From IMG/VR virus record IMGVR_UViG_3300025679_000005: a stretch of 64,000 nt of DNA; one strand, 5' to 3'. The notes under the pieces were generated by a model. That model saw only the letters and a program-made list of their open reading frames with translations, was not told the origin of the DNA and ran no database searches. Every line of letters starts with the position of its first letter. Position 1 is the stretch's first letter. This document shows, one piece after another, positions 1-64,000 of the stretch. Both the position numbers and the translations under genes were made by a program. This stretch comes from a virus. Its lineage: Duplodnaviria > Caudoviricetes.

Positions 1-2
1 TG

Positions 3-650
3 ACCACAGGTCGTGAAGTCTTATTGGGGGTACCTCGTAGGGACCCCGCCAACGATTCGGTGGGGCTGTACTATGCAAGCATTATCATCCCGTTGGACGC
101 CAATATAGGCGACTACCACCTTCGTTGGACGTTCCGAGAGACCTTGGGTGGTAAGGTCAATCAGGTAGTTCAACAATTCAATGTCATCGACAAGGTGACC
201 TCGGGCTTGGTGTCTGTCGTCAACTGCTCAGAGGCGGCACTGATTAGAAGCTTGAGAATACTCCTAAGAGACCAGAATCCTTCGAGGAATTACCACTTTC
301 GTCCACCGGCCCACGAAGAAACCATTAGTCAATTCAACAAGGTCTTTGGCTACATCTGGGAAGATGAGGAACTAGGAGAGTACCTCATCAGGTCTCTGGA
401 CATGGTCACAGCTGCTCCTCCGCGAACGCCCATCCCTACCGTCGACATCTTGGTTCGAGATTACCCAGAATGGCGAACGCTAGTGATCAACGGGGCCATG
501 ATGTACGCCTTGCTGGCTTTGGCAATCAACTGGGTGTCGGATGAATTTTCCGTTGGGGGCGAAACACCCGTTAAAGTCATCTTGGGCGACGGGGAGGAAG
601 TCATTCTTCCTATTGAAGAACTTTATGCTATAATCCACGAGGAATCATGA
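3..650 (+). CDS. Fractured gene part 1: N-extein of a putative head-tail adaptor/neck protein fused to split intein N-fragment (5' end lies outside the window)
   Basis: Frame is open from position 3. Helical extein ends ...AINWVSDEF, followed by intein block A-like SVGGETPVKV...PIEELY and a TGA that overlaps the next ATG (ATGA, 647-650). Confidence 0.8.
   Translation, partial: TTGREVLLGVPRRDPANDSVGLYYASIIIPLDANIGDYHLRWTFRETLGGKVNQVVQQFNVIDKVTSGLVSVVNCSEAALIRSLRILLRDQNPSRNYHFRPPAHEETISQFNKVFGYIWEDEELGEYLIRSLDMVTAAPPRTPIPTVDILVRDYPEWRTLVINGAMMYALLALAINWVSDEFSVGGETPVKVILGDGEEVILPIEELYAIIHEES
549..647 (+). other. Split intein N-fragment (IntN, 33 aa, Ser1)
   Basis: SVGGETPVKVILGDGEEVILPIEELYAIIHEES matches the intein block A pattern (S/C-x-x-G-D/E-T-x-V...I-E-E/D-L). 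Confidence 0.85.
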
Positions 651-1600
651 AACTTCTGTCTAAAAGACAAGCCTGTCTTCAATACGGGTTCAACTTTAGG
701 ACAGTGGGCACGCTAATTGACAGCGGTATTCTCAGAATAGCCTCAAATAGCACCCCTCTTCGTCCAAAAATAGTGGGCTTTGAGGATCTTGTTGAGGGTA
801 CGCACTACATAGTGTGTCTGGAGTGTGGAGCATTTCAGACCCAGTTGTCTAGTAAGCATCTTTCAGCTTGTGCAGGTATCTCACTAGAGGCGTATTTGAA
901 TGCGCACCCCGGAGCGGCTCTGCTGGCCGCGTCTTGTAATAAGACGAAAACAGAAGCCCAGAAGACAGCCCAATCTGAGTTGCTCAAAGCGAGATTTAAG
1001 ACTGAGGCAGGGGAAGTCACTCGAAAGCAAATTGCAGTGGCTGCTCTAAAATTGCAAGCTTCCGGTTACCGTGAGCAGGCTTCGGAGCATCTCCGTACAC
1101 TTAATAGCGACCCCCAGCAAAAAGCCGCTCGTTCTAGAGAGACTAAAGCTAGGTGGGCTTCCGGAGAGGTACCTATTGTCCAAAATGCTTGGATGGGTGA
1201 GCATTGGGAGGAGGTCCTCGAATCCGCTGCGTACGCCCGTAGGCATATCAAGCGAAAATTCACTAAACCTCATGCAAGAGTCAAAGAAGCTGTTGAGGCC
1301 TCGGGCCTTGTGGGGTTCATTACTGAATATGAGACCGGGTATTACTCCATAGATGAGGCCCGCCCGGATCTACGTTTGGCTGTAGAGATTGATGGGTGTT
1401 ACTGGCATGGCTGTGGAGAGTGTGGCTTTCCGGGAGTGGGCCGCATCAAACAGTACGATGCTAGTAAAACAACCTATCTGAACAATCGTGGGTGGACTAT
1501 TGTCCGCCTCCTTGAGCATGAGATCAAGGCTGATTTAGAATGGTGCATCCGTAAAGTTACGGAGACTGTAAAAACTCTCTCTGAACGAGGTGTCTTATGA
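647..1600 (+). CDS. Free-standing Vsr-like/DUF559 (EDxHD-type) homing endonuclease with N-terminal Zn finger
   Basis: EGTHYIVCLECG...KHLSAC Zn finger; C-terminal YSIDEARPDLRLAVEIDGCYWHGC...KTTYLNNRGWTIVRLLEHE nuclease motifs; ATGA overlaps at both ends. Confidence 0.8.
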   Translation: MKLLSKRQACLQYGFNFRTVGTLIDSGILRIASNSTPLRPKIVGFEDLVEGTHYIVCLECGAFQTQLSSKHLSACAGISLEAYLNAHPGAALLAASCNKTKTEAQKTAQSELLKARFKTEAGEVTRKQIAVAALKLQASGYREQASEHLRTLNSDPQQKAARSRETKARWASGEVPIVQNAWMGEHWEEVLESAAYARRHIKRKFTKPHARVKEAVEASGLVGFITEYETGYYSIDEARPDLRLAVEIDGCYWHGCGECGFPGVGRIKQYDASKTTYLNNRGWTIVRLLEHEIKADLEWCIRKVTETVKTLSERGVL

Positions 1601-2007
1601 CAATATGCATAGAAACACGTAAGACCACCATTCGTGAGGCTTTTAGGGCAGGACAGCTTCGAGTTTTGGCTGTAGACCCCACATCTGGAACTACTAGTCT
1701 TTGCAAAATCTCTGATGTGATGCGGCACAACACCTCACATAAAAGTATGACCCGAACTACAGTCCAGGACGGACGTTTCGTGGATACGACGGTAGATCAC
1801 TCTCTGTTTTTCAGATCCGGTGATGGTGTGACTCCGGTACAAGCTGAGGAGATAAGAGTAGGAGATGTGATCGCATCTGTGGACGGGGTTCTAGAAGATG
1901 CTGTTGTGGCAAACGTGGAGAGACTGCCAGCTCAAGAGCACACCTACGATCTGTCTGTTCCCGGGCCAGAGAACTTCGTGCTTGCGAACGGTATCCTAGC
2001 CCACAAT
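1597..2007 (+). other. Split intein C-fragment (IntC, 137 aa, ends His-Asn, +1 Ser)
   Basis: Blocks B, F and G are all in this ORF. CAC-AAT-TCC (H-N-S) at 2002-2010. Confidence 0.88.
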
Positions 2008-2235
2008 TCCTACTCTATTGGAGGCGTTTCTCTGGAAATCGAAAAAGCATCCAAGTATGAATCTCTCTACCAGACGCTGAAGGATCAGTTCGATTCGCAG
2101 CTCGACAAAGCCAAGGCCACGGTCAAGTTCGTCAGAGGCTTGCAGCAGCCCAAGTTCGGGATTGGCATCCGATCCAGCTTTGGCCCCTATGTAGGTGGGG
2201 GTGTGCTAAGCCCCAGGCAGTTCGTAGGGTTCTAA
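1597..2235 (+). CDS. Fractured gene part 2: split intein C-fragment fused to 75-aa C-extein
   Basis: Block B TTVDHSLF, block F TYDLSVPGPENFVLANG, block G ILAHN|S. The extein continues SYSIGGVSLEIEKASKY. Confidence 0.88.
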   Translation: MTICIETRKTTIREAFRAGQLRVLAVDPTSGTTSLCKISDVMRHNTSHKSMTRTTVQDGRFVDTTVDHSLFFRSGDGVTPVQAEEIRVGDVIASVDGVLEDAVVANVERLPAQEHTYDLSVPGPENFVLANGILAHNSYSIGGVSLEIEKASKYESLYQTLKDQFDSQLDKAKATVKFVRGLQQPKFGIGIRSSFGPYVGGGVLSPRQFVGF

Positions 2236-2251
2236 GGTTTTTTTTAGTTCC

Positions 2252-2279
2252 TTGACTTTATTGGAGTTTTGGTTACTAT
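2252..2279 (+). promoter_or_regulatory. sigma70-like promoter TTGACT-N16-TACTAT, probably giving a leaderless transcript
   Basis: -35 at 2252-2257, -10 at 2274-2279, ATG at 2285. Confidence 0.5.
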
Positions 2280-2284
2280 GCAGG

Positions 2285-3859
2285 ATGCCTTCTGTCTGCC
2301 AACACTGCCAAAAGCACTTTCCTAACTCCGATATCGTAAACTCTCGCCACAAGGCTGTATGTGCCGGCTGGCAATCAGAGGTGGGCTCCGTCAAGCCTTT
2401 GGCGTGCCTGTGCGGGCACAAGTCCACTTCGATGACTCAGATGAAGAGGCATCGCTCCACGTGCTCCTCGTGGAAATCTCGTGATAGGGGCGAGGTGCAG
2501 ATGGCCCGCTTGGCTAAGACGCTTCAAGCAAACTATGGCCAAGACGTTGCCCATCCTAGGCAGCTTGCAGAGGCTGAGGCACGTCGGAAGGCAACGTTGA
2601 AGGAGCGCTATGGGGCAGAGAACGTATTCAGTAGAGAGTCTTCTCTGTATACTAAAGTCCGTGAGGCAGGTGATGCCAATCGAAAACCTCTGTATGGAGA
2701 GGCTAACCCGTTCTCTTGGCCAGAGGTTCAGGAGAAAATTCGACAGACAAACCTAGACAAGTTTGGGGTTGAGAACCCTCAACAGAGTCCTGAAGTACGC
2801 TCAAAGACTCAGGCGACTAATTTGGAGAGGTATGGCGTAGAGGAGATTTTGGCAGCCCCGGCCATTAGACGCCGAATTGAAGCTACCAATGAGGCTCTCT
2901 ATGGTGGCCCTACCCCATCATGCTCACCAGGGGTTGTGGAGAGGGCTAGGCAAACCAATCTTGAGCGGTGGGGGGTCGAGTGGACGGCTCAGCACCCAGA
3001 GATTCGTAGGCAGCAATTGGAGACGATGATTGAGAACTACGGATCCCATTTCTTTGCCTCAGAGGTGGGACGTACAGTAATTCGAGAGCGCCTGGTTGAA
3101 AAGTATGGTGTGGATCATTCGGCAAAGATCGACGGCTTTTGGGATAGGTTGGTGGCTACCTTCGTTCGTAAGTATGGAGTCACCCATCCTTTGCTTTTGG
3201 CTGAGTTTTTAGAGGCACGTAGGGAAACGTGTCAAGAACGATACGGCGTCGACAATCCCCTACAGAGCCCTGAAGTCTACGCTCGTTTGATTGAGACAGT
3301 GCGGGTTCGATATGGGGTTGACTGTGTCTTTCAAGCAGAGTTTGTGAAAGAGGCATCAAGACAGACCAATACCGATAGGTACGGCCGCCCCTATTTTCTT
3401 AGCTCAGATACCCATAAACAGGACAATATTGCAAAGTACGGCGTACCTCATCCGATGATGAATCGCGAATACGCCTTGGCTCATTTAGAGAAGATGTCGA
3501 GACCAGGCCCAAATCTTCTCGAACGTCGCTTTGCCTCAGCGCACCCCACTTTGATGTATGTCGGCAACGGTGCCTACTGGAGGTGGCTACCAAAACTGGG
3601 GCACCATAAGAACCCTGACTTCATCTTGCCCGGCCCAGACTCGGAGCATCCAAAGAAGGGTGTGACCAAGATTGTTGAGTTGTTTGGGGACTACTGGCAC
3701 TCCAAGATTTTTACGGGGAAGGCCGATTTTGACCACGAGCAGGAGCTGGTTGCAGCTTATGCGGAATCTGGATACCGGTGTCTGATCGTCTGGGAGTCAG
3801 AATTCAAGCAGAATCCGCAGGAAGTCAACGAACGGGTACACACTTTCCTCAGCGTCTGA
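2285..3859 (+). CDS. Free-standing Vsr-like endonuclease with two C2HC Zn fingers and about 14 YG repeats
   Basis: Repeats such as ERYGVENP; C-terminal KNPDF...IVELFGDYWHS...GYRCLIVWESE. The ORF track starts at TTG 2252; ATG 2285 is preferred because the promoter overlaps 2252. Confidence 0.75.
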   Translation: MPSVCQHCQKHFPNSDIVNSRHKAVCAGWQSEVGSVKPLACLCGHKSTSMTQMKRHRSTCSSWKSRDRGEVQMARLAKTLQANYGQDVAHPRQLAEAEARRKATLKERYGAENVFSRESSLYTKVREAGDANRKPLYGEANPFSWPEVQEKIRQTNLDKFGVENPQQSPEVRSKTQATNLERYGVEEILAAPAIRRRIEATNEALYGGPTPSCSPGVVERARQTNLERWGVEWTAQHPEIRRQQLETMIENYGSHFFASEVGRTVIRERLVEKYGVDHSAKIDGFWDRLVATFVRKYGVTHPLLLAEFLEARRETCQERYGVDNPLQSPEVYARLIETVRVRYGVDCVFQAEFVKEASRQTNTDRYGRPYFLSSDTHKQDNIAKYGVPHPMMNREYALAHLEKMSRPGPNLLERRFASAHPTLMYVGNGAYWRWLPKLGHHKNPDFILPGPDSEHPKKGVTKIVELFGDYWHSKIFTGKADFDHEQELVAAYAESGYRCLIVWESEFKQNPQEVNERVHTFLSV

Positions 3860-3865
3860 CGATTC

Positions 3866-3875
3866 GGTGTAGATC
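3866..3875 (+). promoter_or_regulatory. GGTG-TAGATC extended -10-like element
   Basis: Lies 6 nt upstream of ATG 3882 with no Shine-Dalgarno; same geometry as 18555-18564. Confidence 0.4.
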
Positions 3876-3881
3876 CGGTGA

Positions 3882-4169
3882 ATGACGCATCAAATACGCA
3901 AGTGCGCGTGTAGCTTCAAGTGTTCTAGCTACAGCGAATTGCTTGCACACCACAAAACATGTACCGTCTGGCAGAATCAGGTAGGACGCTGCAATCTCTG
4001 TCAGAGGCGCTACTACCGGCACGTTCAGGATTGCCCAAATGAGGGTGAGGACTTGAATCGCAGGCGGCTTCTAGAACGGCATGACATCCCTCTTGCTGAC
4101 TTTGAGGTGTTGTTGCGTGTTTTAGCTAGACGCTACCGCCAAATTGTGCATAGTCCTTTGACACATTGA
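3882..4169 (+). CDS. Small Zn-finger protein
   Basis: CACSFKCSSYSELLAHHKTCTVW has the same C-x-C-x12-H-x3-C-x2-W spacing as the upstream endonuclease finger; second CxxC...H...C motif. Confidence 0.6.
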   Translation: MTHQIRKCACSFKCSSYSELLAHHKTCTVWQNQVGRCNLCQRRYYRHVQDCPNEGEDLNRRRLLERHDIPLADFEVLLRVLARRYRQIVHSPLTH

Positions 4170-4229
4170 CTCGAACACCTTGATCCAATGGCAGCCTACC
4201 GCCTGAAGAGTAGTGACACAGGAGATCAG

Positions 4230-4538
4230 ATGAGCACCGAAGAACCCAAGCGACTGACTTTGGAAGACCCCGTAGACCCCGAGACCCTCAACGAACTACG
4301 GAGCCTCCAAGAAGCCAGGGCTGGCGTCGCAGATAACCTCCTTTCTTTGCGGTTGGAGGAGATACATCTCCTTGCAGCAGCTAGGAAGATCGACGACCAG
4401 CATGGCCGTCTATTCGAAAGGTGCCTCATTGATCGGGGGGTTAGCGCCGGGGCCAGGGCGGAAATAGACGCCAAGACGGGCAAAGTAATCCTGGAAGCGA
4501 CCCCCAATGAACCAAGGAAGGCCACTCGTAAGGCCTGA
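4230..4538 (+). CDS. Hypothetical coiled-coil protein
   Basis: AGGAG RBS 5 nt before ATG 4230; helical heptad pattern. Confidence 0.6.
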   Translation: MSTEEPKRLTLEDPVDPETLNELRSLQEARAGVADNLLSLRLEEIHLLAAARKIDDQHGRLFERCLIDRGVSAGARAEIDAKTGKVILEATPNEPRKATRKA

Positions 4539-4579
4539 TTTTCTTATTGGTTGGCTGGATGGAGAGGTTCCACCCAGCC

Positions 4580-5944
4580 ATGTCCTACGCCTCAAACCGA
4601 GACCGGAATCCGTCCACGCTTGAGTTGACAAAGGCCGCCGAACCTGCGGCCCCGCTCAACTTGTTCATGACGAGCGGCTACAAGCCAGGTGTTTTCGACC
4701 TGTCGTGGACTGACCCCTCTCAGTTGGCCGTCAACGGCAATTTCCAGATTTGCGGCGTCAACATCTATCGCTCGTTCGATTCCGAGTTTGGGCCGTACAC
4801 CCGCATCAACCAATACCCTCTAGGGGGTACATTTTGGAGGGACCAGACAGAGAACGCCTTGGTCATTGATGAGGTCGTGACTGACGACATGTGGGTCATG
4901 CGTGGCGAAGACGTTGCAGCGGGGATGAACGCCCCCAGGTACGTCTTCCGCACACAGTTGGGGCCGATCGTCAAGGAAGGCTCTCAAGCGGTCTATGCGA
5001 ACGCCATCTCCGATGTGGAGGTTCAGATCGACGGGATGACAGCGAGGCTCGCTAGAGTGTTTGGAGAGGCTTGGGAGGTCGAGATAGACCCGAACCCGTA
5101 TCCTAACGTCACAACGCAGACCGAAGACCTGGGGACAGTACCTGGCCCCAGCAGTGTCGTAACTGTGAGCTATCGGTACAGTAGGTCGTTGCTGAGAACG
5201 GACTTGGCTCAGCGTATCTTCTACCGAGTGACCACGGTGGGTACGATGATCAACACTGACGGTGCGGGACCCTCAGATCCCCGGGAACTTCTTGAGACGC
5301 AGTTGGCAAGGGCTGCTTTCACGAGCAACTCGGAAATAGAAAAGCTCGACTGGGCCTGGCGGGAGGCTGTTCGCAGAAATCACTGGATTTTGGATCAAGG
5401 TGGCGAGCGCGTGAAGGTCTTCATCAAGAAGAACGTTGGCACTATCTGTCCTTGCTACAACACGACTACGCACCATCAGCCTCTGGGGGACTGCCAGATC
5501 TGCTACTATACAGGCATTGTGGGAGGTTACGAAGGGCCCTACGATTTGATCATTGCTCCTGACGACATGGAGCGGAAGGTCGCTCAGCAGAATACTGGTA
5601 GGACCGTAGAGCACGCCTACGAAGTTTGGAGCGGCCCTAGTCCATTGCTCTCCCAACGAGACTTCATTGTCAAGATCAACGGAGATCGCTATGCCATAGG
5701 CCCTGTGAGGATGCCAACTAATCGTGGTATGGTGTTGCAGCAACACTTCAACATTGGCCACTTGGATGAGAAGGACATTCGCTACCTAGTCCCGATGGAC
5801 AACCCTAGCAGAGGCCTGCCTAACCAGGCTCAGTTGTCGGTGCCTCCATTGAATTCCCCAGCTCAGATTACAGACAAGCCTGAGATCCCTGATGAACGGG
5901 AGCTTCGCGGCCGCACGATCACATGGGCTAACATCGTATATTAA
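4580..5944 (+). CDS. Virion neck/head-closure-like protein with FN3-like N-terminus and Zn ribbon
   Basis: FDLSWTDP...GVNIYRS FN3-like motif; CPCY...CQIC; C-terminal LLSQRDFIV...RYAIGPV beta domain; position in neck module. Start is uncertain (4547 or 4580). Confidence 0.5.
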   Translation: MSYASNRDRNPSTLELTKAAEPAAPLNLFMTSGYKPGVFDLSWTDPSQLAVNGNFQICGVNIYRSFDSEFGPYTRINQYPLGGTFWRDQTENALVIDEVVTDDMWVMRGEDVAAGMNAPRYVFRTQLGPIVKEGSQAVYANAISDVEVQIDGMTARLARVFGEAWEVEIDPNPYPNVTTQTEDLGTVPGPSSVVTVSYRYSRSLLRTDLAQRIFYRVTTVGTMINTDGAGPSDPRELLETQLARAAFTSNSEIEKLDWAWREAVRRNHWILDQGGERVKVFIKKNVGTICPCYNTTTHHQPLGDCQICYYTGIVGGYEGPYDLIIAPDDMERKVAQQNTGRTVEHAYEVWSGPSPLLSQRDFIVKINGDRYAIGPVRMPTNRGMVLQQHFNIGHLDEKDIRYLVPMDNPSRGLPNQAQLSVPPLNSPAQITDKPEIPDERELRGRTITWANIVY

Positions 5945-5946
5945 CT

Positions 5947-6447
5947 ATGTTTTTGCCTAAATTCAAGATCTATTACAAGCCGTTGGTACCCAAGGGTGCC
6001 CTGGACAAGTTCGACCCTAAGAAGGTCCTGAAGTCCTTGCAGCGGGAGATCCTTGAAGAGATTCGGGGTAAGATCGAAGAGTCCGCCTTCTCTCCTAGGG
6101 CGAAACGAGCTTTGAAGAAAGCCCTCTCTACCAAGATCGCTGAGAGCAGTATTACGGTGACTGCCCACCATCCTGCCTTCTTCCCTCTTTTGGAGGGCAA
6201 GTCCAGGCAGCAGATGACTTGGCTTACGAAGGCTAAGAAGCCGATCCCTATCATTACGGATACAGGGGAGTTGATCTTCAGGTCGGCGACCCCCAGGTCT
6301 ATGGCCCGAGGTCGTTGGTACCATCCCCAAAGGGAGTCCACACACATCCTTGACAAGGCAAAAGATGCTGCCAGGACGGTGATCAAGGACAGACTCGGGA
6401 AGCAGCTCAGAAAACAACTTCAAACCTCCCTAGCGAGAATCAAATGA
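5947..6447 (+). CDS. Basic neck/tail-completion protein (HK97 gp10-like by position)
   Basis: Lys/Arg-rich 166 aa, between head-closure and tail-terminator genes. Confidence 0.4.
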   Translation: MFLPKFKIYYKPLVPKGALDKFDPKKVLKSLQREILEEIRGKIEESAFSPRAKRALKKALSTKIAESSITVTAHHPAFFPLLEGKSRQQMTWLTKAKKPIPIITDTGELIFRSATPRSMARGRWYHPQRESTHILDKAKDAARTVIKDRLGKQLRKQLQTSLARIK

Positions 6448-7043
6448 ACGATGTAGGCGGAGTATCAGTCGTGGGCTTGACCTCAGGTGGCCATTTCGTG
6501 ACGGACATCCAGATGATGATCCCCCACAAAGTCGGGGTCTATGTCCCGATCGAGAAGTACTTGAAGTCTAAGGATCTGCACCGAGCCATCAATTCGGGCA
6601 TGATCTTCAAACTCGACAGTGTGATGGGTCAGCAAGAGAACGTGGGGTCGTCCGTGGACGCTGATAAACTGGCTCAACTGGAACTAGAGAATGCCCGCCT
6701 CAAGGAAGCCTTGGAGCAGGCAAATCAGCAGAATGCCGACTTGAAGTCGGGCATGGGGGCTTTACAGGATCAAATGTCAGCCGTGCTCTTAGCCTTGGGT
6801 CGTATCGAGGCAGCCCCAAAGGTCATTCAGCAGGTGGTGAACACGGTAGGTACAACAGTTCCTGGAATGAGCCCTATGACTCCGGTCAGCGAAGTGGTGG
6901 GTGGAGATGCCCCCATGTTCTTGCCAGACTTGAGCCAGGACCTGGGGGAGGCCCGAATCAACATCACGGAGAGCACTTCTTCCGAGGGTGTCGGAGGGGC
7001 CGCCAGCAAGCTTCGGGAGTTCCGTAAGAAGGCTAAAGGCTGA
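6444..7043 (+). CDS. Hypothetical coiled-coil protein
   Basis: LAQLELENARLKEALEQ heptads; ATGA-coupled to the upstream gene. Confidence 0.6.
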   Translation: MNDVGGVSVVGLTSGGHFVTDIQMMIPHKVGVYVPIEKYLKSKDLHRAINSGMIFKLDSVMGQQENVGSSVDADKLAQLELENARLKEALEQANQQNADLKSGMGALQDQMSAVLLALGRIEAAPKVIQQVVNTVGTTVPGMSPMTPVSEVVGGDAPMFLPDLSQDLGEARINITESTSSEGVGGAASKLREFRKKAKG

Positions 7044-7074
7044 TTCTTTTGATTCGAAATCACTAGGGTAAGCC

Positions 7075-7731
7075 ATGTCAAAACGTGTAAATGCCCAGGA
7101 TCCTCATGAAGAGAGCGTTCGTGTGGTCTGGCATGAGCCGACGCAGTTCGACCCCTTGCGACACGGCCCGCCCTATCTTCCCAAGGCATCCTACGAGCCT
7201 GTAAAACTCAGCAGCCAGCAACGTGGCGAAATCCAGGGCCTGGTCAAGAAGGCGGCCTTAATTACGGCCGAATACGAAACGTCTATGACCTCGATGCTGG
7301 CGATGCTTCAGGCATTGGCCATGCTCCATCAATCGCATCATTGGAGCACGTCGGGCGCTAGCTTCTTCCAAGACCACTTGCTTTTCGAGAGGCTCTACAA
7401 CGAGTCTCTCGAACTTATTGATCAGTTGGCGGAGAGAATTGTGGGTTCGGGGGACACTCCGAACATCGGTGCCGCCTTTCAAGTAGGCATCATGAGCCGT
7501 ATCCTGGGTTCGTTAGGGGTAGGGGGCCTCCCTACGGACATGATCGCAATCAGTCTGGCCGCAGAGACCTCCTGTGTGGCCGCAGTTGCACAGCTCATTG
7601 CAAGTAAAACAGCAGACGGAACCCTAAGTCATGGGATTTCTAAGCTCCTTGAAGACATTGCCGACAAGCACGAGACCTTCGTGTATTTGCTCAGTCAGCG
7701 CTCTAAGACGGAGTCCTACGACTTCCGTTGA
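7075..7731 (+). CDS. dps: Dps/ferritin-like protein with N-terminal extension
   Basis: HQSHHWSTSGASFFQDHLLFERLY...DQLAERI matches the Dps signature (HW...G..F...H.LFE..Y...D.LAER). Confidence 0.8.
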   Translation: MSKRVNAQDPHEESVRVVWHEPTQFDPLRHGPPYLPKASYEPVKLSSQQRGEIQGLVKKAALITAEYETSMTSMLAMLQALAMLHQSHHWSTSGASFFQDHLLFERLYNESLELIDQLAERIVGSGDTPNIGAAFQVGIMSRILGSLGVGGLPTDMIAISLAAETSCVAAVAQLIASKTADGTLSHGISKLLEDIADKHETFVYLLSQRSKTESYDFR

Positions 7732-7753
7732 ATCAAACCCATAGGAAAAGAAC

Positions 7754-8782
7754 ATGAAAAATGAAGCAAAGCCAGGAAACACTCTAGGAATTGGCTTAGA
7801 CATCGGCACAATGAATATTGTGTCCGCCAGGACCAAGGAAAACGGCGTTGTCACCAAGCGTGTCCGTGACGCCTTCTTGGACCTCGACCCTGACGCCAAG
7901 CGCAGCTTGAAGATGTCCAAGGTCGATTATGTGGAGCGAGAATCTGACAACGTATTGTTGGTACTGGGTGACTCAGCTTTGACGATGGCAAACTTGTTCA
8001 AGCGGGAGGCTCGTCGACCCCTCAGCCGCGGTCTCATCGCCGCTGGTGAAATAGACGCCCAGGAGGTCTTGAGCCTCTTGATCAATCAGGTCTTGGGCGA
8101 CCCTCAGGTGGACAGTGAACACTGCTTCTACAGCGTCCCTGCGGCCCCTATCGATGACCCTTCACAGGACGTGATCTATCACACGGAAGTCTTCCGTAAG
8201 ATCGTCCGTGACGCGGGCTTTTCGGCCCACCCCATGAACGAGGCCATGGCCATCATCTACAGCCAGTGTGCCGAGGAGAGCTTCTCCGGACTGGCCGTGA
8301 GCTTCGGTGCTGGTATGGCGAACATCGCCCTGTCCTACCAGGCGAACAAGGCATTGGAGTTCGCCCTAGCTCGTGGTGGGGATTGGATCGATGCTCAGTC
8401 GGCCAAGGCCATGGGTAAGACGGCTTCCCAGATGTGCGCCATCAAAGAGAAGGGTGTCGACCTTCGCACGCCCAACGGACGTGAGGAGCAGGCCATCGTT
8501 CTCTACGTGAGGGCCCTCATCAACTACACCCTACAGAACGTGGCGGCTCAATTCAAGAAGGTGCAGAACGATGTCAGCCTTCCAGAGCCCATCCCCTTCA
8601 TCGTCTCCGGCGGTACCACTAAGGCGGCAGGCTTTCTCGAAATATTCAAGGAAGAGTTCGATACCGTCAAGAAGAGGTTCCCGATTCAGATCAGCGAGAT
8701 CCGTATCGCCAAGGACCCGATGACGGCGGTGGCTGAGGGCATGCTAGTACTGGCTTCGGAAGAACACGAATCCGACAAGTGA
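7754..8782 (+). CDS. Actin-fold ATPase (MreB/FtsA/ParM superfamily)
   Basis: Phosphate-1 GLDIGTMNI, connect-1 MNEAMAIIY, phosphate-2 SFGAGMAN, adenosine VSGGTT, connect-2 DPMTAVAEG. Confidence 0.85.
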   Translation: MKNEAKPGNTLGIGLDIGTMNIVSARTKENGVVTKRVRDAFLDLDPDAKRSLKMSKVDYVERESDNVLLVLGDSALTMANLFKREARRPLSRGLIAAGEIDAQEVLSLLINQVLGDPQVDSEHCFYSVPAAPIDDPSQDVIYHTEVFRKIVRDAGFSAHPMNEAMAIIYSQCAEESFSGLAVSFGAGMANIALSYQANKALEFALARGGDWIDAQSAKAMGKTASQMCAIKEKGVDLRTPNGREEQAIVLYVRALINYTLQNVAAQFKKVQNDVSLPEPIPFIVSGGTTKAAGFLEIFKEEFDTVKKRFPIQISEIRIAKDPMTAVAEGMLVLASEEHESDK

Positions 8783-8788
8783 GGCCGG

Positions 8789-9952
8789 ATGTACTTTAAT
8801 CTCGTAGGGGCCCTGAAGCGCAGAGTCATCCTTGAACTCAAGGACAGTTTTTCGAATCACCCCGTATACAACAAGATCGTTCCCTTCATCGAGAACCGTT
8901 TTGCGTTTGACGAGCGACCCCAGTACGGGATTGTAGTCAAGGGTTCCAGCACGAACAAGGTGTCTTTAGCTGCCGACAACTACATGGGCACTATTGAAAG
9001 CCATGTGATGTTGGCGTACGTAGGTCAACCCGAATACCCCATTGAATGGGTTCGAGAGGACAGTCGAGCTGTGCGTGCAAGTGGGGGGAAAATGCCCGTC
9101 CCTCCTGGGGTCTATCTGATCGAGATCTTGACGGCGCCTACAGTTGTGGGGGAGGCGGGGCACTACGCCATGGACCCCATGTACACGGTCTTGGATCGTC
9201 TGTTGTCTGTCGTTCGCTCGGGCATCCTCCAAGAGGCTCAGTTAGAGCACGTGCCACTCAATCACACCCTTCGCCTCTACGCGAACGGTAATTTCCAACT
9301 CAAAGAGGGTTTGGACTACACCGTGGATTACACGACGGGGTCTGTAGAGTTCTTGACAAGCCTCCCTCAAGGGACTCAGGTGACCGCGGACTATCGTTGG
9401 GCGGGTACCTCTATAGGCCCGATTGAGTTTTTCTGGAATCAGGCGGATTGGAAGACGTTACCCGGGGCTGTCCTTGCTTTTGGTAAACGATCTAGGGCAG
9501 GCCAGAAGGTCGCTGTAGTCGTGTATCAGGACCGTGTGGACTCTGCCCAGGCCTTTGGCGGCAAGTTCGAGGTCTCCTTCGACTTTGATGTGATCGCAAG
9601 GGATCCCGTTCAAATGGAAGAGATCGCAGACCTTGTGACAATGTACCTAATCTCTGACAAGAAGAGTCGGCTTGAATTTGAGGGGATCGAAATACTTGAC
9701 ATTTCGATGGGCAGTGAGGGTGAGGAAATAGCCGACGAAACGGGGGAGAACTTCTTCTACCAGGCTTCGATGTCCCTTCAATTGCGGGCGGATTGGGAAG
9801 TCCATGTGCCTCTACCCCTAGTGATTAGCCGCGTAGATTCTGCGAGTGACTCAAACAATCCCTCGGGTATTCAGGCGATAGCCTCGGAGGTGTTCTTCCA
9901 GACGCACCCGGTATTTGAGGGCAGAAATGATGATTATGAGAGGATTGCCTGA
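8789..9952 (+). CDS. Tail terminator/sheath-completion-like protein with inserted beta module
   Basis: Position before sheath; C-terminal FEVSFDFDVIARDP...FYQASMSLQLRADW; inserted LKEGLDYTVDYTTGSVEF module. Confidence 0.55.
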   Translation: MYFNLVGALKRRVILELKDSFSNHPVYNKIVPFIENRFAFDERPQYGIVVKGSSTNKVSLAADNYMGTIESHVMLAYVGQPEYPIEWVREDSRAVRASGGKMPVPPGVYLIEILTAPTVVGEAGHYAMDPMYTVLDRLLSVVRSGILQEAQLEHVPLNHTLRLYANGNFQLKEGLDYTVDYTTGSVEFLTSLPQGTQVTADYRWAGTSIGPIEFFWNQADWKTLPGAVLAFGKRSRAGQKVAVVVYQDRVDSAQAFGGKFEVSFDFDVIARDPVQMEEIADLVTMYLISDKKSRLEFEGIEILDISMGSEGEEIADETGENFFYQASMSLQLRADWEVHVPLPLVISRVDSASDSNNPSGIQAIASEVFFQTHPVFEGRNDDYERIA

Positions 9953-10374
9953 TGCCGAAATTCACTTTTGAGTGTGCCTGCGAGACCCAATTTACCCGCA
10001 CCCTAAAGATGGGTGAGCACAAGACCCATGAGTGCCCTGCTTGTGGCAAAGACGCCACTAGGGTTTGGGAGGGCTTTGGGTTCGCTTTTGCCCCAGGAGG
10101 TAAGGCCCCGGCCAACTCTGGGGTGTCCAAGCATGACTATCCTACGGCGGATTATGCTGTGGGCAGTGACGCGGATAAGCGCTGGCAGGAGCATGCTGCC
10201 AGGGAAGTGGTGAAGTCCAAGGTACGGAAAAAGGGTGGAACCCACGCTTTGATTCGGGAAACCGGCAAAGACTACATCGAATACAAGGCCGGGTCAGATG
10301 GCCTCATCAAGGGCCGAAAGGGTCTGGCCAAAGAGGTCAAAGAGATTCGTGCCAAACAAAAAGGCGAGACTTGA
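9952..10374 (+). CDS. FmdB-family Zn-ribbon protein
   Basis: MPKFTFECAC...HECPACGKDATRV pattern. Confidence 0.7.
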   Translation: MPKFTFECACETQFTRTLKMGEHKTHECPACGKDATRVWEGFGFAFAPGGKAPANSGVSKHDYPTADYAVGSDADKRWQEHAAREVVKSKVRKKGGTHALIRETGKDYIEYKAGSDGLIKGRKGLAKEVKEIRAKQKGET

Positions 10375-11135
10375 TGAGAGGGGCCGCCGATGGTGAGGCT
10401 GTTGTGTACGTGGCAACATGCTCTGTTAACGGCAAGATCTACATTGGCATTACGTCCAAAAATCTGAAGGTGCGCAAAAGAGCACACCTCAATTCAGCTA
10501 GTAGGGGTTCCCCCTACTACTTCCATCGAGCCTTGCGGAAGTACGGTGCCAATGCCTTTGTTTGGGAAGTAGTGGCCCATGTACCAACCTGGCAAGCTGC
10601 TTGTGCTAGGGAAATCGCACTTATCCAGCAATATGACACACGCAATCCTCAGAAAGGTTACAACAGCACTAGTGGTGGGGAGGGGTCATTAGGGGTGCGT
10701 GCTCCCGACAGTGTCTTGGAGCAGATTAGCCAGACTCTTAAGGCTTGGCATGCATCTGATGACCAGAAAGCCAAGGCATTGCGGGAGAAAGTCAGCCACA
10801 CTAAACGAGGGTCTGTCTCTAGTCTTGAGACTAGGTTGAAGCAGGCCGAGGGGAGTCGTAATAGGCCCCCTTTATCCGATGCCTCCAGGGCAAAGTTGAG
10901 CGCTTCGAAGCGTAAGTACTCTGATGAGGTAGTCACTGAAGTTACGGCATATGCCCTAGAGCACGGTTTTCGAGCCGCCGAACGGCAATACGGTATTCCT
11001 AGGCCAACTATTCGACGCTGGACGTGGGACCTAGAGAGGCTCATTCAGGAGAAGTCTAAGATGTCCGAGAGAAATCGTACTCGACAATACAGATACGCTT
11101 TTCCTGTCGCTACTCCTCTTGTGCTCAAACCCTAG
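10371..11135 (+). CDS. GIY-YIG homing endonuclease
   Basis: VVYVATC..NGKIYIGIT...RKRAH...ALRKYG..AF.WEV...EIALI...GYN; C-terminal NUMOD/HTH-like segments. Confidence 0.9.
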   Translation: MMRGAADGEAVVYVATCSVNGKIYIGITSKNLKVRKRAHLNSASRGSPYYFHRALRKYGANAFVWEVVAHVPTWQAACAREIALIQQYDTRNPQKGYNSTSGGEGSLGVRAPDSVLEQISQTLKAWHASDDQKAKALREKVSHTKRGSVSSLETRLKQAEGSRNRPPLSDASRAKLSASKRKYSDEVVTEVTAYALEHGFRAAERQYGIPRPTIRRWTWDLERLIQEKSKMSERNRTRQYRYAFPVATPLVLKP

Positions 11136-11210
11136 ATAGAACCAGATTCAGACCCAGATCCAAGCTACCCATATGTAAAAACAAAAACCCTAATCAATTC
11201 GAGGTTTTCC

Positions 11211-14200
11211 ATGTCATTTGGGCCGTACACAACTTATGTGCCTCCAGGCGTTTACACTCGCACCCTCACGGATGCCAATGCTGCGAACCTCGTAGCGGGT
11301 CTTCGGATCCCCGTCGAAATCGGGGTAGGCCAAGAGGAGCTGTCGCAGCTCGACCTTGAGATGGTTCGTGGTTCTAGCGCAAACCTGGATCAGCAGATCG
11401 TCAACGAGGACGTGAGTGCTCGCTTCGTAGTGGACGGGACGAACCCCAACATCCCAGTTCTTGGGGTGGTCAATGGAGTGGTTACCCAGTTCAAGGTCAG
11501 AAACTCCCCCATCGTTACGGGCCAGGGTATCGGCAAGGTCTCCAATGATCTTCGCTCGGTGTCGGTGACCGTCAATGGTGTGCCGGTGGCTGTAGGTTCC
11601 GTGCAAGGCGCCAGCGGTTCCATTTTCCTCCAGATCCCACCCCAGCCGGGCGACAACGTCCGTTGCACCTACTTCTTCCACCGTTCGGACACCAGCTTCA
11701 CGGATGATGTGTCGAGCCAGGTGACCCCGACACCAGCTTCTTTGACCACTCCAGGGTATGCCCCGTTCGTGGTCGTGGCTGGTTCGACTGACACTTTCGT
11801 GCTCAGTGTGGACGCCGTTCCCTCGACCATCCGCTTCGGCGCCGGTTCTTACACAGCCGTTGGGCTCAAGAGCCTCATCGACGCAGCCGCTGTCTCTGGT
11901 CTGGCTACTTCCGTTTCGACGGATGCCCAGGGCCACGACCACCTCATGTTGACGGCCGCCAAGAGCTTGTCAATCGGCACGGGTAATGCGAACGGCTCAC
12001 TAGGCTTTTCTGCCAATACCTCCACAGCCCGCAATGCTGTGTTCCGTGTCTTCCAGCGTCCGATCGTGGACGGTACCGATGGTGGCATCACCACGACTGA
12101 CCCCACGAAGGTGGTTGCTGTTGTCAACAACGTTCAAGTTGTTGTTTCGGCGGTTGACGGTACCAACGGTCTGGTCACCCTGCCCTTCGCTCCGGCGAAT
12201 GGTTCGACGGTCAAGCTTACCTACTTCGCCAACACCTGGCAGGACACGTTCGACTACCTCCCCAACACCTTGGTGACATCCGTTATCCGCTGCGGTTTCG
12301 CAACGGGCCGTAACGATTACATCCAGGGCCAGGACTTCGTGGTTTCGAACCCGTCACCGGACGTTTCGATCCTTCACTGGGGTTCGAGCTTCGTGGTTGC
12401 CCCTGCCCTTCATACGGCAGGTTCCACGTCCTTCGACGACACCCAGATCATCCCGACTTTGGTGGATGACCGTCTGTGGTCTGTCGAAGCGGCTCGTGTT
12501 GTCGATACAACGGTGATCCCGGCCTTCGTGTCCTCTAACCAGTTTCTGCTCCCCGAGGTCCCCACCACTGGTAACGGTCGTGACACGCCTCTGGGTGCCA
12601 CCGTATACAATGCAGCCGCAAACGGTCGCATTGGTCTCGACACCAATCGTCCGGACCTGGTAACGGTGCACACTGGCCGTGACTACGTGGATGCTATGGG
12701 TCGTGCTGCCGCGGTCGTAACTGTGGTGGATGGTCCCAATCGCAAGATCACGCTGAAGAGTGATGTACCCCCGGATCACAAGGCATTCTGCACCTTCTGG
12801 TACAGCCGTCTGACGGATGACACCTTCATTCTCACCAACAAGGTCGCAGGGCCGGTCGGTACGGGTCAATTCGAGGTGTTGGACACGGTTACCGCTAAGA
12901 ACCTACACCAGGTTCGATTCGGAACCAAATCGGCTCTTTCCGAGATCGTTCAGTGGCCCCGCGGCGTTGAGCAAGTCACGGACGGCTTCCACACGGGAGC
13001 CGGAACCCCGGTCGCCGAAACTGTGACTGTGACCTTTGGGTCTACGGTTGCGGAGAACGCGGTCTACACCAACGAAGGACCGTCCCCGTACTCTTTCTTC
13101 AGCACGTACTCCAACAACTGGAGGACGACCGTAAACGGAACCGCTCTGGTCACCGACCTGAGCGCGGCAGTCGCTGGCTACCTGGTTTCGGATCGCACTC
13201 CCACAAGCGGTTCGAACACCATCACGATCCCAGCATCTCCGGCCAACGTACTAAATCTCGTCATTGATGGCGTGGCTGTTGCCGTGGCCGTAACGGCTGG
13301 TACCCGGACTCCGACGCAAATTGTTGCGGATATCAACACTGCAATCGATGCCAATGGCGCTTTCAGCGCCACGGCACCGAACGCTCTGGCGTCTTTCGTC
13401 CAGGTTGGTGGCGTCAACGGTGATGTGTTCTTCATCGTCAAGTCGTACTCGGTTCCGGCCTCTTTGCCAGGTGGCTTCGACAACGTGTCGACGGTTGCTG
13501 TGGCACAGGGCACTGTCGAGAACGTCCTTGGGTTCAGCACCTTCCAGTCGGCTCAAGGCACTTCAGGCGCTGTCAACAAGCCGGCCACCATGCTGGGCAC
13601 AGTCGCTGGCCCGTTCTCGATCACCTCTGGTTTGAACGACCAGTTGAAATTCCGTCTCAATGGCATCGATTACACGGTGTCTTTGCCTACGGGCGCTACG
13701 GTCGCTGCTTCGGCAGTGGTCACGGCCATCAACACAGTGCCAGGTTTGAGTGGGGTTGCCTCCAACGGCACTCTCGCCCATGTTGGTAAGATCCGTTTGA
13801 CCAGTGGCGTTGCCGACCCCAGCTCCAGCATTGTGATTCTGGGAGGGACTGCCAACGATGTCTTGGGCTACACTGAAGGTGCTACTGCCAGCCAAACGCT
13901 GGTGCTGGCTTCTGAAGTGGTTGACGCACTTAACGCTACCTCGGGTTTCTCGACCCACGGCGTTGCGTACGACAGCTCGATTCAGGGCTCGGATTACGTT
14001 ACGATTGAGTCGCTCACCACAGGTGCCTCGACTTCGTCTATCGTGTTCGTCAGCGGTACGGCTTCGGCCTTCAACACCACCACAGGCACCGGGATTGTCC
14101 CAGGGGTCAGTGGTGACAACGGGGCGGACGCTCAAGACAAGTTCGTGGTCAGCTCGAACAACGCAAGTGGTTCGGCGGGCACGGGCATCCCCGGCCAGAC

Positions 14201-15476
14201 CTACACGGATGCCGTCACCAGCCTCCGCTTCACGGTGCTTCCGGCCAAGGAAGGCCACTATGATTCCGCGGGTGCTTTCACCCTCGAAGTCAGCCCGACC
14301 TGGAAGGTCAATCCCGCGGTCCCGTACCTCTCGATTCCCGGTACGGAAGTTGTGGTCACAGACACTGTCGGTATCGGCGTCAACGACACTGCGACGGTCC
14401 AGACCTTCAATCCTGCTGGATTGGAGCCTGCAATCGGCGACTTCTACTTCGTGAGTTACAACTTCATGAAGCAGGACTTCTCGACGCAGCTGTACCAGCA
14501 GTTCAAGACGATCGAGGCCAACTTCGGTCCGCTTACTGCCGAAAACAAGGTCAGCTTGGGTGCCTATCTCATGATTCTCAACGGGGCCGTCCTCGTTGGT
14601 ATCAAGCAGGTGCTCAAGGTTCCGAACACGAACCAAGCCAATGATCAGACGTTCATCCAAGCGATCAACGAACTGGCCATCCCGCTTCCCGGTAACGTTA
14701 AGCCAGACGTGCTAGTTCCTCTTACGAACAGCTCGACTGTCTTCTCGGTTCTCATGCAACACTGCGAAGTGCAGTCTAATGAGCGCAACCAGTCAGAGCG
14801 TATGGGCTTCGTCGGGTTTGCTTCAGGCACGTCTCCGACTACCGCTCAGGCAGTGGCACGGAGCCTTGTTTCGAGTCGTATGATTGCCTTCTACCCGGAT
14901 TCGGCCGTCATCACCCTGTCTGACGAACTGGGGGACAGCTTCGAGAGCTTGGTGGACGGTTCGTTCATCGCAGCAGCAATTGCTGGTGCAGCTTGCTCTC
15001 CGGCAGTGGACGTGGCGACCCCCTACACCCGTCGCCGCATTCAAGGGTTCACCCGTATTCCCCGGATTCTTGATCCGGTTACGGCGAACCAAACGGCAGT
15101 CGCGGGCATCACCTTGGTTGAGGACTTGGACCCCCTCATCCGCATCCGCCAGGGCCTCACCACGGACATCTCCACAGTTCTGACCCGTCTCCCGACGGTT
15201 ACCCAGATCTCGGACTATGTCCAGCAGCAAAGCCGCGTGACCTTGGACGCCTTCGTTGGTACCAAGTTCTTGGCTAGCCGTACGAACGAAGTCGAAGTCT
15301 CGATGACGGCCTTGTTCAAGCAACTGGTTCAGGCTGAAATCGTGGGTGCCTTCACGGGGATCTCGGCTTCTATCGACGCCATCGACCCAACAGTGATGAA
15401 CTTCGTTTCTTACTTCCAGCCCATATTTCCTCTTCTTTACATTGTCTGTACGTTCAACCTCAGGGCAAGGATCTGA
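11211..15476 (+). CDS. Contractile tail sheath protein, enlarged (1421 aa)
   Basis: N-terminal YVPPGVYTRT; C-terminal sheath core ERMGFVG...AAAIAG...IRIRQGLTT...PIFPLLYIVCTF. Confidence 0.9.
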   Translation: MSFGPYTTYVPPGVYTRTLTDANAANLVAGLRIPVEIGVGQEELSQLDLEMVRGSSANLDQQIVNEDVSARFVVDGTNPNIPVLGVVNGVVTQFKVRNSPIVTGQGIGKVSNDLRSVSVTVNGVPVAVGSVQGASGSIFLQIPPQPGDNVRCTYFFHRSDTSFTDDVSSQVTPTPASLTTPGYAPFVVVAGSTDTFVLSVDAVPSTIRFGAGSYTAVGLKSLIDAAAVSGLATSVSTDAQGHDHLMLTAAKSLSIGTGNANGSLGFSANTSTARNAVFRVFQRPIVDGTDGGITTTDPTKVVAVVNNVQVVVSAVDGTNGLVTLPFAPANGSTVKLTYFANTWQDTFDYLPNTLVTSVIRCGFATGRNDYIQGQDFVVSNPSPDVSILHWGSSFVVAPALHTAGSTSFDDTQIIPTLVDDRLWSVEAARVVDTTVIPAFVSSNQFLLPEVPTTGNGRDTPLGATVYNAAANGRIGLDTNRPDLVTVHTGRDYVDAMGRAAAVVTVVDGPNRKITLKSDVPPDHKAFCTFWYSRLTDDTFILTNKVAGPVGTGQFEVLDTVTAKNLHQVRFGTKSALSEIVQWPRGVEQVTDGFHTGAGTPVAETVTVTFGSTVAENAVYTNEGPSPYSFFSTYSNNWRTTVNGTALVTDLSAAVAGYLVSDRTPTSGSNTITIPASPANVLNLVIDGVAVAVAVTAGTRTPTQIVADINTAIDANGAFSATAPNALASFVQVGGVNGDVFFIVKSYSVPASLPGGFDNVSTVAVAQGTVENVLGFSTFQSAQGTSGAVNKPATMLGTVAGPFSITSGLNDQLKFRLNGIDYTVSLPTGATVAASAVVTAINTVPGLSGVASNGTLAHVGKIRLTSGVADPSSSIVILGGTANDVLGYTEGATASQTLVLASEVVDALNATSGFSTHGVAYDSSIQGSDYVTIESLTTGASTSSIVFVSGTASAFNTTTGTGIVPGVSGDNGADAQDKFVVSSNNASGSAGTGIPGQTYTDAVTSLRFTVLPAKEGHYDSAGAFTLEVSPTWKVNPAVPYLSIPGTEVVVTDTVGIGVNDTATVQTFNPAGLEPAIGDFYFVSYNFMKQDFSTQLYQQFKTIEANFGPLTAENKVSLGAYLMILNGAVLVGIKQVLKVPNTNQANDQTFIQAINELAIPLPGNVKPDVLVPLTNSSTVFSVLMQHCEVQSNERNQSERMGFVGFASGTSPTTAQAVARSLVSSRMIAFYPDSAVITLSDELGDSFESLVDGSFIAAAIAGAACSPAVDVATPYTRRRIQGFTRIPRILDPVTANQTAVAGITLVEDLDPLIRIRQGLTTDISTVLTRLPTVTQISDYVQQQSRVTLDAFVGTKFLASRTNEVEVSMTALFKQLVQAEIVGAFTGISASIDAIDPTVMNFVSYFQPIFPLLYIVCTFNLRARI

Positions 15477-15505
15477 ACGTCCTATCAGTATTGAATTCAT
15501 AGCAC

Positions 15506-15534
15506 TTGACACTCTAATAATCCTGGGTTAACCT
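15506..15534 (+). promoter_or_regulatory. sigma70-like promoter TTGACA-N17-TAACCT, probably leaderless
   Basis: Consensus -35, 17-nt spacer, -10 ends 6 nt before GTG 15541. Confidence 0.6.
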
Positions 15535-15540
15535 GGGTTT

Positions 15541-16296
15541 GTGGAAAACACTGTCAGTTGCTTGATTTGCGGACACACAGCCGTGACCCTGGGCCGCCAC
15601 ATCAAAGCGGTTCATGGGATCACGGCTGTGACATATCGGGCCCAATACCCGGGTGCTCACGTTCTCTCCGAAGCTGGTACGGAGAAGCGTAAATCTGCTT
15701 TAGTAAAAGCCCACGCAGAGAACTCGCGTGCAGGACAGAAGAAAACGGTAGTCTGCCCGTGTGGACTCTCCTATGAGGTGGGTCGCACTTCGGCGGTGAA
15801 GGATCCTAGGTGTTCTTCGTGTAGGATCTTGGATAAGGCTAAGGAGGAAGAAGCCTTTTGGGCCACTAAAACCGAAGGGTTGGACTACGTTATCTGTGTC
15901 TGCGGCCACAAAGCGGAGAATCTGACGAGCCACATCAGGAGTGTTCACCCTGAATTGGTGGGATGTTACCCTGGCCGAATAATCGCAGAACGGTCAGCGG
16001 TTCGAGATAAAACAGCCCTTAAGGGCTTAGTCAGAAGTGCCGAGACACGGGCCAAGATGTCAGCAGGTGCTGGCTGGAACCGTGGGCTCACTAAGGAAAC
16101 CGACCCGCGAGTGGCTAATGCAGCGGCAGCCATGAAAGGAAGGCCCTCTTGGTCCAAGGGCTTGACTCCGACCTCCGCTACTTTGAGGTGCGCGAGGACG
16201 AACCTTTCACAGACGTGGCCTACCTTCAGGCTCGCCTCATGGACGAAGGTGTTCTCGATCCAGGATAATGGATCCTGGTGTAGTCTTATTATCTGA
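15541..16296 (+). pseudogene. Degenerate homing endonuclease (Zn fingers + NUMOD-like repeats; nuclease core missing)
   Basis: Two C..CG...L..H fingers like those of ORF 647 and WNRGLTKETDPRV. Near 16165 a different frame gives DSDLRYFEVREDEPFTDVAYLQARLMDEGVLDPG* (stop 16266-16268), resembling a nuclease C-terminal tail. Confidence 0.6.
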
Positions 16297-16350
16297 AATC
16301 TGAGATGCAGGGCTAAAGTCCCGTAATGGCTAGCCGTATAGGATGTGACC

Positions 16351-16546
16351 ATGGATCGTTGGCTTGAAGCGGCAGAAGAAGAGCAGATCGGCGAATTCCA
16401 GGTCGCGGAGTACATCGTTTTCCTGCTGGCTCTTGACACGTACATGCGGTACTCGGCTGGCCGAAGAGGATCTTGGTGGCAACGCTCAAAATGCTGAGAA
16501 CACGTCTATCGGTCGAATGGCTGCGGTCCTGAACACCTGGAACTAA
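16351..16546 (+). pseudogene. Frameshifted gene fragment upstream of the methyltransferase (possibly a restriction-enzyme remnant)
   Basis: MDRWLEAAEEEQIGEFQVAEYIVFLLALDTYMR continues in another frame as TRLAEEDLGG...VLNTWN*, ending 4 nt before the MTase ATG. The function is a guess from context. Confidence 0.3.
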
Positions 16547-16550
16547 AATC

Positions 16551-17819
16551 ATGGCAACCGGCGTACCAAAAATTGAGTGGCTCAATGACCCTTCCGTCGT
16601 TCTATCCGGGCAGCGAGGCAAGCTCGTTGACTTCGATCGCGAGCGATCGCGACGCAAGGGCGATCCAGCGTTCACTCGGCTGCGAAGCGCCGCCACTGGA
16701 AAGCTAGAGAGCCGGCTCTACTGGGCAGACAATCTCGATGTGCTCAGTAGCCTGAGCAACGACTCCTCTATCTGCGGAAAGGTCCGGCTGATCTATATTG
16801 ATCCGCCTTACGCCACGAACAGCGTATTTCAGTCCAAGGCAATGAAGCCGGCCTACGCGGACGTGCTGACGGGCGAGCGCTATCTGTTATTCCTCCGTGC
16901 GCGCCTTGAGCTGCTTCGGGGCATGCTGGCTGACGATGGGTCAATCTACGTCCATCTGGACGAGACTATGGTGTTTCACGCCAAGGTGATGATGGATGAG
17001 ATCTTCGGAGCAAAGAACTTCCGCAGCTTCATCACTCGCCGGAAATGCAGCTCGAAGAACTACACGCATAAAACATATGGTGATGTCTCCGACTACATTC
17101 TTTTCTACACGAAGAGCGCGCAATATGTATGGAACCGACCGGTTGCCCCTTGGACCGATGAGCACGCTGACCGAGAGTACCCGTACGCTGAAGAAACTAC
17201 GGAACGCCGCTTCAAAAAAGTGCCGCTGCATGCGCCTGGCGTTCGCAATGGTCCTTGTGGAAAGCCATGGCGCGGCATGGCTCCGCCGGCAGGCAGGCAT
17301 TGGAAGACTACTCCAGCGAAGCTCGAGGCGCTGGACGCCAAGGGCGAGATCTACTGGTCTTCCACCGGAAACCCGCGCAAGAAGGTATACCTAGACGAAA
17401 GCAAGGGTGTTTCGGTCAGCAACCTTTGGATGGATTGCCGTGATGCTCACAATCAAAACGTGAAGATTACTGGCTATCCAACCGAGAAGAACGAAACGAT
17501 ATTGGACAGAATTGTGCGCGCATCGACCAACAAGGGGGATTTGGTGTTGGATTGCTTTTGCGGGTCCGGGACCACTCTTGCCGCAGCGCAAGCATTGGAT
17601 CGGCGATGGGTCGGCGTGGATAACAGCAAGGATGCAATCCTGACATCTATCAAGCGCCTTGCGCCGATGGCTGCCGATTCGTTGACCGTTCTGGCGCCCG
17701 CCACATTGGCCGCTGACGGCAAGGACGCTCGCTCGTTGATGACTGCTATCGTCTCCAGAGCGAAACAGTCACCCGCTATAAAGGCCGCCAAAAAGGCGCC
17801 TCGGGGACTGGCCAAGTAG
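16551..17819 (+). CDS. Site-specific DNA methyltransferase, beta class (N6-adenine or N4-cytosine)
   Basis: Motif IV DPPY precedes motif I DCFCGSGTT; also GSIYVHLD and YPTEKNE. Confidence 0.92.
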   Translation: MATGVPKIEWLNDPSVVLSGQRGKLVDFDRERSRRKGDPAFTRLRSAATGKLESRLYWADNLDVLSSLSNDSSICGKVRLIYIDPPYATNSVFQSKAMKPAYADVLTGERYLLFLRARLELLRGMLADDGSIYVHLDETMVFHAKVMMDEIFGAKNFRSFITRRKCSSKNYTHKTYGDVSDYILFYTKSAQYVWNRPVAPWTDEHADREYPYAEETTERRFKKVPLHAPGVRNGPCGKPWRGMAPPAGRHWKTTPAKLEALDAKGEIYWSSTGNPRKKVYLDESKGVSVSNLWMDCRDAHNQNVKITGYPTEKNETILDRIVRASTNKGDLVLDCFCGSGTTLAAAQALDRRWVGVDNSKDAILTSIKRLAPMAADSLTVLAPATLAADGKDARSLMTAIVSRAKQSPAIKAAKKAPRGLAK

Positions 17820-17878
17820 GACATTACCTGTCCTAGCTGCGGTTGCTCATGCGCGACCGCTCACGCATAGTGTTGAGC

Positions 17879-18298
17879 ATGAACCGGCTCGATACAGCAA
17901 CCCGCGCCCGCGTGATCTCGTGCTTGGTCGAGGGCTGCTCGCTGCGCTCCACGTGCCGCATGACGGGCGTGGCCATGAACACGGTTCTGAAGCTCTTGAC
18001 CGAGCTTGGCGCGGCCTGCGATGCGTTCCAGGACGGGGCGCTCCGCGGGCTGTCTACGAAGCGCGTGCAGGCTGACGAAATCTGGTCGTTCTGCTACGCC
18101 AAAGAGAAGAACGTCCCGGCTCGACTCAAGGACACGCCCGGCGTCGGCTCAATCTGGACCTGGACCGCGATCGACGCGGATACCAAGCTCATGATCACCT
18201 GGTACATCGGCGCCCGCGATGCCTACTGCGCCAACCATTTCATGCTAGATTTGGCGGCCCGCGTGGACGGCCGGATCCAGCTGACCACCCTCTTCTGA
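17879..18298 (+). mobile_element. IS1-family transposase, 3'-truncated
   Basis: MNRLDTATRARVISCLVEGCSLRSTCRMTGVAMNTVLKLL HTH; QADEIWSF first catalytic Asp; WTWTAIDADTKL. Breaks at QLTT before the expected DG (second Asp). Confidence 0.85.
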
Positions 18299-18552
18299 GA
18301 ACGCTCCTACTGGTGGCCAGGGCCCTTCAGACAAGCAGGTCAACTACATTTGGTTCTTGGCTTCCAGAATCAAGACGAAGGACCAATGGGCACCCTATGC
18401 CTCCAAGTTCCCGAGCTTGCCTTTCCCTTTCACGAAGGATGGCCTTCGGCGGCTGACCGGTCGACAGGCGAGCTACTTGATTGACCTGCTGAAAAATGGC
18501 GGGGGGTGGCGGCGGCCCACGGTACGCGGATCAGGACTACGACCGATCCTAA
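18288..18552 (+). pseudogene. 3' part of a phage-type gene lacking its start, with a +1 G in a G6 run
   Basis: PSDKQVNYIWFL...LTGRQASYLIDLLK. Removing one G at 18501-18506 gives NGGGGGGPRYADQDYDRS* (stop 18550-18552). Confidence 0.55.
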
Positions 18553-18554
18553 TT

Positions 18555-18564
18555 GGTGTAGACT
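18555..18564 (+). promoter_or_regulatory. GGTG-TAGACT extended -10-like element, probably leaderless
   Basis: Ends 6 nt before GTG 18571. Confidence 0.45.
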
Positions 18565-18570
18565 GTGTAG

Positions 18571-19407
18571 GTGGAAGAAATACAGCTCAAAGTCGTCCTA
18601 GACCCGGCCATAGGGTCAGTCGTCAAGTCGGTAGTGGCTTTTGGGGATTTCACTACCGAGGATGAGACTATTGAGACGGCTATTTACAACCCACTGGAAC
18701 TACCCAGGTTCTTTAGGGACCTGATTTTGGGACGGCCCCTACCCTTGGAATTTGTATCTAAGGGGATCCCCAATTTAGGGGTCTTCGTGGCAATGGCCCT
18801 ATTCCTCAGACGGGAGTTGGCTATTCATCCTGCAATGCCAGGGCTGATTGCGGCAGTCGACCTAGTGGACAATTACGGCGTGAGCGGGCTGGCCCACGTC
18901 GATCGAGACTTGGCACGCTTTTTTCGAGTCCTGAAGTCGTTTCTGTCTGAGATCCCAAAGGGAGCGTCCCAGATCAAGTTGGATACTGCCTTGGGATGGC
19001 TGGCTGAATACATAGATCGAGGCTCTCTGCCTGCTTTGATCCCGGACGAGCCTCAACCCTCAATCATCGATCGTGGGACTAACGGTTTCGTGCTGGCTGA
19101 AATACAACGCTGGAGCTGGCCGTCCCTAGAATTTGGCTGGGAGGAGCTGTACCGAGAGGGATACCTACGGGGAGCCACCTTCAGTCCAATGCACAAGGAT
19201 ACCCAGCGGAGATTGGTGCTAGGGGCTCGTAAAAGCCTGTATTTGTCCTTGGACCTGAACAAGGCGGCCTCGGCCCTCAATGAGGCAGAGGACAGCATTG
19301 GGGAGCCTGCTGAGTGGTCCTGTGAGAAGGGGCTGTGGTTGAAGTCCCCACCGGAAGGGACTTTGATCCCTATTTCGGCCTTGACGCAACTTCTAGTCCG
19401 ACTGTAG
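18571..19407 (+). CDS. Hypothetical protein (weak resemblance to a degenerate DHH-family fold)
   Basis: 278-aa ORF with phage-like codon usage; AAVDLVDNYG segment. No intact DHH motif. Confidence 0.5.
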   Translation: MEEIQLKVVLDPAIGSVVKSVVAFGDFTTEDETIETAIYNPLELPRFFRDLILGRPLPLEFVSKGIPNLGVFVAMALFLRRELAIHPAMPGLIAAVDLVDNYGVSGLAHVDRDLARFFRVLKSFLSEIPKGASQIKLDTALGWLAEYIDRGSLPALIPDEPQPSIIDRGTNGFVLAEIQRWSWPSLEFGWEELYREGYLRGATFSPMHKDTQRRLVLGARKSLYLSLDLNKAASALNEAEDSIGEPAEWSCEKGLWLKSPPEGTLIPISALTQLLVRL

Positions 19408-19444
19408 TCTTAAATTTCGGCGTCCCAAGCCGTTCTATAGGGAC

Positions 19445-19574
19445 ATGGAACAGTTGGTCGAAAAGGTCAGTGTCGAAGAGTTCGGGGAAGACCCACGGCC
19501 ATGTCTTTGGTTGGTGGGTAGAAACCCAAGAAATTCCTGATGTTGATCTGGACGAAGACGACTTTCCGTTCTGA
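19445..19574 (+). pseudogene. Small acidic ORF broken by +1 C in a CCC run (or a sequencing error)
   Basis: GGGG RBS and ATG 19445. Removing one C at 19492-19494 gives MEQLVEKVSVEEFGEDHGHVFGWWVETQEIPDVDLDEDDFPF*. Confidence 0.45.
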
Positions 19575-19659
19575 TTGGTGTAAGATGCTCAATCACCCAC
19601 ACAGGGGTTCAAATACTGTGACTGACCTCCAATAGAGCTTTCGTGCCCTACCCTAGGTA

Positions 19660-20505
19660 GTGTCTACACGAACGACTGTGACCATTGGTAGCGATGGCGT
19701 TACCGATTGGATCAAAACAGAAGGACAGCGCTTCAATTTGGGCCCGGTATCAGCCCTACGGCTGGTTTCTGGGCTTGTGCCTCGCAGTCAAGCCAAGAGA
19801 GTCCTGGACACCTTCCTGTCTGGGAAAGAGGCCCAATTGTCCGTCGACCCCGACAAGATGTGGACGCTATTGGCCCCACATAGGGCTCGTTGGTCTGCGG
19901 ACGTTAGTTCTTCTATCATTACCCCACTCTTGAGGGGCCATAGTCTCAGCGTACTGAGCAATCTGGATATCTCTACACCAAAGTCCGGCATAGCCACAAG
20001 GAATCCTATCATGAGCACGATTTTTGAAGACCTGACAGCCCTCGAAACCCACATGGCCGCCCTCAAGGAAGCCGGAGCCAAGAAGGCTTCGAACCTCCAG
20101 GACGGAATCAAGCTCTTGTTCAAGCTGGCCGGCAAGATCAAGTCGCCGAATCAGAGCAAAAACCAAACTTACTACAATTTGGGTGCTCCCCAGGTTCACG
20201 AAGTCGGCGACAAAGCCGCTTCCGAGGGCACTGGGTTGTCGTTCGACACCTACCAAGCGAACACGGAATTGGCCACAGCCATCATTGCCCAGTCGGAAGA
20301 GACTTCGCAGAAGATTGCCAAGCTCGCCAAGTCGGGTCGCAAATTCAACGCTTCCAAGGCGCAGTCTGATGTGAAGTCCGTTGCCGACAAGGTAGCTGGC
20401 ATCCTCAAGGCCGACCTCACTGCTGGCTGGGTGAAAGCAGACCTCACCAAACTCGCCGCTCGCGCCGAAGAACTCCACGGTCTGTTCGCAGCCGCCAAGG
20501 TCTGA
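19660..20505 (+). CDS. Hypothetical protein, Ala/Lys-rich helical C-half
   Basis: 281-aa ORF; possible internal start at MSTIFEDL. Confidence 0.6.
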   Translation: MSTRTTVTIGSDGVTDWIKTEGQRFNLGPVSALRLVSGLVPRSQAKRVLDTFLSGKEAQLSVDPDKMWTLLAPHRARWSADVSSSIITPLLRGHSLSVLSNLDISTPKSGIATRNPIMSTIFEDLTALETHMAALKEAGAKKASNLQDGIKLLFKLAGKIKSPNQSKNQTYYNLGAPQVHEVGDKAASEGTGLSFDTYQANTELATAIIAQSEETSQKIAKLAKSGRKFNASKAQSDVKSVADKVAGILKADLTAGWVKADLTKLAARAEELHGLFAAAKV

Positions 20506-20524
20506 TAGCCTATCCCAAAACCAG

Positions 20525-21334
20525 ATGAAGACTTGCGAAGACTGCCTGAAGGAGAAGTCCGAGAAGGACGACTTCTATCGCCACCCTAGGACTGGTGCGG
20601 CATCGATTTGCAAGTCTTGCACTATGATCGCTCAAAGTCTTCGTAAGAAAGACCCAGTAGCGTATGAGGCTTTGAAAGTCGAACGTCGAAGGCGCCGTCG
20701 GCTTGTGCTGATACCAGACCACAAGGTCTGCCCTAAGTGTGATGTCGACAAGGCTCTTACGGACTTCCGAGTGAAGGCCAGGGGGCTGTATGGACGATCC
20801 AGTTGGTGTCTTGAGTGCGAGGGCAAAGCTAGTAAGGCCTATGTTAATGGGCCTCAACGTGAAGAGATTCTTGAGCGTAGACGAGATCAGTGGGCTTCGA
20901 CCTCACGTTCAAACGAACAAAAGCGTGAAGCAGCGGAGCGAGCTAGGAGCTGGTACCGAACCAATCAGAAGCGTCATCGGCAATCAAATGCTCTTTGGAT
21001 TGCTGCTAATCCGATAGCTTTCCGAAAGATCCAGAAGCGTTATCAGGTTAAGAGTCCTGGATGGACACGCCGTGCAGCCTATATGGCTCGTGTCGAAAAA
21101 ACGTTGACTGCGCCTGAGTGGTTGAGGATCCTTGAATGGTTCGATCATAAGTGTGCCTACTGTTTCGCTGAAACTAAGCTCACAATGGACCACGTGATCC
21201 CTGTATCAAAGGGTGGCCCGCATACGGCAGAGAACGTTGTACCAGCTTGTAAGTCTTGCAACAGTACTAAGCACGCTAGACCTATTTGGGTCATGCTGAA
21301 TGTGAAGGAGATTAGTCATGGGCAAACCATCTGA
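20525..21334 (+). CDS. HNH homing endonuclease with N-terminal CxxC fingers
   Basis: CAYC...TMDHVIPVSKGGPHTAENVVPACKSCNSTK; MKTCEDC and KVCPKC fingers. Confidence 0.9.
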   Translation: MKTCEDCLKEKSEKDDFYRHPRTGAASICKSCTMIAQSLRKKDPVAYEALKVERRRRRRLVLIPDHKVCPKCDVDKALTDFRVKARGLYGRSSWCLECEGKASKAYVNGPQREEILERRRDQWASTSRSNEQKREAAERARSWYRTNQKRHRQSNALWIAANPIAFRKIQKRYQVKSPGWTRRAAYMARVEKTLTAPEWLRILEWFDHKCAYCFAETKLTMDHVIPVSKGGPHTAENVVPACKSCNSTKHARPIWVMLNVKEISHGQTI

Positions 21335-22040
21335 CAGCACAAACTACATATATCGCCAAGGGACAGCACCTTCCACTCGTGCTGCAATTTCGCAAAAAAA
21401 CAAGGTCTTTTCATTCATGGTGGGAATGAAAGAGTTCCGTCAGATCGGTGCTCTTTCGGAGTTCGGTCAAGACGAGTCCCGTACCATCGATCCGGTACGT
21501 GGCGTCGGCTTCGGTGATCAGGTTGCCGAACTAGTGCCGTCGGTGACTGAGCCGATGACACTGACCGTGAACAAGACCCTCCTCTACGCGGTGGATGTGT
21601 TCCAAGCTGTCGGCTACCGTGGCGGCGTGAGCGGCCTCGTGCGCTCGCTCAAGCACCACCGTTGGCCCTTCGACATCAAGCAAGAGATGGTCATCTCGGA
21701 GATTGCTTCGAGCCAAGACCTCGATGGTGTCACCGTTTCGGCTGCTCCGAATGCATCTGTTCAGGCGAACGGAGATCAGTTCCTGACTCCAATTCGTGCC
21801 CTCTTCACCTTCTTCGAAGGTTGCTGGATCAACAGCTACTCGAAGAGCACGACTTCGGATGCGGCTATCATCGCAGAGAACTCAAGCGTGACTGTGACCG
21901 ACATCATCGACGGTCGCAGCCAATACGGCGAGTTCGTTGACACCGGTCTGTCGCCGGTTCAAGCGAATGGTACGGCAGGTGCTGGATACTCCCTCCGCTT
22001 CGCTGGCAACAGCGCGTCGGTCGGCACGCCGAACCACTGA
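21318..22040 (+). CDS. Tail tube protein
   Basis: AAGGAG RBS; RTIDPVRGVGFGDQVAELVP, WPFDIKQE, FFEGCWINSYS; lies between sheath and chaperone/TMP genes. Confidence 0.8.
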   Translation: MGKPSDSTNYIYRQGTAPSTRAAISQKNKVFSFMVGMKEFRQIGALSEFGQDESRTIDPVRGVGFGDQVAELVPSVTEPMTLTVNKTLLYAVDVFQAVGYRGGVSGLVRSLKHHRWPFDIKQEMVISEIASSQDLDGVTVSAAPNASVQANGDQFLTPIRALFTFFEGCWINSYSKSTTSDAAIIAENSSVTVTDIIDGRSQYGEFVDTGLSPVQANGTAGAGYSLRFAGNSASVGTPNH

Positions 22041-22067
22041 TACTAAGCGCCTTCAAGGCGTCGAAGA

Positions 22068-22107
22068 AGAGAGCCTCTTAGGTAACAGGCCTAAGAGGCT
22101 TCTCTTT
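22068..22107 (+). terminator. Intrinsic terminator-like hairpin after tube gene
   Basis: Perfect 11-bp stem AGCCTCTTAGG (22072-22082) / CCTAAGAGGCT (22090-22100) with 7-nt loop, followed by TCTCTTT. Confidence 0.65.
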
Positions 22108-22136
22108 GGAATACACCCAAATTAAAGGAGATAAAT

Positions 22137-23354
22137 ATGGCAACACTGAAAGCGAAGAGGCTTCAAGGCGCCCTTCAAAAGGCACGGAATGTAGGGCGAG
22201 TTGAGGAGGCGGTCACCATTGATGGCTGTGCCCTAGTCCTTCAAAATCTGGCCCCTGAGGACTACGACCTGATCACTCAGGAGACAGCAGACCTCGACGG
22301 TGCGGAGTATTTGCATGCCTACCAGATCGCTCACGTGAGTAGGTCTGTAGTTGAGATCGAAGGGGTTGATCTTCGAGATGTCCAGTTCGTTGAAGATGAT
22401 GTGCCGACTGGCGCGTACCTTCTCTCAGCTACTGTCAGCAATGAAGTTAAGGCCAATAAGGCTCGTGACGTTTTGGCTGAAGTCGGCATCAAATTGACAG
22501 TAGAGCCTCCAGAAGAGGGAGGCGAAGTCAAGACCGTCAAGCTTGAAAAAGCTGAGTGGATGAGGCAGCGAGTGGCTTCTTGGGGTAGGGAAGCTCTGCT
22601 TGTCGCCTATCGAAAGTACGCTGAGCTTGTCGTCAAGGCTGAAGTCAAGGCAAAAGAGGGCGTTAAGTTCCAGATGCTGGATGAGAGCGCGGAGGAGAAG
22701 TTCCGCCGCCTTCTGGCCGAAGCCAAGGAACTAGAGAGCGACTTGCCTGACGACATGATTCGAAAGATTTTGGACGATGTCGGGTATTCACCACTGTCCA
22801 CTGAAGCTGAGCTGGATCAGATCAAGGAGAACGCCCGGGTCTTCGCTGAGCAACAGGCCGCTCGGGTTCAAGCTGCCGAACAGGCTCAAGAGCAAGAAGA
22901 GGAGGCACTCTTGGAGGCTCTTCCGCTGCGTGAGGGGAGGGCATTGCCTCCAGAGCTTCAACCAGACCCTGAGGTTGCTATGAGGGCTGCAGGGTCTTCT
23001 AGACAGGCAGCGGCGGAACTGATGAAGAGTCGTCAGCCCATGAACCAGGGAGGCTTCACGGCTCCAGTCCCAGTGGTGTCAAAGTCTGATTCCGTCAGAG
23101 CACCTTCTCAAATACGAGATGCCGCGACTACGGTAGCTTCTGACAGGGCTACGGAAATAGCGGCTCTGGAAGCACAACTGGATCCTAGTTTATTGGGTGC
23201 CGTGGAAGAGCAGCGAGTGGCTCAATTGACCAAAGGCGTAGCTGAACTGAACCGTCCCCAGGCAGCGGTTGATGGCAAAGGCGTGAAGACTATACTCAAT
23301 CAGCCCCCAACTGTAGGCCTCAATCCGAAGTACCGCCCAATTCCGAGGGGTTAA
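22137..23354 (+). CDS. Tail assembly chaperone-like protein 1
   Basis: Strong AAGGAG RBS; position between tube and TMP; acidic helical. Confidence 0.5.
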   Translation: MATLKAKRLQGALQKARNVGRVEEAVTIDGCALVLQNLAPEDYDLITQETADLDGAEYLHAYQIAHVSRSVVEIEGVDLRDVQFVEDDVPTGAYLLSATVSNEVKANKARDVLAEVGIKLTVEPPEEGGEVKTVKLEKAEWMRQRVASWGREALLVAYRKYAELVVKAEVKAKEGVKFQMLDESAEEKFRRLLAEAKELESDLPDDMIRKILDDVGYSPLSTEAELDQIKENARVFAEQQAARVQAAEQAQEQEEEALLEALPLREGRALPPELQPDPEVAMRAAGSSRQAAAELMKSRQPMNQGGFTAPVPVVSKSDSVRAPSQIRDAATTVASDRATEIAALEAQLDPSLLGAVEEQRVAQLTKGVAELNRPQAAVDGKGVKTILNQPPTVGLNPKYRPIPRG

Positions 23355-23357
23355 TCT

Positions 23358-24617
23358 ATGGCCGATCCCGATTACGATCAGGATCAGGACCGCCTCCGAG
23401 GACAGTTTGAAGGGGAAGCAGATGACCTCCATGTGGATTCCTTCAAGATCCCAGAGGTCAATCCGGAGATCTACAAGGATGTGGAACCCCTCTTATTCAA
23501 GGGGTTCCTGCACATGCCTGGCGAGATCAATGAGGTACAATTCATATTCAAGTCCCTGAATCAGCACGAATTCTCGATGCTGAACCTCATGAACCCTAAA
23601 GAGGCCGTCAGTCACAAGGCTGTAAATCGATTTTACTCGATGTTTCTGGCATATGGGGTGTTCATGTTGGGGCATGACAACATCCTAGTGGATCGCGACC
23701 GGTGGCTACCGCAGCTCATCGACTTCTTCGACACCATGGAAGATGGCCCTAAAAAGAAGGTGATACGCTACCTCAGCGAGATCAATCGTCGAGCCAATCA
23801 GGCTACGATTTTGACCGAAGCCTTCTGTTTAGACACCATTTCCAGGTTACGGTGGGCTCAGCTCAAGGGGGCTGACCTGACATCCACCTCGGTCACTGGG
23901 ATTCAGGGTTCTTCTAGTCTGGGGATGAACTGGGCCCAGCTCACCTGGAGAGCGGTCAATCACTACGCCGACCTCAAGGAGGGGGCTGAAAGGGAGTGGG
24001 AAAACGCCAAATTCGTGGCATCCGCCATGGCTGGGAAGGGCATGACCAAGATCCACAACCAGGACCGGCGGAGGCGCGAGCAGGAACAGACCGATCAGCT
24101 CGAACGACGAGACAGGATCATTCGTTTCGCACTTCTAGGTGAGTCCATGGATCAAGCCGGCACCCAGGTAGGGGCAATCAAGGTTGCTCGTACGGTAGAA
24201 GAATTGCAGGCCCAGCTCCACAAGGATCTTAGTGGTGAGAAGGACATGCACGATATGGTGGTTGAAGCCTACGAGAATCGAGTGAAGGAGCAGAGCCGTC
24301 AACGGGAGGCCCACATTCGTGAGATGCAGCAGAGCTATGACGACCAGTACGGTACACAGAACATCTCTGGTGGAACTAACATCAAGGACGGGCTCACTTC
24401 GGATGAGGTTAAGTTTCAGATTGACCGCCGCCGCCAGCTTCTAGCCCAACGCCTTTCGTCACAACAGGTCTACCCGGAACTACTGGACCCTAAGGCAGCC
24501 GACTTTACGGACAAGTGGGGGAATGCCAAGTCTATGTCTAATCGGGACCCTGCCGAAGTACCTTTATTGTCGACGGCTACCCGAACTCCGGGCGTGCCAT
24601 TTGGCAGGAAGAAGTGA
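23358..24617 (+). CDS. Tail assembly chaperone-like protein 2
   Basis: Directly precedes TMP; helical with charged coiled coils. Confidence 0.45.
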   Translation: MADPDYDQDQDRLRGQFEGEADDLHVDSFKIPEVNPEIYKDVEPLLFKGFLHMPGEINEVQFIFKSLNQHEFSMLNLMNPKEAVSHKAVNRFYSMFLAYGVFMLGHDNILVDRDRWLPQLIDFFDTMEDGPKKKVIRYLSEINRRANQATILTEAFCLDTISRLRWAQLKGADLTSTSVTGIQGSSSLGMNWAQLTWRAVNHYADLKEGAEREWENAKFVASAMAGKGMTKIHNQDRRRREQEQTDQLERRDRIIRFALLGESMDQAGTQVGAIKVARTVEELQAQLHKDLSGEKDMHDMVVEAYENRVKEQSRQREAHIREMQQSYDDQYGTQNISGGTNIKDGLTSDEVKFQIDRRRQLLAQRLSSQQVYPELLDPKAADFTDKWGNAKSMSNRDPAEVPLLSTATRTPGVPFGRKK

Positions 24618-24623
24618 TGACCC

Positions 24624-27600
24624 ATGGCTGACAACAAGAACAAAGAGATCCTAGAGATCGGGGTTGATACCAAGGGAGCGATCACCGACTTCTCCAAGTT
24701 CGAGCGTGCACTCACTGTAGCGATGAAGGGCATTGGGGATGCCGTCGAAGCTATGGGCAAAAAGAACGAGGATGTCACCAAGCAGGCTCAGAAGGACACA
24801 CGGCTATGGACAGACAATCTCGATGACCTGAAGAAAGCCTACAAGTCCGAGGGTGATGAAATCACCAAGATGGAAGCGATGATGACGGCCCTCAGCAAGA
24901 AGGCCAACAAGGCTAGCGCAGAAGAGGTCGCCAACATTGAGGAGCAGGTCGAGCAACTCAAGAAGATGCGCTCTGAGAAGGCTAAGGGCCTTAAGGGCCG
25001 AGCCGCGAACGACGAGAAGTTCTCGAAGGGCAAGGAAAGCGTTCGGGAGGAAGCTAAGGAGGCATTCAAGGCCTTCTTTCACAAGGACTTCAAAAAGCTG
25101 GCCGAATCGGGGATGAAGACTCTTGTCAAGAGTCTGAAGTTAGCGTCAGTGGGCGGGAAGTCGTTTCGTGATAAGGGGATGGAACTACAGAACAGGGGGT
25201 CTGCAAGGGGAGGGCTCTCTGGCAAGGCTATGAGTGCTGCCGGTTCTGCTTTGAAGGGTGTTGGCGCTGGAGCAAGTAAGGTGGGCGAGCTAGTAGAGGG
25301 GTTGTCCAAGCTGGGCCCAATACTAGGCTTGGTAGGAACGGCTGTGATGGGCATTGTCGCCCTGTTCCTGGACTTGGACGCGAAGTCTAAAGCCTTCAAT
25401 GCTGACATCATGAAGACGGCCAGCAATGCCGAATTCCTGGCAGCTTCTGGCGGTGATGTCGACGGCGCCTTTGACCACGTGAAGTCTACCTTGACGGGTA
25501 TTCGCAAAGCCGCCATATCGTTCGACAACATCAAGTGGGGCATCAGCCCTGAAGAGCACACAGCCATTGTGAACGTCTTGAATCAAGAGGGCGTCAGCCT
25601 CCAGACGATTGAGCGCAGCGCAATCGACGCAGCTAAGGCCAACAAGACCTACACGGAATCGTTTGAAGGCAACACGAAAGCGGTCGAGGACTTCCAGACC
25701 GAGTTGGCCCACGTTTCAGTGGCGTACTCACGTGCCTTCGGCGTGCCCCTCCAGGCGATCAATCAGCTCCAAGGTGAGATGTTCAAGGAGATGGGCGTTT
25801 CCTTGGAGCACACGGGCAAAGCCTTCGAGGAGATGTACAAGGAGGCTTCCAAGTCTGATATCGCGGTGGGCACCTTCTTCGACATGATCCGAGGGGTGAG
25901 TTCTGACTTGTCCTTGTGGACGACTCGCATGGACTCTGCTGTGAAGTTGCTGGGGAAACTAGGCACTGCGATGAGCCCCAGGAATGCCAGCAAGTTCATG
26001 GCTACGTTGATACAAGGAAACAAGGGGAAGAATCAGGTAGACTTAGTACAGCAGACTATGATGGTGGGTATCGAAGAAACACGAAAGTTGAACGCCCAGA
26101 GCATCAAGAGATCAGAGAAAGCGCTCGCAAAGACCTTGAAGTTAGGGGACAGAGACATCAACACTATGAGTGAGGACGAGCTGGAGGACGCCGTCAAGGC
26201 GCTCGACCCTAAGCAGCGGGGGGAGGCTAGAGGCGCCCTCTATCAGCGGAAAATCATGAAGGCCCAGAATGCTACTAAGGGCGCTGTAGGAGTGGCGAAC
26301 GCCTCTGGTAATATGGATACGACCGCGGTTCTTCAGTCTAATTACGACCGCTTGTTAAAATTGTCGAATGCGAAAAATCTGACAGAAGCCATGAGTAAGG
26401 GTGGCTTAGGGCTGTACGCTCAGGCTAACAATGGACAGGGGTTCTCAAACGACACGGTAATGGATTTCGGCAAGCTTGAGAACTCAGCGGAAATGCAGCG
26501 CAAGATGCTCAAGAAGAAGCTGACATCGTCAGATAAAAATGATCAGAATGAGGCCAAAGAGTCTCTTAAATCGGCGGGCATCGAAGCCGATAGTCTCGAA
26601 GGTCTGATCGAGAAAGTGAATAAAGCTGGCGTGGGGGATCTGACTAACACCTTGAACGAGATCGATCAAGACAAGCCCGACAAGACTGATCAGCAGAATA
26701 TCTTGGACGCTGCCCTCAAGCAGAATGACCTGACTCAGTCCTGGCAGAAGAAGTTCGACATGTTCGTCGACTGGGCCATGAATTCGTTGTTCCAGGTGTT
26801 GTTGGACATCTACGAACTCTTAGCCCATTCGAAGTTGTTTGGGACCGGCGAGATGGGGGCTAAGGCCGATGTCGCGGCAGCGAAGTCGCCTGAACTGACT
26901 AAGATCATGCAGGAATCGGCAGGGGTTAACGCCGATTTCCAAAAGGCTCTGTTCAAGCAGGGGTCGACCTTCAGTGTCAGCCTATTGAAGGCGTTAAAGG
27001 GGGACAAAAAAGGAGACGTGGAAGAACAGATTTCCGAAGGCTTTAAGCGTAACGGCACTTCAGACATGGTCACTTCGGCGGCTGAGGGCGCCGGTTTAGA
27101 CGATAAGACTATCGAGCGACTCAGTGAAGCGACTCTTGACCAAATAGACCTAGTTGACAAACTTAAGAACCTCAATATAGATGACGATAAGAGAGCGGCA
27201 TTCATGCATCAGATAGCTGGCATGTTGAGCCCAACGGAGTTGCCCAAGCTGTTCAGTAAAGTTGTGGTGCCGGCAGCTGACGCTAACGCGGACGCCCAGG
27301 CAAGCACTGGCGGGGGCCTACCTTCCTCATGGGACGCGGCACCTGCATCGTCTGGCTACGGTCCTCCAGCTCCCTCAGCCCAGCAAGCCCCCTCTTCAGC
27401 GGCTCCGGCAGCGACCGCGGCCAAGGCAGCGGAGACGGCTACGGACTCGCTTAGCATGTCTACAGAACAGACTAAGACCCTGAGGTCTATCGACAATCAG
27501 ATGGACAAGTTCAAGATGGATACCACCTTCCTTAAGGGTCCTTACAAGGATACCATGGGAGACAGCGTTCTCAAGGCGGTGCGTACGGCGTTGTTCGAGT

Positions 27601-28007
27601 ACTACATGTACAAGGACTTGAAGCAGGAGGATGTGGTGAAGGCCATGTCTGGAGGAATGAATGGCGCCTCTTACAGCCAGTCGTACTCGACAGGTGCAAA
27701 TGCAGGTCGGACTGGACAGCAGCAGGTGAACTTCATGAACGGAGTTCCCGCTGCCCCTGCGCACGCCTCGGGCGGTATGGTCACCGGCATTGCCAATGGC
27801 ATGGCTGTGACGGCGGCAGCTGGCGAAGGCTTGGCGTCTATCGGCAAGGGCGAGCGCATCATCCCCAAGGGCGCTGGCGGTGGTGGGACTGGCCCAATCA
27901 CTGTCAACGTGAACGGCGTCGGTGGGGACGACCTGGCCAAGGTCATCCAGGCCAAGGTCATCGACGGCATTTACGAGTACAAGCGCCGTGAGAGATTCAC
28001 TCCCTAA
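24624..28007 (+). CDS. Tape measure protein
   Basis: 1127 aa, long helical K/A/E-rich; C-terminal HASGGMV...GEGLASIGKGERIIP and ITVNVNG motifs typical of TMP ends. Confidence 0.85.
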   Translation: MADNKNKEILEIGVDTKGAITDFSKFERALTVAMKGIGDAVEAMGKKNEDVTKQAQKDTRLWTDNLDDLKKAYKSEGDEITKMEAMMTALSKKANKASAEEVANIEEQVEQLKKMRSEKAKGLKGRAANDEKFSKGKESVREEAKEAFKAFFHKDFKKLAESGMKTLVKSLKLASVGGKSFRDKGMELQNRGSARGGLSGKAMSAAGSALKGVGAGASKVGELVEGLSKLGPILGLVGTAVMGIVALFLDLDAKSKAFNADIMKTASNAEFLAASGGDVDGAFDHVKSTLTGIRKAAISFDNIKWGISPEEHTAIVNVLNQEGVSLQTIERSAIDAAKANKTYTESFEGNTKAVEDFQTELAHVSVAYSRAFGVPLQAINQLQGEMFKEMGVSLEHTGKAFEEMYKEASKSDIAVGTFFDMIRGVSSDLSLWTTRMDSAVKLLGKLGTAMSPRNASKFMATLIQGNKGKNQVDLVQQTMMVGIEETRKLNAQSIKRSEKALAKTLKLGDRDINTMSEDELEDAVKALDPKQRGEARGALYQRKIMKAQNATKGAVGVANASGNMDTTAVLQSNYDRLLKLSNAKNLTEAMSKGGLGLYAQANNGQGFSNDTVMDFGKLENSAEMQRKMLKKKLTSSDKNDQNEAKESLKSAGIEADSLEGLIEKVNKAGVGDLTNTLNEIDQDKPDKTDQQNILDAALKQNDLTQSWQKKFDMFVDWAMNSLFQVLLDIYELLAHSKLFGTGEMGAKADVAAAKSPELTKIMQESAGVNADFQKALFKQGSTFSVSLLKALKGDKKGDVEEQISEGFKRNGTSDMVTSAAEGAGLDDKTIERLSEATLDQIDLVDKLKNLNIDDDKRAAFMHQIAGMLSPTELPKLFSKVVVPAADANADAQASTGGGLPSSWDAAPASSGYGPPAPSAQQAPSSAAPAATAAKAAETATDSLSMSTEQTKTLRSIDNQMDKFKMDTTFLKGPYKDTMGDSVLKAVRTALFEYYMYKDLKQEDVVKAMSGGMNGASYSQSYSTGANAGRTGQQQVNFMNGVPAAPAHASGGMVTGIANGMAVTAAAGEGLASIGKGERIIPKGAGGGGTGPITVNVNGVGGDDLAKVIQAKVIDGIYEYKRRERFTP

Positions 28008-28864
28008 TGGCTAGAATTGCTTCCGCCAACGCTGATTTTAAGGCGATCAACACCCCTTCGTCTGAGGATGCCTACGTCCACCCAGCGGCTACGCGGAAGG
28101 GCCCAATTCCCATGGCCTTCCAGGTGACCTCTCCGTTCAATCGAAGCACGTTGTTGATGCCGCACGCCTTGGTCATGCACGTCAATCCGTCTTCATTCCA
28201 AGAGAGTTACACTCAGAAAATAGAGCGCTTTCAGACCAGAGGCGGCTTCGTCGAGCAGCACTGGGGATCGGAACTAACCGAGATCTCAGCGGACGCTTCT
28301 ACGGGAGCGTTCATGAACATCTATACTGGACTCACCAGTATCCTCCGGCAAAAGACGATTGCTTGGGATCGCTACCGAGACCTGCACGACCTGTTCTACA
28401 ACAACGGATCTGTCTACGACCCATACGGCAACATCGTCCTCCAAGGGAATGTCTTGCTGATGTACGACCGAGGCAACTATCTGGGCACTTTCCGTACTTT
28501 CGAAATGGAGGAGACGGACGATACCCCATTTGCCTTCCACATCACTTGGACTTTCAAGGTGGAGAAGACACTGCTGTATATGGCGCCACAGTTCAGCACA
28601 GGGACTGGCCCGAGCTTCCAAAAGCAGAATGCCCTACAAGGAACCTCCCCCTCACCGGCTCCGACTACTCAGCAATTGGTAGTTCCGCCTCCAGCAGCGG
28701 GGTTCGCCAATACTCAGCCCGTAGTCCCATCCCCTGGACTTGTAACACTATCCGAGAGTACGTTTAAGGATATTGACTCATTCAATCAAATCAATAGTCT
28801 GACCCATAATCCGAACGTGCTGGATTCATTCACTATTGATACACGTCCAAAGGGCAGGCCCTAA
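28007..28864 (+). CDS. Baseplate tube-initiator-like protein 1
   Basis: LVMHVNPSSFQESY...TRGGFVEQHWGSELTEISADASTG; follows TMP; paralogous to the C-half of the next gene. Confidence 0.65.
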   Translation: MARIASANADFKAINTPSSEDAYVHPAATRKGPIPMAFQVTSPFNRSTLLMPHALVMHVNPSSFQESYTQKIERFQTRGGFVEQHWGSELTEISADASTGAFMNIYTGLTSILRQKTIAWDRYRDLHDLFYNNGSVYDPYGNIVLQGNVLLMYDRGNYLGTFRTFEMEETDDTPFAFHITWTFKVEKTLLYMAPQFSTGTGPSFQKQNALQGTSPSPAPTTQQLVVPPPAAGFANTQPVVPSPGLVTLSESTFKDIDSFNQINSLTHNPNVLDSFTIDTRPKGRP

Positions 28865-30681
28865 TGCCGGATCCTAAGGTATACGCCCAAATTGAGTCGA
28901 CTGCTGACTTCAATCCTCCAGGTACCTACGCCTTCAGTCCCTCGACTTTTCTCACCTACTACAACGACCTGACCGTAGCTGAGGACCCGCTGGCGGCCTA
29001 TTACATTCCGCTGTCGGCCGTCGCTCAACGAGGGGTCAACCCGAAGCTGTTTGCCATCGGGGTGATCCCACCCGCGGTGAACCTGACGGGCAACCTCCTC
29101 GACAGGAAGCTCTCTAGTACTGCCTCTACTGCGGTCGACGATGCTACCACGGGGGCTGGCCAGACGTACGTGGGCACTGTCGCTGGGGTTGCCGCCGATC
29201 GCAGCACCTACATAAAGGACATGGTGGATTGGGCTACTAACCCGCCTAAAGGCAGAAGCACGTCTGACCCCACCTATCAGACGGTGGTGGAGGGTCGCAA
29301 CAACGACACCAATAAGGCGTACAGCTCCTGTGGGGAACTGCCTCAGTGGATGTTGTACAATTTAGGTGTTCGGTCGGACATCATCAATAGGGTAGAGAAC
29401 ACAGACGCTACCTACAAGCCAGGGCAAAATTCCACGAATCTAGCCTTCAATAGGCTGAGTAAGGGAATCAGCTCAAAGACGCAGTACAACACTGGGGATA
29501 CCATATTCATTTGGAATAAGCCTACGGCCCACGACCTGCACACCATCGTAGTCCTCAGCCAGACTGTGGACAGTGGCGGCAACGTCACACAGTTGAAGAC
29601 TGGAGAATACGGACAGCCAGGGGGCAACGAGTTCACTAGGGACATCACCTACAAGAACAGTGACGGGGACATAGTGCCGGCGGGCACCCCTGATTCGACC
29701 CCATTTATGGGTGAGCGCCAAATTCAGCGGATTCTGCCCTTAGCCTCGGTTCTTGCCGATGCTGCGAAGAAGGGGCAATTGGTTGATGATATTCGTTTGC
29801 CCAACGATGCCCAAAATGGGGTTGCCGCCGACGGCAAATCAACTGCCTGGACCGGCGACAAGGCGGACGCAGCTAGGAAGCAACAGCAGAAGCTTGCCAA
29901 TACCCCTCTGATTGCGGATGCAGCAGGTCAGGCCTTTCAGGCGGCCCAACGCGCACAATACCTAGCTGTCAAGGGGGCTTTGGACGCCATGGCTAACTCC
30001 CCTCCGTTGAGGATGCTGGTCAATCCCAAGTCCTTCAGCGTGAAGGGCGAGAAGATTGTTTCTGACGGTAGCTGGGGTCGCAACGGGCCGATCATCGAGC
30101 ACTGGGGCAACAACCAGGATAAAATCTCTGCCTCGGGCAAGGTCTCTGGCTTCTATGCGGTTAGCATCGAGGATGCTGGCGGCCCTGGCCTTACCAGGAT
30201 GGCTAGGAATTTCTCGCAAGCCTGGCAGAACTTCCAGAGCCTGTACCTGTTCTACAAGAACAACGGTGCCCTTTACACCAAGGACTTCGCCTCTGGCAGC
30301 AACCAGGTGAACCTGGCTTTGGTGGGCTCAATCTACATCTACTACGACAACATCCTGTACATCGGGTCCTTCGACAATTTCAGCCTTTCAGAGGACGATG
30401 CCGCTCCTTTTTCGATGGATTACAGCTACGACTTCACTGTTAGGGCAGCCTTCCTATTAGACCAGCCAGACACCCTGACTTATGGTAGAGTTACTGACCC
30501 GAATGCGGGGTCCACTGTCCCGAACTCGGCCTCGTTGATTCAGACGACTTCCGCCGCGAATTCGCAGACCCTATTAGGGGCTGACGCGAGGGCGGAAGCT
30601 GACGTTGTCGCTATTGCTCAGCCGACTGTTCCCACTACGATCACAGCTCAAGCACTCACCGGAATCAACGGACCGTTCTAA
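28864..30681 (+). CDS. Baseplate tube-initiator-like protein 2 with inserted CHAP/NlpC-P60-like domain
   Basis: C-half LRMLVNPKSFSV...GPIIEHWGNNQDKISASG; insert SSCGELPQWML...GDTIFIW...HDLHTIVV...TGEYG. Confidence 0.6.
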   Translation: MPDPKVYAQIESTADFNPPGTYAFSPSTFLTYYNDLTVAEDPLAAYYIPLSAVAQRGVNPKLFAIGVIPPAVNLTGNLLDRKLSSTASTAVDDATTGAGQTYVGTVAGVAADRSTYIKDMVDWATNPPKGRSTSDPTYQTVVEGRNNDTNKAYSSCGELPQWMLYNLGVRSDIINRVENTDATYKPGQNSTNLAFNRLSKGISSKTQYNTGDTIFIWNKPTAHDLHTIVVLSQTVDSGGNVTQLKTGEYGQPGGNEFTRDITYKNSDGDIVPAGTPDSTPFMGERQIQRILPLASVLADAAKKGQLVDDIRLPNDAQNGVAADGKSTAWTGDKADAARKQQQKLANTPLIADAAGQAFQAAQRAQYLAVKGALDAMANSPPLRMLVNPKSFSVKGEKIVSDGSWGRNGPIIEHWGNNQDKISASGKVSGFYAVSIEDAGGPGLTRMARNFSQAWQNFQSLYLFYKNNGALYTKDFASGSNQVNLALVGSIYIYYDNILYIGSFDNFSLSEDDAAPFSMDYSYDFTVRAAFLLDQPDTLTYGRVTDPNAGSTVPNSASLIQTTSAANSQTLLGADARAEADVVAIAQPTVPTTITAQALTGINGPF

Positions 30682-33600
30682 TGGCAAGAGGCCCCTATCA
30701 AGGTACGTGGCAGCAAGGGATACGCCCCACAGTGGTGACGGCGCCGGACACGCTTGTCTTCATCAATGGCGAAGCGGACATCCTTGGGTGCCAGTCATGT
30801 CGCCGTCGATTCGACTGGAACAAGTACATCACATCCGTTACCGTGGACTTGAGCGTCGAAAGTTCTCCAGGCTCGGCATCCATCAACCTCTCTGTCCCCA
30901 GGCATTCGGTGGACGAATTCTACTATGACGGTGTGCCGCTCATTTCTCCGATGATGGAAGTTGAGATCTACTCGAAGGGGTACTACACCATAGAGGGATT
31001 GCCTCAGTATTACCCTATTTTTTGGGGGATGGTCACAGAGGTAGGGGACAGTTACTCGGCCGGAGAGCACTCATTTTCGATCAGTTGCTCAGATATCCTC
31101 AAGTGGTGGGAAATCTGCAAGATGAACATCAACCCTGCCTTTACTCAGGCAACAGGTCAGGCGGGCAAGAGCATCTTCGGAAACGTGTTCTTCGGCACGA
31201 ACCCGTACGACATCATTTGGACGCTCGCCCAGCAGTCATTCGGTGACGTGATCGTAGGTACCGGTTCTTTGATCAGCTTCCACAAGGAGCCCCAGCAAAA
31301 GGCCACGTTCGCTGCCGTCCTTAACGACATCATGCAGTACTGGAACCAAAGGTTCAGCAAAATACGCTCGAACCTCCTCCTGTACGGAACCACAGGCACA
31401 GCCGTTCGAGGCGATGTAATCCAGGCAGCGTATCAGTCGGGCAAGTCCACCTTCAAGAAGCCGTTCGCTAGTCAACTAGTTCGCCAAGCGAACGGCAACG
31501 ATTCGGCTCAGATGGACATTGACGTTACGGATCCCTCTGTAGTGGCGTTTCGCACTCAGTTCTCCAAGGCAGGCGTCGTGAACCTCTGGCAGAGCGAATA
31601 CCAGACCAAGCTAGAACTAGCTAACGCTGCCAAGGAAGCTATCGGTTTCGAGTTCTACATGGACGTGACAGGAGATATCGTTTTCAAGCCTCCGTTCTAC
31701 AACCTCGACATCATCAGCAACAAGCCCATCTCCTGGATCCAAGACATCGACATCATCGACTGGGACCTCTCGGAGTCGGAGGCTGAGGTCGTGACGCAGA
31801 TCCAGTTGCAGGGCAACATGAATGGGGCGGTGGACTACGGGTCCACTGAAGAGACGACACCCTTCACATCCGTGACCGACTACCACCTGCTTCGTAAATA
31901 CGGTTGGCGCTCCCAGCCGTACAACTCGGAGTTCATGGCGAGCCCTATCCAGATGTTCTACGTGGGCTTGGATTTGCTGGATCGCTTGAATGCTAAGCGT
32001 TTCCGAGCAAACATCACCATCCCCCATCGTCCCGAGCTTCGTCTGGGATTCCCGATCTACTTGGCTCCGAAGGATCAGGTCTGGTACATCCAAGGGATCA
32101 ACCACAACGTCACTTTCGGCGGCCGGGCCACAACTACTCTGAGCCTTACGGCTAAACGCACCAAATTCGTTGCCCCAAAAGGTATCGGCACGATAGCTCT
32201 TACGGGATTCAAAGGAGACAAGACTACGCCGGCAAGGAAGATCTTGGCTACGGAGAAGGTCACCCTGACCACCCAGCAGCTGTCGGCTGGAGGGCAGTTC
32301 CAAGCAAAGGTAGGTGCCGCTGCTGAGTTGCCTCCAGTCAATGCTCCAGTCAATCCTGGTGATGACGATCCATATGCACCTCTTGAGCTGAGGCACCCAA
32401 AGACGGGCCGTCTAGTAGGGTACCCTAATGTGGTGATGGCCTATACCCGTCCGTTCCAGAATGTGCCAGAGGCCACCATGGCAAAACTTTCTGGTCAGGC
32501 CGCCGCCAAAGCAGCACGTGTGGCTCAAAGTAAAATAGCGGACTTCAATAAAGCGGCTCCGCAGCAACTCACCGATATCGCTAACGCCTCTCATACAGCG
32601 GACGCAACAGACGCCCTGAGGGAGAAACACCTCAACAATCGCTACAGCTACGGCATAAACTCTGCGGGCGTTTACACGTACCTCCACGATACGTCCAAGG
32701 TAGTGAAGGAGATGTTGCTCCTCCCCAGTAAAAATATTGACTTCGGTAAGAGCAGTCTGAAGTTTGAGGGCTCTACAGGCATGATCAGGCCCGTCTCGGA
32801 CGAGCGAGGCTTCGAGGTCATCGGACATCATCGCTACGGCCGCGGGGTGTCCTTGCGAGACGGGTCACTGATTCTGAATGCCAACAGGCCCAACTCACAG
32901 GCGAACATCGGAACACAGATAGCATTGGGCGGAAGCCTCTTTGAGACCTTGCAGGCCCAGTCACAGGGGTTGACGACGATCTCCAATCAGTACTTGGATC
33001 CGGCGGATGCTATTGCTCGTTTGGCTCCGGACGATCTTCAGACAGCGGGTATGATCAATCCAGATACCCATAAGCCGCAGTTCACGAACACGAGTACATC
33101 CTTCATAGACACCGCTACCTTGAACTCTCCTGAGCAAAAGGGGGCGTCACCTAGCGTTGAGGTCTCTCAGCTGTCCAGGGCACTAACCCTGGCTGAAATG
33201 CAAGTCAAAGAGGACCTAGCCCCCAAAGACGACTGCATATGCCTGACAGGTCGCGCAGATCTGGCGTTCTTGAACATCGGTTACCAGGTCAAAGTGATTC
33301 GGCCTACGACAGCGGATACCACACAACAGCCAGTGCCGGTTACGAATGAAATAGCCCGTCAGAATTTGATCCAAACGGCTATTGACGATGGCACACCTGT
33401 GTCAGCTTCAGCGGTCACTCCAAGTCGTGACCAGCTCGCTACTAGGGTAGAGACCTTTCTGGCGAACCTCTACAAGGCGTTGGACGACCCGCACCAGCAG
33501 TTCGAAAGGGAGCTGCGTGGTGAACTCATGGTGGTTCCGACGGCCTCCCCTGGAGATGTCCGATTCGGTTCCAACCCATCTACAGAGTCTCCATTCGCTC

Positions 33601-33959
33601 CTCCATACTCCATTCCTGAGCGAGCGGCAGGTGGAGACCCCAATGTCATAGCTCTTCAGGCAAAAACCTCATTGAACCAAGCTTCTAATGCTTGGTCAGC
33701 TTTCGGTAATAAGCTGAAGACGAATGCCACTCAAACACTTCTTCAGGGGCAGATCAACAAGGACCAGACTGACATCACTACCCTGCAAGCGCAGCAGTTC
33801 AGCCTTGAGGCAGCCGTGGCCACGCACAGTGTCATCGTTGGAGCCCCTAACGCTACGACTCAATTGGCTCAGGTCAATGCGGATCTTGCTCAGAAAGAGC
33901 AGGATCTCGCTAACAAGCAGGCCCAATTGAGCGTCCTCAGCCAGAAGGTGCCCTCGTAA
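30681..33959 (+). CDS. Baseplate hub protein (gp27/gp44-like)
   Basis: ASINLSVPRH, GFEFYMDVTGDIVFKPPFY, ANITIPHRPELRLGFPIY...YIQGINHNVTFGGRATTTLSL hub motifs. Confidence 0.7.
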   Translation: MARGPYQGTWQQGIRPTVVTAPDTLVFINGEADILGCQSCRRRFDWNKYITSVTVDLSVESSPGSASINLSVPRHSVDEFYYDGVPLISPMMEVEIYSKGYYTIEGLPQYYPIFWGMVTEVGDSYSAGEHSFSISCSDILKWWEICKMNINPAFTQATGQAGKSIFGNVFFGTNPYDIIWTLAQQSFGDVIVGTGSLISFHKEPQQKATFAAVLNDIMQYWNQRFSKIRSNLLLYGTTGTAVRGDVIQAAYQSGKSTFKKPFASQLVRQANGNDSAQMDIDVTDPSVVAFRTQFSKAGVVNLWQSEYQTKLELANAAKEAIGFEFYMDVTGDIVFKPPFYNLDIISNKPISWIQDIDIIDWDLSESEAEVVTQIQLQGNMNGAVDYGSTEETTPFTSVTDYHLLRKYGWRSQPYNSEFMASPIQMFYVGLDLLDRLNAKRFRANITIPHRPELRLGFPIYLAPKDQVWYIQGINHNVTFGGRATTTLSLTAKRTKFVAPKGIGTIALTGFKGDKTTPARKILATEKVTLTTQQLSAGGQFQAKVGAAAELPPVNAPVNPGDDDPYAPLELRHPKTGRLVGYPNVVMAYTRPFQNVPEATMAKLSGQAAAKAARVAQSKIADFNKAAPQQLTDIANASHTADATDALREKHLNNRYSYGINSAGVYTYLHDTSKVVKEMLLLPSKNIDFGKSSLKFEGSTGMIRPVSDERGFEVIGHHRYGRGVSLRDGSLILNANRPNSQANIGTQIALGGSLFETLQAQSQGLTTISNQYLDPADAIARLAPDDLQTAGMINPDTHKPQFTNTSTSFIDTATLNSPEQKGASPSVEVSQLSRALTLAEMQVKEDLAPKDDCICLTGRADLAFLNIGYQVKVIRPTTADTTQQPVPVTNEIARQNLIQTAIDDGTPVSASAVTPSRDQLATRVETFLANLYKALDDPHQQFERELRGELMVVPTASPGDVRFGSNPSTESPFAPPYSIPERAAGGDPNVIALQAKTSLNQASNAWSAFGNKLKTNATQTLLQGQINKDQTDITTLQAQQFSLEAAVATHSVIVGAPNATTQLAQVNADLAQKEQDLANKQAQLSVLSQKVPS

Positions 33960-36136
33960 TGCCTATGAGCAGGACCCCTAAACACGTCCAGGGCTCTACC
34001 CCCGGCAAGGACTTTGTTGATACCGCGGATATCAGCGGGATCAAGATCGGTATGGTCATTCGTGTCGACGAAGTGAACATGAAGGCCGATCTGAAGATTC
34101 TCAGCAGCAGCAGTGAGCGGTACGAAATCGATCTGACCCAGGGGATCGCAGGGCCACGGAGCTTCTGGGGTGGTATCCCCGAGGTCAACTCCTTGGTGGT
34201 CGTTGGGTACCGTCGAATCCACAAGCATCTGTACGATGCTGTGATCTTGGGTTACTTGCCTACGGGCAATCGTGCCGGCCTGCGCTTTGATCCCCACTCC
34301 CCGGAAGACCCTGGGGAAATCAGCGCTGAGGATAGGGACAACTTCGCTCAAGTCCTTGGCACGACCAGGCGTCTTAAGCGTCTGAACCTTCGTCCTGGTG
34401 ATGTGGGTGGCATGTCCGCTTCCGGGTCTGAGCTAGTCCTCAGCAAAGATGTGAGGATGGCGAACCGCGCCGGGGACTCCATCGAGCTACGAGACTCCGA
34501 TCGCACCCTCATCTCGCAGACCATCCACAGGGTCGAGAGTGACGCCGGCATCAAGAGGATTTCAGGCCCTATCCGACGTGGGACCTTCTTCATTCCGAAC
34601 GACCTGCTCAAAGCTGACGGGACACTACGGGACACAGACACAGCCTACTATGGCCGAGACACCTTGCAGATAGCGGGCCCAGGGATCGGTTCGGGGTCTG
34701 CGGCTAAGTTTTCGAACGCTGCTGGCAAACCCCTCAGTTTGTTCAATGACACGACCACGTTTCCCCCGGTCACCTACTCCAATGGTCGTCGGGTGCACTA
34801 TCCGCCGACATCTCCAGCAGTCAGTATCGAAGATCCCAATGAGTCTGCTGACGCTTTCGTCGAAGATCGCCTAGAGCTTGGCCACACTTCTGATTTGACT
34901 CAAGAAGTGATTGAGGAGATTGACGGATTCTCCTTGGATCGGAATACACCCTACATCGAAAGAGTCATGGGGACAGTGGTGGGCAATGACTCATCGACTA
35001 CTAGGGGGCAGCGTCAGTACGGCAAAATCCTGAAGCCTAAGCTTTTCCCTGACTTTCAGTCTATCGCTTTAGGCAAATTCACGCTTGAGGCTGTCGATCG
35101 GAACCCTACGGCACCAGACCTTGAAGTAGCAACCTCTGCGGCGGCCTTCTACTTTAAGGTGCGCCCCCCTAGGTCTACTGGAGACAACGCTTTCGTAGCG
35201 GCTGTCAGCAAGCAAGGAAAGCTGTTTTTGAATGTCCCCGCCTCTACGGTTGAAGACTACCCTAGCGGTACCAAGAAGGTGTCCGTTGAGATGAGCCTAG
35301 AAGGCGCCCTCAAGGCCTTCATTGGAGCCTCGAACCCTGACCGCATCTCCGCACACATAACCCTTGAAGGCGGGTTGCATTTGGACATCGGTAGGGATGC
35401 CCAGGGCAACGCTATCACCACGAGGTACCACTCGGGGACCAAAACGGTCTACGAGGGAAATCCCAACGAAGACGACGTGACAGCCAGCCTTGAAATACGG
35501 GGCATCAAAGAATCGAACATATCTGGAGCAGAGCGGAAGGTCATCGAAGGTTCGAAGCAGACGACCGTTAGCGGCCAGTACCAGGTGAATGCCGACCGCT
35601 ACAGTGTGAATGCATTCCAGGGAGCCTCGCTAAACTTCGGTGAACTCAATCAGATGGTCAGCGGCAAGACCCAGTTGAACTTTGCACTTCAGGTTCTAGA
35701 GAACATCGCTTTGGGTGGCAAGATTTCTACAATTTTGGCTGGTGGCTTGACTCAGACGGTCCTTGCGGGAGCAATCTCTTATAGTGCCTTGGCAGGAGCC
35801 GTCTCTATTGCAGCCCCGGCAGGAGCCTACTCGGTCACGGTTGGAGTAGGGGCCATGTCCATGACCACAGGAGCAGGGGCTGTCACCATCTCCACAGGAG
35901 CGGGCGTCATGTCCTTGGCAGCAGGGGCTGGTGCCATATCGATGACGGCTGGTTTGGCCATTAACTTGGCGGCTACAACCATCATCTCGATGATAGCCCC
36001 TCAGATACTTTTTGGCGGCCCAGCGGCCGTCCTAGGGGTTGTTAGAGGGGTGCCGGCAATGCCACCCGGGTCTCCGTCTTTGGACATCATCACTGGGATC
36101 CCACTTCCAGGAAGTGCCCTAGTAAGGTCTCTCTGA
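33959..36136 (+). CDS. Central spike protein (gp5/gpV/gp138-like)
   Basis: N-terminal OB-fold pattern (GMVIRVD...FWGGIPEVNSLVVVGY...ILGY); C-terminal about eight 9-residue xGAxSxT beta-helix repeats. Confidence 0.75.
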   Translation: MPMSRTPKHVQGSTPGKDFVDTADISGIKIGMVIRVDEVNMKADLKILSSSSERYEIDLTQGIAGPRSFWGGIPEVNSLVVVGYRRIHKHLYDAVILGYLPTGNRAGLRFDPHSPEDPGEISAEDRDNFAQVLGTTRRLKRLNLRPGDVGGMSASGSELVLSKDVRMANRAGDSIELRDSDRTLISQTIHRVESDAGIKRISGPIRRGTFFIPNDLLKADGTLRDTDTAYYGRDTLQIAGPGIGSGSAAKFSNAAGKPLSLFNDTTTFPPVTYSNGRRVHYPPTSPAVSIEDPNESADAFVEDRLELGHTSDLTQEVIEEIDGFSLDRNTPYIERVMGTVVGNDSSTTRGQRQYGKILKPKLFPDFQSIALGKFTLEAVDRNPTAPDLEVATSAAAFYFKVRPPRSTGDNAFVAAVSKQGKLFLNVPASTVEDYPSGTKKVSVEMSLEGALKAFIGASNPDRISAHITLEGGLHLDIGRDAQGNAITTRYHSGTKTVYEGNPNEDDVTASLEIRGIKESNISGAERKVIEGSKQTTVSGQYQVNADRYSVNAFQGASLNFGELNQMVSGKTQLNFALQVLENIALGGKISTILAGGLTQTVLAGAISYSALAGAVSIAAPAGAYSVTVGVGAMSMTTGAGAVTISTGAGVMSLAAGAGAISMTAGLAINLAATTIISMIAPQILFGGPAAVLGVVRGVPAMPPGSPSLDIITGIPLPGSALVRSL

Positions 36137-36708
36137 TGCCCGTCTCCCCTCCTGGCATCATTGGGGCTATAGTCCCTAGCCTGGTTTCTTGTGCCTGTAT
36201 AGGAGTGGGGACTCCCAAGTACGCGAACGGGGTTGCTCAGGGCCTAGTTCGCTGGATCCCCCTTGTCAAAGTCACAACAGTAGACGGAGGGACCGCTGGG
36301 GTAGGTACCAACGTGCCTCTGCCTTTGATAGTGCCAACCCCTCTTTTGTACGCGAACTTGCTGAGTGGCATGCTAAGTCAAGGATTTCACGGAATCATGA
36401 TGCCCGCTTTCGTTTCAGGCCTTTCGACCGGGCTGGCCATTTCTTTTTTCCAGATGCTGATTAAGACCAACCATCCTGTAGTGGGCATCGGATCCGGTGT
36501 AGCAAGAATGCAAGCTCCTCCAGCTTTTGCAGCTATATCAGCAGGATTTTCGGCGGCTGGGATGACTGGTCCTGGCTCGGTACGGGCTGCAAGGGCTTTG
36601 GCCAGCGGGCTGGATAGGACTTTCGCTAGCTTACTGATTCCCATTGCCATAGTAGGCCCGCCATCTGTGTCGCCTGGGGTTGGCGTAGGATTTGGGAGTA
36701 TACTGTAA
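36136..36708 (+). CDS. Gly/Pro/Ala-rich hydrophobic structural protein
   Basis: 190 aa, TGATG-coupled to the spike gene; very few charged residues. Confidence 0.6.
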   Translation: MPVSPPGIIGAIVPSLVSCACIGVGTPKYANGVAQGLVRWIPLVKVTTVDGGTAGVGTNVPLPLIVPTPLLYANLLSGMLSQGFHGIMMPAFVSGLSTGLAISFFQMLIKTNHPVVGIGSGVARMQAPPAFAAISAGFSAAGMTGPGSVRAARALASGLDRTFASLLIPIAIVGPPSVSPGVGVGFGSIL

Positions 36709-36758
36709 GTCTTGGCGACCGTATGTCGCGTATCAACCAAAAAACATGGAGATTGCAA

Positions 36759-36965
36759 ATGAGTAAAGCAACTTTTGGCGTGGTGACTGAAATACACGAA
36801 GCTCGTGAGATTCGGCGAGTTCTGGATGAAGAGGGTACTATCACTTCCCTTGAACCTGGGGACATGAAGACCCGCTTCAAGATTCAGCTGAAGAACACTA
36901 TGGGGGAAACCCTTGAAATCTGGGTCGACGCCCCGAAAGAAGCCGACAACTTCTTCGCTCCGTGA
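36759..36965 (+). CDS. Small hypothetical protein
   Basis: GGAG RBS before ATG 36759; 68 aa. Confidence 0.55.
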   Translation: MSKATFGVVTEIHEAREIRRVLDEEGTITSLEPGDMKTRFKIQLKNTMGETLEIWVDAPKEADNFFAP

Positions 36966-36977
36966 AAGGCCACTTAA

Positions 36978-39900
36978 ATGGGCCTATCGGTCAAAGGTTT
37001 TTTACTCGAACCACCCCGCATTGGGCAATCGAACTCCCCGTACACGTACACGCCCAACGTGTACGTGTCGAATCCGTCGGCGTTCAATACGGCGTACCCA
37101 TCAGACGAGTCGGTTCCGAGGACGGAGTATTGCGTTCTTGTCCTCAATGATTCAGGAACCCCTGGCACTGGCCCGAACAATAACAGCTCGTTCGTCGAGG
37201 TCAAATTCGCTTGGACTAAGAACGAGGTCTTGCAGAGATTCGATTATTCAGGGGTAGACGGTCGCTTCAAGGCCTTGCCGGGTGCTGTCCCCACTGCCGT
37301 GGGGACGCTCACTGCCTCAGCCAACACCACCCGTCTCAAGGTAGACGCCCCTATCAACTCGAACCTGACAGCTTACCCTGTACGCTTGTTTTTGGGGACC
37401 GTAGGCTCGGGTAACGCTTTCATCGTATCCACCGTTCTCACGGATGCTGACTTTGGCTCGCCTGTCTCAGGGACCGTACAAGTCTCGATGGCTACGGGCG
37501 ATCTCAACTGGAATACAGCAGACCTCACGACTTTCGCTGGGCAGCCGGTTTTCTTTCAGCGCCAGACCTTCTACTCCTTCGATGCCTCCAAAGGCAACAT
37601 CGGCGTCATCGACAACACACTACTTCTGAACCCACTTCCCGCCACGGGCCAGTTCCCATTGATTCGGATCGGATACGGCTCGTATCTGATTCCCGTCCAA
37701 GTCGCTTCGGACGGGGCCTTCTCTGGCAATCCGGCGTCTGGCCACGTGGAGTGGTCTGTAGCCACGGGCCGACTGAAGTTCAATTCAGTGGACATTGCCG
37801 CGAACACTGCACGTTCTGTGTACTACGACGGGGTCGCCTTCACCTTCAATCAAAGCTTGCCCACGACCAGCCTGGGAACAGTCGCAAGCCCTGCGAGCTT
37901 GTCACCCGTACCCCCAGAGGGCAGTGACACGTTCTTCAGAGTGCCTGGCGTAGTCCAATTCCAGCAGACTCAGTTCGTCGATGCTGTCACTTCCCCTGGC
38001 AAGAAGGGTGTAGTCCAAATTCGTAGGAGCAACGGATTCGTACAGTTCTCGAATGCGGACATCGGACAGTACGGTGCTCAGACGGCTCAAGCAATCACAG
38101 CCGATTTGATCATTGAGCGGGGCATTTCCTTGAGGATGTTTCGGAATCCTGTCAATCTGGACGACTCGGACCCGACCCTTAAAGATGTCTCAGCCTTCTA
38201 TGTGAGCCAAGGAGCGATTTGGGCACAACCCATCATCGCTTCACCGACCGTGGTACTGCCTGCAATCCCTGTCGATACGGATACTTTGAACGTCAATGTT
38301 GAGCAGGGCACGGGCTCTTTCGTAGGGCCTTTGCCTAGGTTGGACGTGGCGGTGCCGCCAGTTGGTTTGGGTTACGTCCTCGATTATGACAACAAGCAGT
38401 TGATTTACGCTCAGCGTAAGGACAATGTGGTGATTCCGGCACCTACTCCTTACGGTGGCGTGCAGCTAGCAGACCCCCTGGTGTTTGCTGCTGGGCTGAA
38501 GTTGGAATTGGAGACGGCACCCAACAGCGGCTTGTACTCTACCTTGACGGTTGGAACCGACGCCCTGTTCGATGCTGGATCTGGCTTGGTGACGATGGTG
38601 TCTACGGACGGCTCAAAGGTCGTAACTGGCGTAGTCGGCGCTATCTCGGGGGCGTCATTCACGGACGCTACTCAGAACTTTTCCACAGCCGGCGTAGCCC
38701 CAGGCGACTTCCTAATCATTCAGGGGGGCCCGGCTAAAGGCGTCTACACGATTGTGAGCGTAGGGACGACGACCCTGGTTTTGGACGCTGTCGGCGCCAC
38801 CTCATCTGGTTTTTCCTACGAAGTCGTCTCCGGTGTGGAAATCCTTGCGGATCGATATTTCCGTGAGGTCCCTCCGGTCGACCCCAACACTAAAGTCGAA
38901 CGAATCCGTGCCCTGGGCACCATAGAGAACTCGCCCAGGCTCAGTATTGACCCTAACCAGGCCTCGTTTTACCGTTTTCGCTATGGGGTCAGCACGTTCT
39001 CGACGACAACTACCCTCGTCAGCAACGACGCCGGCTTCACAGCCTCAGGGTCGTTACCCTCCGGAACGGTAGAAGTCTCCTTGGCAACAGGACACTTGAA
39101 CTTCAGTCAGGTGGATGTCACGGCCGGTGGCGCGGTATTTGGATCTAGGGCTCTAGTCTTGGGGGTGGGCTACACTCTCCAAGCTCCTTTAGGCTTCATT
39201 CAATTCTCGGATCGCTTTCTTGAACTAGAGGAAGCACAGATCACGTACAAGGATGCGAACGGAGACCTGATCTCCGAACGAGCTACCTTCTTGGTTCGTA
39301 AAGAACTGACGCAAGATCATCCGACCCCCACTGCTGTGCTGTCGTTCAATCCAAATGCACGTGAAGTAGCAGCCAACCCTTCGCCGAAGGCTTATCGTGG
39401 TGGGCGGCCGCAGACTTCTGCTCAGGTCACTTTCGATACGACGGCTTCGACGGTCACGTTCTTTGGGGCGGCTACAGCTACAGATGCTCTGCCTTCTGGA
39501 CCTGTGGTCAACCCCAATGAAAACGTATACGTTGACTACTACATCTATCAGGCAATGGGTGGAGAGCAAAATCTCACGGTTTTGCAACCTCCGATCCAAA
39601 CGATCCCGATCATCGTCAACTCTGACACGAATCAGTTTACTCTAGTTGGGGATCGCACTTCCGACTTTGCGGCTAATCACCTCCTGTTGGTGGATCGCAC
39701 TGAGACCTATTTGATCGGGTCCTCCGCGTACGTCTCTGGTACGGGTTTGACCACAGTCACACTGTCCAGCCTTCAGCTATTTCGATCTGACTTCCAGAAT
39801 CCGGTGCTGGCAGTTACGTCGGGAGTGACTCCCCTAACAGGGTCAACAGCGTTTCCGGCCTATTTCACCACTGAGATCACAGCCTATGCCCCCATTTCCA

Positions 39901-42875
39901 GGGGCTCTGCTAAGATGCTGATGTCAGGGGACGTGTCCAAGACTTACGTCTCTGGAATGATCGTGGAAATCACAGACGGGGCGACCTTCCTGGACTTCAA
40001 TCTAGTGGCTGGGTCAACTTACGATGCTAAGGCTCAGAAGACGACGATCACCTTCATCGCCAATGGGGCTAGGCAATACTCAGGTGTGAATCTGAAGCGT
40101 TCTGTTCGCCCGATCCTGGCAACGGCTTTAGTCAAGGTTCAGACGAAGCGAAGTCCTGAATTGGGGCAAGTCTACACTGTCTTTCGGAAGATCGATGGGC
40201 AGTCGGGCAAAGTCCTGTCATCGCCTGCGGACTACACGATCGACGCCTCAGGGTCCGTGGCGGTGGTTTCTGCCCTGGGCCTGAACGAGGAGATTGGGAT
40301 TTTCTACACAGGAGACCTTATTGTTGATGCTGGGCGCTCGCTCCGAGCTAGCTACACCTTTACAATCGTTCCGACTGAGCAGAACGGGCTCTTGAACCAG
40401 ACGTTGAAGGCGGATTACACGACATATGCTCCGGACACTTTCTTCTGGCGTGTGGAGACCTTTACCAACTTCCGGGGAGAGCTAGCTCAGCAATACGAGT
40501 CGGACGCCCAATCGAGCACTCCCTCTGGAGGGCCCATCCTACAGAACTCGTCCTCCCCGAAGCTGTTCGAGCAGGGCCGTGAGTCCGTGTTCTTCCAAGA
40601 AGGTCACCTGTCCAACGAGGACTTGGTAGCACGGCCTACCCTCAAGTACTATAACGATTCTGTGAATGCTCTGGAGGACGCTCTCCAGTACTTCGACGGT
40701 AGGGTAGTGGGGGACCATGACGGCCGCTTCCTATTTGACGGGAACATTGACAATCCGTACAGAGCAACTTTCGCGGCTGTGACGAACCAGATCGACGACA
40801 ATTTCAAGATCAGCCCAGCCCCGTATACGGTGACGGGTCCGCCTTTTGTTGTGACCTCGGTAGGCACTTTCCAAGAAGTCTACAAGGCGGCACCTACCAG
40901 TAGGTTCTACCCGACACAACGGGTCATGTTCGGGGCTACGGTTCCGACCGTGGGGCTGAAGACTGGGGATCCCATCCTGGATACGGGGACCAAGAGTCTC
41001 AAGGCAGTGCCATTAATCCAACGGAGATTCCCCTGGGCTGTGACCACCCAGTTGGCCAGAGCTGGTAGTACGGTCCTCACAGTAGATGCCGCTACTGGCT
41101 CTACAGACCTCCTTAGGCCGTCTTTTGCCAACACCATGAAGGTAGCAATCACCGCTCAGGATGGGGCGGTCCTGGTGGCGGACAGCCCTGGTATGACGGT
41201 ATCAGGATTTTCGGCAACCACCATTACATTGACGGCTGGAGTCGGTGTGAGCATCCCCATTGGAGCCACGGTACGCTTGTCGACCGCAGACACGACCTAC
41301 CTCAAGCAATACCGTCTAGGAATTGACATTGGGGTGGACCTGGACGCGGGCCTACTGACCTATCAAGCTCCCAGCGCTCCTTGGAACGATCCTCTGGTGC
41401 CAACACCCCTTCAACCAGCACCCCCCAATTCTGGGGGCGGTGAAGTTCTGGATGTGACTGCAACCATCGTCAATACTTTGACGGCACCTGACAGGTTCCC
41501 TGCCCTGGACGGTGGCACCGAAGACGATGACAACAACAGGCAGTTCCAGATCCTCAACCCCGATGTCGTGTCCGAGGATGGGCTCACTGGATACATAACG
41601 ACAGAGTTCAATGTCATCAACGCTTCTACGGGAACGTTGCGGGTACACACCACTCCTACATTCGTGGGAACGGGTTCTTTGGACGGGACTAAGACTATCA
41701 TCACGAACTCAGTGACATGGCCCAGCCCTTCGCCTCAAATAGGTGACCTGGTTGAGATTAGGACTGGGCTAAACGCCCTCTCTGGATACCATAGGATCAC
41801 GGCCAATACCTCGAACACGACCACGGTGACTCCAGCCTTTGCATCCGTGGACAGTGGGTTTTCGTTCACGGTAACGGTGAGCAACGATCTGGTTCAGAGC
41901 ACGGGAGACGTGTCCACTACTACAACTTTGACTGACAGCGCGGCGGACTACGTTGCCTTGGGCGTAGTCCCAGGGCAGACGATCGTCATCACCTCAGGCA
42001 CCCTTTCAGGCCTTCGCCGCCAAGTCACGGCAGTGGTCTCTACTCATGTTTTGGCTGTGACAGCCTTCCCGAGCACAGCCACGGCTCAAGGTTACCGCCT
42101 AGTCAATTCCCTAGGCACCTTTGGGGGCGTCTCGGAGTCCATCGTCGTGGCTGAACTGGTCCCTGCCATTTCTGGGGAGGGTGTGGTTGTGGCCAATCAG
42201 ACAGCCTCCATCGACTCTTTCTTCAACACGGCTATGGCGACTCTGGTAACGGCTACGAACGGCGTGTCGGCTACGTCCACATTCACGTCAGCTGGCCAGA
42301 CCTTCATCACCGCAGGGATTACTACCGCCGACCTATTGTTCATTCGAAACGGGGCGGCAGCTGGGGTCTACAAGGTCCAGCAGGTGCTGAGCCAGACCTC
42401 TTTGCTCATTGAGGGTACGTTTCCAACCAATACAACAGGGATCACTTTCCAGATCGTAGCCACAGTTGGGCTTACGGCAGAGCCTCTACAGGGAATATTG
42501 TCTACGGCTTTGGCTTCGAGCATCTTCTACGCTACTCTTTCTCCGTTTCTCAACCTCGTGACTGTTCTAGCCCCAGTCGTAGGGGATGCAGGTGCCTACG
42601 CTGTGCGCCTATTGACCACGGATTTGAACGCCAGGGAAGCAGTGGTTACAGCTCGTAGGACAGCCATCACATCGGCGACAGGATACGTGGCCTCTTTGGA
42701 GGCCGAGTTATCCTCTGGCGACAGACTTTATGATCGGAGGTATGTGTGGCTCGACGCTCGAATCAACCTGACGAACGGAATCCTAGCCAAGAAGGACATA
42801 GCAAGGGTCAATCGGATCAAGGCCCAAGCGGACATCCTGAACCAGCTGACGAAGCTTCTGTCGGTCCAGACGTGA
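36978..42875 (+). CDS. Giant beta-rich baseplate/tail structural protein (1965 aa)
   Basis: Thr/Ser/Val-rich repeated beta modules and helical C-terminus; between spike and wedge genes. Confidence 0.7.
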   Translation: MGLSVKGFLLEPPRIGQSNSPYTYTPNVYVSNPSAFNTAYPSDESVPRTEYCVLVLNDSGTPGTGPNNNSSFVEVKFAWTKNEVLQRFDYSGVDGRFKALPGAVPTAVGTLTASANTTRLKVDAPINSNLTAYPVRLFLGTVGSGNAFIVSTVLTDADFGSPVSGTVQVSMATGDLNWNTADLTTFAGQPVFFQRQTFYSFDASKGNIGVIDNTLLLNPLPATGQFPLIRIGYGSYLIPVQVASDGAFSGNPASGHVEWSVATGRLKFNSVDIAANTARSVYYDGVAFTFNQSLPTTSLGTVASPASLSPVPPEGSDTFFRVPGVVQFQQTQFVDAVTSPGKKGVVQIRRSNGFVQFSNADIGQYGAQTAQAITADLIIERGISLRMFRNPVNLDDSDPTLKDVSAFYVSQGAIWAQPIIASPTVVLPAIPVDTDTLNVNVEQGTGSFVGPLPRLDVAVPPVGLGYVLDYDNKQLIYAQRKDNVVIPAPTPYGGVQLADPLVFAAGLKLELETAPNSGLYSTLTVGTDALFDAGSGLVTMVSTDGSKVVTGVVGAISGASFTDATQNFSTAGVAPGDFLIIQGGPAKGVYTIVSVGTTTLVLDAVGATSSGFSYEVVSGVEILADRYFREVPPVDPNTKVERIRALGTIENSPRLSIDPNQASFYRFRYGVSTFSTTTTLVSNDAGFTASGSLPSGTVEVSLATGHLNFSQVDVTAGGAVFGSRALVLGVGYTLQAPLGFIQFSDRFLELEEAQITYKDANGDLISERATFLVRKELTQDHPTPTAVLSFNPNAREVAANPSPKAYRGGRPQTSAQVTFDTTASTVTFFGAATATDALPSGPVVNPNENVYVDYYIYQAMGGEQNLTVLQPPIQTIPIIVNSDTNQFTLVGDRTSDFAANHLLLVDRTETYLIGSSAYVSGTGLTTVTLSSLQLFRSDFQNPVLAVTSGVTPLTGSTAFPAYFTTEITAYAPISRGSAKMLMSGDVSKTYVSGMIVEITDGATFLDFNLVAGSTYDAKAQKTTITFIANGARQYSGVNLKRSVRPILATALVKVQTKRSPELGQVYTVFRKIDGQSGKVLSSPADYTIDASGSVAVVSALGLNEEIGIFYTGDLIVDAGRSLRASYTFTIVPTEQNGLLNQTLKADYTTYAPDTFFWRVETFTNFRGELAQQYESDAQSSTPSGGPILQNSSSPKLFEQGRESVFFQEGHLSNEDLVARPTLKYYNDSVNALEDALQYFDGRVVGDHDGRFLFDGNIDNPYRATFAAVTNQIDDNFKISPAPYTVTGPPFVVTSVGTFQEVYKAAPTSRFYPTQRVMFGATVPTVGLKTGDPILDTGTKSLKAVPLIQRRFPWAVTTQLARAGSTVLTVDAATGSTDLLRPSFANTMKVAITAQDGAVLVADSPGMTVSGFSATTITLTAGVGVSIPIGATVRLSTADTTYLKQYRLGIDIGVDLDAGLLTYQAPSAPWNDPLVPTPLQPAPPNSGGGEVLDVTATIVNTLTAPDRFPALDGGTEDDDNNRQFQILNPDVVSEDGLTGYITTEFNVINASTGTLRVHTTPTFVGTGSLDGTKTIITNSVTWPSPSPQIGDLVEIRTGLNALSGYHRITANTSNTTTVTPAFASVDSGFSFTVTVSNDLVQSTGDVSTTTTLTDSAADYVALGVVPGQTIVITSGTLSGLRRQVTAVVSTHVLAVTAFPSTATAQGYRLVNSLGTFGGVSESIVVAELVPAISGEGVVVANQTASIDSFFNTAMATLVTATNGVSATSTFTSAGQTFITAGITTADLLFIRNGAAAGVYKVQQVLSQTSLLIEGTFPTNTTGITFQIVATVGLTAEPLQGILSTALASSIFYATLSPFLNLVTVLAPVVGDAGAYAVRLLTTDLNAREAVVTARRTAITSATGYVASLEAELSSGDRLYDRRYVWLDARINLTNGILAKKDIARVNRIKAQADILNQLTKLLSVQT

Positions 42876-42956
42876 AGACCCACACAAAGGGAGACACGAT
42901 GTCGGAATCTACTGAGAATCCTCCAGATGACGAAGCTTCTGTCGGTCCAGACGTGA
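42847..42956 (+). repeat. 29-bp perfect direct repeat (42847-42875, 42928-42956)
   Basis: TGACGAAGCTTCTGTCGGTCCAGACGTGA occurs twice, 52 bp apart (period 81). Confidence 0.95.
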
Positions 42957-43096
42957 CCGCTCCGGCTTGGGAGTACAAGGAACGGCTTGGGATCCACGAT
43001 CGCATGACCGAAGTGGTCAAGTTGTCCTTGGAGGCGGCGAAGGCAGAGCTGGGGGCCTCGCGGAAGAAGCTCAGAAAATTGCAGTACGGTAGCTAA
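42899..43096 (+). CDS. Small coiled-coil protein (65 aa)
   Basis: AAGGGAG RBS before ATG 42899; basic C-terminal helix. Confidence 0.55.
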   Translation: MSESTENPPDDEASVGPDVTAPAWEYKERLGIHDRMTEVVKLSLEAAKAELGASRKKLRKLQYGS

Positions 43097-43098
43097 AA

Positions 43099-45234
43099 AT
43101 GGCCAATTGGAAATCGTTCGACATACAGGTACCTGGCAAGAATTTGCTGCAACCTGTGGACAGTGCCCTTGAGACACTGCTGGTGTTCCTTGACGTACTC
43201 AAGGCTATTTTGGACACCATCAAGGTGTTCTTGATCGATTTCGGCAACCCTGTCGTTGCTTTGGTCCAAGCTCTGATCCAGCTGATTGAGTCCCTGTTCA
43301 CGTCTCTGAAGCAATCCGGGGTGTTCGCATACTTCGACGTGCCGGACCCCACCTCGGACCCCAATTTTGATCACTACTCGGGTGGTTTCCCCGCTTTCAC
43401 CACCCGCTTCAAAGCTAGCCTGTTCGACGCTAAGGACTTCAATCGCCCTCAACCTCAGATAGGGTCGGATAGCAGCGGCTTCGTTCTATTGGTGGTGGAT
43501 GCCGAGAGTCCTTACGCTCTGCTGGCTCGAATCAAGCAGTTGATGCGCTTCTTTGGTCGCGAGTTCACATCGCCCAGATTCGAGCCTCCAGTCAACTTGA
43601 AGGCTTCTTTGGTTGGGTCCAACGGGGACCCCATCCTCAAGGTGGCCTCGATATTCGCTGGCAGCGCTGTTTCTGGAATCGAACTACAATGGACCTTGGC
43701 GAGTAGCGTAGAAACCCCGAATCCCGGGTTTACGGACCTTGTCACGAAGGTGGCTGAGGAGGCCATCCCCCCCAACTATCTGATCGAGAGGTCTGTGGTC
43801 AATCCCGCGTCCAAAAAAATAGACGTTTCTGACATGGCCACGGCTACAGCATCGGGGCAGGTCACATTCAATAGGGTGACGTACACCAATATTGGCAATT
43901 CGTCACAACCCGTGATGCGCAGGGGTCCGTTGTTGGACGAGTACAGGGATCCGGTGATCAAATTCAGGACATACAGGGTCCTGAGCAACACGTCTATTAC
44001 CGCTATTTTAGGGGATCTAGGGACGTTCAGGTACATCGACCACGACGTGACCCCTGGGACAACTTACTACTACCGTGTTCGGGCCTACAGTGGGTCCTTG
44101 GCATTGGCGGGGGACCAGGTAGCTTGGCCGATTTCCGCTATTGACTCAACGTACCCAGTGCTCTACTGGCCGTCTTCAGTCCCCAATGAGTCGGTCATCG
44201 TGGGTAAGTCCTCGGGGGTGGTGTCGGCTACGATGCCTATCGGAATCCCTGCAAACTTTGATGTTGTCGGAGATCTTCGCGCCCTATTTCAAACGGCCTT
44301 TTCGCTTGACTTCCAACTACAAGCAGACAAGGGGAGCACAGCGCCCACGCAAATAGGTAGAGGATCCCTGTCTGCTATGGCCGCGTCTATGGCGGTTTAC
44401 CAGGCGTTCACTGTTGTAGGCGAGTTGCTCTCTGCGGCAACGGTAGTCCTTGGTTTCAGTCCAGACCCCATCACTGGCCTCAGCCCAGTCCTGCCTTGGC
44501 AGGTCACGGCCTTGCGTAGGGAGTCTGCCAGGTTGGCTGACGCTGTTGCTTCGGCTTTGCTTCAAGCAGGTCCAGAGGCCCTGAACGGGTTCCGAAGTAT
44601 CATGCAGGGCCCACTACCAGCAGGTGCGGTCTCTACCGGATTTAATTTGCGAGGCGTCACCTCACTGGAGGGCCTCGTGAAAGGATTCACAATCCTAGAT
44701 GCCCAAGGCAATGCCGACTCAAACGGAGCCCAGACCTTTGCGGCGGGGTACTCGGATGCGGGCGTGCGTTCCAATGTTCTGGCTGGGATTCAGTTCGTGA
44801 AGGTCTACTCTCTGGGAGGTACAGGCGCCGACTGGATTTCCGTGGAACCCCTACGAGACATCATCCCGTGGGCGGGGCAGCTGATCTACGACCTCATGGA
44901 TAAGATCCAGGCTCTGTTGGATGCTTTTGGCGGGGTCATGACTGAAATCAAAACCTTTATCGACCTCATCGAGAGAAAAATTGCGGCCTTAGAGCGATTC
45001 ATCGAGTTCTTGATCAACATACTCAATACTATCGCCAACTTACAACTAGGGGCTTACGTCCTGAGTGTTCCGTCCTTGACGGGAGGGTCCCAATCTTGGG
45101 TCTCTGCCATTGATTCAGCCGGTGGCACGATCCCTCCCAGTGGCCCTGGAGGGTACTCCTCGGGTGTCGGTCTGGCCTACGTGGCTACGGACATCACGGC
45201 TTTTAAGAACGCTTTCTCCATTATCTTCGGGTAA
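43099..45234 (+). CDS. Baseplate-region structural protein with FN3-like domain and helical termini
   Basis: FRYIDHDVTPGTTYYYRVRAY FN3 signature; amphipathic helices at both ends. Confidence 0.6.
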   Translation: MANWKSFDIQVPGKNLLQPVDSALETLLVFLDVLKAILDTIKVFLIDFGNPVVALVQALIQLIESLFTSLKQSGVFAYFDVPDPTSDPNFDHYSGGFPAFTTRFKASLFDAKDFNRPQPQIGSDSSGFVLLVVDAESPYALLARIKQLMRFFGREFTSPRFEPPVNLKASLVGSNGDPILKVASIFAGSAVSGIELQWTLASSVETPNPGFTDLVTKVAEEAIPPNYLIERSVVNPASKKIDVSDMATATASGQVTFNRVTYTNIGNSSQPVMRRGPLLDEYRDPVIKFRTYRVLSNTSITAILGDLGTFRYIDHDVTPGTTYYYRVRAYSGSLALAGDQVAWPISAIDSTYPVLYWPSSVPNESVIVGKSSGVVSATMPIGIPANFDVVGDLRALFQTAFSLDFQLQADKGSTAPTQIGRGSLSAMAASMAVYQAFTVVGELLSAATVVLGFSPDPITGLSPVLPWQVTALRRESARLADAVASALLQAGPEALNGFRSIMQGPLPAGAVSTGFNLRGVTSLEGLVKGFTILDAQGNADSNGAQTFAAGYSDAGVRSNVLAGIQFVKVYSLGGTGADWISVEPLRDIIPWAGQLIYDLMDKIQALLDAFGGVMTEIKTFIDLIERKIAALERFIEFLINILNTIANLQLGAYVLSVPSLTGGSQSWVSAIDSAGGTIPPSGPGGYSSGVGLAYVATDITAFKNAFSIIFG

Positions 45235-45304
45235 GTCTTCGTCCCATAGTCCACTTTTGAGGGTCCATAGGTACCTTCAATGAGATGTAGAGGATATCCC
45301 ACCA

Positions 45305-46036
45305 ATGGCGCATGATCTGTTGGGTACGTTCAACCGCAGTCAGTTCGAACGCTTCCTCGCTTTTGCGAGGTCCCAACTGCCTCTGGCCGCCGATCGAATT
45401 CAGCATCTTCAAGCTGAAATCGCTAGGATTGGTACGATCACGTTCCGATACGAAAAGGGCGTACCCAAAGGATTCAAGTCAGACCATCCAGGGTCCTACT
45501 TGGGGAAGCTCCTTAGTGCCTACGAGGTCCTGGGCGGTAACCCTTTCATCGACCTTAGGGTCAGACTTCGCACGGACCCTGTGTTCCTCGTTCGAGGGAC
45601 GGAAATCGACGGCCCCCAATACATGAGCAATGGCGAGGTCATTGGTGCCAAGGGGTTGTCCGACAGCCCGACCGCTGAACTCATGCGATCGGCCCAGGTT
45701 TGGATTGACGATACACTGCAAGCCAGGTTCGCCTCTCTTGAACGGAAAATCCGTAGGGCAGTGGACTACTCTGACCAGCTCCAGTTGGAAGTAGCCAACC
45801 TAAAGACCATCCAGATGGCAGCGTCTATTTCGGGCTCCCTGGAGTACATCGCCGTACAGATCAACCAGTTCCTTACGGATCACAACTACCGTGCCGTCTT
45901 TGATGACGCGGGCGGGGACACCTTCGGCTTCAATGTTTACGCCCCGTTCAGCTCTTACGATGTCTTGAACGGCACTTCGAGTTCAGCACAGCGCCAGAAC
46001 TCGGGCTTCGTCGGACCAGGGGAGAGCGGAGCATGA
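45305..46036 (+). CDS. Hypothetical baseplate-region protein
   Basis: 243 aa, coupled to the gp25-like gene by ATGA. Confidence 0.6.
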   Translation: MAHDLLGTFNRSQFERFLAFARSQLPLAADRIQHLQAEIARIGTITFRYEKGVPKGFKSDHPGSYLGKLLSAYEVLGGNPFIDLRVRLRTDPVFLVRGTEIDGPQYMSNGEVIGAKGLSDSPTAELMRSAQVWIDDTLQARFASLERKIRRAVDYSDQLQLEVANLKTIQMAASISGSLEYIAVQINQFLTDHNYRAVFDDAGGDTFGFNVYAPFSSYDVLNGTSSSAQRQNSGFVGPGESGA

Positions 46037-47181
46037 GCTACGATCGTCGCCTAGACCAGATCTGTCCGCATATGGTGCTCGAAGAGGCTCTGTTCTTCAA
46101 CCCCGATCGCCAGACGGTGCGGCCTCTCCGACCTATCGCAGCAGTCAGTTCTGTGAAGGTGCGTTACAACGGGACGGACTACGTGCCCTCGGAGGGTGTG
46201 TACCTCCCTGCTCAGGCAACAGGGCTCAAGTCGGCTCCGTTCACTATCCGGGGTGGTGTCAACGATCAGCTCGTGATCAAGGTGGACGACCGCCAAGCTC
46301 AGACTTTGCACCTACCTTCTGGCAACAAGATCTCCGCCCTTTCGATCACGGACTCCCTAAACAACATCACCAGGGACGCTCTGTTCTCAGTCACCGCCAA
46401 GAACCAGATTCGCCTGGTAACGTCCAACACGGGTATGGGGTCTAAGATCTTCATCGCTTCTACGGGAAGCACGGGTGCAGCGACTCTAGGTTTCTCTACC
46501 AATCGTGGGTGGCAGGGGCGTAGCACAGTTCCTGGCTGGTCTATCGTCAACGATCCAAACACCCTCAGTGATCGGCCTACCAGACTCATTGTTTTCGACG
46601 AGCCCCTCAAGGGATTCGCGGATTACGTCGAGGTCAACTATACGACAATTCGGCAAGAATGCCGTCGCTGTGGTGGCTTAGGCGTTGAGAACGACTGGCG
46701 CTACGACGGCAGGGGTCAGCTCATTACAGCTCAGAACGAGACACTCCTCATTCAGGAGATGCTCAAGGCTACGTACACCATCCAGGGGTCTAATCCTTTC
46801 CACACCTGGTACGGGACCAACGTCGTCAACTCTATTGCCTCTAAACAAGACGCCGCAGGGGTGTCTCAGAACCTCATTATCTCCGAGGTCTACACCGCTT
46901 TTCAACGTTGGCAGCAGATCAAACGCCAGCAGGAAGAGGACGTGGGTCAGGTGGTGACGGACGAGGAGTACCCATTCAGGATCACGTCTGTGATCTTGCA
47001 GCAAAGTGATCAAGATCCAACGGTCATCTTCATCAACGCCACCATTCAGAATAGGTCCAGCAAGCCTATTCAGATTGATCGTGGGATTCGAATTCCTGGC
47101 CCCGCCAACATCTTGGGCTCTTCGCAGCAACAGGGCTTCTTTCAGCAGCCTATCCCCAACAACAAGCTCTTTGGTAAGTAA
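46033..47181 (+). CDS. Baseplate wedge gp25/gpW-like protein with N-terminal additions
   Basis: C-terminal LLIQEMLK..YT..GSNPFHTWYGT...FRITSVILQQ...VIFINATIQNRS; CPH plus CRRC possible Zn site; directly precedes J-like gene. Confidence 0.7.
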   Translation: MSYDRRLDQICPHMVLEEALFFNPDRQTVRPLRPIAAVSSVKVRYNGTDYVPSEGVYLPAQATGLKSAPFTIRGGVNDQLVIKVDDRQAQTLHLPSGNKISALSITDSLNNITRDALFSVTAKNQIRLVTSNTGMGSKIFIASTGSTGAATLGFSTNRGWQGRSTVPGWSIVNDPNTLSDRPTRLIVFDEPLKGFADYVEVNYTTIRQECRRCGGLGVENDWRYDGRGQLITAQNETLLIQEMLKATYTIQGSNPFHTWYGTNVVNSIASKQDAAGVSQNLIISEVYTAFQRWQQIKRQQEEDVGQVVTDEEYPFRITSVILQQSDQDPTVIFINATIQNRSSKPIQIDRGIRIPGPANILGSSQQQGFFQQPIPNNKLFGK

Positions 47182-47184
47182 CCC

Positions 47185-50100
47185 ATGGCAACTGCACCTC
47201 AAATAGCTCTTCGAGACGGGTCTGGGTTTACTCAAAACCTGGTTCTGACTACCAATCTTGAGTTCATCTCCCTGTCGGGCACGGTGGACATCAATACCGT
47301 GGATATCCAGGTGTCGATCAATGGGGCGTCCTTCGTGTCAGACCCCAGCTTGGTCGGCCTCAATGGGCAAGTTTTCACGATCCCAAACCCGGCTTCTTAC
47401 CCAGACGGTCTGACCCTTGACCTTGGCGTAAACACAATTGCCATCCGAGCCATCGACATTGTGGGTGGGGTTAGCCCCGTGTCTTTGGCGACTGTGACTA
47501 TGGTGGCTCAAATCAGCGGCTCTGACGCTCTGATTCCTACGGGTATCCGCTCGAACCGCAGACGAGACTCGGTCGACATCCTTGCTGCCGTTCCGGTTTC
47601 TTCGAGCGGTTTGTTTCAGTTCGTCGGCTTCAACTTCTATGCTTCTGCCACTGCTGGCGGTACTGACGGATACTTCAAAGTCAATGCCACCCCTGTCACC
47701 ACACAGTCGACGCAGTTCCAAGAGGACTTGCTGGACATCTTCGACGCCAACACTGTGTTCACTGCGCAAAAAGAGGTTACTGTCAACGTAACCACACAGG
47801 ATGCCACAGGGGTACCGACGACCGTCTACACAAATACGGCCAACACCTTCGGCCTCACCGGTTCCCTGAAGTTTACTGGCTCTATGCAGAGCCGTGCCCT
47901 GACTCAATTCATCTACTTTAACCACATCCGATCGACGGGCGCCAACGCGGACCAGTTCATTGACGTGGACGCCTCGGCCCCTCTTTACTACGTAGTGACT
48001 GGCGTCTTCTATGACACGGCCTTGGCACAGGAACTGGAGACTCCCTACAGTCAGGAAATATTGGGGACGCCCCTCACCATCGACGCCTCAATCCAAGATC
48101 TCCCTGGGCGGACTCAGTTCCAGATCCTACTGGATTTCGTGTCTGGAATTCAAGCGTCGGACCAACTGATCTCTTTGATTCCTGGCTCGACCGTCAGAGA
48201 CATCACCATCGACCCGTTTGCCAGTGAGGCTGAGCGCCTCTGGTTCATCATCGATTTCGTCCACAAGTCTTCGAGCTTCCTGACGCTCCTACAAATCGAC
48301 GACACTAACAACGACGGAGTGTCCGATCCGGTTGTCAGCAGCCCATACAAGCAGGCTTTGAGAGCCGCATTAGGCCTTCAGACCGACGCCGCCGTTCAAC
48401 AGCTTATTGACGTACAGTTCGACAAGTTGGCCAACAACTTCATGAAGCCTAGGTTGCCGGGACGCCCTGCGGTGGGTCAGGTAGTATTTTACACGCCAAC
48501 TAGGCCTACTCTGGATATCACGATTGCTTCCGGGTCTATCGTGTCTACGGACGCGGATCCAGCCAACAACTTGCCCTCAGTGCGGTACTTGGTTGGTGGT
48601 ACGTTTGTGCTCCCAGCAGCACAGGCAGGCGCCTTCTACAACTTCAGCACCCGTCGTTACGAGATCATCGCAGATGTGGTCGCACAGACTATCGGCAGTG
48701 ATGGCAATCGTTCAGCCGGCGAGATCGTAAACATCGTCAGTTCTGTTGGTGGGATGCAGGTCACGAACACCGAATCAACTGTTTTCGGTACTGATCGTGA
48801 GAGCAACGGCGACCTAGCCGCACGTGCAATGCTTGGCTTCGTGTCGGTGGACACAGGTACTGAGGGCGGATACACCGCCACAGCTGCGGGCCAGGTCGGT
48901 ATCGTCAAGAACAAGATCGTCAAGTCGGGCGACCCCTTGATGATGCGCGACTACGACGAAGTTCGCCACAAGCACATCGGCGGCAAGGTAGACGTGTGGA
49001 TCCAAGGTCTTCGGGAGCGCACTGTCGTGGAGAGGTTCGCCTTCTCCTTCGATCTGGCCACGGACATCCGATGCCAGATCATAGACCTACCCAACTTGAT
49101 TTTCCGAGTCCTTGACAGCCGTGTGACCCCCAACTCTCCTATCGTAGAGATTTTGGACAATCTTAGCCAGAACCAGGGCGTTCGAAACGCCACTCAGGGA
49201 TTGAACTACAATTTGTCGGGGGTAGTGATCATCGACTACCAGACCTTCCAGGTCAATACCTCTATAGCTCAACCGGTCACTGCCATTGATGACATCGTGA
49301 CGGCTGACTACCGTTTCCGTTCTGTAAACCAGTTCAAGTTTACGCTTCAGCCGGTTCGTAGGGTGATCTCGGTGGTGGGCGAGGCCTCGGGTGCCCTTGA
49401 TGTGACCGCCGGGTTCAGCTTGTTCAAGACGGAAGACCCCCTACTCAACGGGGAGAGCACGATCGCAAGTGACTACTTAGTCATCAACCAAATAGGTGGC
49501 GTGCCTACGGGTGCATCGATCCCAGTCAACGACGAAGAACACGTGATCATAGGCTTCTTCGAGGAGTCCTTAGCATCGATCGGTATCAACACTACGACAA
49601 TCAGGGTGTTCAACCAGGCCCGCTCAATCGAATACGCGGGTCCTGGGTCGGCTATTCCTGACTTTGATATCGTGGCAGGTACCTCGACGACGCCTGTCAA
49701 GATCGTGCGCACTAATCCCTCGAACATTGTGAGCGGTCAGACGGTGTCGGTGGATTATACCCACGACGAAAACTTCACGGCCACCTACGTGATCAATGAC
49801 CTCCTGCAACAGCTCCAACGCACGATCAGTAGCCGCAGGCACGCCACTGCCGACGTGCTCGTGAAGCAGTCCATCCTCAATGACGTAGCCTTGGAGACAA
49901 CGGTTCAGCTCAAGCCAGGGGCTACCAAAGACAAGGTGGACCCGGCCGTCCGATCGTCAGTGTCCATAGAGTTGGATCAGAAGCTCATTGGCCAGGGTGT
50001 AGCTCAATCGGACATCATCAATGCCGTGGATTCTACGGATGGCGTGGACTTCCAGGTGATACCCATGGCTAAAATGGGGTACGCCGATGGTTCGAGGAAG

Positions 50101-50598
50101 CTTAGGGAGAGCATCCTCTCGACCGCCAACCGAACCCCTAGCCTGGACATCGGGGGTAACCAGGTCTTTATCCTCACCAACTCGTTGAAGTTCCCCACCA
50201 CAGACGGTGGCGGCCTGGTAACAGAGCACCGTGGAGTGTTCTCGGACGATGAGGCCCTGGTTCTGTCTGGCGCTATGCCTTCTGTGGGCCAGTTCTCGAA
50301 CCAGGCCTACATCTTGGGTTCGGAAGGTGCAATCATTGCCGGCTACAGCGACGACGCCACTTTGATCGCCGCAGGGTTCACGACAGCGACCATCGTCGCA
50401 GCAGAGAGGCTAAGCTTGACGGCGAACCACGTCTTGTTGAGCCTCTCCGGAGCAGGGATCCCGCCAGACGCCCCTTCCGACCACGTGTACGCTGTCAGCT
50501 ACACCATTCGTGGCGATATCGGGCCGCACGACATCACGGCAACACAGGTTGAGGCACTTGACCTAGGTGCTCTGACTTTGACGCTCAGGAGCGCCTGA
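47185..50598 (+). CDS. Baseplate J-like (gp6-like) wedge protein, enlarged
   Basis: DPFASEAERL, FDKLANNF, AVGQVVFYT, GTDRESNGDLAARA, GGKVDVWIQG motifs. Confidence 0.85.
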   Translation: MATAPQIALRDGSGFTQNLVLTTNLEFISLSGTVDINTVDIQVSINGASFVSDPSLVGLNGQVFTIPNPASYPDGLTLDLGVNTIAIRAIDIVGGVSPVSLATVTMVAQISGSDALIPTGIRSNRRRDSVDILAAVPVSSSGLFQFVGFNFYASATAGGTDGYFKVNATPVTTQSTQFQEDLLDIFDANTVFTAQKEVTVNVTTQDATGVPTTVYTNTANTFGLTGSLKFTGSMQSRALTQFIYFNHIRSTGANADQFIDVDASAPLYYVVTGVFYDTALAQELETPYSQEILGTPLTIDASIQDLPGRTQFQILLDFVSGIQASDQLISLIPGSTVRDITIDPFASEAERLWFIIDFVHKSSSFLTLLQIDDTNNDGVSDPVVSSPYKQALRAALGLQTDAAVQQLIDVQFDKLANNFMKPRLPGRPAVGQVVFYTPTRPTLDITIASGSIVSTDADPANNLPSVRYLVGGTFVLPAAQAGAFYNFSTRRYEIIADVVAQTIGSDGNRSAGEIVNIVSSVGGMQVTNTESTVFGTDRESNGDLAARAMLGFVSVDTGTEGGYTATAAGQVGIVKNKIVKSGDPLMMRDYDEVRHKHIGGKVDVWIQGLRERTVVERFAFSFDLATDIRCQIIDLPNLIFRVLDSRVTPNSPIVEILDNLSQNQGVRNATQGLNYNLSGVVIIDYQTFQVNTSIAQPVTAIDDIVTADYRFRSVNQFKFTLQPVRRVISVVGEASGALDVTAGFSLFKTEDPLLNGESTIASDYLVINQIGGVPTGASIPVNDEEHVIIGFFEESLASIGINTTTIRVFNQARSIEYAGPGSAIPDFDIVAGTSTTPVKIVRTNPSNIVSGQTVSVDYTHDENFTATYVINDLLQQLQRTISSRRHATADVLVKQSILNDVALETTVQLKPGATKDKVDPAVRSSVSIELDQKLIGQGVAQSDIINAVDSTDGVDFQVIPMAKMGYADGSRKLRESILSTANRTPSLDIGGNQVFILTNSLKFPTTDGGGLVTEHRGVFSDDEALVLSGAMPSVGQFSNQAYILGSEGAIIAGYSDDATLIAAGFTTATIVAAERLSLTANHVLLSLSGAGIPPDAPSDHVYAVSYTIRGDIGPHDITATQVEALDLGALTLTLRSA

Positions 50599-51401
50599 TG
50601 GCTCGTTTCACAATCGACCCCAACCGGATAAATTTCTCTGTGGAGAGATCCGGCAAGGAATACAATCTCAGAGTCCTGCAACGTTCTCAGTCTATTTTTA
50701 CATCTCTACTGAATTTATTGCCCAGTAACTACGTCAGTGCCATCTGCGGCCCGAATTACAGTGTGGAGCTAAAAGCGGTCGCGGTCGAAATGGCCCGCAT
50801 AGAGCTGGCTCTAGAAGACGTGGACATGGATCGGGACTTCACTCGCACCCGTTCTGAATTCCTCTACAGCATCATTGGGTACTTGGCGTTCCTGAGCAAT
50901 AAGCTTCCAACCCTTGATTTCGACGACACTGAATTCCGTACTTTCCTGCTATCTTTGATCAGGATCTACTTCCAAGGGTCGATACCAGAGTCCATCAAGG
51001 ATGCCGTGTCTCTGTTCATTTCTGAGGATTTCCAAGTACTTGAGAACTTTCTATTGACCCGAGCGGGTGCTTCCGGCCTCGATATTTCAGATCAATTCGG
51101 CTTCCAAATCAACATCAACATCGATGGGACCTTCCCACCGGGATTGTTCGATCTGCAGTCCTCGATTCGAATCATCCTCGATATCATCCGGCCGGCGCAC
51201 ACCCTGTTCCAGATCAGGTTCATTTTCAAGGATAACTACAAGCCCAATTCAGGGAAGATCTTGGATGCCCTGCGTTGGCGACTCTCGGACTACCATTATG
51301 AGGATTATAGGTCTTATTGGACGGGTATAAGAGACCGTGACCGTTTGGGCCAGAAGATGAATCGCCAGGTGTCGGACGAGGATCATTCGGACGATTTCTA
51401 A
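50598..51401 (+). CDS. Baseplate I-like (gp7-like) wedge protein
   Basis: Follows J-like gene; EFLYSIIGY, FQGSIPESIKDAV, LDIIRPAHTLF motifs. Confidence 0.7.
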   Translation: MARFTIDPNRINFSVERSGKEYNLRVLQRSQSIFTSLLNLLPSNYVSAICGPNYSVELKAVAVEMARIELALEDVDMDRDFTRTRSEFLYSIIGYLAFLSNKLPTLDFDDTEFRTFLLSLIRIYFQGSIPESIKDAVSLFISEDFQVLENFLLTRAGASGLDISDQFGFQININIDGTFPPGLFDLQSSIRIILDIIRPAHTLFQIRFIFKDNYKPNSGKILDALRWRLSDYHYEDYRSYWTGIRDRDRLGQKMNRQVSDEDHSDDF

Positions 51402-51412
51402 GGGAGTGAGCA

Positions 51413-54400
51413 GTGATCGATGTCGTACTGGCAACAGATGTAATCGGAACCATCACAAACTCCGGCTATGCGGAGATCCTGGACGACGACATCCGCGTCA
51501 CAGACCAGACCCTAGTTGAGACTATTTTCGCTCGGGTCCTCTCTGACTCTGTAGCTGTCACAGACGGTATCGCCACCAGTTTCGAATACGGTATGGTCCT
51601 CTCTGACTCTGTCTCTGTCACCGACTCAGTCTTTGACGGGATCATCAATGTCTCGGTTTCGGACGCTGCCGGTGTCACAGACCAGACCCTAGTTGAGACT
51701 ATTTTCGCTCAGGATACCGTCGGCGTCACAGACAGTGTCACACTCAGTTTCGAATACGGTATGGTCCTCTCTGACTCTGTAGCTGTCACAGACGGTATCG
51801 CCACCAGTTTCGAATACGGTATGGTCCTCTCTGACTCTGTCTCTGTCACCGACTCAGTCTTTGACGGGATCATCAATGTCTCGGTTTCGGACGCTGCCGG
51901 TGTCACAGACCAGACCCTAGTTGAGACTATTTTCGCTCAGGACTCTGTAGCGGTCGGGGACCTCACCAACACTTCCTTGGTCTATTCCGTAGCCTTGAGT
52001 GACACTGCCTCTCTATCAGACAGTTCGATTGCGGGTATAATTGAAAGCGCAGACCCGTTCGACGCGGTCAATATCGCAGACGCTGCCTCTACGGACATCT
52101 ACTACATCAGGGTACTTCAGGACAACCTGGTAGTTTCTGATAGCGCCGCCCCCACCACCACTCGTGAAGTGTCCCTGAGTACAGACATCTTGGCAGTCTC
52201 TGACTCAGTGGCCGCTGAGCCAACTAGCGGGGTACTCGTTTCGGACGTGGTCTCAGGGATCACGGACTCTTTGGCGGTCACGCGATTCGTCGATCGAAGC
52301 CCGGCCGATACGATCGTTATCCTAGACCAGGTCTTTATAGGAGAGACTCGTGATGTAGTCATCGGTACGGATTCTGTTTTGGTATCGGACTTCAGTCTAG
52401 CCGAAGCGATCAATATCGATGTCGTGGTGACTGACACGATTTTCGCAGTGCTCGACAGCATTGCTCGTGAAACCACTATTTTGCGGGTCTTCAACGATAC
52501 AGTATCAGTTACAGACGCTGTATCCGCTGCTCGCGGTGGCTTAGTTGATCGCGACCTCATCGACACGATTACTTTTGGGACTGACTCTGTCAAACAGATC
52601 CTATGGCCCGGCTTCGATGACGATCTAGATGTCTTTGATATTGTCCAGGTCGAGAAGATTGGGACCACGCTGGTGGCTGCTTCTGCGGACGGATTCAGCA
52701 TCACGGTCCCTTTTCAGAGCGAGATCAGCTACGATCATACAGGGGACCTAAGGAACTACCTCTTCCGACCATTGTTGGGTAGTCGTGGAGTGCCCTTCCA
52801 GATTGAAGGTGTAACTCCTGTAACAACGACCCTAGCTTCTGGGGGCTCCGGCACGCTGATCAGTGTGAATGACCCGAACTTCACTACGAATCTCTTTCAA
52901 GTGGGATCGGCAACCTTCAATGCCGGCACGGATGTAGGTAGGTACCTGGCGATCGGCAATGGACGGGTCCCTGGGGTCTACAAGATAGTTGGTGTGCCCA
53001 GCTCCACAAGGGTCCAGCTGGATCGCCCACTACAACTAGCGGATCCAGCTAACGGCACTTTTTCTTGGGTTTTCACCACAGCTATACAGGCTATAACTTT
53101 CAGGACTACTAACAAGGTCACCAATCAAGCAGGGTATACCCTCTCAATTCAAGGTTTGGTGACCAAAGCCGGAGTGCCTTTCGGACTTGCAGCCGATTTT
53201 ATCACGACGGGTATTCTTGGACCTAAGCTCTTGGGGGTGACACTTTCTGATGAGGGTCAGCTTGTGGTCAATTACGACCAACCCATGCGAACTGACCGGG
53301 ATATCGTGCTATCCTCCGAGTATACTGTGACCGGTCCGTCTAGTGTGTCGGTGCGCCAAGTGCAATCCGTTGGCCCATCCACTGTGGCCCTCGATTTGAA
53401 TGGCCTGAGCAGTGGCTCTTACGCACTCACGATCAATATTGCGGGTACTCCAAAGGACGTGGCTGGCAATCCTCTAGAGCCTGCTTTCAATCAGGCAGTG
53501 TTCACTGGGTCAGTGCCGCTGACCAATCGGAGTATATTCACGGATAAGGGCCCGATTTCAAAACCTGCCCTTTCGCTACAAACGGGTACAGGTGTTACGT
53601 TCAACAGCGGTGCAGAGGCCACTCTCACGGGTTCGACCCTGACTCCTGATCTGATCAATGAATACTTGAATTTTAGCGGCACCCTTCACAACGACGGGAC
53701 CTATAAGATTACTGGGGTGCTTTCTCCGACGAAGCTCCGCGTTCAAGCAAGTTTCGTGCTCCCCGATTCGGCGGGCTCTCCGGTCTGGGAGATTTTTGAT
53801 CCCCGTAACGGTGAGATCGCTGATGACCCCACGGATGTGGGGGTCTTAGTGAACGGCACTCCTGTGACGCCAGTCGCTGTAGTGGGCCTATTGGGTCAGG
53901 TGGTGCTGCCCACAGCTCCCGAACCAAATGACGATGTTAAGGTCAACTACAGTTGGATGCCGAATCCTACGGTGGACTTCCGTCGATTGAACTCCAAGGA
54001 GTTTCGTCTCAATTCCTGGAACGCTGACACCTTGTACGGAAAGAGCACGAGCCAACACAGGTATCGCTACAACAACACATTGGTTCGGCCCAGTGAATAC
54101 GCGCCCTTGGATATCCTGGCGACCCTCGATCAACCCGAGACCCGAGACCTGTACTACAGGGCTTTCGAACGAGCCTACACGGCGACACTCAATGACCCGT
54201 CATCCCTGCTCCTCAACAGCCCAATCCACAAGATCGCTTTCCCATCAGCTCAAAGGACCATCAACGAGGCTTTCATCACCTATGAGGCCGAGGTTCTCCC
54301 TGAGGCTGCAACGCCTGCCTGGGTGAAGCACGGTGCCGGACTGACATCAACATCGGCTGGTCTACTCACGGCCACCGATAACACCTCTGGGCCATATCCC

Positions 54401-57391
54401 GTAGGTCAGACTTTGTTTTGGACTCAAGAGCTGGATCTGACCTTCCCGCATGCCTTTGCTCTTTCGTGGAGATTCTACGGAGCTAGCGTTACCGCATACA
54501 ACGGGGTTTTCTCAGGCCTTGCTGTAGGCTACTCAGATGACGCCGTGGCCTATGCGATCGGATTCATTGAGGTCTCTGGGGTCAAGAAGATCGGTTTCCT
54601 AAAGCGAGGCTTCGCTGACGACGCTTCGACGGTTGATTCGTGGATAGGCGGCCTAGACAACCTAAGTGTTTCCACGGGCTTGCCTGTGACTTTCGACTGG
54701 AGCGTTCTACACAGCTACCGTCTATTCCGTGATCGAACAGGCACAATCTCTCTGTACGTAGATGGAGACATCCTGGCTACCTTGCGGGTGACCCCGGATC
54801 AGGTCCCTTTCTTGGAAGAAGTCAACGCTCCTTTCAACGAGCTACAGGGAGTATTCTTCGGCTCAATCTCTAGGGAAGCTGAGAGTGTATCCGTCTGGGA
54901 CTTCGTTCGCTATCTTCTTCTGCCAACCAACCCACTTCAGACCAGTCCCTCGTCATTTGTCAGCTATGAGGGCAATATCCTACCAGAAGTGGCTAGCCGA
55001 CCCTGGACTCCGATCGGTTTCCACGGAACAGAGTCCATCGTCAACAGTCAACTACTGCTTCTGGATTCCACATCAGCCTCAGACGGCTTCACTGCCTCTG
55101 AAGTGGGCGGCATAGGCGGTGACTACCGAGGTTTTGTTCGTCTAGAACCCCTGCTGTCCTCAGCCTCTGAGATTGTGGTGGACGTTGCTCCGCAGCTGCG
55201 GACCTACACCTACGGCGTAGACCCCTATGGGTTGACGGTAGCTGTAGACGACGGCAATCGTTTGATGCAGCTTGCTTTCTTCCCTAGCGCCGCAACCCCC
55301 AAGTTTAGTTACGGCGGACGATCTCTCCCGGAGTCTTTCTCACCCTATGTCTGGAGTGCCATGGGTGGAGGCTCAGCCTCTATGCTGGGGCGAGTCCTGA
55401 GGATTTCAGATACGACCGTGGGTGATGGCAAGGTCTACTTTATCGACGATCTCTCCCCTCCTGTTTCTGATAGCCGTGTAGTGTCTTCAGCTACCGACTA
55501 CATTTTTGAGTTCCGTGTGCAGGTGGTAAGCTACACCACGGATGGTGCGGGATTTGCTGGCGTATTCGGTCAAGTTGATGACGGTTCCAGAGCGCTAGGA
55601 CTCATGTTCGAAGTCATAGCAGGGACTAAGTACGTAACCTTCAATTCTGAAGGAGTGCCCCTGGGCAGTTCAGCCAGATTCGCATTCAATTGGAATGACG
55701 GTCAACCCCACACCTATCGCTTCGTTAAGAGCACGGGTGGAGACCTAGTCACGCTGTTCATTGATGCTGTGTTCGTCGGCACGGTGGCATACCATTTGTT
55801 TACGGCGACCGGTGGCACGGCCACCGTCTCATTCGGATCGTCATCGCCTCTAAGTGCGGGGGCTCTTTCGCAGGTGGACTGGCACTACTGCAACGTCTGG
55901 CGAACCCGGACCGATTTGAAGCACTATGTGGGCCTCTGGAAGGGCTATGATGCAGACAGTCTGACTGGGTACCACCTCCCTCTCAAAACCTCAGGACGAG
56001 GCGCTCAAATCGTAGGCAATGCCTTAGGGGACAGCCTTGCTAGCTTCATTGCTGACGGGGTCACCTCTGGGGACACCCTAGTCATTGACGAGGGGCCCAA
56101 TAAAGGCGTGTATGCCATTGCAGCCGTTTCGGGAGCTACGACTCTGACCATCGTTGGAACGTGGCCCTTGAACCCCACACTGACTAGTTACCGCATTGTC
56201 AGCGAAGTCGACTGGACTGCCCAGCACAAGTACCGTTTGATCAAGGACTCTTCGGGTTTGGTCAGCGTGCTCTACGAGAACGCTACGGATCCTATCATCC
56301 AGGTTGGGTACAATTCAATTGATTTGCCGGCCAGTGGCACGGGTCTTGTTCAGGCGGTGTCCAATGGGATTCCGTCGATTGTATTCGGTTCCTTCAACTC
56401 GGAGAACCTTGTCCAATCCTCTTGGGATTTCGTACGATACGGCATCTCTAGGTCGGCGACCGAGATCACTGCGGCCCCACACCACCAATTCCTCAATCAG
56501 AGGAATGTCATGGAGTCCCCAGAGCGCTTGACGACTCTGCTCTCCCACACACTTACAGACTTCTCCTCAAGCTCTACGGGTATTGTCCCGAAGAAAGCCC
56601 CGGAATTCCTCACTAATACGAATCTCCCTGCCTATACCCGGCTCAATGAGGGGACTCCTTTGGTGCCTAGCACGCAGGATTACCAGGTCAGGAGCCCAAC
56701 TCCCGTCAAGGAGTTCGTGTCAGCTCTGAACATGCCGCAAGACGTGCTCAATACAGCCAGCTTCACCCTCAATGACGGATCTGTTAGATACCGCCTCATC
56801 GTACCCGAGGGGGTCCTGTACTCCGCCTTGGATGTGATCGAAGAGTCTTCTGGGGAAGAGGCTCTGATTACTCCATTTGGAGATGAGGACGGCCATAGCT
56901 TTAGCGGATTCAACTACCAGAAGGAAGTCTGCCTTGAATACTCTGCCAATGTTCTCCCTGAGAACGATATTGCGGCCCCAACTCCCTGGATTCGTCAAAG
57001 CGATAACCCAGGCCAAGTTACGGCCTCAGTGGCTGGTGGTATTTTGACATACAGCACCACGGGCTCGGCCACGGTCTACAAGAACAACACGACGTTGCCG
57101 GATGCCCCGGGTCTACAGACAGAGGTTAAGTTCCGCCTTAAGCTGTTGGCCGACGCCACCTTAGGCACGGGGGACACTCAGGTACGCTTTGGTCTTTCGG
57201 CTCCTGGACTAACTTTGGCCCTGGCTTTTGTGACCACGCCTCATGCTGAGAGGTACGTCATGGCTGTTGACCTAAATAACGGAAATAATCTGGGGTCGGT
57301 TAGCTTCGACTTCCTCGATGGGGCCTACCATACCTACAGAATCGTTAGGGATCCTGGGGCGGGCGTGGTTCGGGTATCCATCGACTCATGA
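51413..57391 (+). CDS. Giant tail fibre/appendage protein (1992 aa): repeat stalk, Ig-like domains, four lectin-like domains
   Basis: N-terminal about 20-aa SDSV.VTD repeats; LVVNYDQPM...DVAGNPL Ig-like motif; four DW...HxYRL.R...V.L.VD ConA/LamG-like motifs. Confidence 0.7.
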   Translation: MIDVVLATDVIGTITNSGYAEILDDDIRVTDQTLVETIFARVLSDSVAVTDGIATSFEYGMVLSDSVSVTDSVFDGIINVSVSDAAGVTDQTLVETIFAQDTVGVTDSVTLSFEYGMVLSDSVAVTDGIATSFEYGMVLSDSVSVTDSVFDGIINVSVSDAAGVTDQTLVETIFAQDSVAVGDLTNTSLVYSVALSDTASLSDSSIAGIIESADPFDAVNIADAASTDIYYIRVLQDNLVVSDSAAPTTTREVSLSTDILAVSDSVAAEPTSGVLVSDVVSGITDSLAVTRFVDRSPADTIVILDQVFIGETRDVVIGTDSVLVSDFSLAEAINIDVVVTDTIFAVLDSIARETTILRVFNDTVSVTDAVSAARGGLVDRDLIDTITFGTDSVKQILWPGFDDDLDVFDIVQVEKIGTTLVAASADGFSITVPFQSEISYDHTGDLRNYLFRPLLGSRGVPFQIEGVTPVTTTLASGGSGTLISVNDPNFTTNLFQVGSATFNAGTDVGRYLAIGNGRVPGVYKIVGVPSSTRVQLDRPLQLADPANGTFSWVFTTAIQAITFRTTNKVTNQAGYTLSIQGLVTKAGVPFGLAADFITTGILGPKLLGVTLSDEGQLVVNYDQPMRTDRDIVLSSEYTVTGPSSVSVRQVQSVGPSTVALDLNGLSSGSYALTINIAGTPKDVAGNPLEPAFNQAVFTGSVPLTNRSIFTDKGPISKPALSLQTGTGVTFNSGAEATLTGSTLTPDLINEYLNFSGTLHNDGTYKITGVLSPTKLRVQASFVLPDSAGSPVWEIFDPRNGEIADDPTDVGVLVNGTPVTPVAVVGLLGQVVLPTAPEPNDDVKVNYSWMPNPTVDFRRLNSKEFRLNSWNADTLYGKSTSQHRYRYNNTLVRPSEYAPLDILATLDQPETRDLYYRAFERAYTATLNDPSSLLLNSPIHKIAFPSAQRTINEAFITYEAEVLPEAATPAWVKHGAGLTSTSAGLLTATDNTSGPYPVGQTLFWTQELDLTFPHAFALSWRFYGASVTAYNGVFSGLAVGYSDDAVAYAIGFIEVSGVKKIGFLKRGFADDASTVDSWIGGLDNLSVSTGLPVTFDWSVLHSYRLFRDRTGTISLYVDGDILATLRVTPDQVPFLEEVNAPFNELQGVFFGSISREAESVSVWDFVRYLLLPTNPLQTSPSSFVSYEGNILPEVASRPWTPIGFHGTESIVNSQLLLLDSTSASDGFTASEVGGIGGDYRGFVRLEPLLSSASEIVVDVAPQLRTYTYGVDPYGLTVAVDDGNRLMQLAFFPSAATPKFSYGGRSLPESFSPYVWSAMGGGSASMLGRVLRISDTTVGDGKVYFIDDLSPPVSDSRVVSSATDYIFEFRVQVVSYTTDGAGFAGVFGQVDDGSRALGLMFEVIAGTKYVTFNSEGVPLGSSARFAFNWNDGQPHTYRFVKSTGGDLVTLFIDAVFVGTVAYHLFTATGGTATVSFGSSSPLSAGALSQVDWHYCNVWRTRTDLKHYVGLWKGYDADSLTGYHLPLKTSGRGAQIVGNALGDSLASFIADGVTSGDTLVIDEGPNKGVYAIAAVSGATTLTIVGTWPLNPTLTSYRIVSEVDWTAQHKYRLIKDSSGLVSVLYENATDPIIQVGYNSIDLPASGTGLVQAVSNGIPSIVFGSFNSENLVQSSWDFVRYGISRSATEITAAPHHQFLNQRNVMESPERLTTLLSHTLTDFSSSSTGIVPKKAPEFLTNTNLPAYTRLNEGTPLVPSTQDYQVRSPTPVKEFVSALNMPQDVLNTASFTLNDGSVRYRLIVPEGVLYSALDVIEESSGEEALITPFGDEDGHSFSGFNYQKEVCLEYSANVLPENDIAAPTPWIRQSDNPGQVTASVAGGILTYSTTGSATVYKNNTTLPDAPGLQTEVKFRLKLLADATLGTGDTQVRFGLSAPGLTLALAFVTTPHAERYVMAVDLNNGNNLGSVSFDFLDGAYHTYRIVRDPGAGVVRVSIDS
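51497..51942 (+). repeat. Nested intragenic repeats including a perfect 180-bp duplication
   Basis: 51535-51714 is identical to 51763-51942 (period 228). Shorter sub-units occur three times (for example from 51497, 51674, 51902). Confidence 0.9.
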
Positions 57392-57506
57392 AATCCTGGA
57401 CTAAATGTGGTTAACCGCAGAAGCAGAGATACTCGCTGAAGCTGCGAAATGCGAAGTTATTTGTGCCAACTGTCATAGGGCTAGGACTTACGCCCGTAAG
57501 CAATAG
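57388..57506 (+). pseudogene. HNH endonuclease remnant (both termini kept, core deleted)
   Basis: ATGA-coupled MKSWTKCG* at 57388, then in another frame ...EILAEAAKCEVICANCHRARTYARKQ* ending 57506. Confidence 0.7.
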
Positions 57507-57514
57507 GACCCGTC

Positions 57515-59245
57515 ATGACCGCCACTGCTCTAATCCAGTTAACGCAAGCTACCAACATTGGTCCGAACGGCCAGTCCCTGATTGGCGTTGTCGGGACCGC
57601 TGTGACGCTTTCGAATACGGACAACACGGGTGTGGCTTCCTGGCAAATAGACCTTGTCTACGCGGATCCCTCTAGTGCCCTAGTCCCAGCCACACCCTAT
57701 GCTTTCAACAATTCTAGTGCCACACCTACCCTAACCTTCACTCCTGATGTGTCGGGTTGCTATCGCCTCGTCCTAAAGGTGTGGGGTGTGGCCAATCGTG
57801 TGGGTACTCCTACGGACTTGGACATCCGTATCTTTGGGGTAAAGGAAGCCAACGGAACTCTGGTACCTCCGGCTCAGGTATTCCCTCAGCCTTTGCCTGT
57901 GCCCGCCTCTGGTAAGCCGGGGGCCAAGCCATCGGAGTACAACTTCGATGGCGTCCCGAACGGCGCTGGCTGGGCGGGGAATGGGTCCAATGATGGATTG
58001 TTGAACAACACTCTCAGGATAGTTGATGCGATCAACACCAAAAGCACACACACTCTATACGTGGACGTGGACACAACGGTGCCGTTCGCTCTTCAAACAG
58101 GCAGTAAGGGTCTACCGTTTTCAAGCATTGACGACGCCTTTTCACTGATAGGCTCAAACTCTGGCACGGCTACTAATTGGTATGTCATGGTCGGGCCTGG
58201 ACAGTACCCCTCATCGGGTACCACGATCAATGGCGGAAATGGTACGATCTGTAGGAACATCTGGGTTGAGGGCTCTAAGGGAACTGTCCTTGGTAGTGGG
58301 GGGTCTAACACTTTCTACTGGTCGTCCTCAGAGGCCGCTAACAACACACTGTCTTTCAGCAACCTGACCCTCAACATCAAGCTAGATGCGTTTGCTAGTA
58401 CGACTGAGTCGGGTGTGACGCACACCATCGAATTCCACAATGTCATTGCTACTGCTGGCACCATTCACACAGACTTCACAAGTGACCCCGTCCTAATTTT
58501 GGCCTATGGGACGATGGCTGCTAACCCGACCAACACATACATCAGCACTACTTGTCAGTTCGGAGAGATTAGGGCCACGACTGGCAATATTATTTTGAGA
58601 GGTTCCAGCTTCAACAGTATCGAAACTGCCACTGATACTGGGGAGATCATCTGCCAGGACTGCTATTGCCCGTCTACTACCACATCGGATGGCATCTATT
58701 CCCACAATATCACATTGGGGAACACTCTGTTCGCGGGTACGATCGGAGCTACTGTCCAGATAAACACAGGATTCACCACATTCGGTGCGCTGACTATAGA
58801 CAGCCCGACTTTTGCATCAATCGTCGCGCACAACGTAGCCGTCAACAATGGCTTCAACAATATCCGTAGCTTGTACGGAGATGAGCTGGCCATTGAGGGC
58901 GCCACACTTCAGATCACCTCAACGGGCACGGTCCCGTTAGTGACCCTAGATATTAGGGGCCTGCCCTCTGAGGTCGCCATTGCCGTTCGCGCTGTTGTGG
59001 CTGCTTTCTCCACAGGGTACACGAGCATCTATGAGTGGGAGGCAATATTCCTGAAAACCAGCGGTAGCGTGTCTGTAGGAGGTCAAGGAGCCGGGAACTC
59101 CGGCTCCAATGGAAAGTACGGTAATAACGCCTCCACCCTGAACTTCTCTTCGAATTCTAACAACATTGTCCTGAGTGAGTTTTGCGCCAGTTCTCAGAAC
59201 TTCTCCTGGCACACGGTATTGTACTTCTCGTTCTCTCACTCTTAA
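57515..59245 (+). CDS. Tail fibre/spike-like protein with PKD-like N-terminus and beta-helix
   Basis: LTFTPDVSGCYRLVLKV PKD-like motif; LYVDVD...GSKGLPFSSIDDA...VMVGPGQY is a typical entry to a right-handed beta-helix. Confidence 0.55.
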   Translation: MTATALIQLTQATNIGPNGQSLIGVVGTAVTLSNTDNTGVASWQIDLVYADPSSALVPATPYAFNNSSATPTLTFTPDVSGCYRLVLKVWGVANRVGTPTDLDIRIFGVKEANGTLVPPAQVFPQPLPVPASGKPGAKPSEYNFDGVPNGAGWAGNGSNDGLLNNTLRIVDAINTKSTHTLYVDVDTTVPFALQTGSKGLPFSSIDDAFSLIGSNSGTATNWYVMVGPGQYPSSGTTINGGNGTICRNIWVEGSKGTVLGSGGSNTFYWSSSEAANNTLSFSNLTLNIKLDAFASTTESGVTHTIEFHNVIATAGTIHTDFTSDPVLILAYGTMAANPTNTYISTTCQFGEIRATTGNIILRGSSFNSIETATDTGEIICQDCYCPSTTTSDGIYSHNITLGNTLFAGTIGATVQINTGFTTFGALTIDSPTFASIVAHNVAVNNGFNNIRSLYGDELAIEGATLQITSTGTVPLVTLDIRGLPSEVAIAVRAVVAAFSTGYTSIYEWEAIFLKTSGSVSVGGQGAGNSGSNGKYGNNASTLNFSSNSNNIVLSEFCASSQNFSWHTVLYFSFSHS

Positions 59246-59328
59246 CCAGGGGCTGCCTAAATTTAGATGCTGACGCTTGCTAAATACCAGACTGTCGAAC
59301 AGCCTCCAGGCCTTCAAATGGGGCGCTT

Positions 59329-62300
59329 GTGAGCGGCTTTGCAGGTTCCGGATGGGGTGAAGGGCCCTGGGGCGGAAGTACGCTCGATGATGTCAGTAGT
59401 GGCAGCACAATCGACGTAGTCAGTGGGGACACGCTTACGATCACAGACTCCTACAGCGTCCCTCTTCGTGTACAGGACGCCGTAGGGACAACGAAATTCT
59501 CGGTAAGGGTAGATTTCTCTCAAGACCTCGACATTACATACCCAGCGCTGTCTCTGACTTCGAACTACACCATCCCTGGGCTGACAGTTCTAAGTGTCAC
59601 GATCCTAAGCCTCTCCCAGGTGCTACTGGCGACAACTCCAGCCCAGCTACCGATCATTTATACGGTCACCGTCGGGGATGCTGTCTCCCTCAATGGGGAT
59701 ATCCTAGGTGTGGATGACCATGCCGACTTCAATGGCTTCATTCTAATCCCCACTTTCTTGGCAGGGGCTGAATCTTCGACGAAGGTAGAACTGATCTTCT
59801 CCACGGCGATGACGGTTAATTCCGCCCTCACGTCGACCGCCAGCTACAAGATTCAGGCAACAGACGGGGATGCCATCATTCCCATCCTGTCAGCTGCTGT
59901 TTCGGGCCCTTTGCCTCGTCAAAGGGTTACCCTTATATTGGGTACTCCCCTGACTTCGAAACAGTACTACGCGGTAACTGTCGCAAATACCGTGACTGAC
60001 GTCTTGGGCTTAAACGTAGTCCCCAACATGTACATCATGCAATGGGCTGATATGACTCAGCCTGTTTTCATTGCACCTCTTGAAATACCAGTCAAGGACT
60101 TTTCAGGGGAAATACATGGGGGTCTTCTAGGCAATCCCGATGGTCAGGTCTTCTTCTCGCCTGCGTTTGAGACGGTCGGAGCGACCTCGACGATCGAGCT
60201 TGAGCAGCTATCGGTCTGTACCAAAGCTTACGACGAATACACGATTCCCGCTCCCCCTGACCCCATCCCGTTGATGACCTTCTCTCCTGGGTCTCAGTCT
60301 GTCATTGGGCCTAGCACAGTTCTGTGGGCTCCTGCGTGGCGGCTAGGTCAGGTTCAGATGACCTTGGGACGCAACGAGGTGGACCAGATACAGTCAGCTA
60401 ATGATGGGCCTGTCTATGGAACTCTGGTAGAGACCATCGATATCACTAGGGCCTCGTTCTTGAATGATTCGCGTTGGAGCACCTTCCCCGGCTCTATCGC
60501 ATTTAGGACTGCAGACAACAAGACTAGCATAGGCCCAGGGCCGACTTCGTTACGAACTCTGGATTGGCCAAAGATTGTCATTGGCGATGAGATTGACATC
60601 GACGACGATGTCAATCTAAGAAGTGGTCTAGACCCACTGCTCAATGACGTAATCTCTGTCTCAGACGTGGTAACCACAGGTGTCCTAGCTGTTGATATCG
60701 AAGACGTTGTCAATGTGTCGGATGTGCTCACACCTACCACCCAATACGTTAGGTTCGCGAACGACAGCGTTTTCACAACGGACGTTGCTGAGACCGCGAT
60801 CCAAACTTACAATATCATTGCTTCGGACGCAATAGACATTTCTTCGGACTCGATCAGCCGCACTACGTTCCAGGTCTTTAGTGTGGCCACCAACGACACA
60901 GTATCGACTTCGGACTCGATCAGCCTCACTACGTCCCGGGTCTTTAGTGTGGTTGCCAACGACACAGTATCGACTTCGGACTCGATCACGATCGGATCTG
61001 TCATTGACATATTCATGTTGGATTCGGTTTCGATCACGGACTCGATCACTATCGTATCCCACGGAATCATTGACAAGTCAGGGTCGGATTCGATTTCGAT
61101 CACAGATTCAACGATCAGCGACAACGGACTCGTATCCCAAGTGTTGCAGGTCTCCGGCAACAAGCTGGTGAATTCGCAGGGGCAGACGGTGATCCTGCGC
61201 GGCTTCTCATTCTCGTCAACCGAGACTAGGCCGGTGCAGACCTCGACATTCTACGAGCCAATCGCTCCGACGATTGCAGGATTGGGGGCGCGTGCAGGTG
61301 CGAACTTTATGCGTATCCCGCTCAACCAAGCCGCATGGCTTGGCACGGTCACGAACGCTGGGATCTCCGGCGCACCGTACCGCAGTGCTATAGTAAATCT
61401 CGTAGCTCAGGTGCGTGCATATGGGCTGTATGCTTTGGTCGATCTGCACTGGAACGACCCGCAACCCACAGCCTCGTTTACGCCTAATGCTGCCGCTCAA
61501 CAGGTTATGGCTAACCGGGACGCGACTGGTGGCACCACGGACTCGCGAGCATTCTGGACCTCGGTCGCCAACACGTTCAAGTCTGATACAGGTGTCATCT
61601 TTGATCTCTACAACGAGCCCCATGATATTACGTGGGCGCAGTGGCTCAGTGGTGGAGCGACGCAAACGAACTACCTGAGCGATGCCTCAGGCACTCTAGC
61701 GTTCTCATGGACGACCGCGGGTATGCAGGAACTGCTGAACGCGGTTCGCGCTACGGGCGCTACGAACGTCTGTGTCGCCAATGGCATCGGCTGGGCCAAC
61801 GCGCTAGGTCAAGACGAATACGACACTACTGGCAACCCTTCGCTAGGCTGGCTCTCGCACAAACCAACAGACGCGACAGGCAATCTAATGGCCGGCTGCC
61901 ATCTCTATTCAGGGCAGCCTTATTCAAGCATACCAGCTACAGCAGATCAACCCTTCTCAACAACAGCGGCTGCGGCAGTGCTTACCGTCGCTGCCTCCTA
62001 TCCTGTCTTGATTGGCGAGTACGGCGACAAGGTCGGCTCGCTCATTCCCTACGCCCCAGCGTTGCTTGAATGGGCGGAGCGCAACGGCCTCTCGCACGCG
62101 GCTTGGACATTTAACAACTTTGGTGATCCAGAGAACGTCTTGCTGACGGCCTACAACGCTAGCACGCAGCCATACGAAGTCGTGCCGAATGCTGGTGAAG
62201 GTGCCTTCGTGCTTCCGTACATCCGAGCCCGCCGAAGAATCACAATTCCAAATACGAATATCAGTGCAGGCCAGCCGATCTTCGCCAGTTCGAGCACCGG

Positions 62301-63357
62301 GTCAGCAGTTACCAGAATCACTCAGAGCAACTGGGATGGTAACGATTGGAGATCTTCTGGATATCCTGCATCAGTATCGCTAGATCTTTCAGCAGTCACT
62401 GCGTCGAAGCGCACAAATATCGCGCTTGCAATGTCCAATTCAAATTACCAAGGTGATTCATCTACTTTCGTTTCCCCAACATATAGCGCTTGGAGCGACT
62501 ACAAAATTCAAGGCAATGCAGGAGCTGGAGGCGGGTCGGTGCCTGGCTCGGGCTGGGTAGACATTTTGTCTGTGACCGGTAATAAACAGAGATCACGTTC
62601 GCATCGGCTATTATTCGCGGCCGCGGTCGGCGGCACTCCGTACAACTGGCTTCGTGTACTGTTTACTGCTGGAAATAGCCAGAATGACCCTGGCAATTCG
62701 GACGCCTCGCTGAATTTGCTCGATGTGAGCGATGTGAGCGCGGGCAACTATAGCAGCTGGTTCATGATGGGTGATTCCATCCTCAGCCAGACCGTGCGCG
62801 CAGACGGCACGGGATTTGGGGCAGCGTACAAATCACGGTACTCCGGATTTCCAGCATTATTCGAAATCAACGGTGCGCCAGGATACAAGGCATCCGATTT
62901 TGCTTCTGGAGGCTCATACAACACTCAATGGCTCGCCTATCTGAACGGGACCGCATGTCAAAACGTATACATCGCTTTCGGGACGAATGATGCAAGTCCG
63001 GGTGTTGCTGCGACATTCGACTCGAACATGCGAGAACTGATCAACAACTGTCTTAGCCACGGTCTTATACCCTGGGTTCCTACGATTCCGTGGTCTACAA
63101 ATAGCACACGCAATACTAACGCCACTCCGCTAAACGCCAAGATCGCTCAGATCTACACCGACTATGGTGGAGTCGTATTCAAAGGGCCTGACTGGTGGAC
63201 GTTCTACCAATCCGGAATTCTTACATCGGACGAAATTCACCCAGTCGATCATTATCCTGAAGTAGCGGCAGAGCTTGCGCGCGTACTTGGGTTGCGCGCG
63301 CTTCCAGGTGCGAGTGCTGATAATTGGACGCCTCCCACCATTGATTTGAGCGCCTAA
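59329..63357 (+). CDS. Virion-associated appendage protein with GH5 glycoside hydrolase and SGNH/GDSL esterase domains
   Basis: GWGEGPWG start, Ig-like domains and repeat stalk. GH5 motifs: MRIPLN, DLHW, FDLYNEP (E at 61615), IGEYG (E at 62017). SGNH motifs: GDS (62770), GTND (62980), DEIH (63229). Confidence 0.8.
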   Translation: MSGFAGSGWGEGPWGGSTLDDVSSGSTIDVVSGDTLTITDSYSVPLRVQDAVGTTKFSVRVDFSQDLDITYPALSLTSNYTIPGLTVLSVTILSLSQVLLATTPAQLPIIYTVTVGDAVSLNGDILGVDDHADFNGFILIPTFLAGAESSTKVELIFSTAMTVNSALTSTASYKIQATDGDAIIPILSAAVSGPLPRQRVTLILGTPLTSKQYYAVTVANTVTDVLGLNVVPNMYIMQWADMTQPVFIAPLEIPVKDFSGEIHGGLLGNPDGQVFFSPAFETVGATSTIELEQLSVCTKAYDEYTIPAPPDPIPLMTFSPGSQSVIGPSTVLWAPAWRLGQVQMTLGRNEVDQIQSANDGPVYGTLVETIDITRASFLNDSRWSTFPGSIAFRTADNKTSIGPGPTSLRTLDWPKIVIGDEIDIDDDVNLRSGLDPLLNDVISVSDVVTTGVLAVDIEDVVNVSDVLTPTTQYVRFANDSVFTTDVAETAIQTYNIIASDAIDISSDSISRTTFQVFSVATNDTVSTSDSISLTTSRVFSVVANDTVSTSDSITIGSVIDIFMLDSVSITDSITIVSHGIIDKSGSDSISITDSTISDNGLVSQVLQVSGNKLVNSQGQTVILRGFSFSSTETRPVQTSTFYEPIAPTIAGLGARAGANFMRIPLNQAAWLGTVTNAGISGAPYRSAIVNLVAQVRAYGLYALVDLHWNDPQPTASFTPNAAAQQVMANRDATGGTTDSRAFWTSVANTFKSDTGVIFDLYNEPHDITWAQWLSGGATQTNYLSDASGTLAFSWTTAGMQELLNAVRATGATNVCVANGIGWANALGQDEYDTTGNPSLGWLSHKPTDATGNLMAGCHLYSGQPYSSIPATADQPFSTTAAAAVLTVAASYPVLIGEYGDKVGSLIPYAPALLEWAERNGLSHAAWTFNNFGDPENVLLTAYNASTQPYEVVPNAGEGAFVLPYIRARRRITIPNTNISAGQPIFASSSTGSAVTRITQSNWDGNDWRSSGYPASVSLDLSAVTASKRTNIALAMSNSNYQGDSSTFVSPTYSAWSDYKIQGNAGAGGGSVPGSGWVDILSVTGNKQRSRSHRLLFAAAVGGTPYNWLRVLFTAGNSQNDPGNSDASLNLLDVSDVSAGNYSSWFMMGDSILSQTVRADGTGFGAAYKSRYSGFPALFEINGAPGYKASDFASGGSYNTQWLAYLNGTACQNVYIAFGTNDASPGVAATFDSNMRELINNCLSHGLIPWVPTIPWSTNSTRNTNATPLNAKIAQIYTDYGGVVFKGPDWWTFYQSGILTSDEIHPVDHYPEVAAELARVLGLRALPGASADNWTPPTIDLSA
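60842..60988 (+). repeat. 66-bp tandem repeat (about 2.2 copies) in stalk region
   Basis: CTTCGGACTCGATCA recurs at 60842, 60908 and 60974 with near-identical intervening units. Confidence 0.85.
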
Positions 63358-63446
63358 TGTCTGGCCTCAGTTCACGTATATGGCCTGATTGGCTTTAGGG
63401 GTGCCCTGTTCTCTTTATGGGAAGCCTCTTGTGAAAACGAGAGGAT

Positions 63447-64000
63447 ATGAGCATGAAGATGACCGAGCAGACCCCCAAGCCGCGGAACCAGGTATCCTCA
63501 GCCTTCGCTGTGCGTCCCGCCGACAACTTTGGCGAAAAAGGCTATTACATTCGCGGGGATGTCTTCTTCAAGATGCACGATGGAAAGACCGGAGAACTCC
63601 AATGGGAGTCGGAACTCCGGAATCTTGTGGTCATGGACGCCTCAATTCTCATCGCCCGGCTGATGAAGGACAACCAGGAGGTCCCCCATGGCGTGTTTGC
63701 CCTGGCTGTGGGCTCCGGAGACAGCGGTTGGAACGTGATGTCTCCTCCAGCTCCGACCAGCACCCAAAGGGCGTTGTATTCGGAAATAACGCGAAAGACT
63801 TTCTCGGACACTCAATTCGTGGATGGCAACGGTGTTCCAGTAGCCTACCCCACCAAAGTTGTCGACTTCACTACGAATTTCACAGAATCCGAAGCGGTCG
63901 GGCCATTGGTCGAAATGGGCCTCCTCGGCGGCAACGTCAGCACTAACCTCTCTGTCAGGGATCCGGTCACCCCTCCAAACGGAACCTACGATTCCACAGT
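63447..64000 (+). CDS. Tail-collar/fibre-attachment-like protein, runs off the window end
   Basis: GAGGA RBS and ATG 63447; open to the end (absent from the ORF track because it has no stop): FALAVGSGD...QRALYSEITRK...FTESEAVGPLVEMGLLGG. Confidence 0.65.
   Translation, partial: MSMKMTEQTPKPRNQVSSAFAVRPADNFGEKGYYIRGDVFFKMHDGKTGELQWESELRNLVVMDASILIARLMKDNQEVPHGVFALAVGSGDSGWNVMSPPAPTSTQRALYSEITRKTFSDTQFVDGNGVPVAYPTKVVDFTTNFTESEAVGPLVEMGLLGGNVSTNLSVRDPVTPPNGTYDST

Follow-up and report, generated by a model that had tools for sequence, protein, structure and literature searches.

Evidence for a fractured gene of a probable head-to-tail adaptor, with proposed protein trans-splicing, in a huge uncultured peat phage

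The 64,000-nt stretch of DNA analyzed here (the window) very probably carries a genuine fractured gene of a huge uncultured peat phage. A probable head-to-tail adaptor is encoded in two pieces that would be joined by protein trans-splicing, and a homing endonuclease gene lies between them. The features of the locus are as follows.

3-650, + strand: ORF1, N-extein plus intein N-fragment (Int-N); 5' end open, truncated by the window start
3-548, + strand: N-extein, residues ~41-222 of a ~297-aa adaptor-like protein, by alignment to the homologue P0002
549-647, + strand: Int-N, 33 aa; stop codon at 648-650
639-650, + strand: ORF1/ORF2 junction, GAGGA at 639-643 and ATGA stop/start overlap at 647-650, read from the sequence
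647-1600, + strand: ORF2, 317 aa, free-standing DUF559/Vsr-like nuclease
ORF2 residues ~50-90, + strand: Ros/MucR-like Cys2-His-Cys zinc finger, by family profile match to Ros 2jsp
ORF2 residues ~199-307, + strand: DUF559/Vsr-like nuclease domain, by Pfam and family profile
1587-1600, + strand: ORF2/ORF3 junction, GAGGT at 1587-1591 and ATGA stop/start overlap at 1597-1600, read from the sequence
1597-2235, + strand: ORF3, 212 aa, intein C-fragment (Int-C) plus C-extein
1597-2007, + strand: Int-C, 137 aa, by Pfam Intein_splicing, solved mini-inteins and motifs
2008-2235, + strand: C-extein, 75 aa plus stop, residues 223-297 of the adaptor-like protein

The three-ORF anatomy with two ATGA overlaps, proposed in a preliminary description of this DNA, was recovered when the ORFs were re-read. 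The ribosome sites lie 3 nt (GAGGA) and 5 nt (GAGGT) upstream of the ATG codons, and the overlaps probably couple ORF2 to ORF1 and ORF3 to ORF2 translationally. No internal stops or frameshifts were found in the locus ORFs. ORF1 does end in the 33-aa intein N-fragment described earlier but is itself 5'-incomplete, with ~40 N-terminal residues absent in the alignment to P0002.

The check suggested at that stage, joining the exteins in silico and searching for contiguous intein-free homologues, was run. The joined exteins were gaplessly colinear with about 300 uninterrupted ~296-aa homologues, the nearest being 92% identical. The N-extein, which spans an Ig-like N-domain and most of a helical domain, is 91-92% identical to residues 41-222 of P0002. 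The C-extein begins with the +1 Ser (2008), followed by SYSIGGVSLEIEK, and is 87% identical to P0002 over matched residues 216-293. Across the junction the joined exteins read ...INWVSDEF-SYSIGGVSLEIEK..., colinear with P0002, which is uninterrupted and reads ...INWVADEFDYSIGGVSLSIEK....

Fold and gene position point to the host protein as a probable head-to-tail adaptor (neck) protein. Using VIA-align, the helical domain (residues 115-271) matched 17 phage neck/adaptor chains with an rmsd of 2.7-4.2 Å over 96-130 residues and Z of 9.4-11.1, Z 9-11 being a range flagged as possibly generic for helical bundles. The matched chains came from Pa223 (Z 11.1), KHP30, A4, GP4, SU10, T4 gp13 (Z 9.4), phage 812 and the P1 connector. 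The core superposes on the solved adaptors T4 gp13, SU10, Pa223, KHP30, GP4 and P1 connector, but identity is just 8-16% and there is no profile-level relationship. The AF2 model of the host protein had a mean pLDDT of 67 and placed the insertion site in a low-confidence loop. Matches in an Atlas shape search were weak, and the Atlas feature leads, all below 0.9, were Mu gp36, T4 gp13, the SU10 adaptor and gp6-like connectors. The gene sits between head genes, which relatives carry upstream of it, and the tail module. A homologue in Tunturi_5 (gp319) carries the annotation 'head-tail connector protein', which is an annotation and not an experiment.

It is also conceivable, though we think it unlikely, that the fracture and split intein are real while the host is not the portal-binding adaptor but a different virion or neck-associated protein whose helical bundle resembles an adaptor's. 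Neither extein had a Pfam or PHROG match, a Pfam search of 56 family members returned noise and no named adaptor family, and the host-family profile found no solved relative by sequence. The possibly generic Z range also favors another host, as does the extra Ig-like domain at the N-terminus (1-108 in fold matches), which is unusual for adaptors and is duplicated in relatives as a separate upstream gene. This domain dominated the Foldseek matches against the PDB, which were uninformative, and BFVD matches were mostly to proteins without a name, one of them Bacillus phage G gp165. Against another host, 17/17 listed helical-domain matches were phage neck or portal-tail structures, with 0 unrelated helical proteins, and both the Atlas leads and the location between head genes and tail module agree with an adaptor. 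The adaptor-like host of the preliminary description thus keeps its fold, its gene position and a connector-annotated relative, but it lacks a sequence profile to a named adaptor family.

The split intein reading was borne out by a Pfam match and by solved structures. Pfam Intein_splicing matched ORF3 (E 3.6e-14), and Int-C aligned with residues ~39-194 of solved mini-inteins. As Int-C starts at about residue 39 of these structures, the 33-aa Int-N supplies the lacking N-terminus. An alignment with 12 contiguous inteins from the same insertion site (site c) places Int-N, column by column, over their first ~33 residues. Added together, the 33-aa and 137-aa fragments run colinear with contiguous inteins of 148-191 aa at this site and make a complete HINT domain. 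Int-N contains Ser1 (549-551), block A (SVGGETPV), which lines up with 15 other site-c inteins, and the N2 helix PIEELY. Int-C contains the NX motif Arg43-His44 (1723-1728), block B TVDH (T..DH pattern) with His68 at 1798-1800, block F YDLSVP and block G ILAHN, ending with Asn137 (2005-2007) and followed by the +1 Ser. The NX His was found in 16/16 site-c inteins, split or contiguous, with Arg or Lys preceding it in 14/16. The NX Arg/Lys-His motif is specific to Ser1 inteins with Ser+1 or Thr+1, among them the Mja TFIIB intein (PMC10189870). The Ser1 nucleophile, blocks A, B, F and G, His-Asn end, +1 Ser and NX motif identify a class 1 intein.

Docking of Int-N with Int-C was modelled. The score was 0.79 compared with 0.02 for the best control, and the mark applied is reached by 51/78 solved complexes and 2/108 mismatched pairs. 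Contact agreement between runs was at least 78% and partner pLDDT at least 72. Because inteins are well represented among solved structures, the docking pass may reflect likeness to solved inteins rather than new evidence. The net charge is -7 for Int-N, +2 for the first 30 residues of Int-C and -5 for the whole of Int-C, so that any charge complementarity of the fragments would be local.

Association of the fragments need not mean ligation. The intein halves might merely hold the adaptor pieces together with no peptide bond, an arrangement for which the modelled docking would suffice. A precedent is the nuclease-split NrdA gene of phage Aeh1, whose product is reported to assemble without splicing (PMC3045599). 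We consider this very improbable here. Ser1, the NX His, the block-B His, the C-terminal His-Asn and the +1 Ser/Thr, which serve chemistry rather than binding, are kept in 16/16 site-c inteins. Moreover, neck assembly would probably be hindered if each of ~12 subunits retained a 170-aa HINT domain within its conserved SIGG loop.

The relatives speak against an artefact. The three-gene layout recurs in diverged relatives with 55-76% amino-acid identity, and it is shared with L004, L067, L077 and the 254-aa N-halves P0013, P0029, P0044 and P0081. Between the window and L004, pN was 0.15-0.31 and pS 0.72-0.96 across all five parts. As pN is far below pS in all five, they appear to be under purifying selection. 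These results bear on the idea that the adaptor gene was destroyed by nuclease insertion, leaving non-functional pieces while another gene supplies the adaptor. The window takes in 64 kb of a ~466-kb genome, and ORF1 is cut at its start, which leaves room for such a gene elsewhere. Still, no second adaptor copy was found within the 64-kb structural module, selection has acted on exteins, intein and nuclease alike, and the layout persists across the diverged alleles free of stops or frameshifts, leaving a decaying locus with hardly any probability. That two indel errors broke one contiguous intein with an internal endonuclease into three frames has next to no chance of being correct, as the preliminary description had argued: the sequence support consists of contigs, and the alleles P0317 and P0319 carry the nuclease and Int-C as an in-frame fusion, but an 88x Logan contig from an independent assembler covers 1-2400 with 0 differences and so excludes an assembly artefact, four diverged loci keep three separate ORFs with start/stop overlaps, and both junctions have their own GAGG site and ATG.

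The gene between the halves encodes the free-standing Vsr-like endonuclease claimed at the outset. Pfam DUF559 matched ORF2 with E 5.6e-6 and 26.6 bits (cut-off 20.6), and PHROG matches were to endonuclease and homing-endonuclease families. Searched against solved structures, the ORF2 family profile matched 3hrl (5.7e-8) and 3r3p, which is I-Bth0305I (7e-4), and more weakly Ros 2jsp (0.011) and Vsr 1cw0 (0.12). Across the family E227, D249 and H254 never vary, and conservation of D271 is ~90%. The Vsr-type motif DGCxWHGC is retained with invariant cysteines.

Inteins have entered the adaptor family at no fewer than three sites, a hot spot that is new here, and contiguous and split inteins share the same sites. 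The split point corresponds to a hypervariable loop of the contiguous relatives. The earlier argument that endonucleases do not insert after about residue 33 needs qualifying, as this position is that loop and some alleles fuse the nuclease to Int-C. Two sets of candidates were set aside. A C-terminal insert in P0197 was not counted as a site, being without a Pfam intein match, and ten IMG/VR loci with longer matches that looked like contiguous mini-inteins were the upstream paralogue of the Ig-like domain.

Mobility was examined in the exteins. The N-extein of the split allele P0013 is 95% identical to that of the intein-free P0012. On the extein tree, 16 changes in intein presence were counted for 18 intein-bearing rows (label shuffles, mean 17.6), a scatter inflated in appearance by the use of cluster representatives. 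The 60-nt segment at the junction was the most diverged from the nearest intein-free allele, at 65% compared with 81% overall, and the nucleotide mismatch excess, which is weak, sits just 3' of the junction. Because other segments also reach 70%, this divergence only hints at a co-conversion tract without demonstrating one.

We propose the following sequence of events. A single late transcript would carry three translationally coupled ORFs, with ORF1 yielding the N-extein and 33-aa Int-N, and ORF3 the 137-aa Int-C and C-extein. Int-N and Int-C are modelled to dock into a single HINT fold, which would carry out class-1 protein trans-splicing by oxyester chemistry. An N-O shift at Ser1, aided by the block-B and NX histidines, would be followed by transesterification to Ser+1, Asn137 cyclisation and an O-N shift. 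The predicted ligated product is ~297 aa and ~33 kDa and reads ...NWVSDEF-SYSIGGVSL..., with the junction peptide ...NWVSDEFSYSIGGVSLEIEK. Once spliced, the adaptor could take its place on the portal. The most likely target of ORF2 is the same gene in co-infecting relatives, in alleles that have no intein. After cleavage, repair would copy the whole Int-N/nuclease/Int-C cassette (homing), and the intein would keep the insertion from harming the host gene. The split itself probably arose when a nuclease gene landed in the hypervariable loop of a contiguous mini-intein already at the site.

A wider proposal is that the adaptor gene of this huge-phage clade is a natural laboratory of intein evolution in which trans-splicing has been co-opted as a checkpoint or weapon. 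In this view a single ~300-aa structural protein has three or four insertion sites at least, one site is shared by orthologous contiguous and split inteins, and one intein loop has received nucleases of two unrelated families, DUF559/Vsr-like and TnsA-like, with nuclease-Int-C fusions besides. As a checkpoint, obligatory trans-splicing may delay neck completion until both halves are made. As a weapon, it may be part of nuclease-driven marker exclusion against co-infecting relatives. We regard the co-option as decidedly unlikely.

The arrangement matches known fractured genes, and a neck/adaptor host gene is a new target. Dassa et al. 2009 described 'fractured genes', mainly in phage, that encode enzymes of DNA synthesis and repair, terminase and, in one case, a protein of unknown function (PMC2677866). 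Those loci have the same order on one strand, namely host N-part with Int-N, endonuclease gene, and Int-C with host C-part, and half of them resemble the window in having a Vsr-like nuclease. The one terminase locus described there has its split after motif N1 as well, with a 122-aa Int-C. The window likewise has a free-standing endonuclease ORF between split-intein halves on the same strand, with contiguous relatives. It differs from those loci in that its ORFs overlap by ATGA, whereas their spacers before the endonuclease gene are 27-51 nt, and in that its host is a virion neck protein. Also unlike them, its host gene occurs with orthologous inteins in contiguous form, with inteins at further sites and with the nuclease fused to Int-C. 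If the proposal is true, trans-splicing reaches beyond replication and packaging enzymes to a structural component of the virion, needed in about 12 copies per particle, and particle assembly depends on post-translational ligation.

AceL-TerL, GOS-TerL and VidaL are atypically split inteins. So is PolB16 OarG (Pasch et al. 2023, PMC10189870), which is also natural and class 1, with a short Int-N and long Int-C, and also has Ser1/Ser+1 and the NX Arg/Lys-His motif. The Int-N is 33 aa in the window and 15 aa in PolB16 OarG, and the host here is a neck protein, not a polymerase or terminase. The best sequence matches of Int-C were the solved cis-splicing mini-inteins Mja TFIIB (5o9i, 1.6e-8), Pho RadA (4e2u, 3e-7) and Pho CDC21-1 (6rpp), with E up to 1.2e-6. 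They have the same HINT blocks but are contiguous, archaeal and in information-processing proteins. Few split inteins combine independence of cysteine with a short N-fragment, and such inteins are wanted for protein semi-synthesis under oxidising conditions. The site-c family offers many natural Ser1/Ser+1 variants with a contiguous orthologue of each for comparison. As contiguous, split and nuclease-fused forms occur at one site, it can be tested directly whether split inteins originate when a nuclease gene invades.

ORF2 resembles I-Bth0305I/EDxHD (PMC3239194) and the DUF559 protein 3hrl in its C-terminal Vsr-like PD-(D/E)xK domain, with Glu, Asp, His and Asp kept. Like I-Bth0305I it has a separate N-terminal DNA-binding module, but this is a Ros/MucR-type zinc finger and not NUMOD/HTH. 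I-Bth0305I is without the zinc site, the His spacing differs between the two, and the 3r3p match is marginal. Identical pieces of the nuclease gene also present in two other studies (X2 and X3) were too short for interpretation.

Three ORFs on one strand (+) together occupy 3-2235 of the window.

3-650, +, ORF1: N-extein followed by a 33-aa intein N-fragment (Int-N); 5' end open at the window start
647-1600, +, ORF2: nuclease, 317 aa
1597-2235, +, ORF3: 212 aa in all, a 137-aa intein C-fragment (Int-C) followed by the C-extein

The ATGA stop/start overlaps reported in the preliminary description, 647-650 (ORF1/ORF2) and 1597-1600 (ORF2/ORF3), are present in the sequence. GAGGA (639-643) precedes the ORF2 ATG and GAGGT (1587-1591) the ORF3 ATG, each at a spacing suited to a ribosome site. 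Int-N begins with Ser (SVGGETPV...IEELY...), while Int-C contains T-V-D-H, YDLSVP and ILAHN and is followed by Ser. In Pfam, ORF3 matched Intein_splicing (E 3.6e-14) and ORF2 matched DUF559 (E 5.6e-6, exceeding the curated cut-off). ORF2 also matched Vsr, more weakly, and PHROG homing-endonuclease families. Int-C was aligned with solved mini-inteins, the best being Mja TFIIB (5o9i, E 1.6e-8) and Pho RadA (4e2u, 3e-7), from approximately residue 39 to their end. The 33-aa Int-N therefore supplies precisely the N-terminal part that Int-C lacks to make up one HINT domain. The split-intein halves proposed at the end of ORF1 and the start of ORF3 are borne out by Pfam and the solved mini-inteins; overall, the original observation is confirmed and its interpretation supported.

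The N-extein search generated 518 proteins at E <= 0.001, and the majority of the 120 matches listed are ~296 aa and uninterrupted. The nearest of these, P0002 (297 aa), is 92% identical, and alignment to it places ~40 N-terminal residues of ORF1 outside the window. The P0002 junction region is ...INWVADEFDYSIGGVSLSIEKSSKYESLYQ..., and the window equivalent is ...INWVSDEF followed after the junction by SYSIGGVSLEIEKASKYESLYQ.... The two align without gaps across the junction, where the sole change is Asp to the +1 Ser. The exteins, joined as had been proposed, match contiguous homologues, and judged from sequence the N- and C-exteins are one protein.

An artefactual origin of the three-ORF layout was weighed against related loci and an alternative assembly. 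At least five N-halves of 254–259 aa, each ending in a 33-aa Int-N at this site, were found among the 120 relatives listed (P0013, P0029, P0044, P0081 and P0103). Three complete relative loci (L004, L067 and L077) contain the same three ORFs with the start/stop overlaps. At the amino-acid level the window and L004 are 71% identical in the N-extein, 55% in Int-N, 59% in the nuclease, 60% in Int-C and 76% in the C-extein. Non-synonymous changes (0.15–0.31 per site) are far fewer than synonymous changes (0.72–0.96); therefore, all five parts are under purifying selection. A Logan contig from the probable source run, a peat metagenome, covers 1-2400 with 0 differences at a k-mer depth of 88. This contig and the window derive from one set of reads, so the contig is not sample-independent; it does exclude an assembler-specific error. 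The three-ORF layout is not an artefact. The Logan contig stops exactly at position 1, which two 231-nt contigs also abut (window 1-30), suggesting an assembly-graph branch, through strain variation or a repeat, in the adaptor N-terminal domain.

Twelve contiguous and four split inteins from the site occupied in the window (site c) were aligned. All 16 are colinear and keep Ser1, the N2 helix, the NX His, T-x-D-H, YDL-x-VP and AHN. The break between the halves is located in the loop that follows the N2 helix; this loop varies from ~0 to ~50 residues in the contiguous inteins. The NX motif consists of a His with Arg or Lys directly before it and has been described as characteristic of inteins with Ser1 and either Ser+1 or Thr+1 (PMC10189870); in the window it is Arg43-His44 of Int-C. 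Int-N and Int-C, each with 13 extein residues, were docked. The model scored 0.79 versus 0.02 for the best control, against a benchmark reached by 51/78 solved complexes and 2/108 mismatched pairs; the score is a measure of likeness rather than proof of binding, because solved structures include many inteins. Docking runs share at least 78% of contacts with a partner pLDDT of at least 72, and the modelled Int-N contacts blocks B, F and G plus the NX region of Int-C.

The nuclease has 53 relatives, nearly all ~317–335 aa, and a profile was built from 37 of them. It matched 3hrl (DUF559 structure, 5.7e-8), 3r3p (I-Bth0305I catalytic domain, 7e-4), 2jsp (Ros zinc finger, 0.011) and 1cw0 (Vsr, 0.12). 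Together with the Pfam matches, 3hrl and 3r3p uphold the description of a Vsr-like nuclease between the intein halves. E227, D249, G250, C251, W253, H254, G255, C256 and C259 are invariant and D271 nearly so; the family keeps the Vsr-type DGCxWHGC motif. These residues are consistent with the composite Glu/Asp/His/Asp motif that defines the EDxHD family (PMC3239194), although the match is marginal. In P0317, P0319 and P0320 (517–520 aa), a DUF559-type nuclease continues in frame into Int-C and the C-extein. These fusions may represent a step between a nuclease gene standing on its own and a nuclease domain embedded in the intein at a non-canonical position.

The host protein was modelled with AlphaFold2 using P0002 and 56 homologues, which gave moderate confidence (mean pLDDT 67). 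The model has an N-terminal Ig-like sandwich (strands within residues 3–102) and a helical domain (helices 115–259). The insertion site, F222/D223, is the start of a low-confidence loop joining two long helices. In an exhaustive comparison with 48,161 PDB representatives, the helical domain (115–271) matched chains from solved structures of phage necks and portal-tail complexes: Pa223 (Z 11.1), KHP30 (10.6), cyanophage A4 (10.4), GP4 (10.1), SU10 (9.8), T4 gp13 (9.4), phage 812 neck (9.4), P1 connector (8.7) and others, at values below the ~13 under which, the tool warns, a match can be generic for helical proteins. The argument by fold rests on how uniform the hits are, 17/17 listed being phage neck or portal-tail chains. 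The adaptor-like host first proposed has structural matches, T4 gp13 among them. An uninterrupted homologue, Tunturiibacter phage Tunturi_5 gp319 (283 aa), is annotated 'head-tail connector protein', and Atlas feature leads, all < 0.9, were Mu gp36, T4 gp13, the SU10 adaptor and gp6-like connectors. Upstream of the gene, relatives carry a head protein (phrog_240, E 6.8e-30), and large ORFs downstream in the window are putative tail genes (sheath, fibre). Pfam, PHROG and family-profile searches tied the host protein to no named adaptor family. We consider it quite likely an adaptor, a judgement separate from our confidence in the gene fracture.

A profile search of 1.84 billion representatives identified 478 relatives, many of them interrupted by inserts or with atypical termini. 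Inspection of these revealed at least three insertion sites in the 300-aa adaptor-like protein.

Site a: ...LRDN, then Cys ... Asn, then (Cys/Ser)-PDRNY
Site b: ...PDRNY, then Ser ... His-Asn, then (Thr/Ser)-F-(R/A)-PP
Site c (window): ...DEF, then Ser ... Ala-His-Asn, then Ser-Tyr-Ser

P0221 probably has a further site near the adaptor C-terminus. Sites a, b and c were each found both as a contiguous mini-intein and split. Single genes combine a contiguous intein at a with a split one at c (P0130, P0166, P0181), the reverse (P0170, P0179), or contiguous inteins at both (P0146). In the 485-kb phage LR745208.1 (L002), the adaptor gene is fractured at site a, after ...LRDQ (4121-6495), and uninterrupted at site c. 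Its split intein is Cys1/Cys+1, likewise with a 33-aa Int-N. The nuclease between the halves is TnsA-like (PF08722, E 1.2e-9) and unrelated to that of the window, and the Int-C is homologous to the window Int-C (27% identity, E 2e-11). Several insertion sites with contiguous and split forms in one protein, as read from these relatives, extend the preliminary description.

Closely related alleles differ in intein content. The N-exteins of split P0013 and intein-free P0012 are 95% identical, and the window and intein-free P0002 are 92% identical. On an N-extein tree (FastTree, 161 rows), site-c state required 16 changes for 18 intein-bearing rows, versus 17.6 on average (minimum 14) when the labels were shuffled. 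Intein presence is therefore almost unclustered, partly because the rows are cluster representatives. The +1 residue of intein-free alleles is Asp (101), Ser (19), Gly (11), Asn (7), Glu (4) or Gln (1); alleles with Ser may mark past intein loss or be receptive to insertion.

The window layout matches the 'fractured genes' described by Dassa et al. 2009 (PMC2677866). Their 27 loci fall in enzymes of DNA metabolism, in terminase and in a single protein of unknown function; a split after motif N1 occurs there only in the terminase intein. Only a few examples are known of atypically split inteins and of split inteins with Ser1/Ser+1. Full-text literature searches, with incomplete coverage, found no phage adaptor or neck protein reported to carry an intein, which is absence of evidence only. 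The fractured adaptor-like gene is of interest for its structural host, for pairing serine chemistry with a short N-fragment, and for the coexistence of contiguous, split and nuclease-fused forms across the family.

In relatives, a 143-aa gene directly upstream of the adaptor is a paralogue of its N-terminal Ig-like domain, with 25–35% identity (L004 4282-4713; L005 5561-5992; upstream genes in L032, L035, L037, L054 and others). Several neighbouring genes were observed in the window.

2252-3859, +: second free-standing homing-endonuclease-like gene, immediately 3' of the fractured gene (DUF7487 repeats, E 6.8e-44; phrog_3339 'homing endonuclease', E 6.6e-36; C-terminal nuclease weakly Vsr-like)
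7075-7731, +: Dps/ferritin-like protein (phrog_3636; Pfam Ferritin on record)
7754-8782, +: actin-fold protein (Pfam Volactin on record)
10371-11135, +: GIY-YIG homing endonuclease gene (phrog_314, E 8.5e-27) within the structural module, the third nuclease gene in 11 kb
16551-17819, +: DNA methyltransferase (phrog_67, E 1.2e-40) inside the tail region

A homologue of the 2252-3859 gene is absent from L004 and the intein-free allele L088, and occupies the same position in LR745208.1 (6624-8057). The Dps/ferritin-like and actin-fold genes lie between the neck and tail genes, and their order is kept in L004.

Follow-up and report, generated by a model that had tools for sequence, protein, structure and literature searches.

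A fractured phage adaptor-like gene very probably rejoined by an atypically split Ser1/Ser+1 intein

How does a phage obtain one protein from a gene whose two parts are encoded in different reading frames and are separated by a complete endonuclease gene? The question is raised by the window, by which we mean the whole 64-kb stretch of DNA analysed here, whose source is a huge soil or peat tailed phage. A DNA search of phage records returned nothing beyond one weak 139-base match, and the window therefore has no close sequenced relative. At positions 549..2007 we found a class-1 intein split into an N-terminal fragment of 33 aa (IntN) and a C-terminal fragment of 137 aa (IntC), with a free-standing endonuclease gene (317 aa) between the two. 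Our reading is that a fractured gene, which probably codes for a neck protein, is very probably rejoined at the protein level by this Ser1/Ser+1 split intein.

All of the features lie on the plus strand. The N-extein (3..548) covers residues ~44-225 of an adaptor-like protein of ~296 aa, the first ~43 codons of which are removed by the window start, and is 78% identical to two intein-free homologues (L033 and L036). It runs directly into IntN (549..647), which comprises Ser1, the block A motif SVGGETPV, two strands and helix alpha1 (IEELYAIIH), and which is followed by a TGA stop codon (648-650). The endonuclease gene (647..1600) is complete and accounts for the 946 bases separating the intein halves; through an ATGA at either end it shares bases with the stop of IntN and with the start of IntC, in a different frame each time. 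The initial annotation had passed over this gene. IntC (1597..2007) carries helix alpha2, the NX motif and blocks B, F and G, and leads into the C-extein (2008..2235), which consists of 75 aa from Ser+1 (SYSIGGVSLEIEK...) and the stop codon. A Shine-Dalgarno-like hexamer, ACGAGG, can be read from the sequence 4 nt before the endonuclease start codon (637..642) and again 6 nt before the IntC start codon (1585..1590), and the two copies, as direct repeats, lie on either side of the endonuclease cassette. As the ORFs of the N-half, the endonuclease and the C-half are in three different frames, read-through cannot join them, which rules out a reassigned stop codon as the joining route.

The boundaries of the intein are fixed independently by 53 intein-free homologues, in which the two exteins are joined and the sequence runs uninterrupted from ...DEF through D, E, G or N to YSIGG.... 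One host protein thus corresponds to two adjacent ORFs that are contiguous in these homologues, and a free-standing endonuclease gene separates the halves of a split intein at the break. The locus is accordingly what Dassa, London, Stoddard, Schueler-Furman and Pietrokovski (2009; PMC2677866) called a 'fractured gene'; their loci likewise consist of a phage gene in two ORFs with split-intein halves at the break and a free-standing endonuclease gene between them. The loci of that study encode DNA synthesis and repair enzymes and a terminase, whereas the gene studied here encodes a virion adaptor-like protein; their inteins are broken at the canonical endonuclease-domain site, whereas this Ser1/Ser+1 intein is broken after helix alpha1; and, in contrast to those loci, contiguous, endonuclease-less, reversed-order and empty alleles of one site are available here. 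The layout is already known, but an intein of this type is rare and uncharacterised.

The host protein is probably a head-to-tail adaptor (neck) protein. Its N-extein matches gp319 of Tunturiibacter phage Tunturi_5, which is annotated as 'head-tail connector protein'. In the model of the intein-free homologue L033 (pLDDT 64), the helical domain (residues 113-267) aligns over ~100 residues with roughly a dozen adaptor or neck chains from phages, at Z 8.5-10.3, which is less than the ~13 advised for helical domains (VIA-align). When the extein model is compared with the PDB using Foldseek, the N-terminal Ig-like domain dominates the matches, with one weak adaptor match (8gtd); Pfam returned only the sub-threshold DUF6742, and a PHROGs search with the host protein gave no match. 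We found no second adaptor gene in the 64-kb window, nor did a further copy turn up in the related loci.

Both splice junctions of this intein carry serine. Ser1 stands directly after ...DEF, as a class 1 N-terminal nucleophile, and Ser+1 opens the C-extein (SYSIGG). The catalytic set of IntC comprises the NX motif R43-H44 (within VMRH, 41-44), block B T65-x-D67-H68 (TVDH, 65-68), block F Y117-D118...E125-N126-F127 (ENF, 125-127) and block G H136-N137 (AHN, 135-137), and the class 1 set of T65, H68, D118, H136, N137 and S+1 is complete. Furthermore, the IntC ORF matches the Pfam family Intein_splicing (PF14890) at 53.3 bits, above the cut-off of 35.8. IntN (SVGG...HEES) has no Cys, 7 Glu, 1 Asp, 1 Lys and no Arg, while IntC has C4 and C36 as its only cysteines and 10 K/R against 5 D/E in its first 60 residues. 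These counts reproduce those of the initial annotation, which had also pointed to VMRH upstream of TVDH and had placed C4 and C36 outside the catalytic positions. The latter agrees with the finding that both positions are variable among 120 relatives, with D and H the commonest residues there. All 25 distinct inteins of the family that we examined contain one to five cysteines. Since IntC holds C4 and C36, the intein would, by its sequence, be cysteine-independent and not cysteine-free or cysteine-less.

The family comprises at least 623 proteins, and we measured residue conservation over 120 relatives and over the alignment A1. All 120 relatives have D67, H68, D118, N126, F127, H136 and N137, while T65 occurs in 119 of them and H44 in 118. 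Ser1 is found in 29 out of 29 intein-occupied IMG/VR loci. The +1 residue is Ser in 101 of the 120 relatives and Thr in the other 19; across the IMG/VR loci, it is Ser or Thr in 29/29 occupied sites against 1/53 empty sites (where D, E, G or N is found), indicating that the nucleophile is kept only where an intein needs one. The His upstream of block B, which had been put forward as typical of Ser1 inteins, is that of the NX motif described in PMC10189870 and follows an Arg in this intein. Among the 120 relatives, this His is preceded by R in 58, by K in 24 and by Q in 29; given that R or K at this position was called invariable (PMC10189870), part of the family departs from that rule. ENF is indeed present in place of the usual HNF, as initially annotated, but it is not unique to this intein: the first position is E or Q across the family, and ENF also occurs in the TFIIB mini-inteins. 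Together, ENF and the Q before the NX His count against our reading and suggest an active site somewhat unlike that of characterised Ser1 inteins.

From this anatomy we infer the following pathway. The adaptor-like protein would be made as two polypeptides, N-extein with IntN and IntC with C-extein, and the 33-residue IntN would dock on the 137-residue IntC to complete the HINT fold. Class-1 splicing would then proceed via oxyesters and may be independent of thiols. Ser1 would undergo an N-O acyl shift, aided by T65 and H68 of block B and by His44 of the NX motif in IntC; attack by Ser+1 would give a branched ester, with Asp118 of block F taking part; Asn137, aided by His136, would cyclise and release the intein; and a final O-N shift would leave ...NWVSDEF-SYSIGG... 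in a single chain of ~296 aa. Characterised Ser1 split inteins are often slow or aggregation-prone (PMC12707363, PMC13014065).

We studied the position of the break on the AlphaFold model of a contiguous relative (L022), the halves from the window having been modelled as a complex only. The L022 model shows a HINT fold at pLDDT 90.9, in which residues 22-30 form helix alpha1, residues 31-37 a loop and residues 38-48 a second helix, equivalent to the beginning of IntC. Both the break and the endonuclease gene map to the loop 31-37, consistent with the initial placement of the split after the IEELY helix. On this model, the split position is S2 (after helix alpha1) as defined in PMC13014065, the same as that of the AceL and GOS TerL inteins to which it had been likened. 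With block B in IntC, the IntN of 33 aa falls within the 15-37 aa range of atypical split inteins with a short IntN. With the L022 model as query, Foldseek gives 72 matches in the PDB at E<=1e-3, and each of the 26 listed at the top is an intein, the best having TM 0.7-0.8 and being 20-27% identical.

The modelling of IntN with IntC that the initial annotation had proposed supports binding. For IntN (with 10 extein residues) and IntC the complex model scores 0.84, against 0.00 for the best of 3 controls, and so passes a mark that is reached by 58/80 solved complexes and 2/110 mismatched pairs; because intein complexes have already been solved, such a pass shows likeness and not binding by this particular copy. 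At least 86% of the contacts agree between runs, with a partner pLDDT of 75 or more.

The gene between the halves codes for a predicted homing endonuclease of 317 aa. An N-terminal CCHC zinc finger (C57, C60, H71, C75) is followed by a C-terminal Vsr/DUF559-like nuclease domain (residues 199-307). Pfam DUF559 matches the ORF at 26.6 bits (cut-off 20.6), Vsr stays below its cut-off (17.3 bits against 27) as does MTES_1575, and the PHROGs matches are labelled endonuclease or homing endonuclease. At the same place in other phages we found 16 full-length homologues, 40-58% identical, in which the residues of the zinc finger and of the nuclease are invariant. This Vsr-like kind of endonuclease was first described in PMC2677866 (I-Bth0305I family; PMC3239194). 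A PDB sequence search with the endonuclease returned nothing beyond a marginal match to 3hrl (E 0.071) and did not recover I-Bth0305I, and the assignment to its family is thus based on the Pfam and PHROGs profiles only. The gene would be broken because this free-standing endonuclease gene occupies the loop after alpha1 of what was formerly, or could again become, a contiguous mini-intein. The cassette would provide the stop codon of IntN, the start codon of the endonuclease itself and the ribosome-binding site of IntC, with the three genes translationally coupled through their ATGA overlaps.

The same site is found in five states: split with the endonuclease, split without it, as a contiguous mini-intein, with the halves reversed, and empty. 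The occupied loci comprise 19 split alleles with the endonuclease, 2 split alleles without a full one (having an endonuclease stump or none), 7 contiguous mini-inteins and 1 allele in reversed order. In the latter (L027, a single metagenomic contig), the C-half ORF (6001-6627) lies ahead of the N-half ORF (6669-7439), so that no cis route could join the two. When a split allele (L020) is compared with a contiguous one (L022), the difference is an exact removal of the cassette between the points directly after ...GAGGAG and ...AAGGAG. The split and contiguous forms are interleaved in the intein tree, whose starred branches force at least 3-4 changes, and IntN is 31-35 aa long across the family, with 31 aa in L005, L019, L024, L025 and L026. 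Some relatives have two or three inteins in the same adaptor-like gene.

The acidic IntN and basic start of IntC, described initially as charge-complementary fragments, are real features of this intein. Contiguous relatives have the same pattern (L014, -6/+5; L029, -5/+10), while it is missing from some split ones (L010, L024 and L026). We therefore reject the idea that the complementary charges arose to suit the split; the pattern is a trait of the lineage.

Could the intein have lost its ability to splice and persist as a relic, the endonuclease having broken the gene, with the fragments held as a non-covalent pair by the intein halves or the gene dead? We consider this improbable. Although block F reads ENF and not HNF, this motif is common to the TFIIB mini-inteins. 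It is also true that intein fragments can bind each other and yet not splice, and that the complex model concerns docking only, but docking alone needs no Asn137, no His136 and no +1 nucleophile; the catalytic residues are nonetheless invariant or nearly so among 120 relatives that are only 48-67% identical, and Ser or Thr at +1 goes with occupied sites and not with empty ones. That the adaptor-like gene is the sole copy found in the window and in the related loci also speaks against this reading.

Less probable still, to the point that we give it very little weight, is a removal or bypass of the endonuclease segment, by a self-splicing intron, translational bypass or recoding, that would yield a contiguous cis-splicing intein with no trans-splicing. 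Contiguous versions of this intein do exist, and Vsr-like endonuclease genes are also found inside group I introns (PMC2677866, PMC3239194); here, however, the endonuclease ORF fills the entire gap and overlaps both neighbours, it and IntC each have a Shine-Dalgarno-like site and a start codon of their own, the frames differ among all three ORFs, and the halves can occur in reversed order. When positions 300-2400 were scanned against Rfam with an E limit of 1, the sole match was to DUF805b, at the level of chance (E 0.74); neither an intron nor any other RNA family was detected, which leaves the intron route without support. An assembly artefact, in which a chimeric contig places the endonuclease gene inside the intein, is the least credible reading of all: while the window is metagenomic (from a peat sample) and a Logan contig from the same sample ends exactly at the window start, the three-gene arrangement recurs at 40-70% identity in 18 other IMG/VR contigs from different samples, and the identical ORF is recorded on four contigs. 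We thus retain the rejoining of a fractured gene by trans-splicing as the preferred reading.

To judge from sequence comparison, no solved or published intein is close to this one, in line with the initial suggestion that it is not an already characterised intein. Among solved structures, the best sequence match is to the Mja and Mvu TFIIB mini-inteins (PDB 5o9j, 5o9i; E 1.6e-8), which share the S/M-R-H and ENF motifs with it, but are contiguous and archaeal where this one is split and from a phage. The Aes123 PolB1 / CL intein (PDB 9hth) is split at the canonical site, unlike the S2 split here, and the identity of both the TFIIB and the Aes123 inteins to this one is only 20-27%. A literature search found no report of this intein, nor of an intein in the adaptor or neck gene of any phage, an absence that is no proof.

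With AceL TerL and GOS TerL (Thiel 2014; Bachmann and Mootz 2015, PMC4661395; PMC13014065), the intein shares a natural split after the first alpha-helix and an origin in phage metagenomes. Until now, S2 was described for these two inteins only. According to PMC13014065, their IntN are 25 and 37 aa long (33 aa here) and they depend on cysteine, while serine occupies both junctions of this intein; their host gene is a terminase and not an adaptor-like gene. Neither is among the PDB sequence matches to this intein, and the likeness, set side by side by description, is one of split position and not of lineage. PolB16 OarG (Pasch et al. 2023, PMC10189870) resembles this intein in its natural atypical split, its Ser1/Ser+1 nucleophiles, its two non-catalytic IntC cysteines and an NX His that follows a basic residue. 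It differs in being split after strand beta2 (S1) into an IntN of 15 aa and an IntC of 168 aa, against S2 and 33/137 aa here, and in having PolB as its host gene; it can dispense with the block B His (PMC10189870), and we detected no close sequence relationship between the two.

According to a 2026 paper (PMC13014065), no natural cysteine-less atypically split intein other than PolB16 is known, and there is still no fast and efficient one with a short IntN. In this family, protein engineers would find numerous natural candidates whose split lies elsewhere, at S2. As to the suggestion that IntN can be made chemically, it is short at 33 aa, but exceeds the ~25 aa called convenient for peptide synthesis (PMC13014065). 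We put forward only tentatively that this may be the first natural S2-split family with Ser1 and Ser(Thr)+1: its IntN measures 31-35 aa, its diverged orthologues number in the hundreds, it includes near-isogenic split/contiguous pairs, and its members would perform thiol-free trans-splicing at ambient temperature. If this is true, semi-synthetic ligation in an oxidising environment would gain a new orthogonal tool, and the family would form a natural series in which a mini-intein becomes split as a free-standing endonuclease gene is gained and contiguous again as it is lost. With every allele state present at one site, and the cassette boundaries exact to the base in one pair, the family bears on the 2009 model for the origin of split inteins. 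Under the rejoining proposed here, the phage would rely on ligation after translation to obtain an adaptor-like virion protein that it probably needs for assembly.

The DNA begins inside a gene, and its plus strand is filled from 3 to 2235 by three tightly packed ORFs, each in a different frame. ORF1 (3-650), which carries the N-extein and the N-terminal intein half (IntN), ends with ...NWVSDEF, then SVGGETPVKVILGDGEEVILPIEELYAIIHEES, then a stop codon that overlaps, in an ATGA, the start of ORF2 (647-1600, 317 aa), while a second ATGA joins the ORF2 stop to ORF3 (1597-2235, 212 aa). ORF3, which carries the C-terminal half (IntC) and the C-extein, reads MTICIETRK...NGILAHN, then SYSIGGVSLEIEK..., and matches the Pfam intein splicing domain above the cut-off. 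The initial annotation had proposed an atypically split intein with serine at positions 1 and +1, and our recount agrees with it throughout: IntN, 33 aa long, lacks Cys and contains 7 Glu, 1 Asp and 1 Lys, and IntC has 137 aa with Cys at 4 and 36 only, 10 K/R against 5 D/E in its first 60 residues, and the motifs VMRH (41-44), TVDH (65-68), ENF (125-127) and HN (136-137) followed by Ser+1. The split-intein feature is real, and its interpretation is supported at the level of sequence.

Searching phage records with the exteins by tblastn, we found two homologues, both intein-free across the junction: gp319 of Tunturiibacter phage Tunturi_5, annotated 'head-tail connector protein' (EADQF|DYSLNG), and a protein of an unannotated 485-kb uncultured phage (HEEF|DYSIGG). 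Furthermore, 79 loci were retrieved from IMG/VR with an alignment of ORF3 relatives as the query, and the empty site, ...DEF|(D/E/G/N)YSIGG..., was found in 53 loci when these and the two phage records are taken together. The intein limits are therefore exactly 549-647 plus 1597-2007. The intein-free host protein has about 296 aa, so that only the first ~43 codons of the gene are missing from the window; the ORF is recorded on a 466-kb contig. At window positions 1-3 the adaptor gene is entered about 43 codons in. The source is apparently a peat metagenome, and because an 18-kb Logan contig (L082) of this likely source sample stops at that very base, the window may begin at a contig end. For the intein-free homologue, a model of only moderate quality (pLDDT 64) places an Ig-like sandwich at the N-terminus and also has a helical domain that aligns with some twelve adaptor or neck proteins of phages, including those of cyanophage A4, Pa223, KHP30, SU10, T4 (gp13), phage 812 and P1, at Z 8.5-10.3 over ~100 residues. 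As these Z values are under the level that the tool advises for helical domains, the host protein is probably, though not provenly, a phage adaptor, consistent with the Tunturi_5 annotation.

We found at least 623 ORF3 homologues at E 0.001 or better, many of them on 100-500 kb contigs, and counted residue conservation over the best 120 (48-67% identical; 161-297 aa, most 205-240). The His upstream of block B (NX His44) is kept in 118 of the 120, with R before it in 58 sequences, K in 24 and Q in 29, whereas Arg or Lys at this position was invariable in 58 Ser1 inteins (PMC10189870). In block B, T65 is present in 119/120 and both D67 and H68 in all 120; D118, N126 and F127 of block F are invariant, with E (88), Q (31) or H (1) at position 125. 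H136 and N137 likewise never vary, +1 is occupied by S (101) or T (19), and C4 and C36 are unconserved. Among the 29 occupied loci, window included, Ser1 is always the first intein residue, and IntN has 31-43 aa, mostly 31-35. S or T stands at +1 in 29/29 occupied sites against 1/53 empty ones (Fisher 2e-21, a value that overstates independence because the loci are related), a pattern that is what selection for splicing predicts.

The position of the break was read from a model of a contiguous relative, L022, with six extein residues per side (pLDDT 90.9), in which helix alpha1 comprises intein residues 22-30 (IEELHEIIK), a loop residues 31-37 and a second helix residues 38-48, followed by the strands of the HINT horseshoe. 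In the alignment, the window's IntN ends three residues past alpha1 and its IntC starts just before the second helix. Placed in this model, the break falls past alpha1 at S2, the position of the cysteine-dependent AceL TerL and GOS TerL inteins, to whose atypical site the initial annotation had likened the split; VidaL and PolB16 are split at S1, which follows strand beta2 (PMC13014065). Fold searches gave only inteins as best matches, at 17-27% identity (CDC21-1, PolII, Aes123 PolB1, RadA, TFIIB), and the nearest solved inteins by sequence are TFIIB mini-inteins (E 1.6e-8), which share the strings ...S/M-R-H... and ...ENF... with the window intein; none of the characterised inteins is close to it.

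We modelled the complex of IntN plus 10 extein residues with IntC plus 8, using family alignments, and obtained a score of 0.84 against 0.00 for the best of 3 controls, a mark reached by 58/80 solved complexes and 2/110 mismatched pairs. At least 86% of contacts were shared between runs, partner pLDDT was at least 75, and the interface comprises Ser1 and its neighbours, helix alpha1 and IntC 40-44 (NX), 62-69 (block B), 113-119 and 127-137. The model supports, but does not show, binding of IntN to IntC, since many intein structures are solved and the pass reflects likeness to them. The charge complementarity noted initially is correct for the window copy (IntN 1-30, net -5; IntC 8-60, net +6), where whole IntC has 18 D/E against 13 K/R (net -5) and the intein past IntC residue 60 is at net -10. 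The tendency extends to the family, but it gives no evidence of adaptation to the split state, because contiguous forms share it and several split forms are without it.

Site B, as we call this insertion site, is found in several states. Nineteen loci (16 distinct) have a split intein with a homologous endonuclease gene; in L015 the halves are 120 nt apart, with an endonuclease remnant of 33 aa in the gap, and in L026 a short spacer of 88 nt separates them. Contiguous mini-inteins of 159-191 aa occupy L007, L013, L014, L022/23, L028 and L029. In L027, a single 113-kb IMG/VR contig, the order is reversed: a complete C-half ORF (6001-6627) comes first, followed after 41 nt by a complete N-half ORF (6669-7439), with no endonuclease between. 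Provided that this contig is correctly assembled, its protein can be restored by trans-splicing alone. In a maximum-likelihood intein tree, split forms are interspersed with contiguous ones, and the well-supported branches force at least 3-4 state changes.

L020 (split) and L022 (contiguous) form a nearly isogenic pair. L020 reads ...AAAGAGGAG|GGTGAGGAGTAATG-[endonuclease]-...AAAGGAG|CGTATGATGGAC..., and L022, reading ...AAAGAGGAG|CGTATGATGGAT..., equals it minus exactly the stretch between the short repeats that bound the cassette; the Met-Met at the IntC start is the internal Met-Met of the contiguous form. The cassette thus carries the IntN stop, the start codon of the endonuclease itself and a ribosome-binding site for IntC, and the difference would be compatible with insertion or deletion alike. 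The window cassette lies between two copies of ACGAGG (637-642 and 1585-1590), a direct repeat whose copies both stand at a Shine-Dalgarno position. In L020 the repeats GAGGAG / AAGGAG (5020-5040, 5975-5995) double as Shine-Dalgarno sites, with an L022 counterpart near 5970. Such repeats may be recombination points, or may merely reflect the two ribosome-binding sites needed.

ORF2 matches Pfam DUF559 above the cut-off, Vsr and MTES_1575 more weakly, and a Ros/MucR-type zinc finger, and its PHROGs matches are labelled endonuclease or homing endonuclease. In 16 homologues at the same position (314-428 aa), the finger C-x2-C-x10-H-x3-C (C57, C60, H71, C75) and the nuclease residues E227, D236, E237, E247, H254, D271 and K274 are invariant, which fits an active Vsr-like homing endonuclease, possibly directed against either the empty extein site or the contiguous intein. 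Fractured genes provided the first description of such enzymes (PMC2677866), and I-Bth0305I is a characterised example (PMC3239194), to which a direct sequence search with ORF2 gave no match. Directly downstream of the adaptor gene, a 535-aa ORF (2252-3859) has Cys/His finger-like motifs, ~14 'YG' repeats (Pfam DUF7487, PHROGs 'homing endonuclease') and a Vsr/MTES_1575-like nuclease at its C-terminus. It has the appearance of a further free-standing homing endonuclease located next to the same gene, and many relatives have a homologue there, with or without an intein in the adaptor gene (L002, L004, L007, L008, L029, L037, L065, L066, L081).

The adaptor gene has further insertion sites. One, ~90 residues upstream of site B (...LRDN|(C/S)PDRNYHF...), is empty in the window (near 273-278) and occupied in many relatives (L002:1019-3258, L057:1130-3739, L005, L010, L013-L015, L017, L022, L024, L026, L037, L055, L059, L079/L080). 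In L057 its IntN begins with Cys1 (CVGEEETIELDVDGEKMVLSMGYLWEALHDLNPPQ, 34 aa) and is also split after helix alpha1, the halves being separated by a different nuclease gene (PD-(D/E)xK-like, ...VEVKP). Both sites hold a split intein in L005, L010, L015, L017, L024 and L026, where the adaptor is therefore encoded in three pieces; both are occupied, with a contiguous intein at site B, in L013, L014 and L022. L057 (2363-3739) has a third site near the C-terminus of the gene, with a contiguous mini-intein 50% identical to the window IntC (...SSFGPF|SVLGST...SHN|SGRGVLSPRKF). Its site B is empty yet retains Ser (DEF|SYSVGG), alone among the 53 empty sites, which may reflect ectopic intein movement or recent intein loss.

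Could the three genes be something other than a trans-splicing intein? An assembly artefact is excluded, because the arrangement recurs in many independent contigs. Removal of the endonuclease segment at the RNA level finds no support: Rfam detects no intron, ORF2 occupies the entire gap, separate start signals are present for the genes and, in L027, the halves stand in reversed order. That the halves are a dead relic, or a pair joined purely non-covalently, is unlikely because Asn137, His136 and the +1 nucleophile are invariant.

Trans-splicing of the two halves is the reading we retain, as a prediction from sequence. The arrangement itself is already known from the fractured gene of Dassa et al. 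2009, from which the window locus differs in three respects: its host is probably a virion protein and not an enzyme acting on DNA, it is broken at S2, and its nucleophiles are Ser1 and, at +1, Ser or Thr. Our literature search found no description of an S2-split Ser1/Ser+1 intein. PolB16 OarG, the only known natural cysteine-less, atypically split intein (PMC13014065, March 2026), is split at S1, and its wild type has two non-catalytic Cys, as has the window intein. The 33-aa IntN is synthesisable, although it exceeds the ~25 aa deemed convenient. With PolB16 as the sole known case, the S2-split Ser1/Ser+1 intein, predicted to splice, is a new combination of known features.
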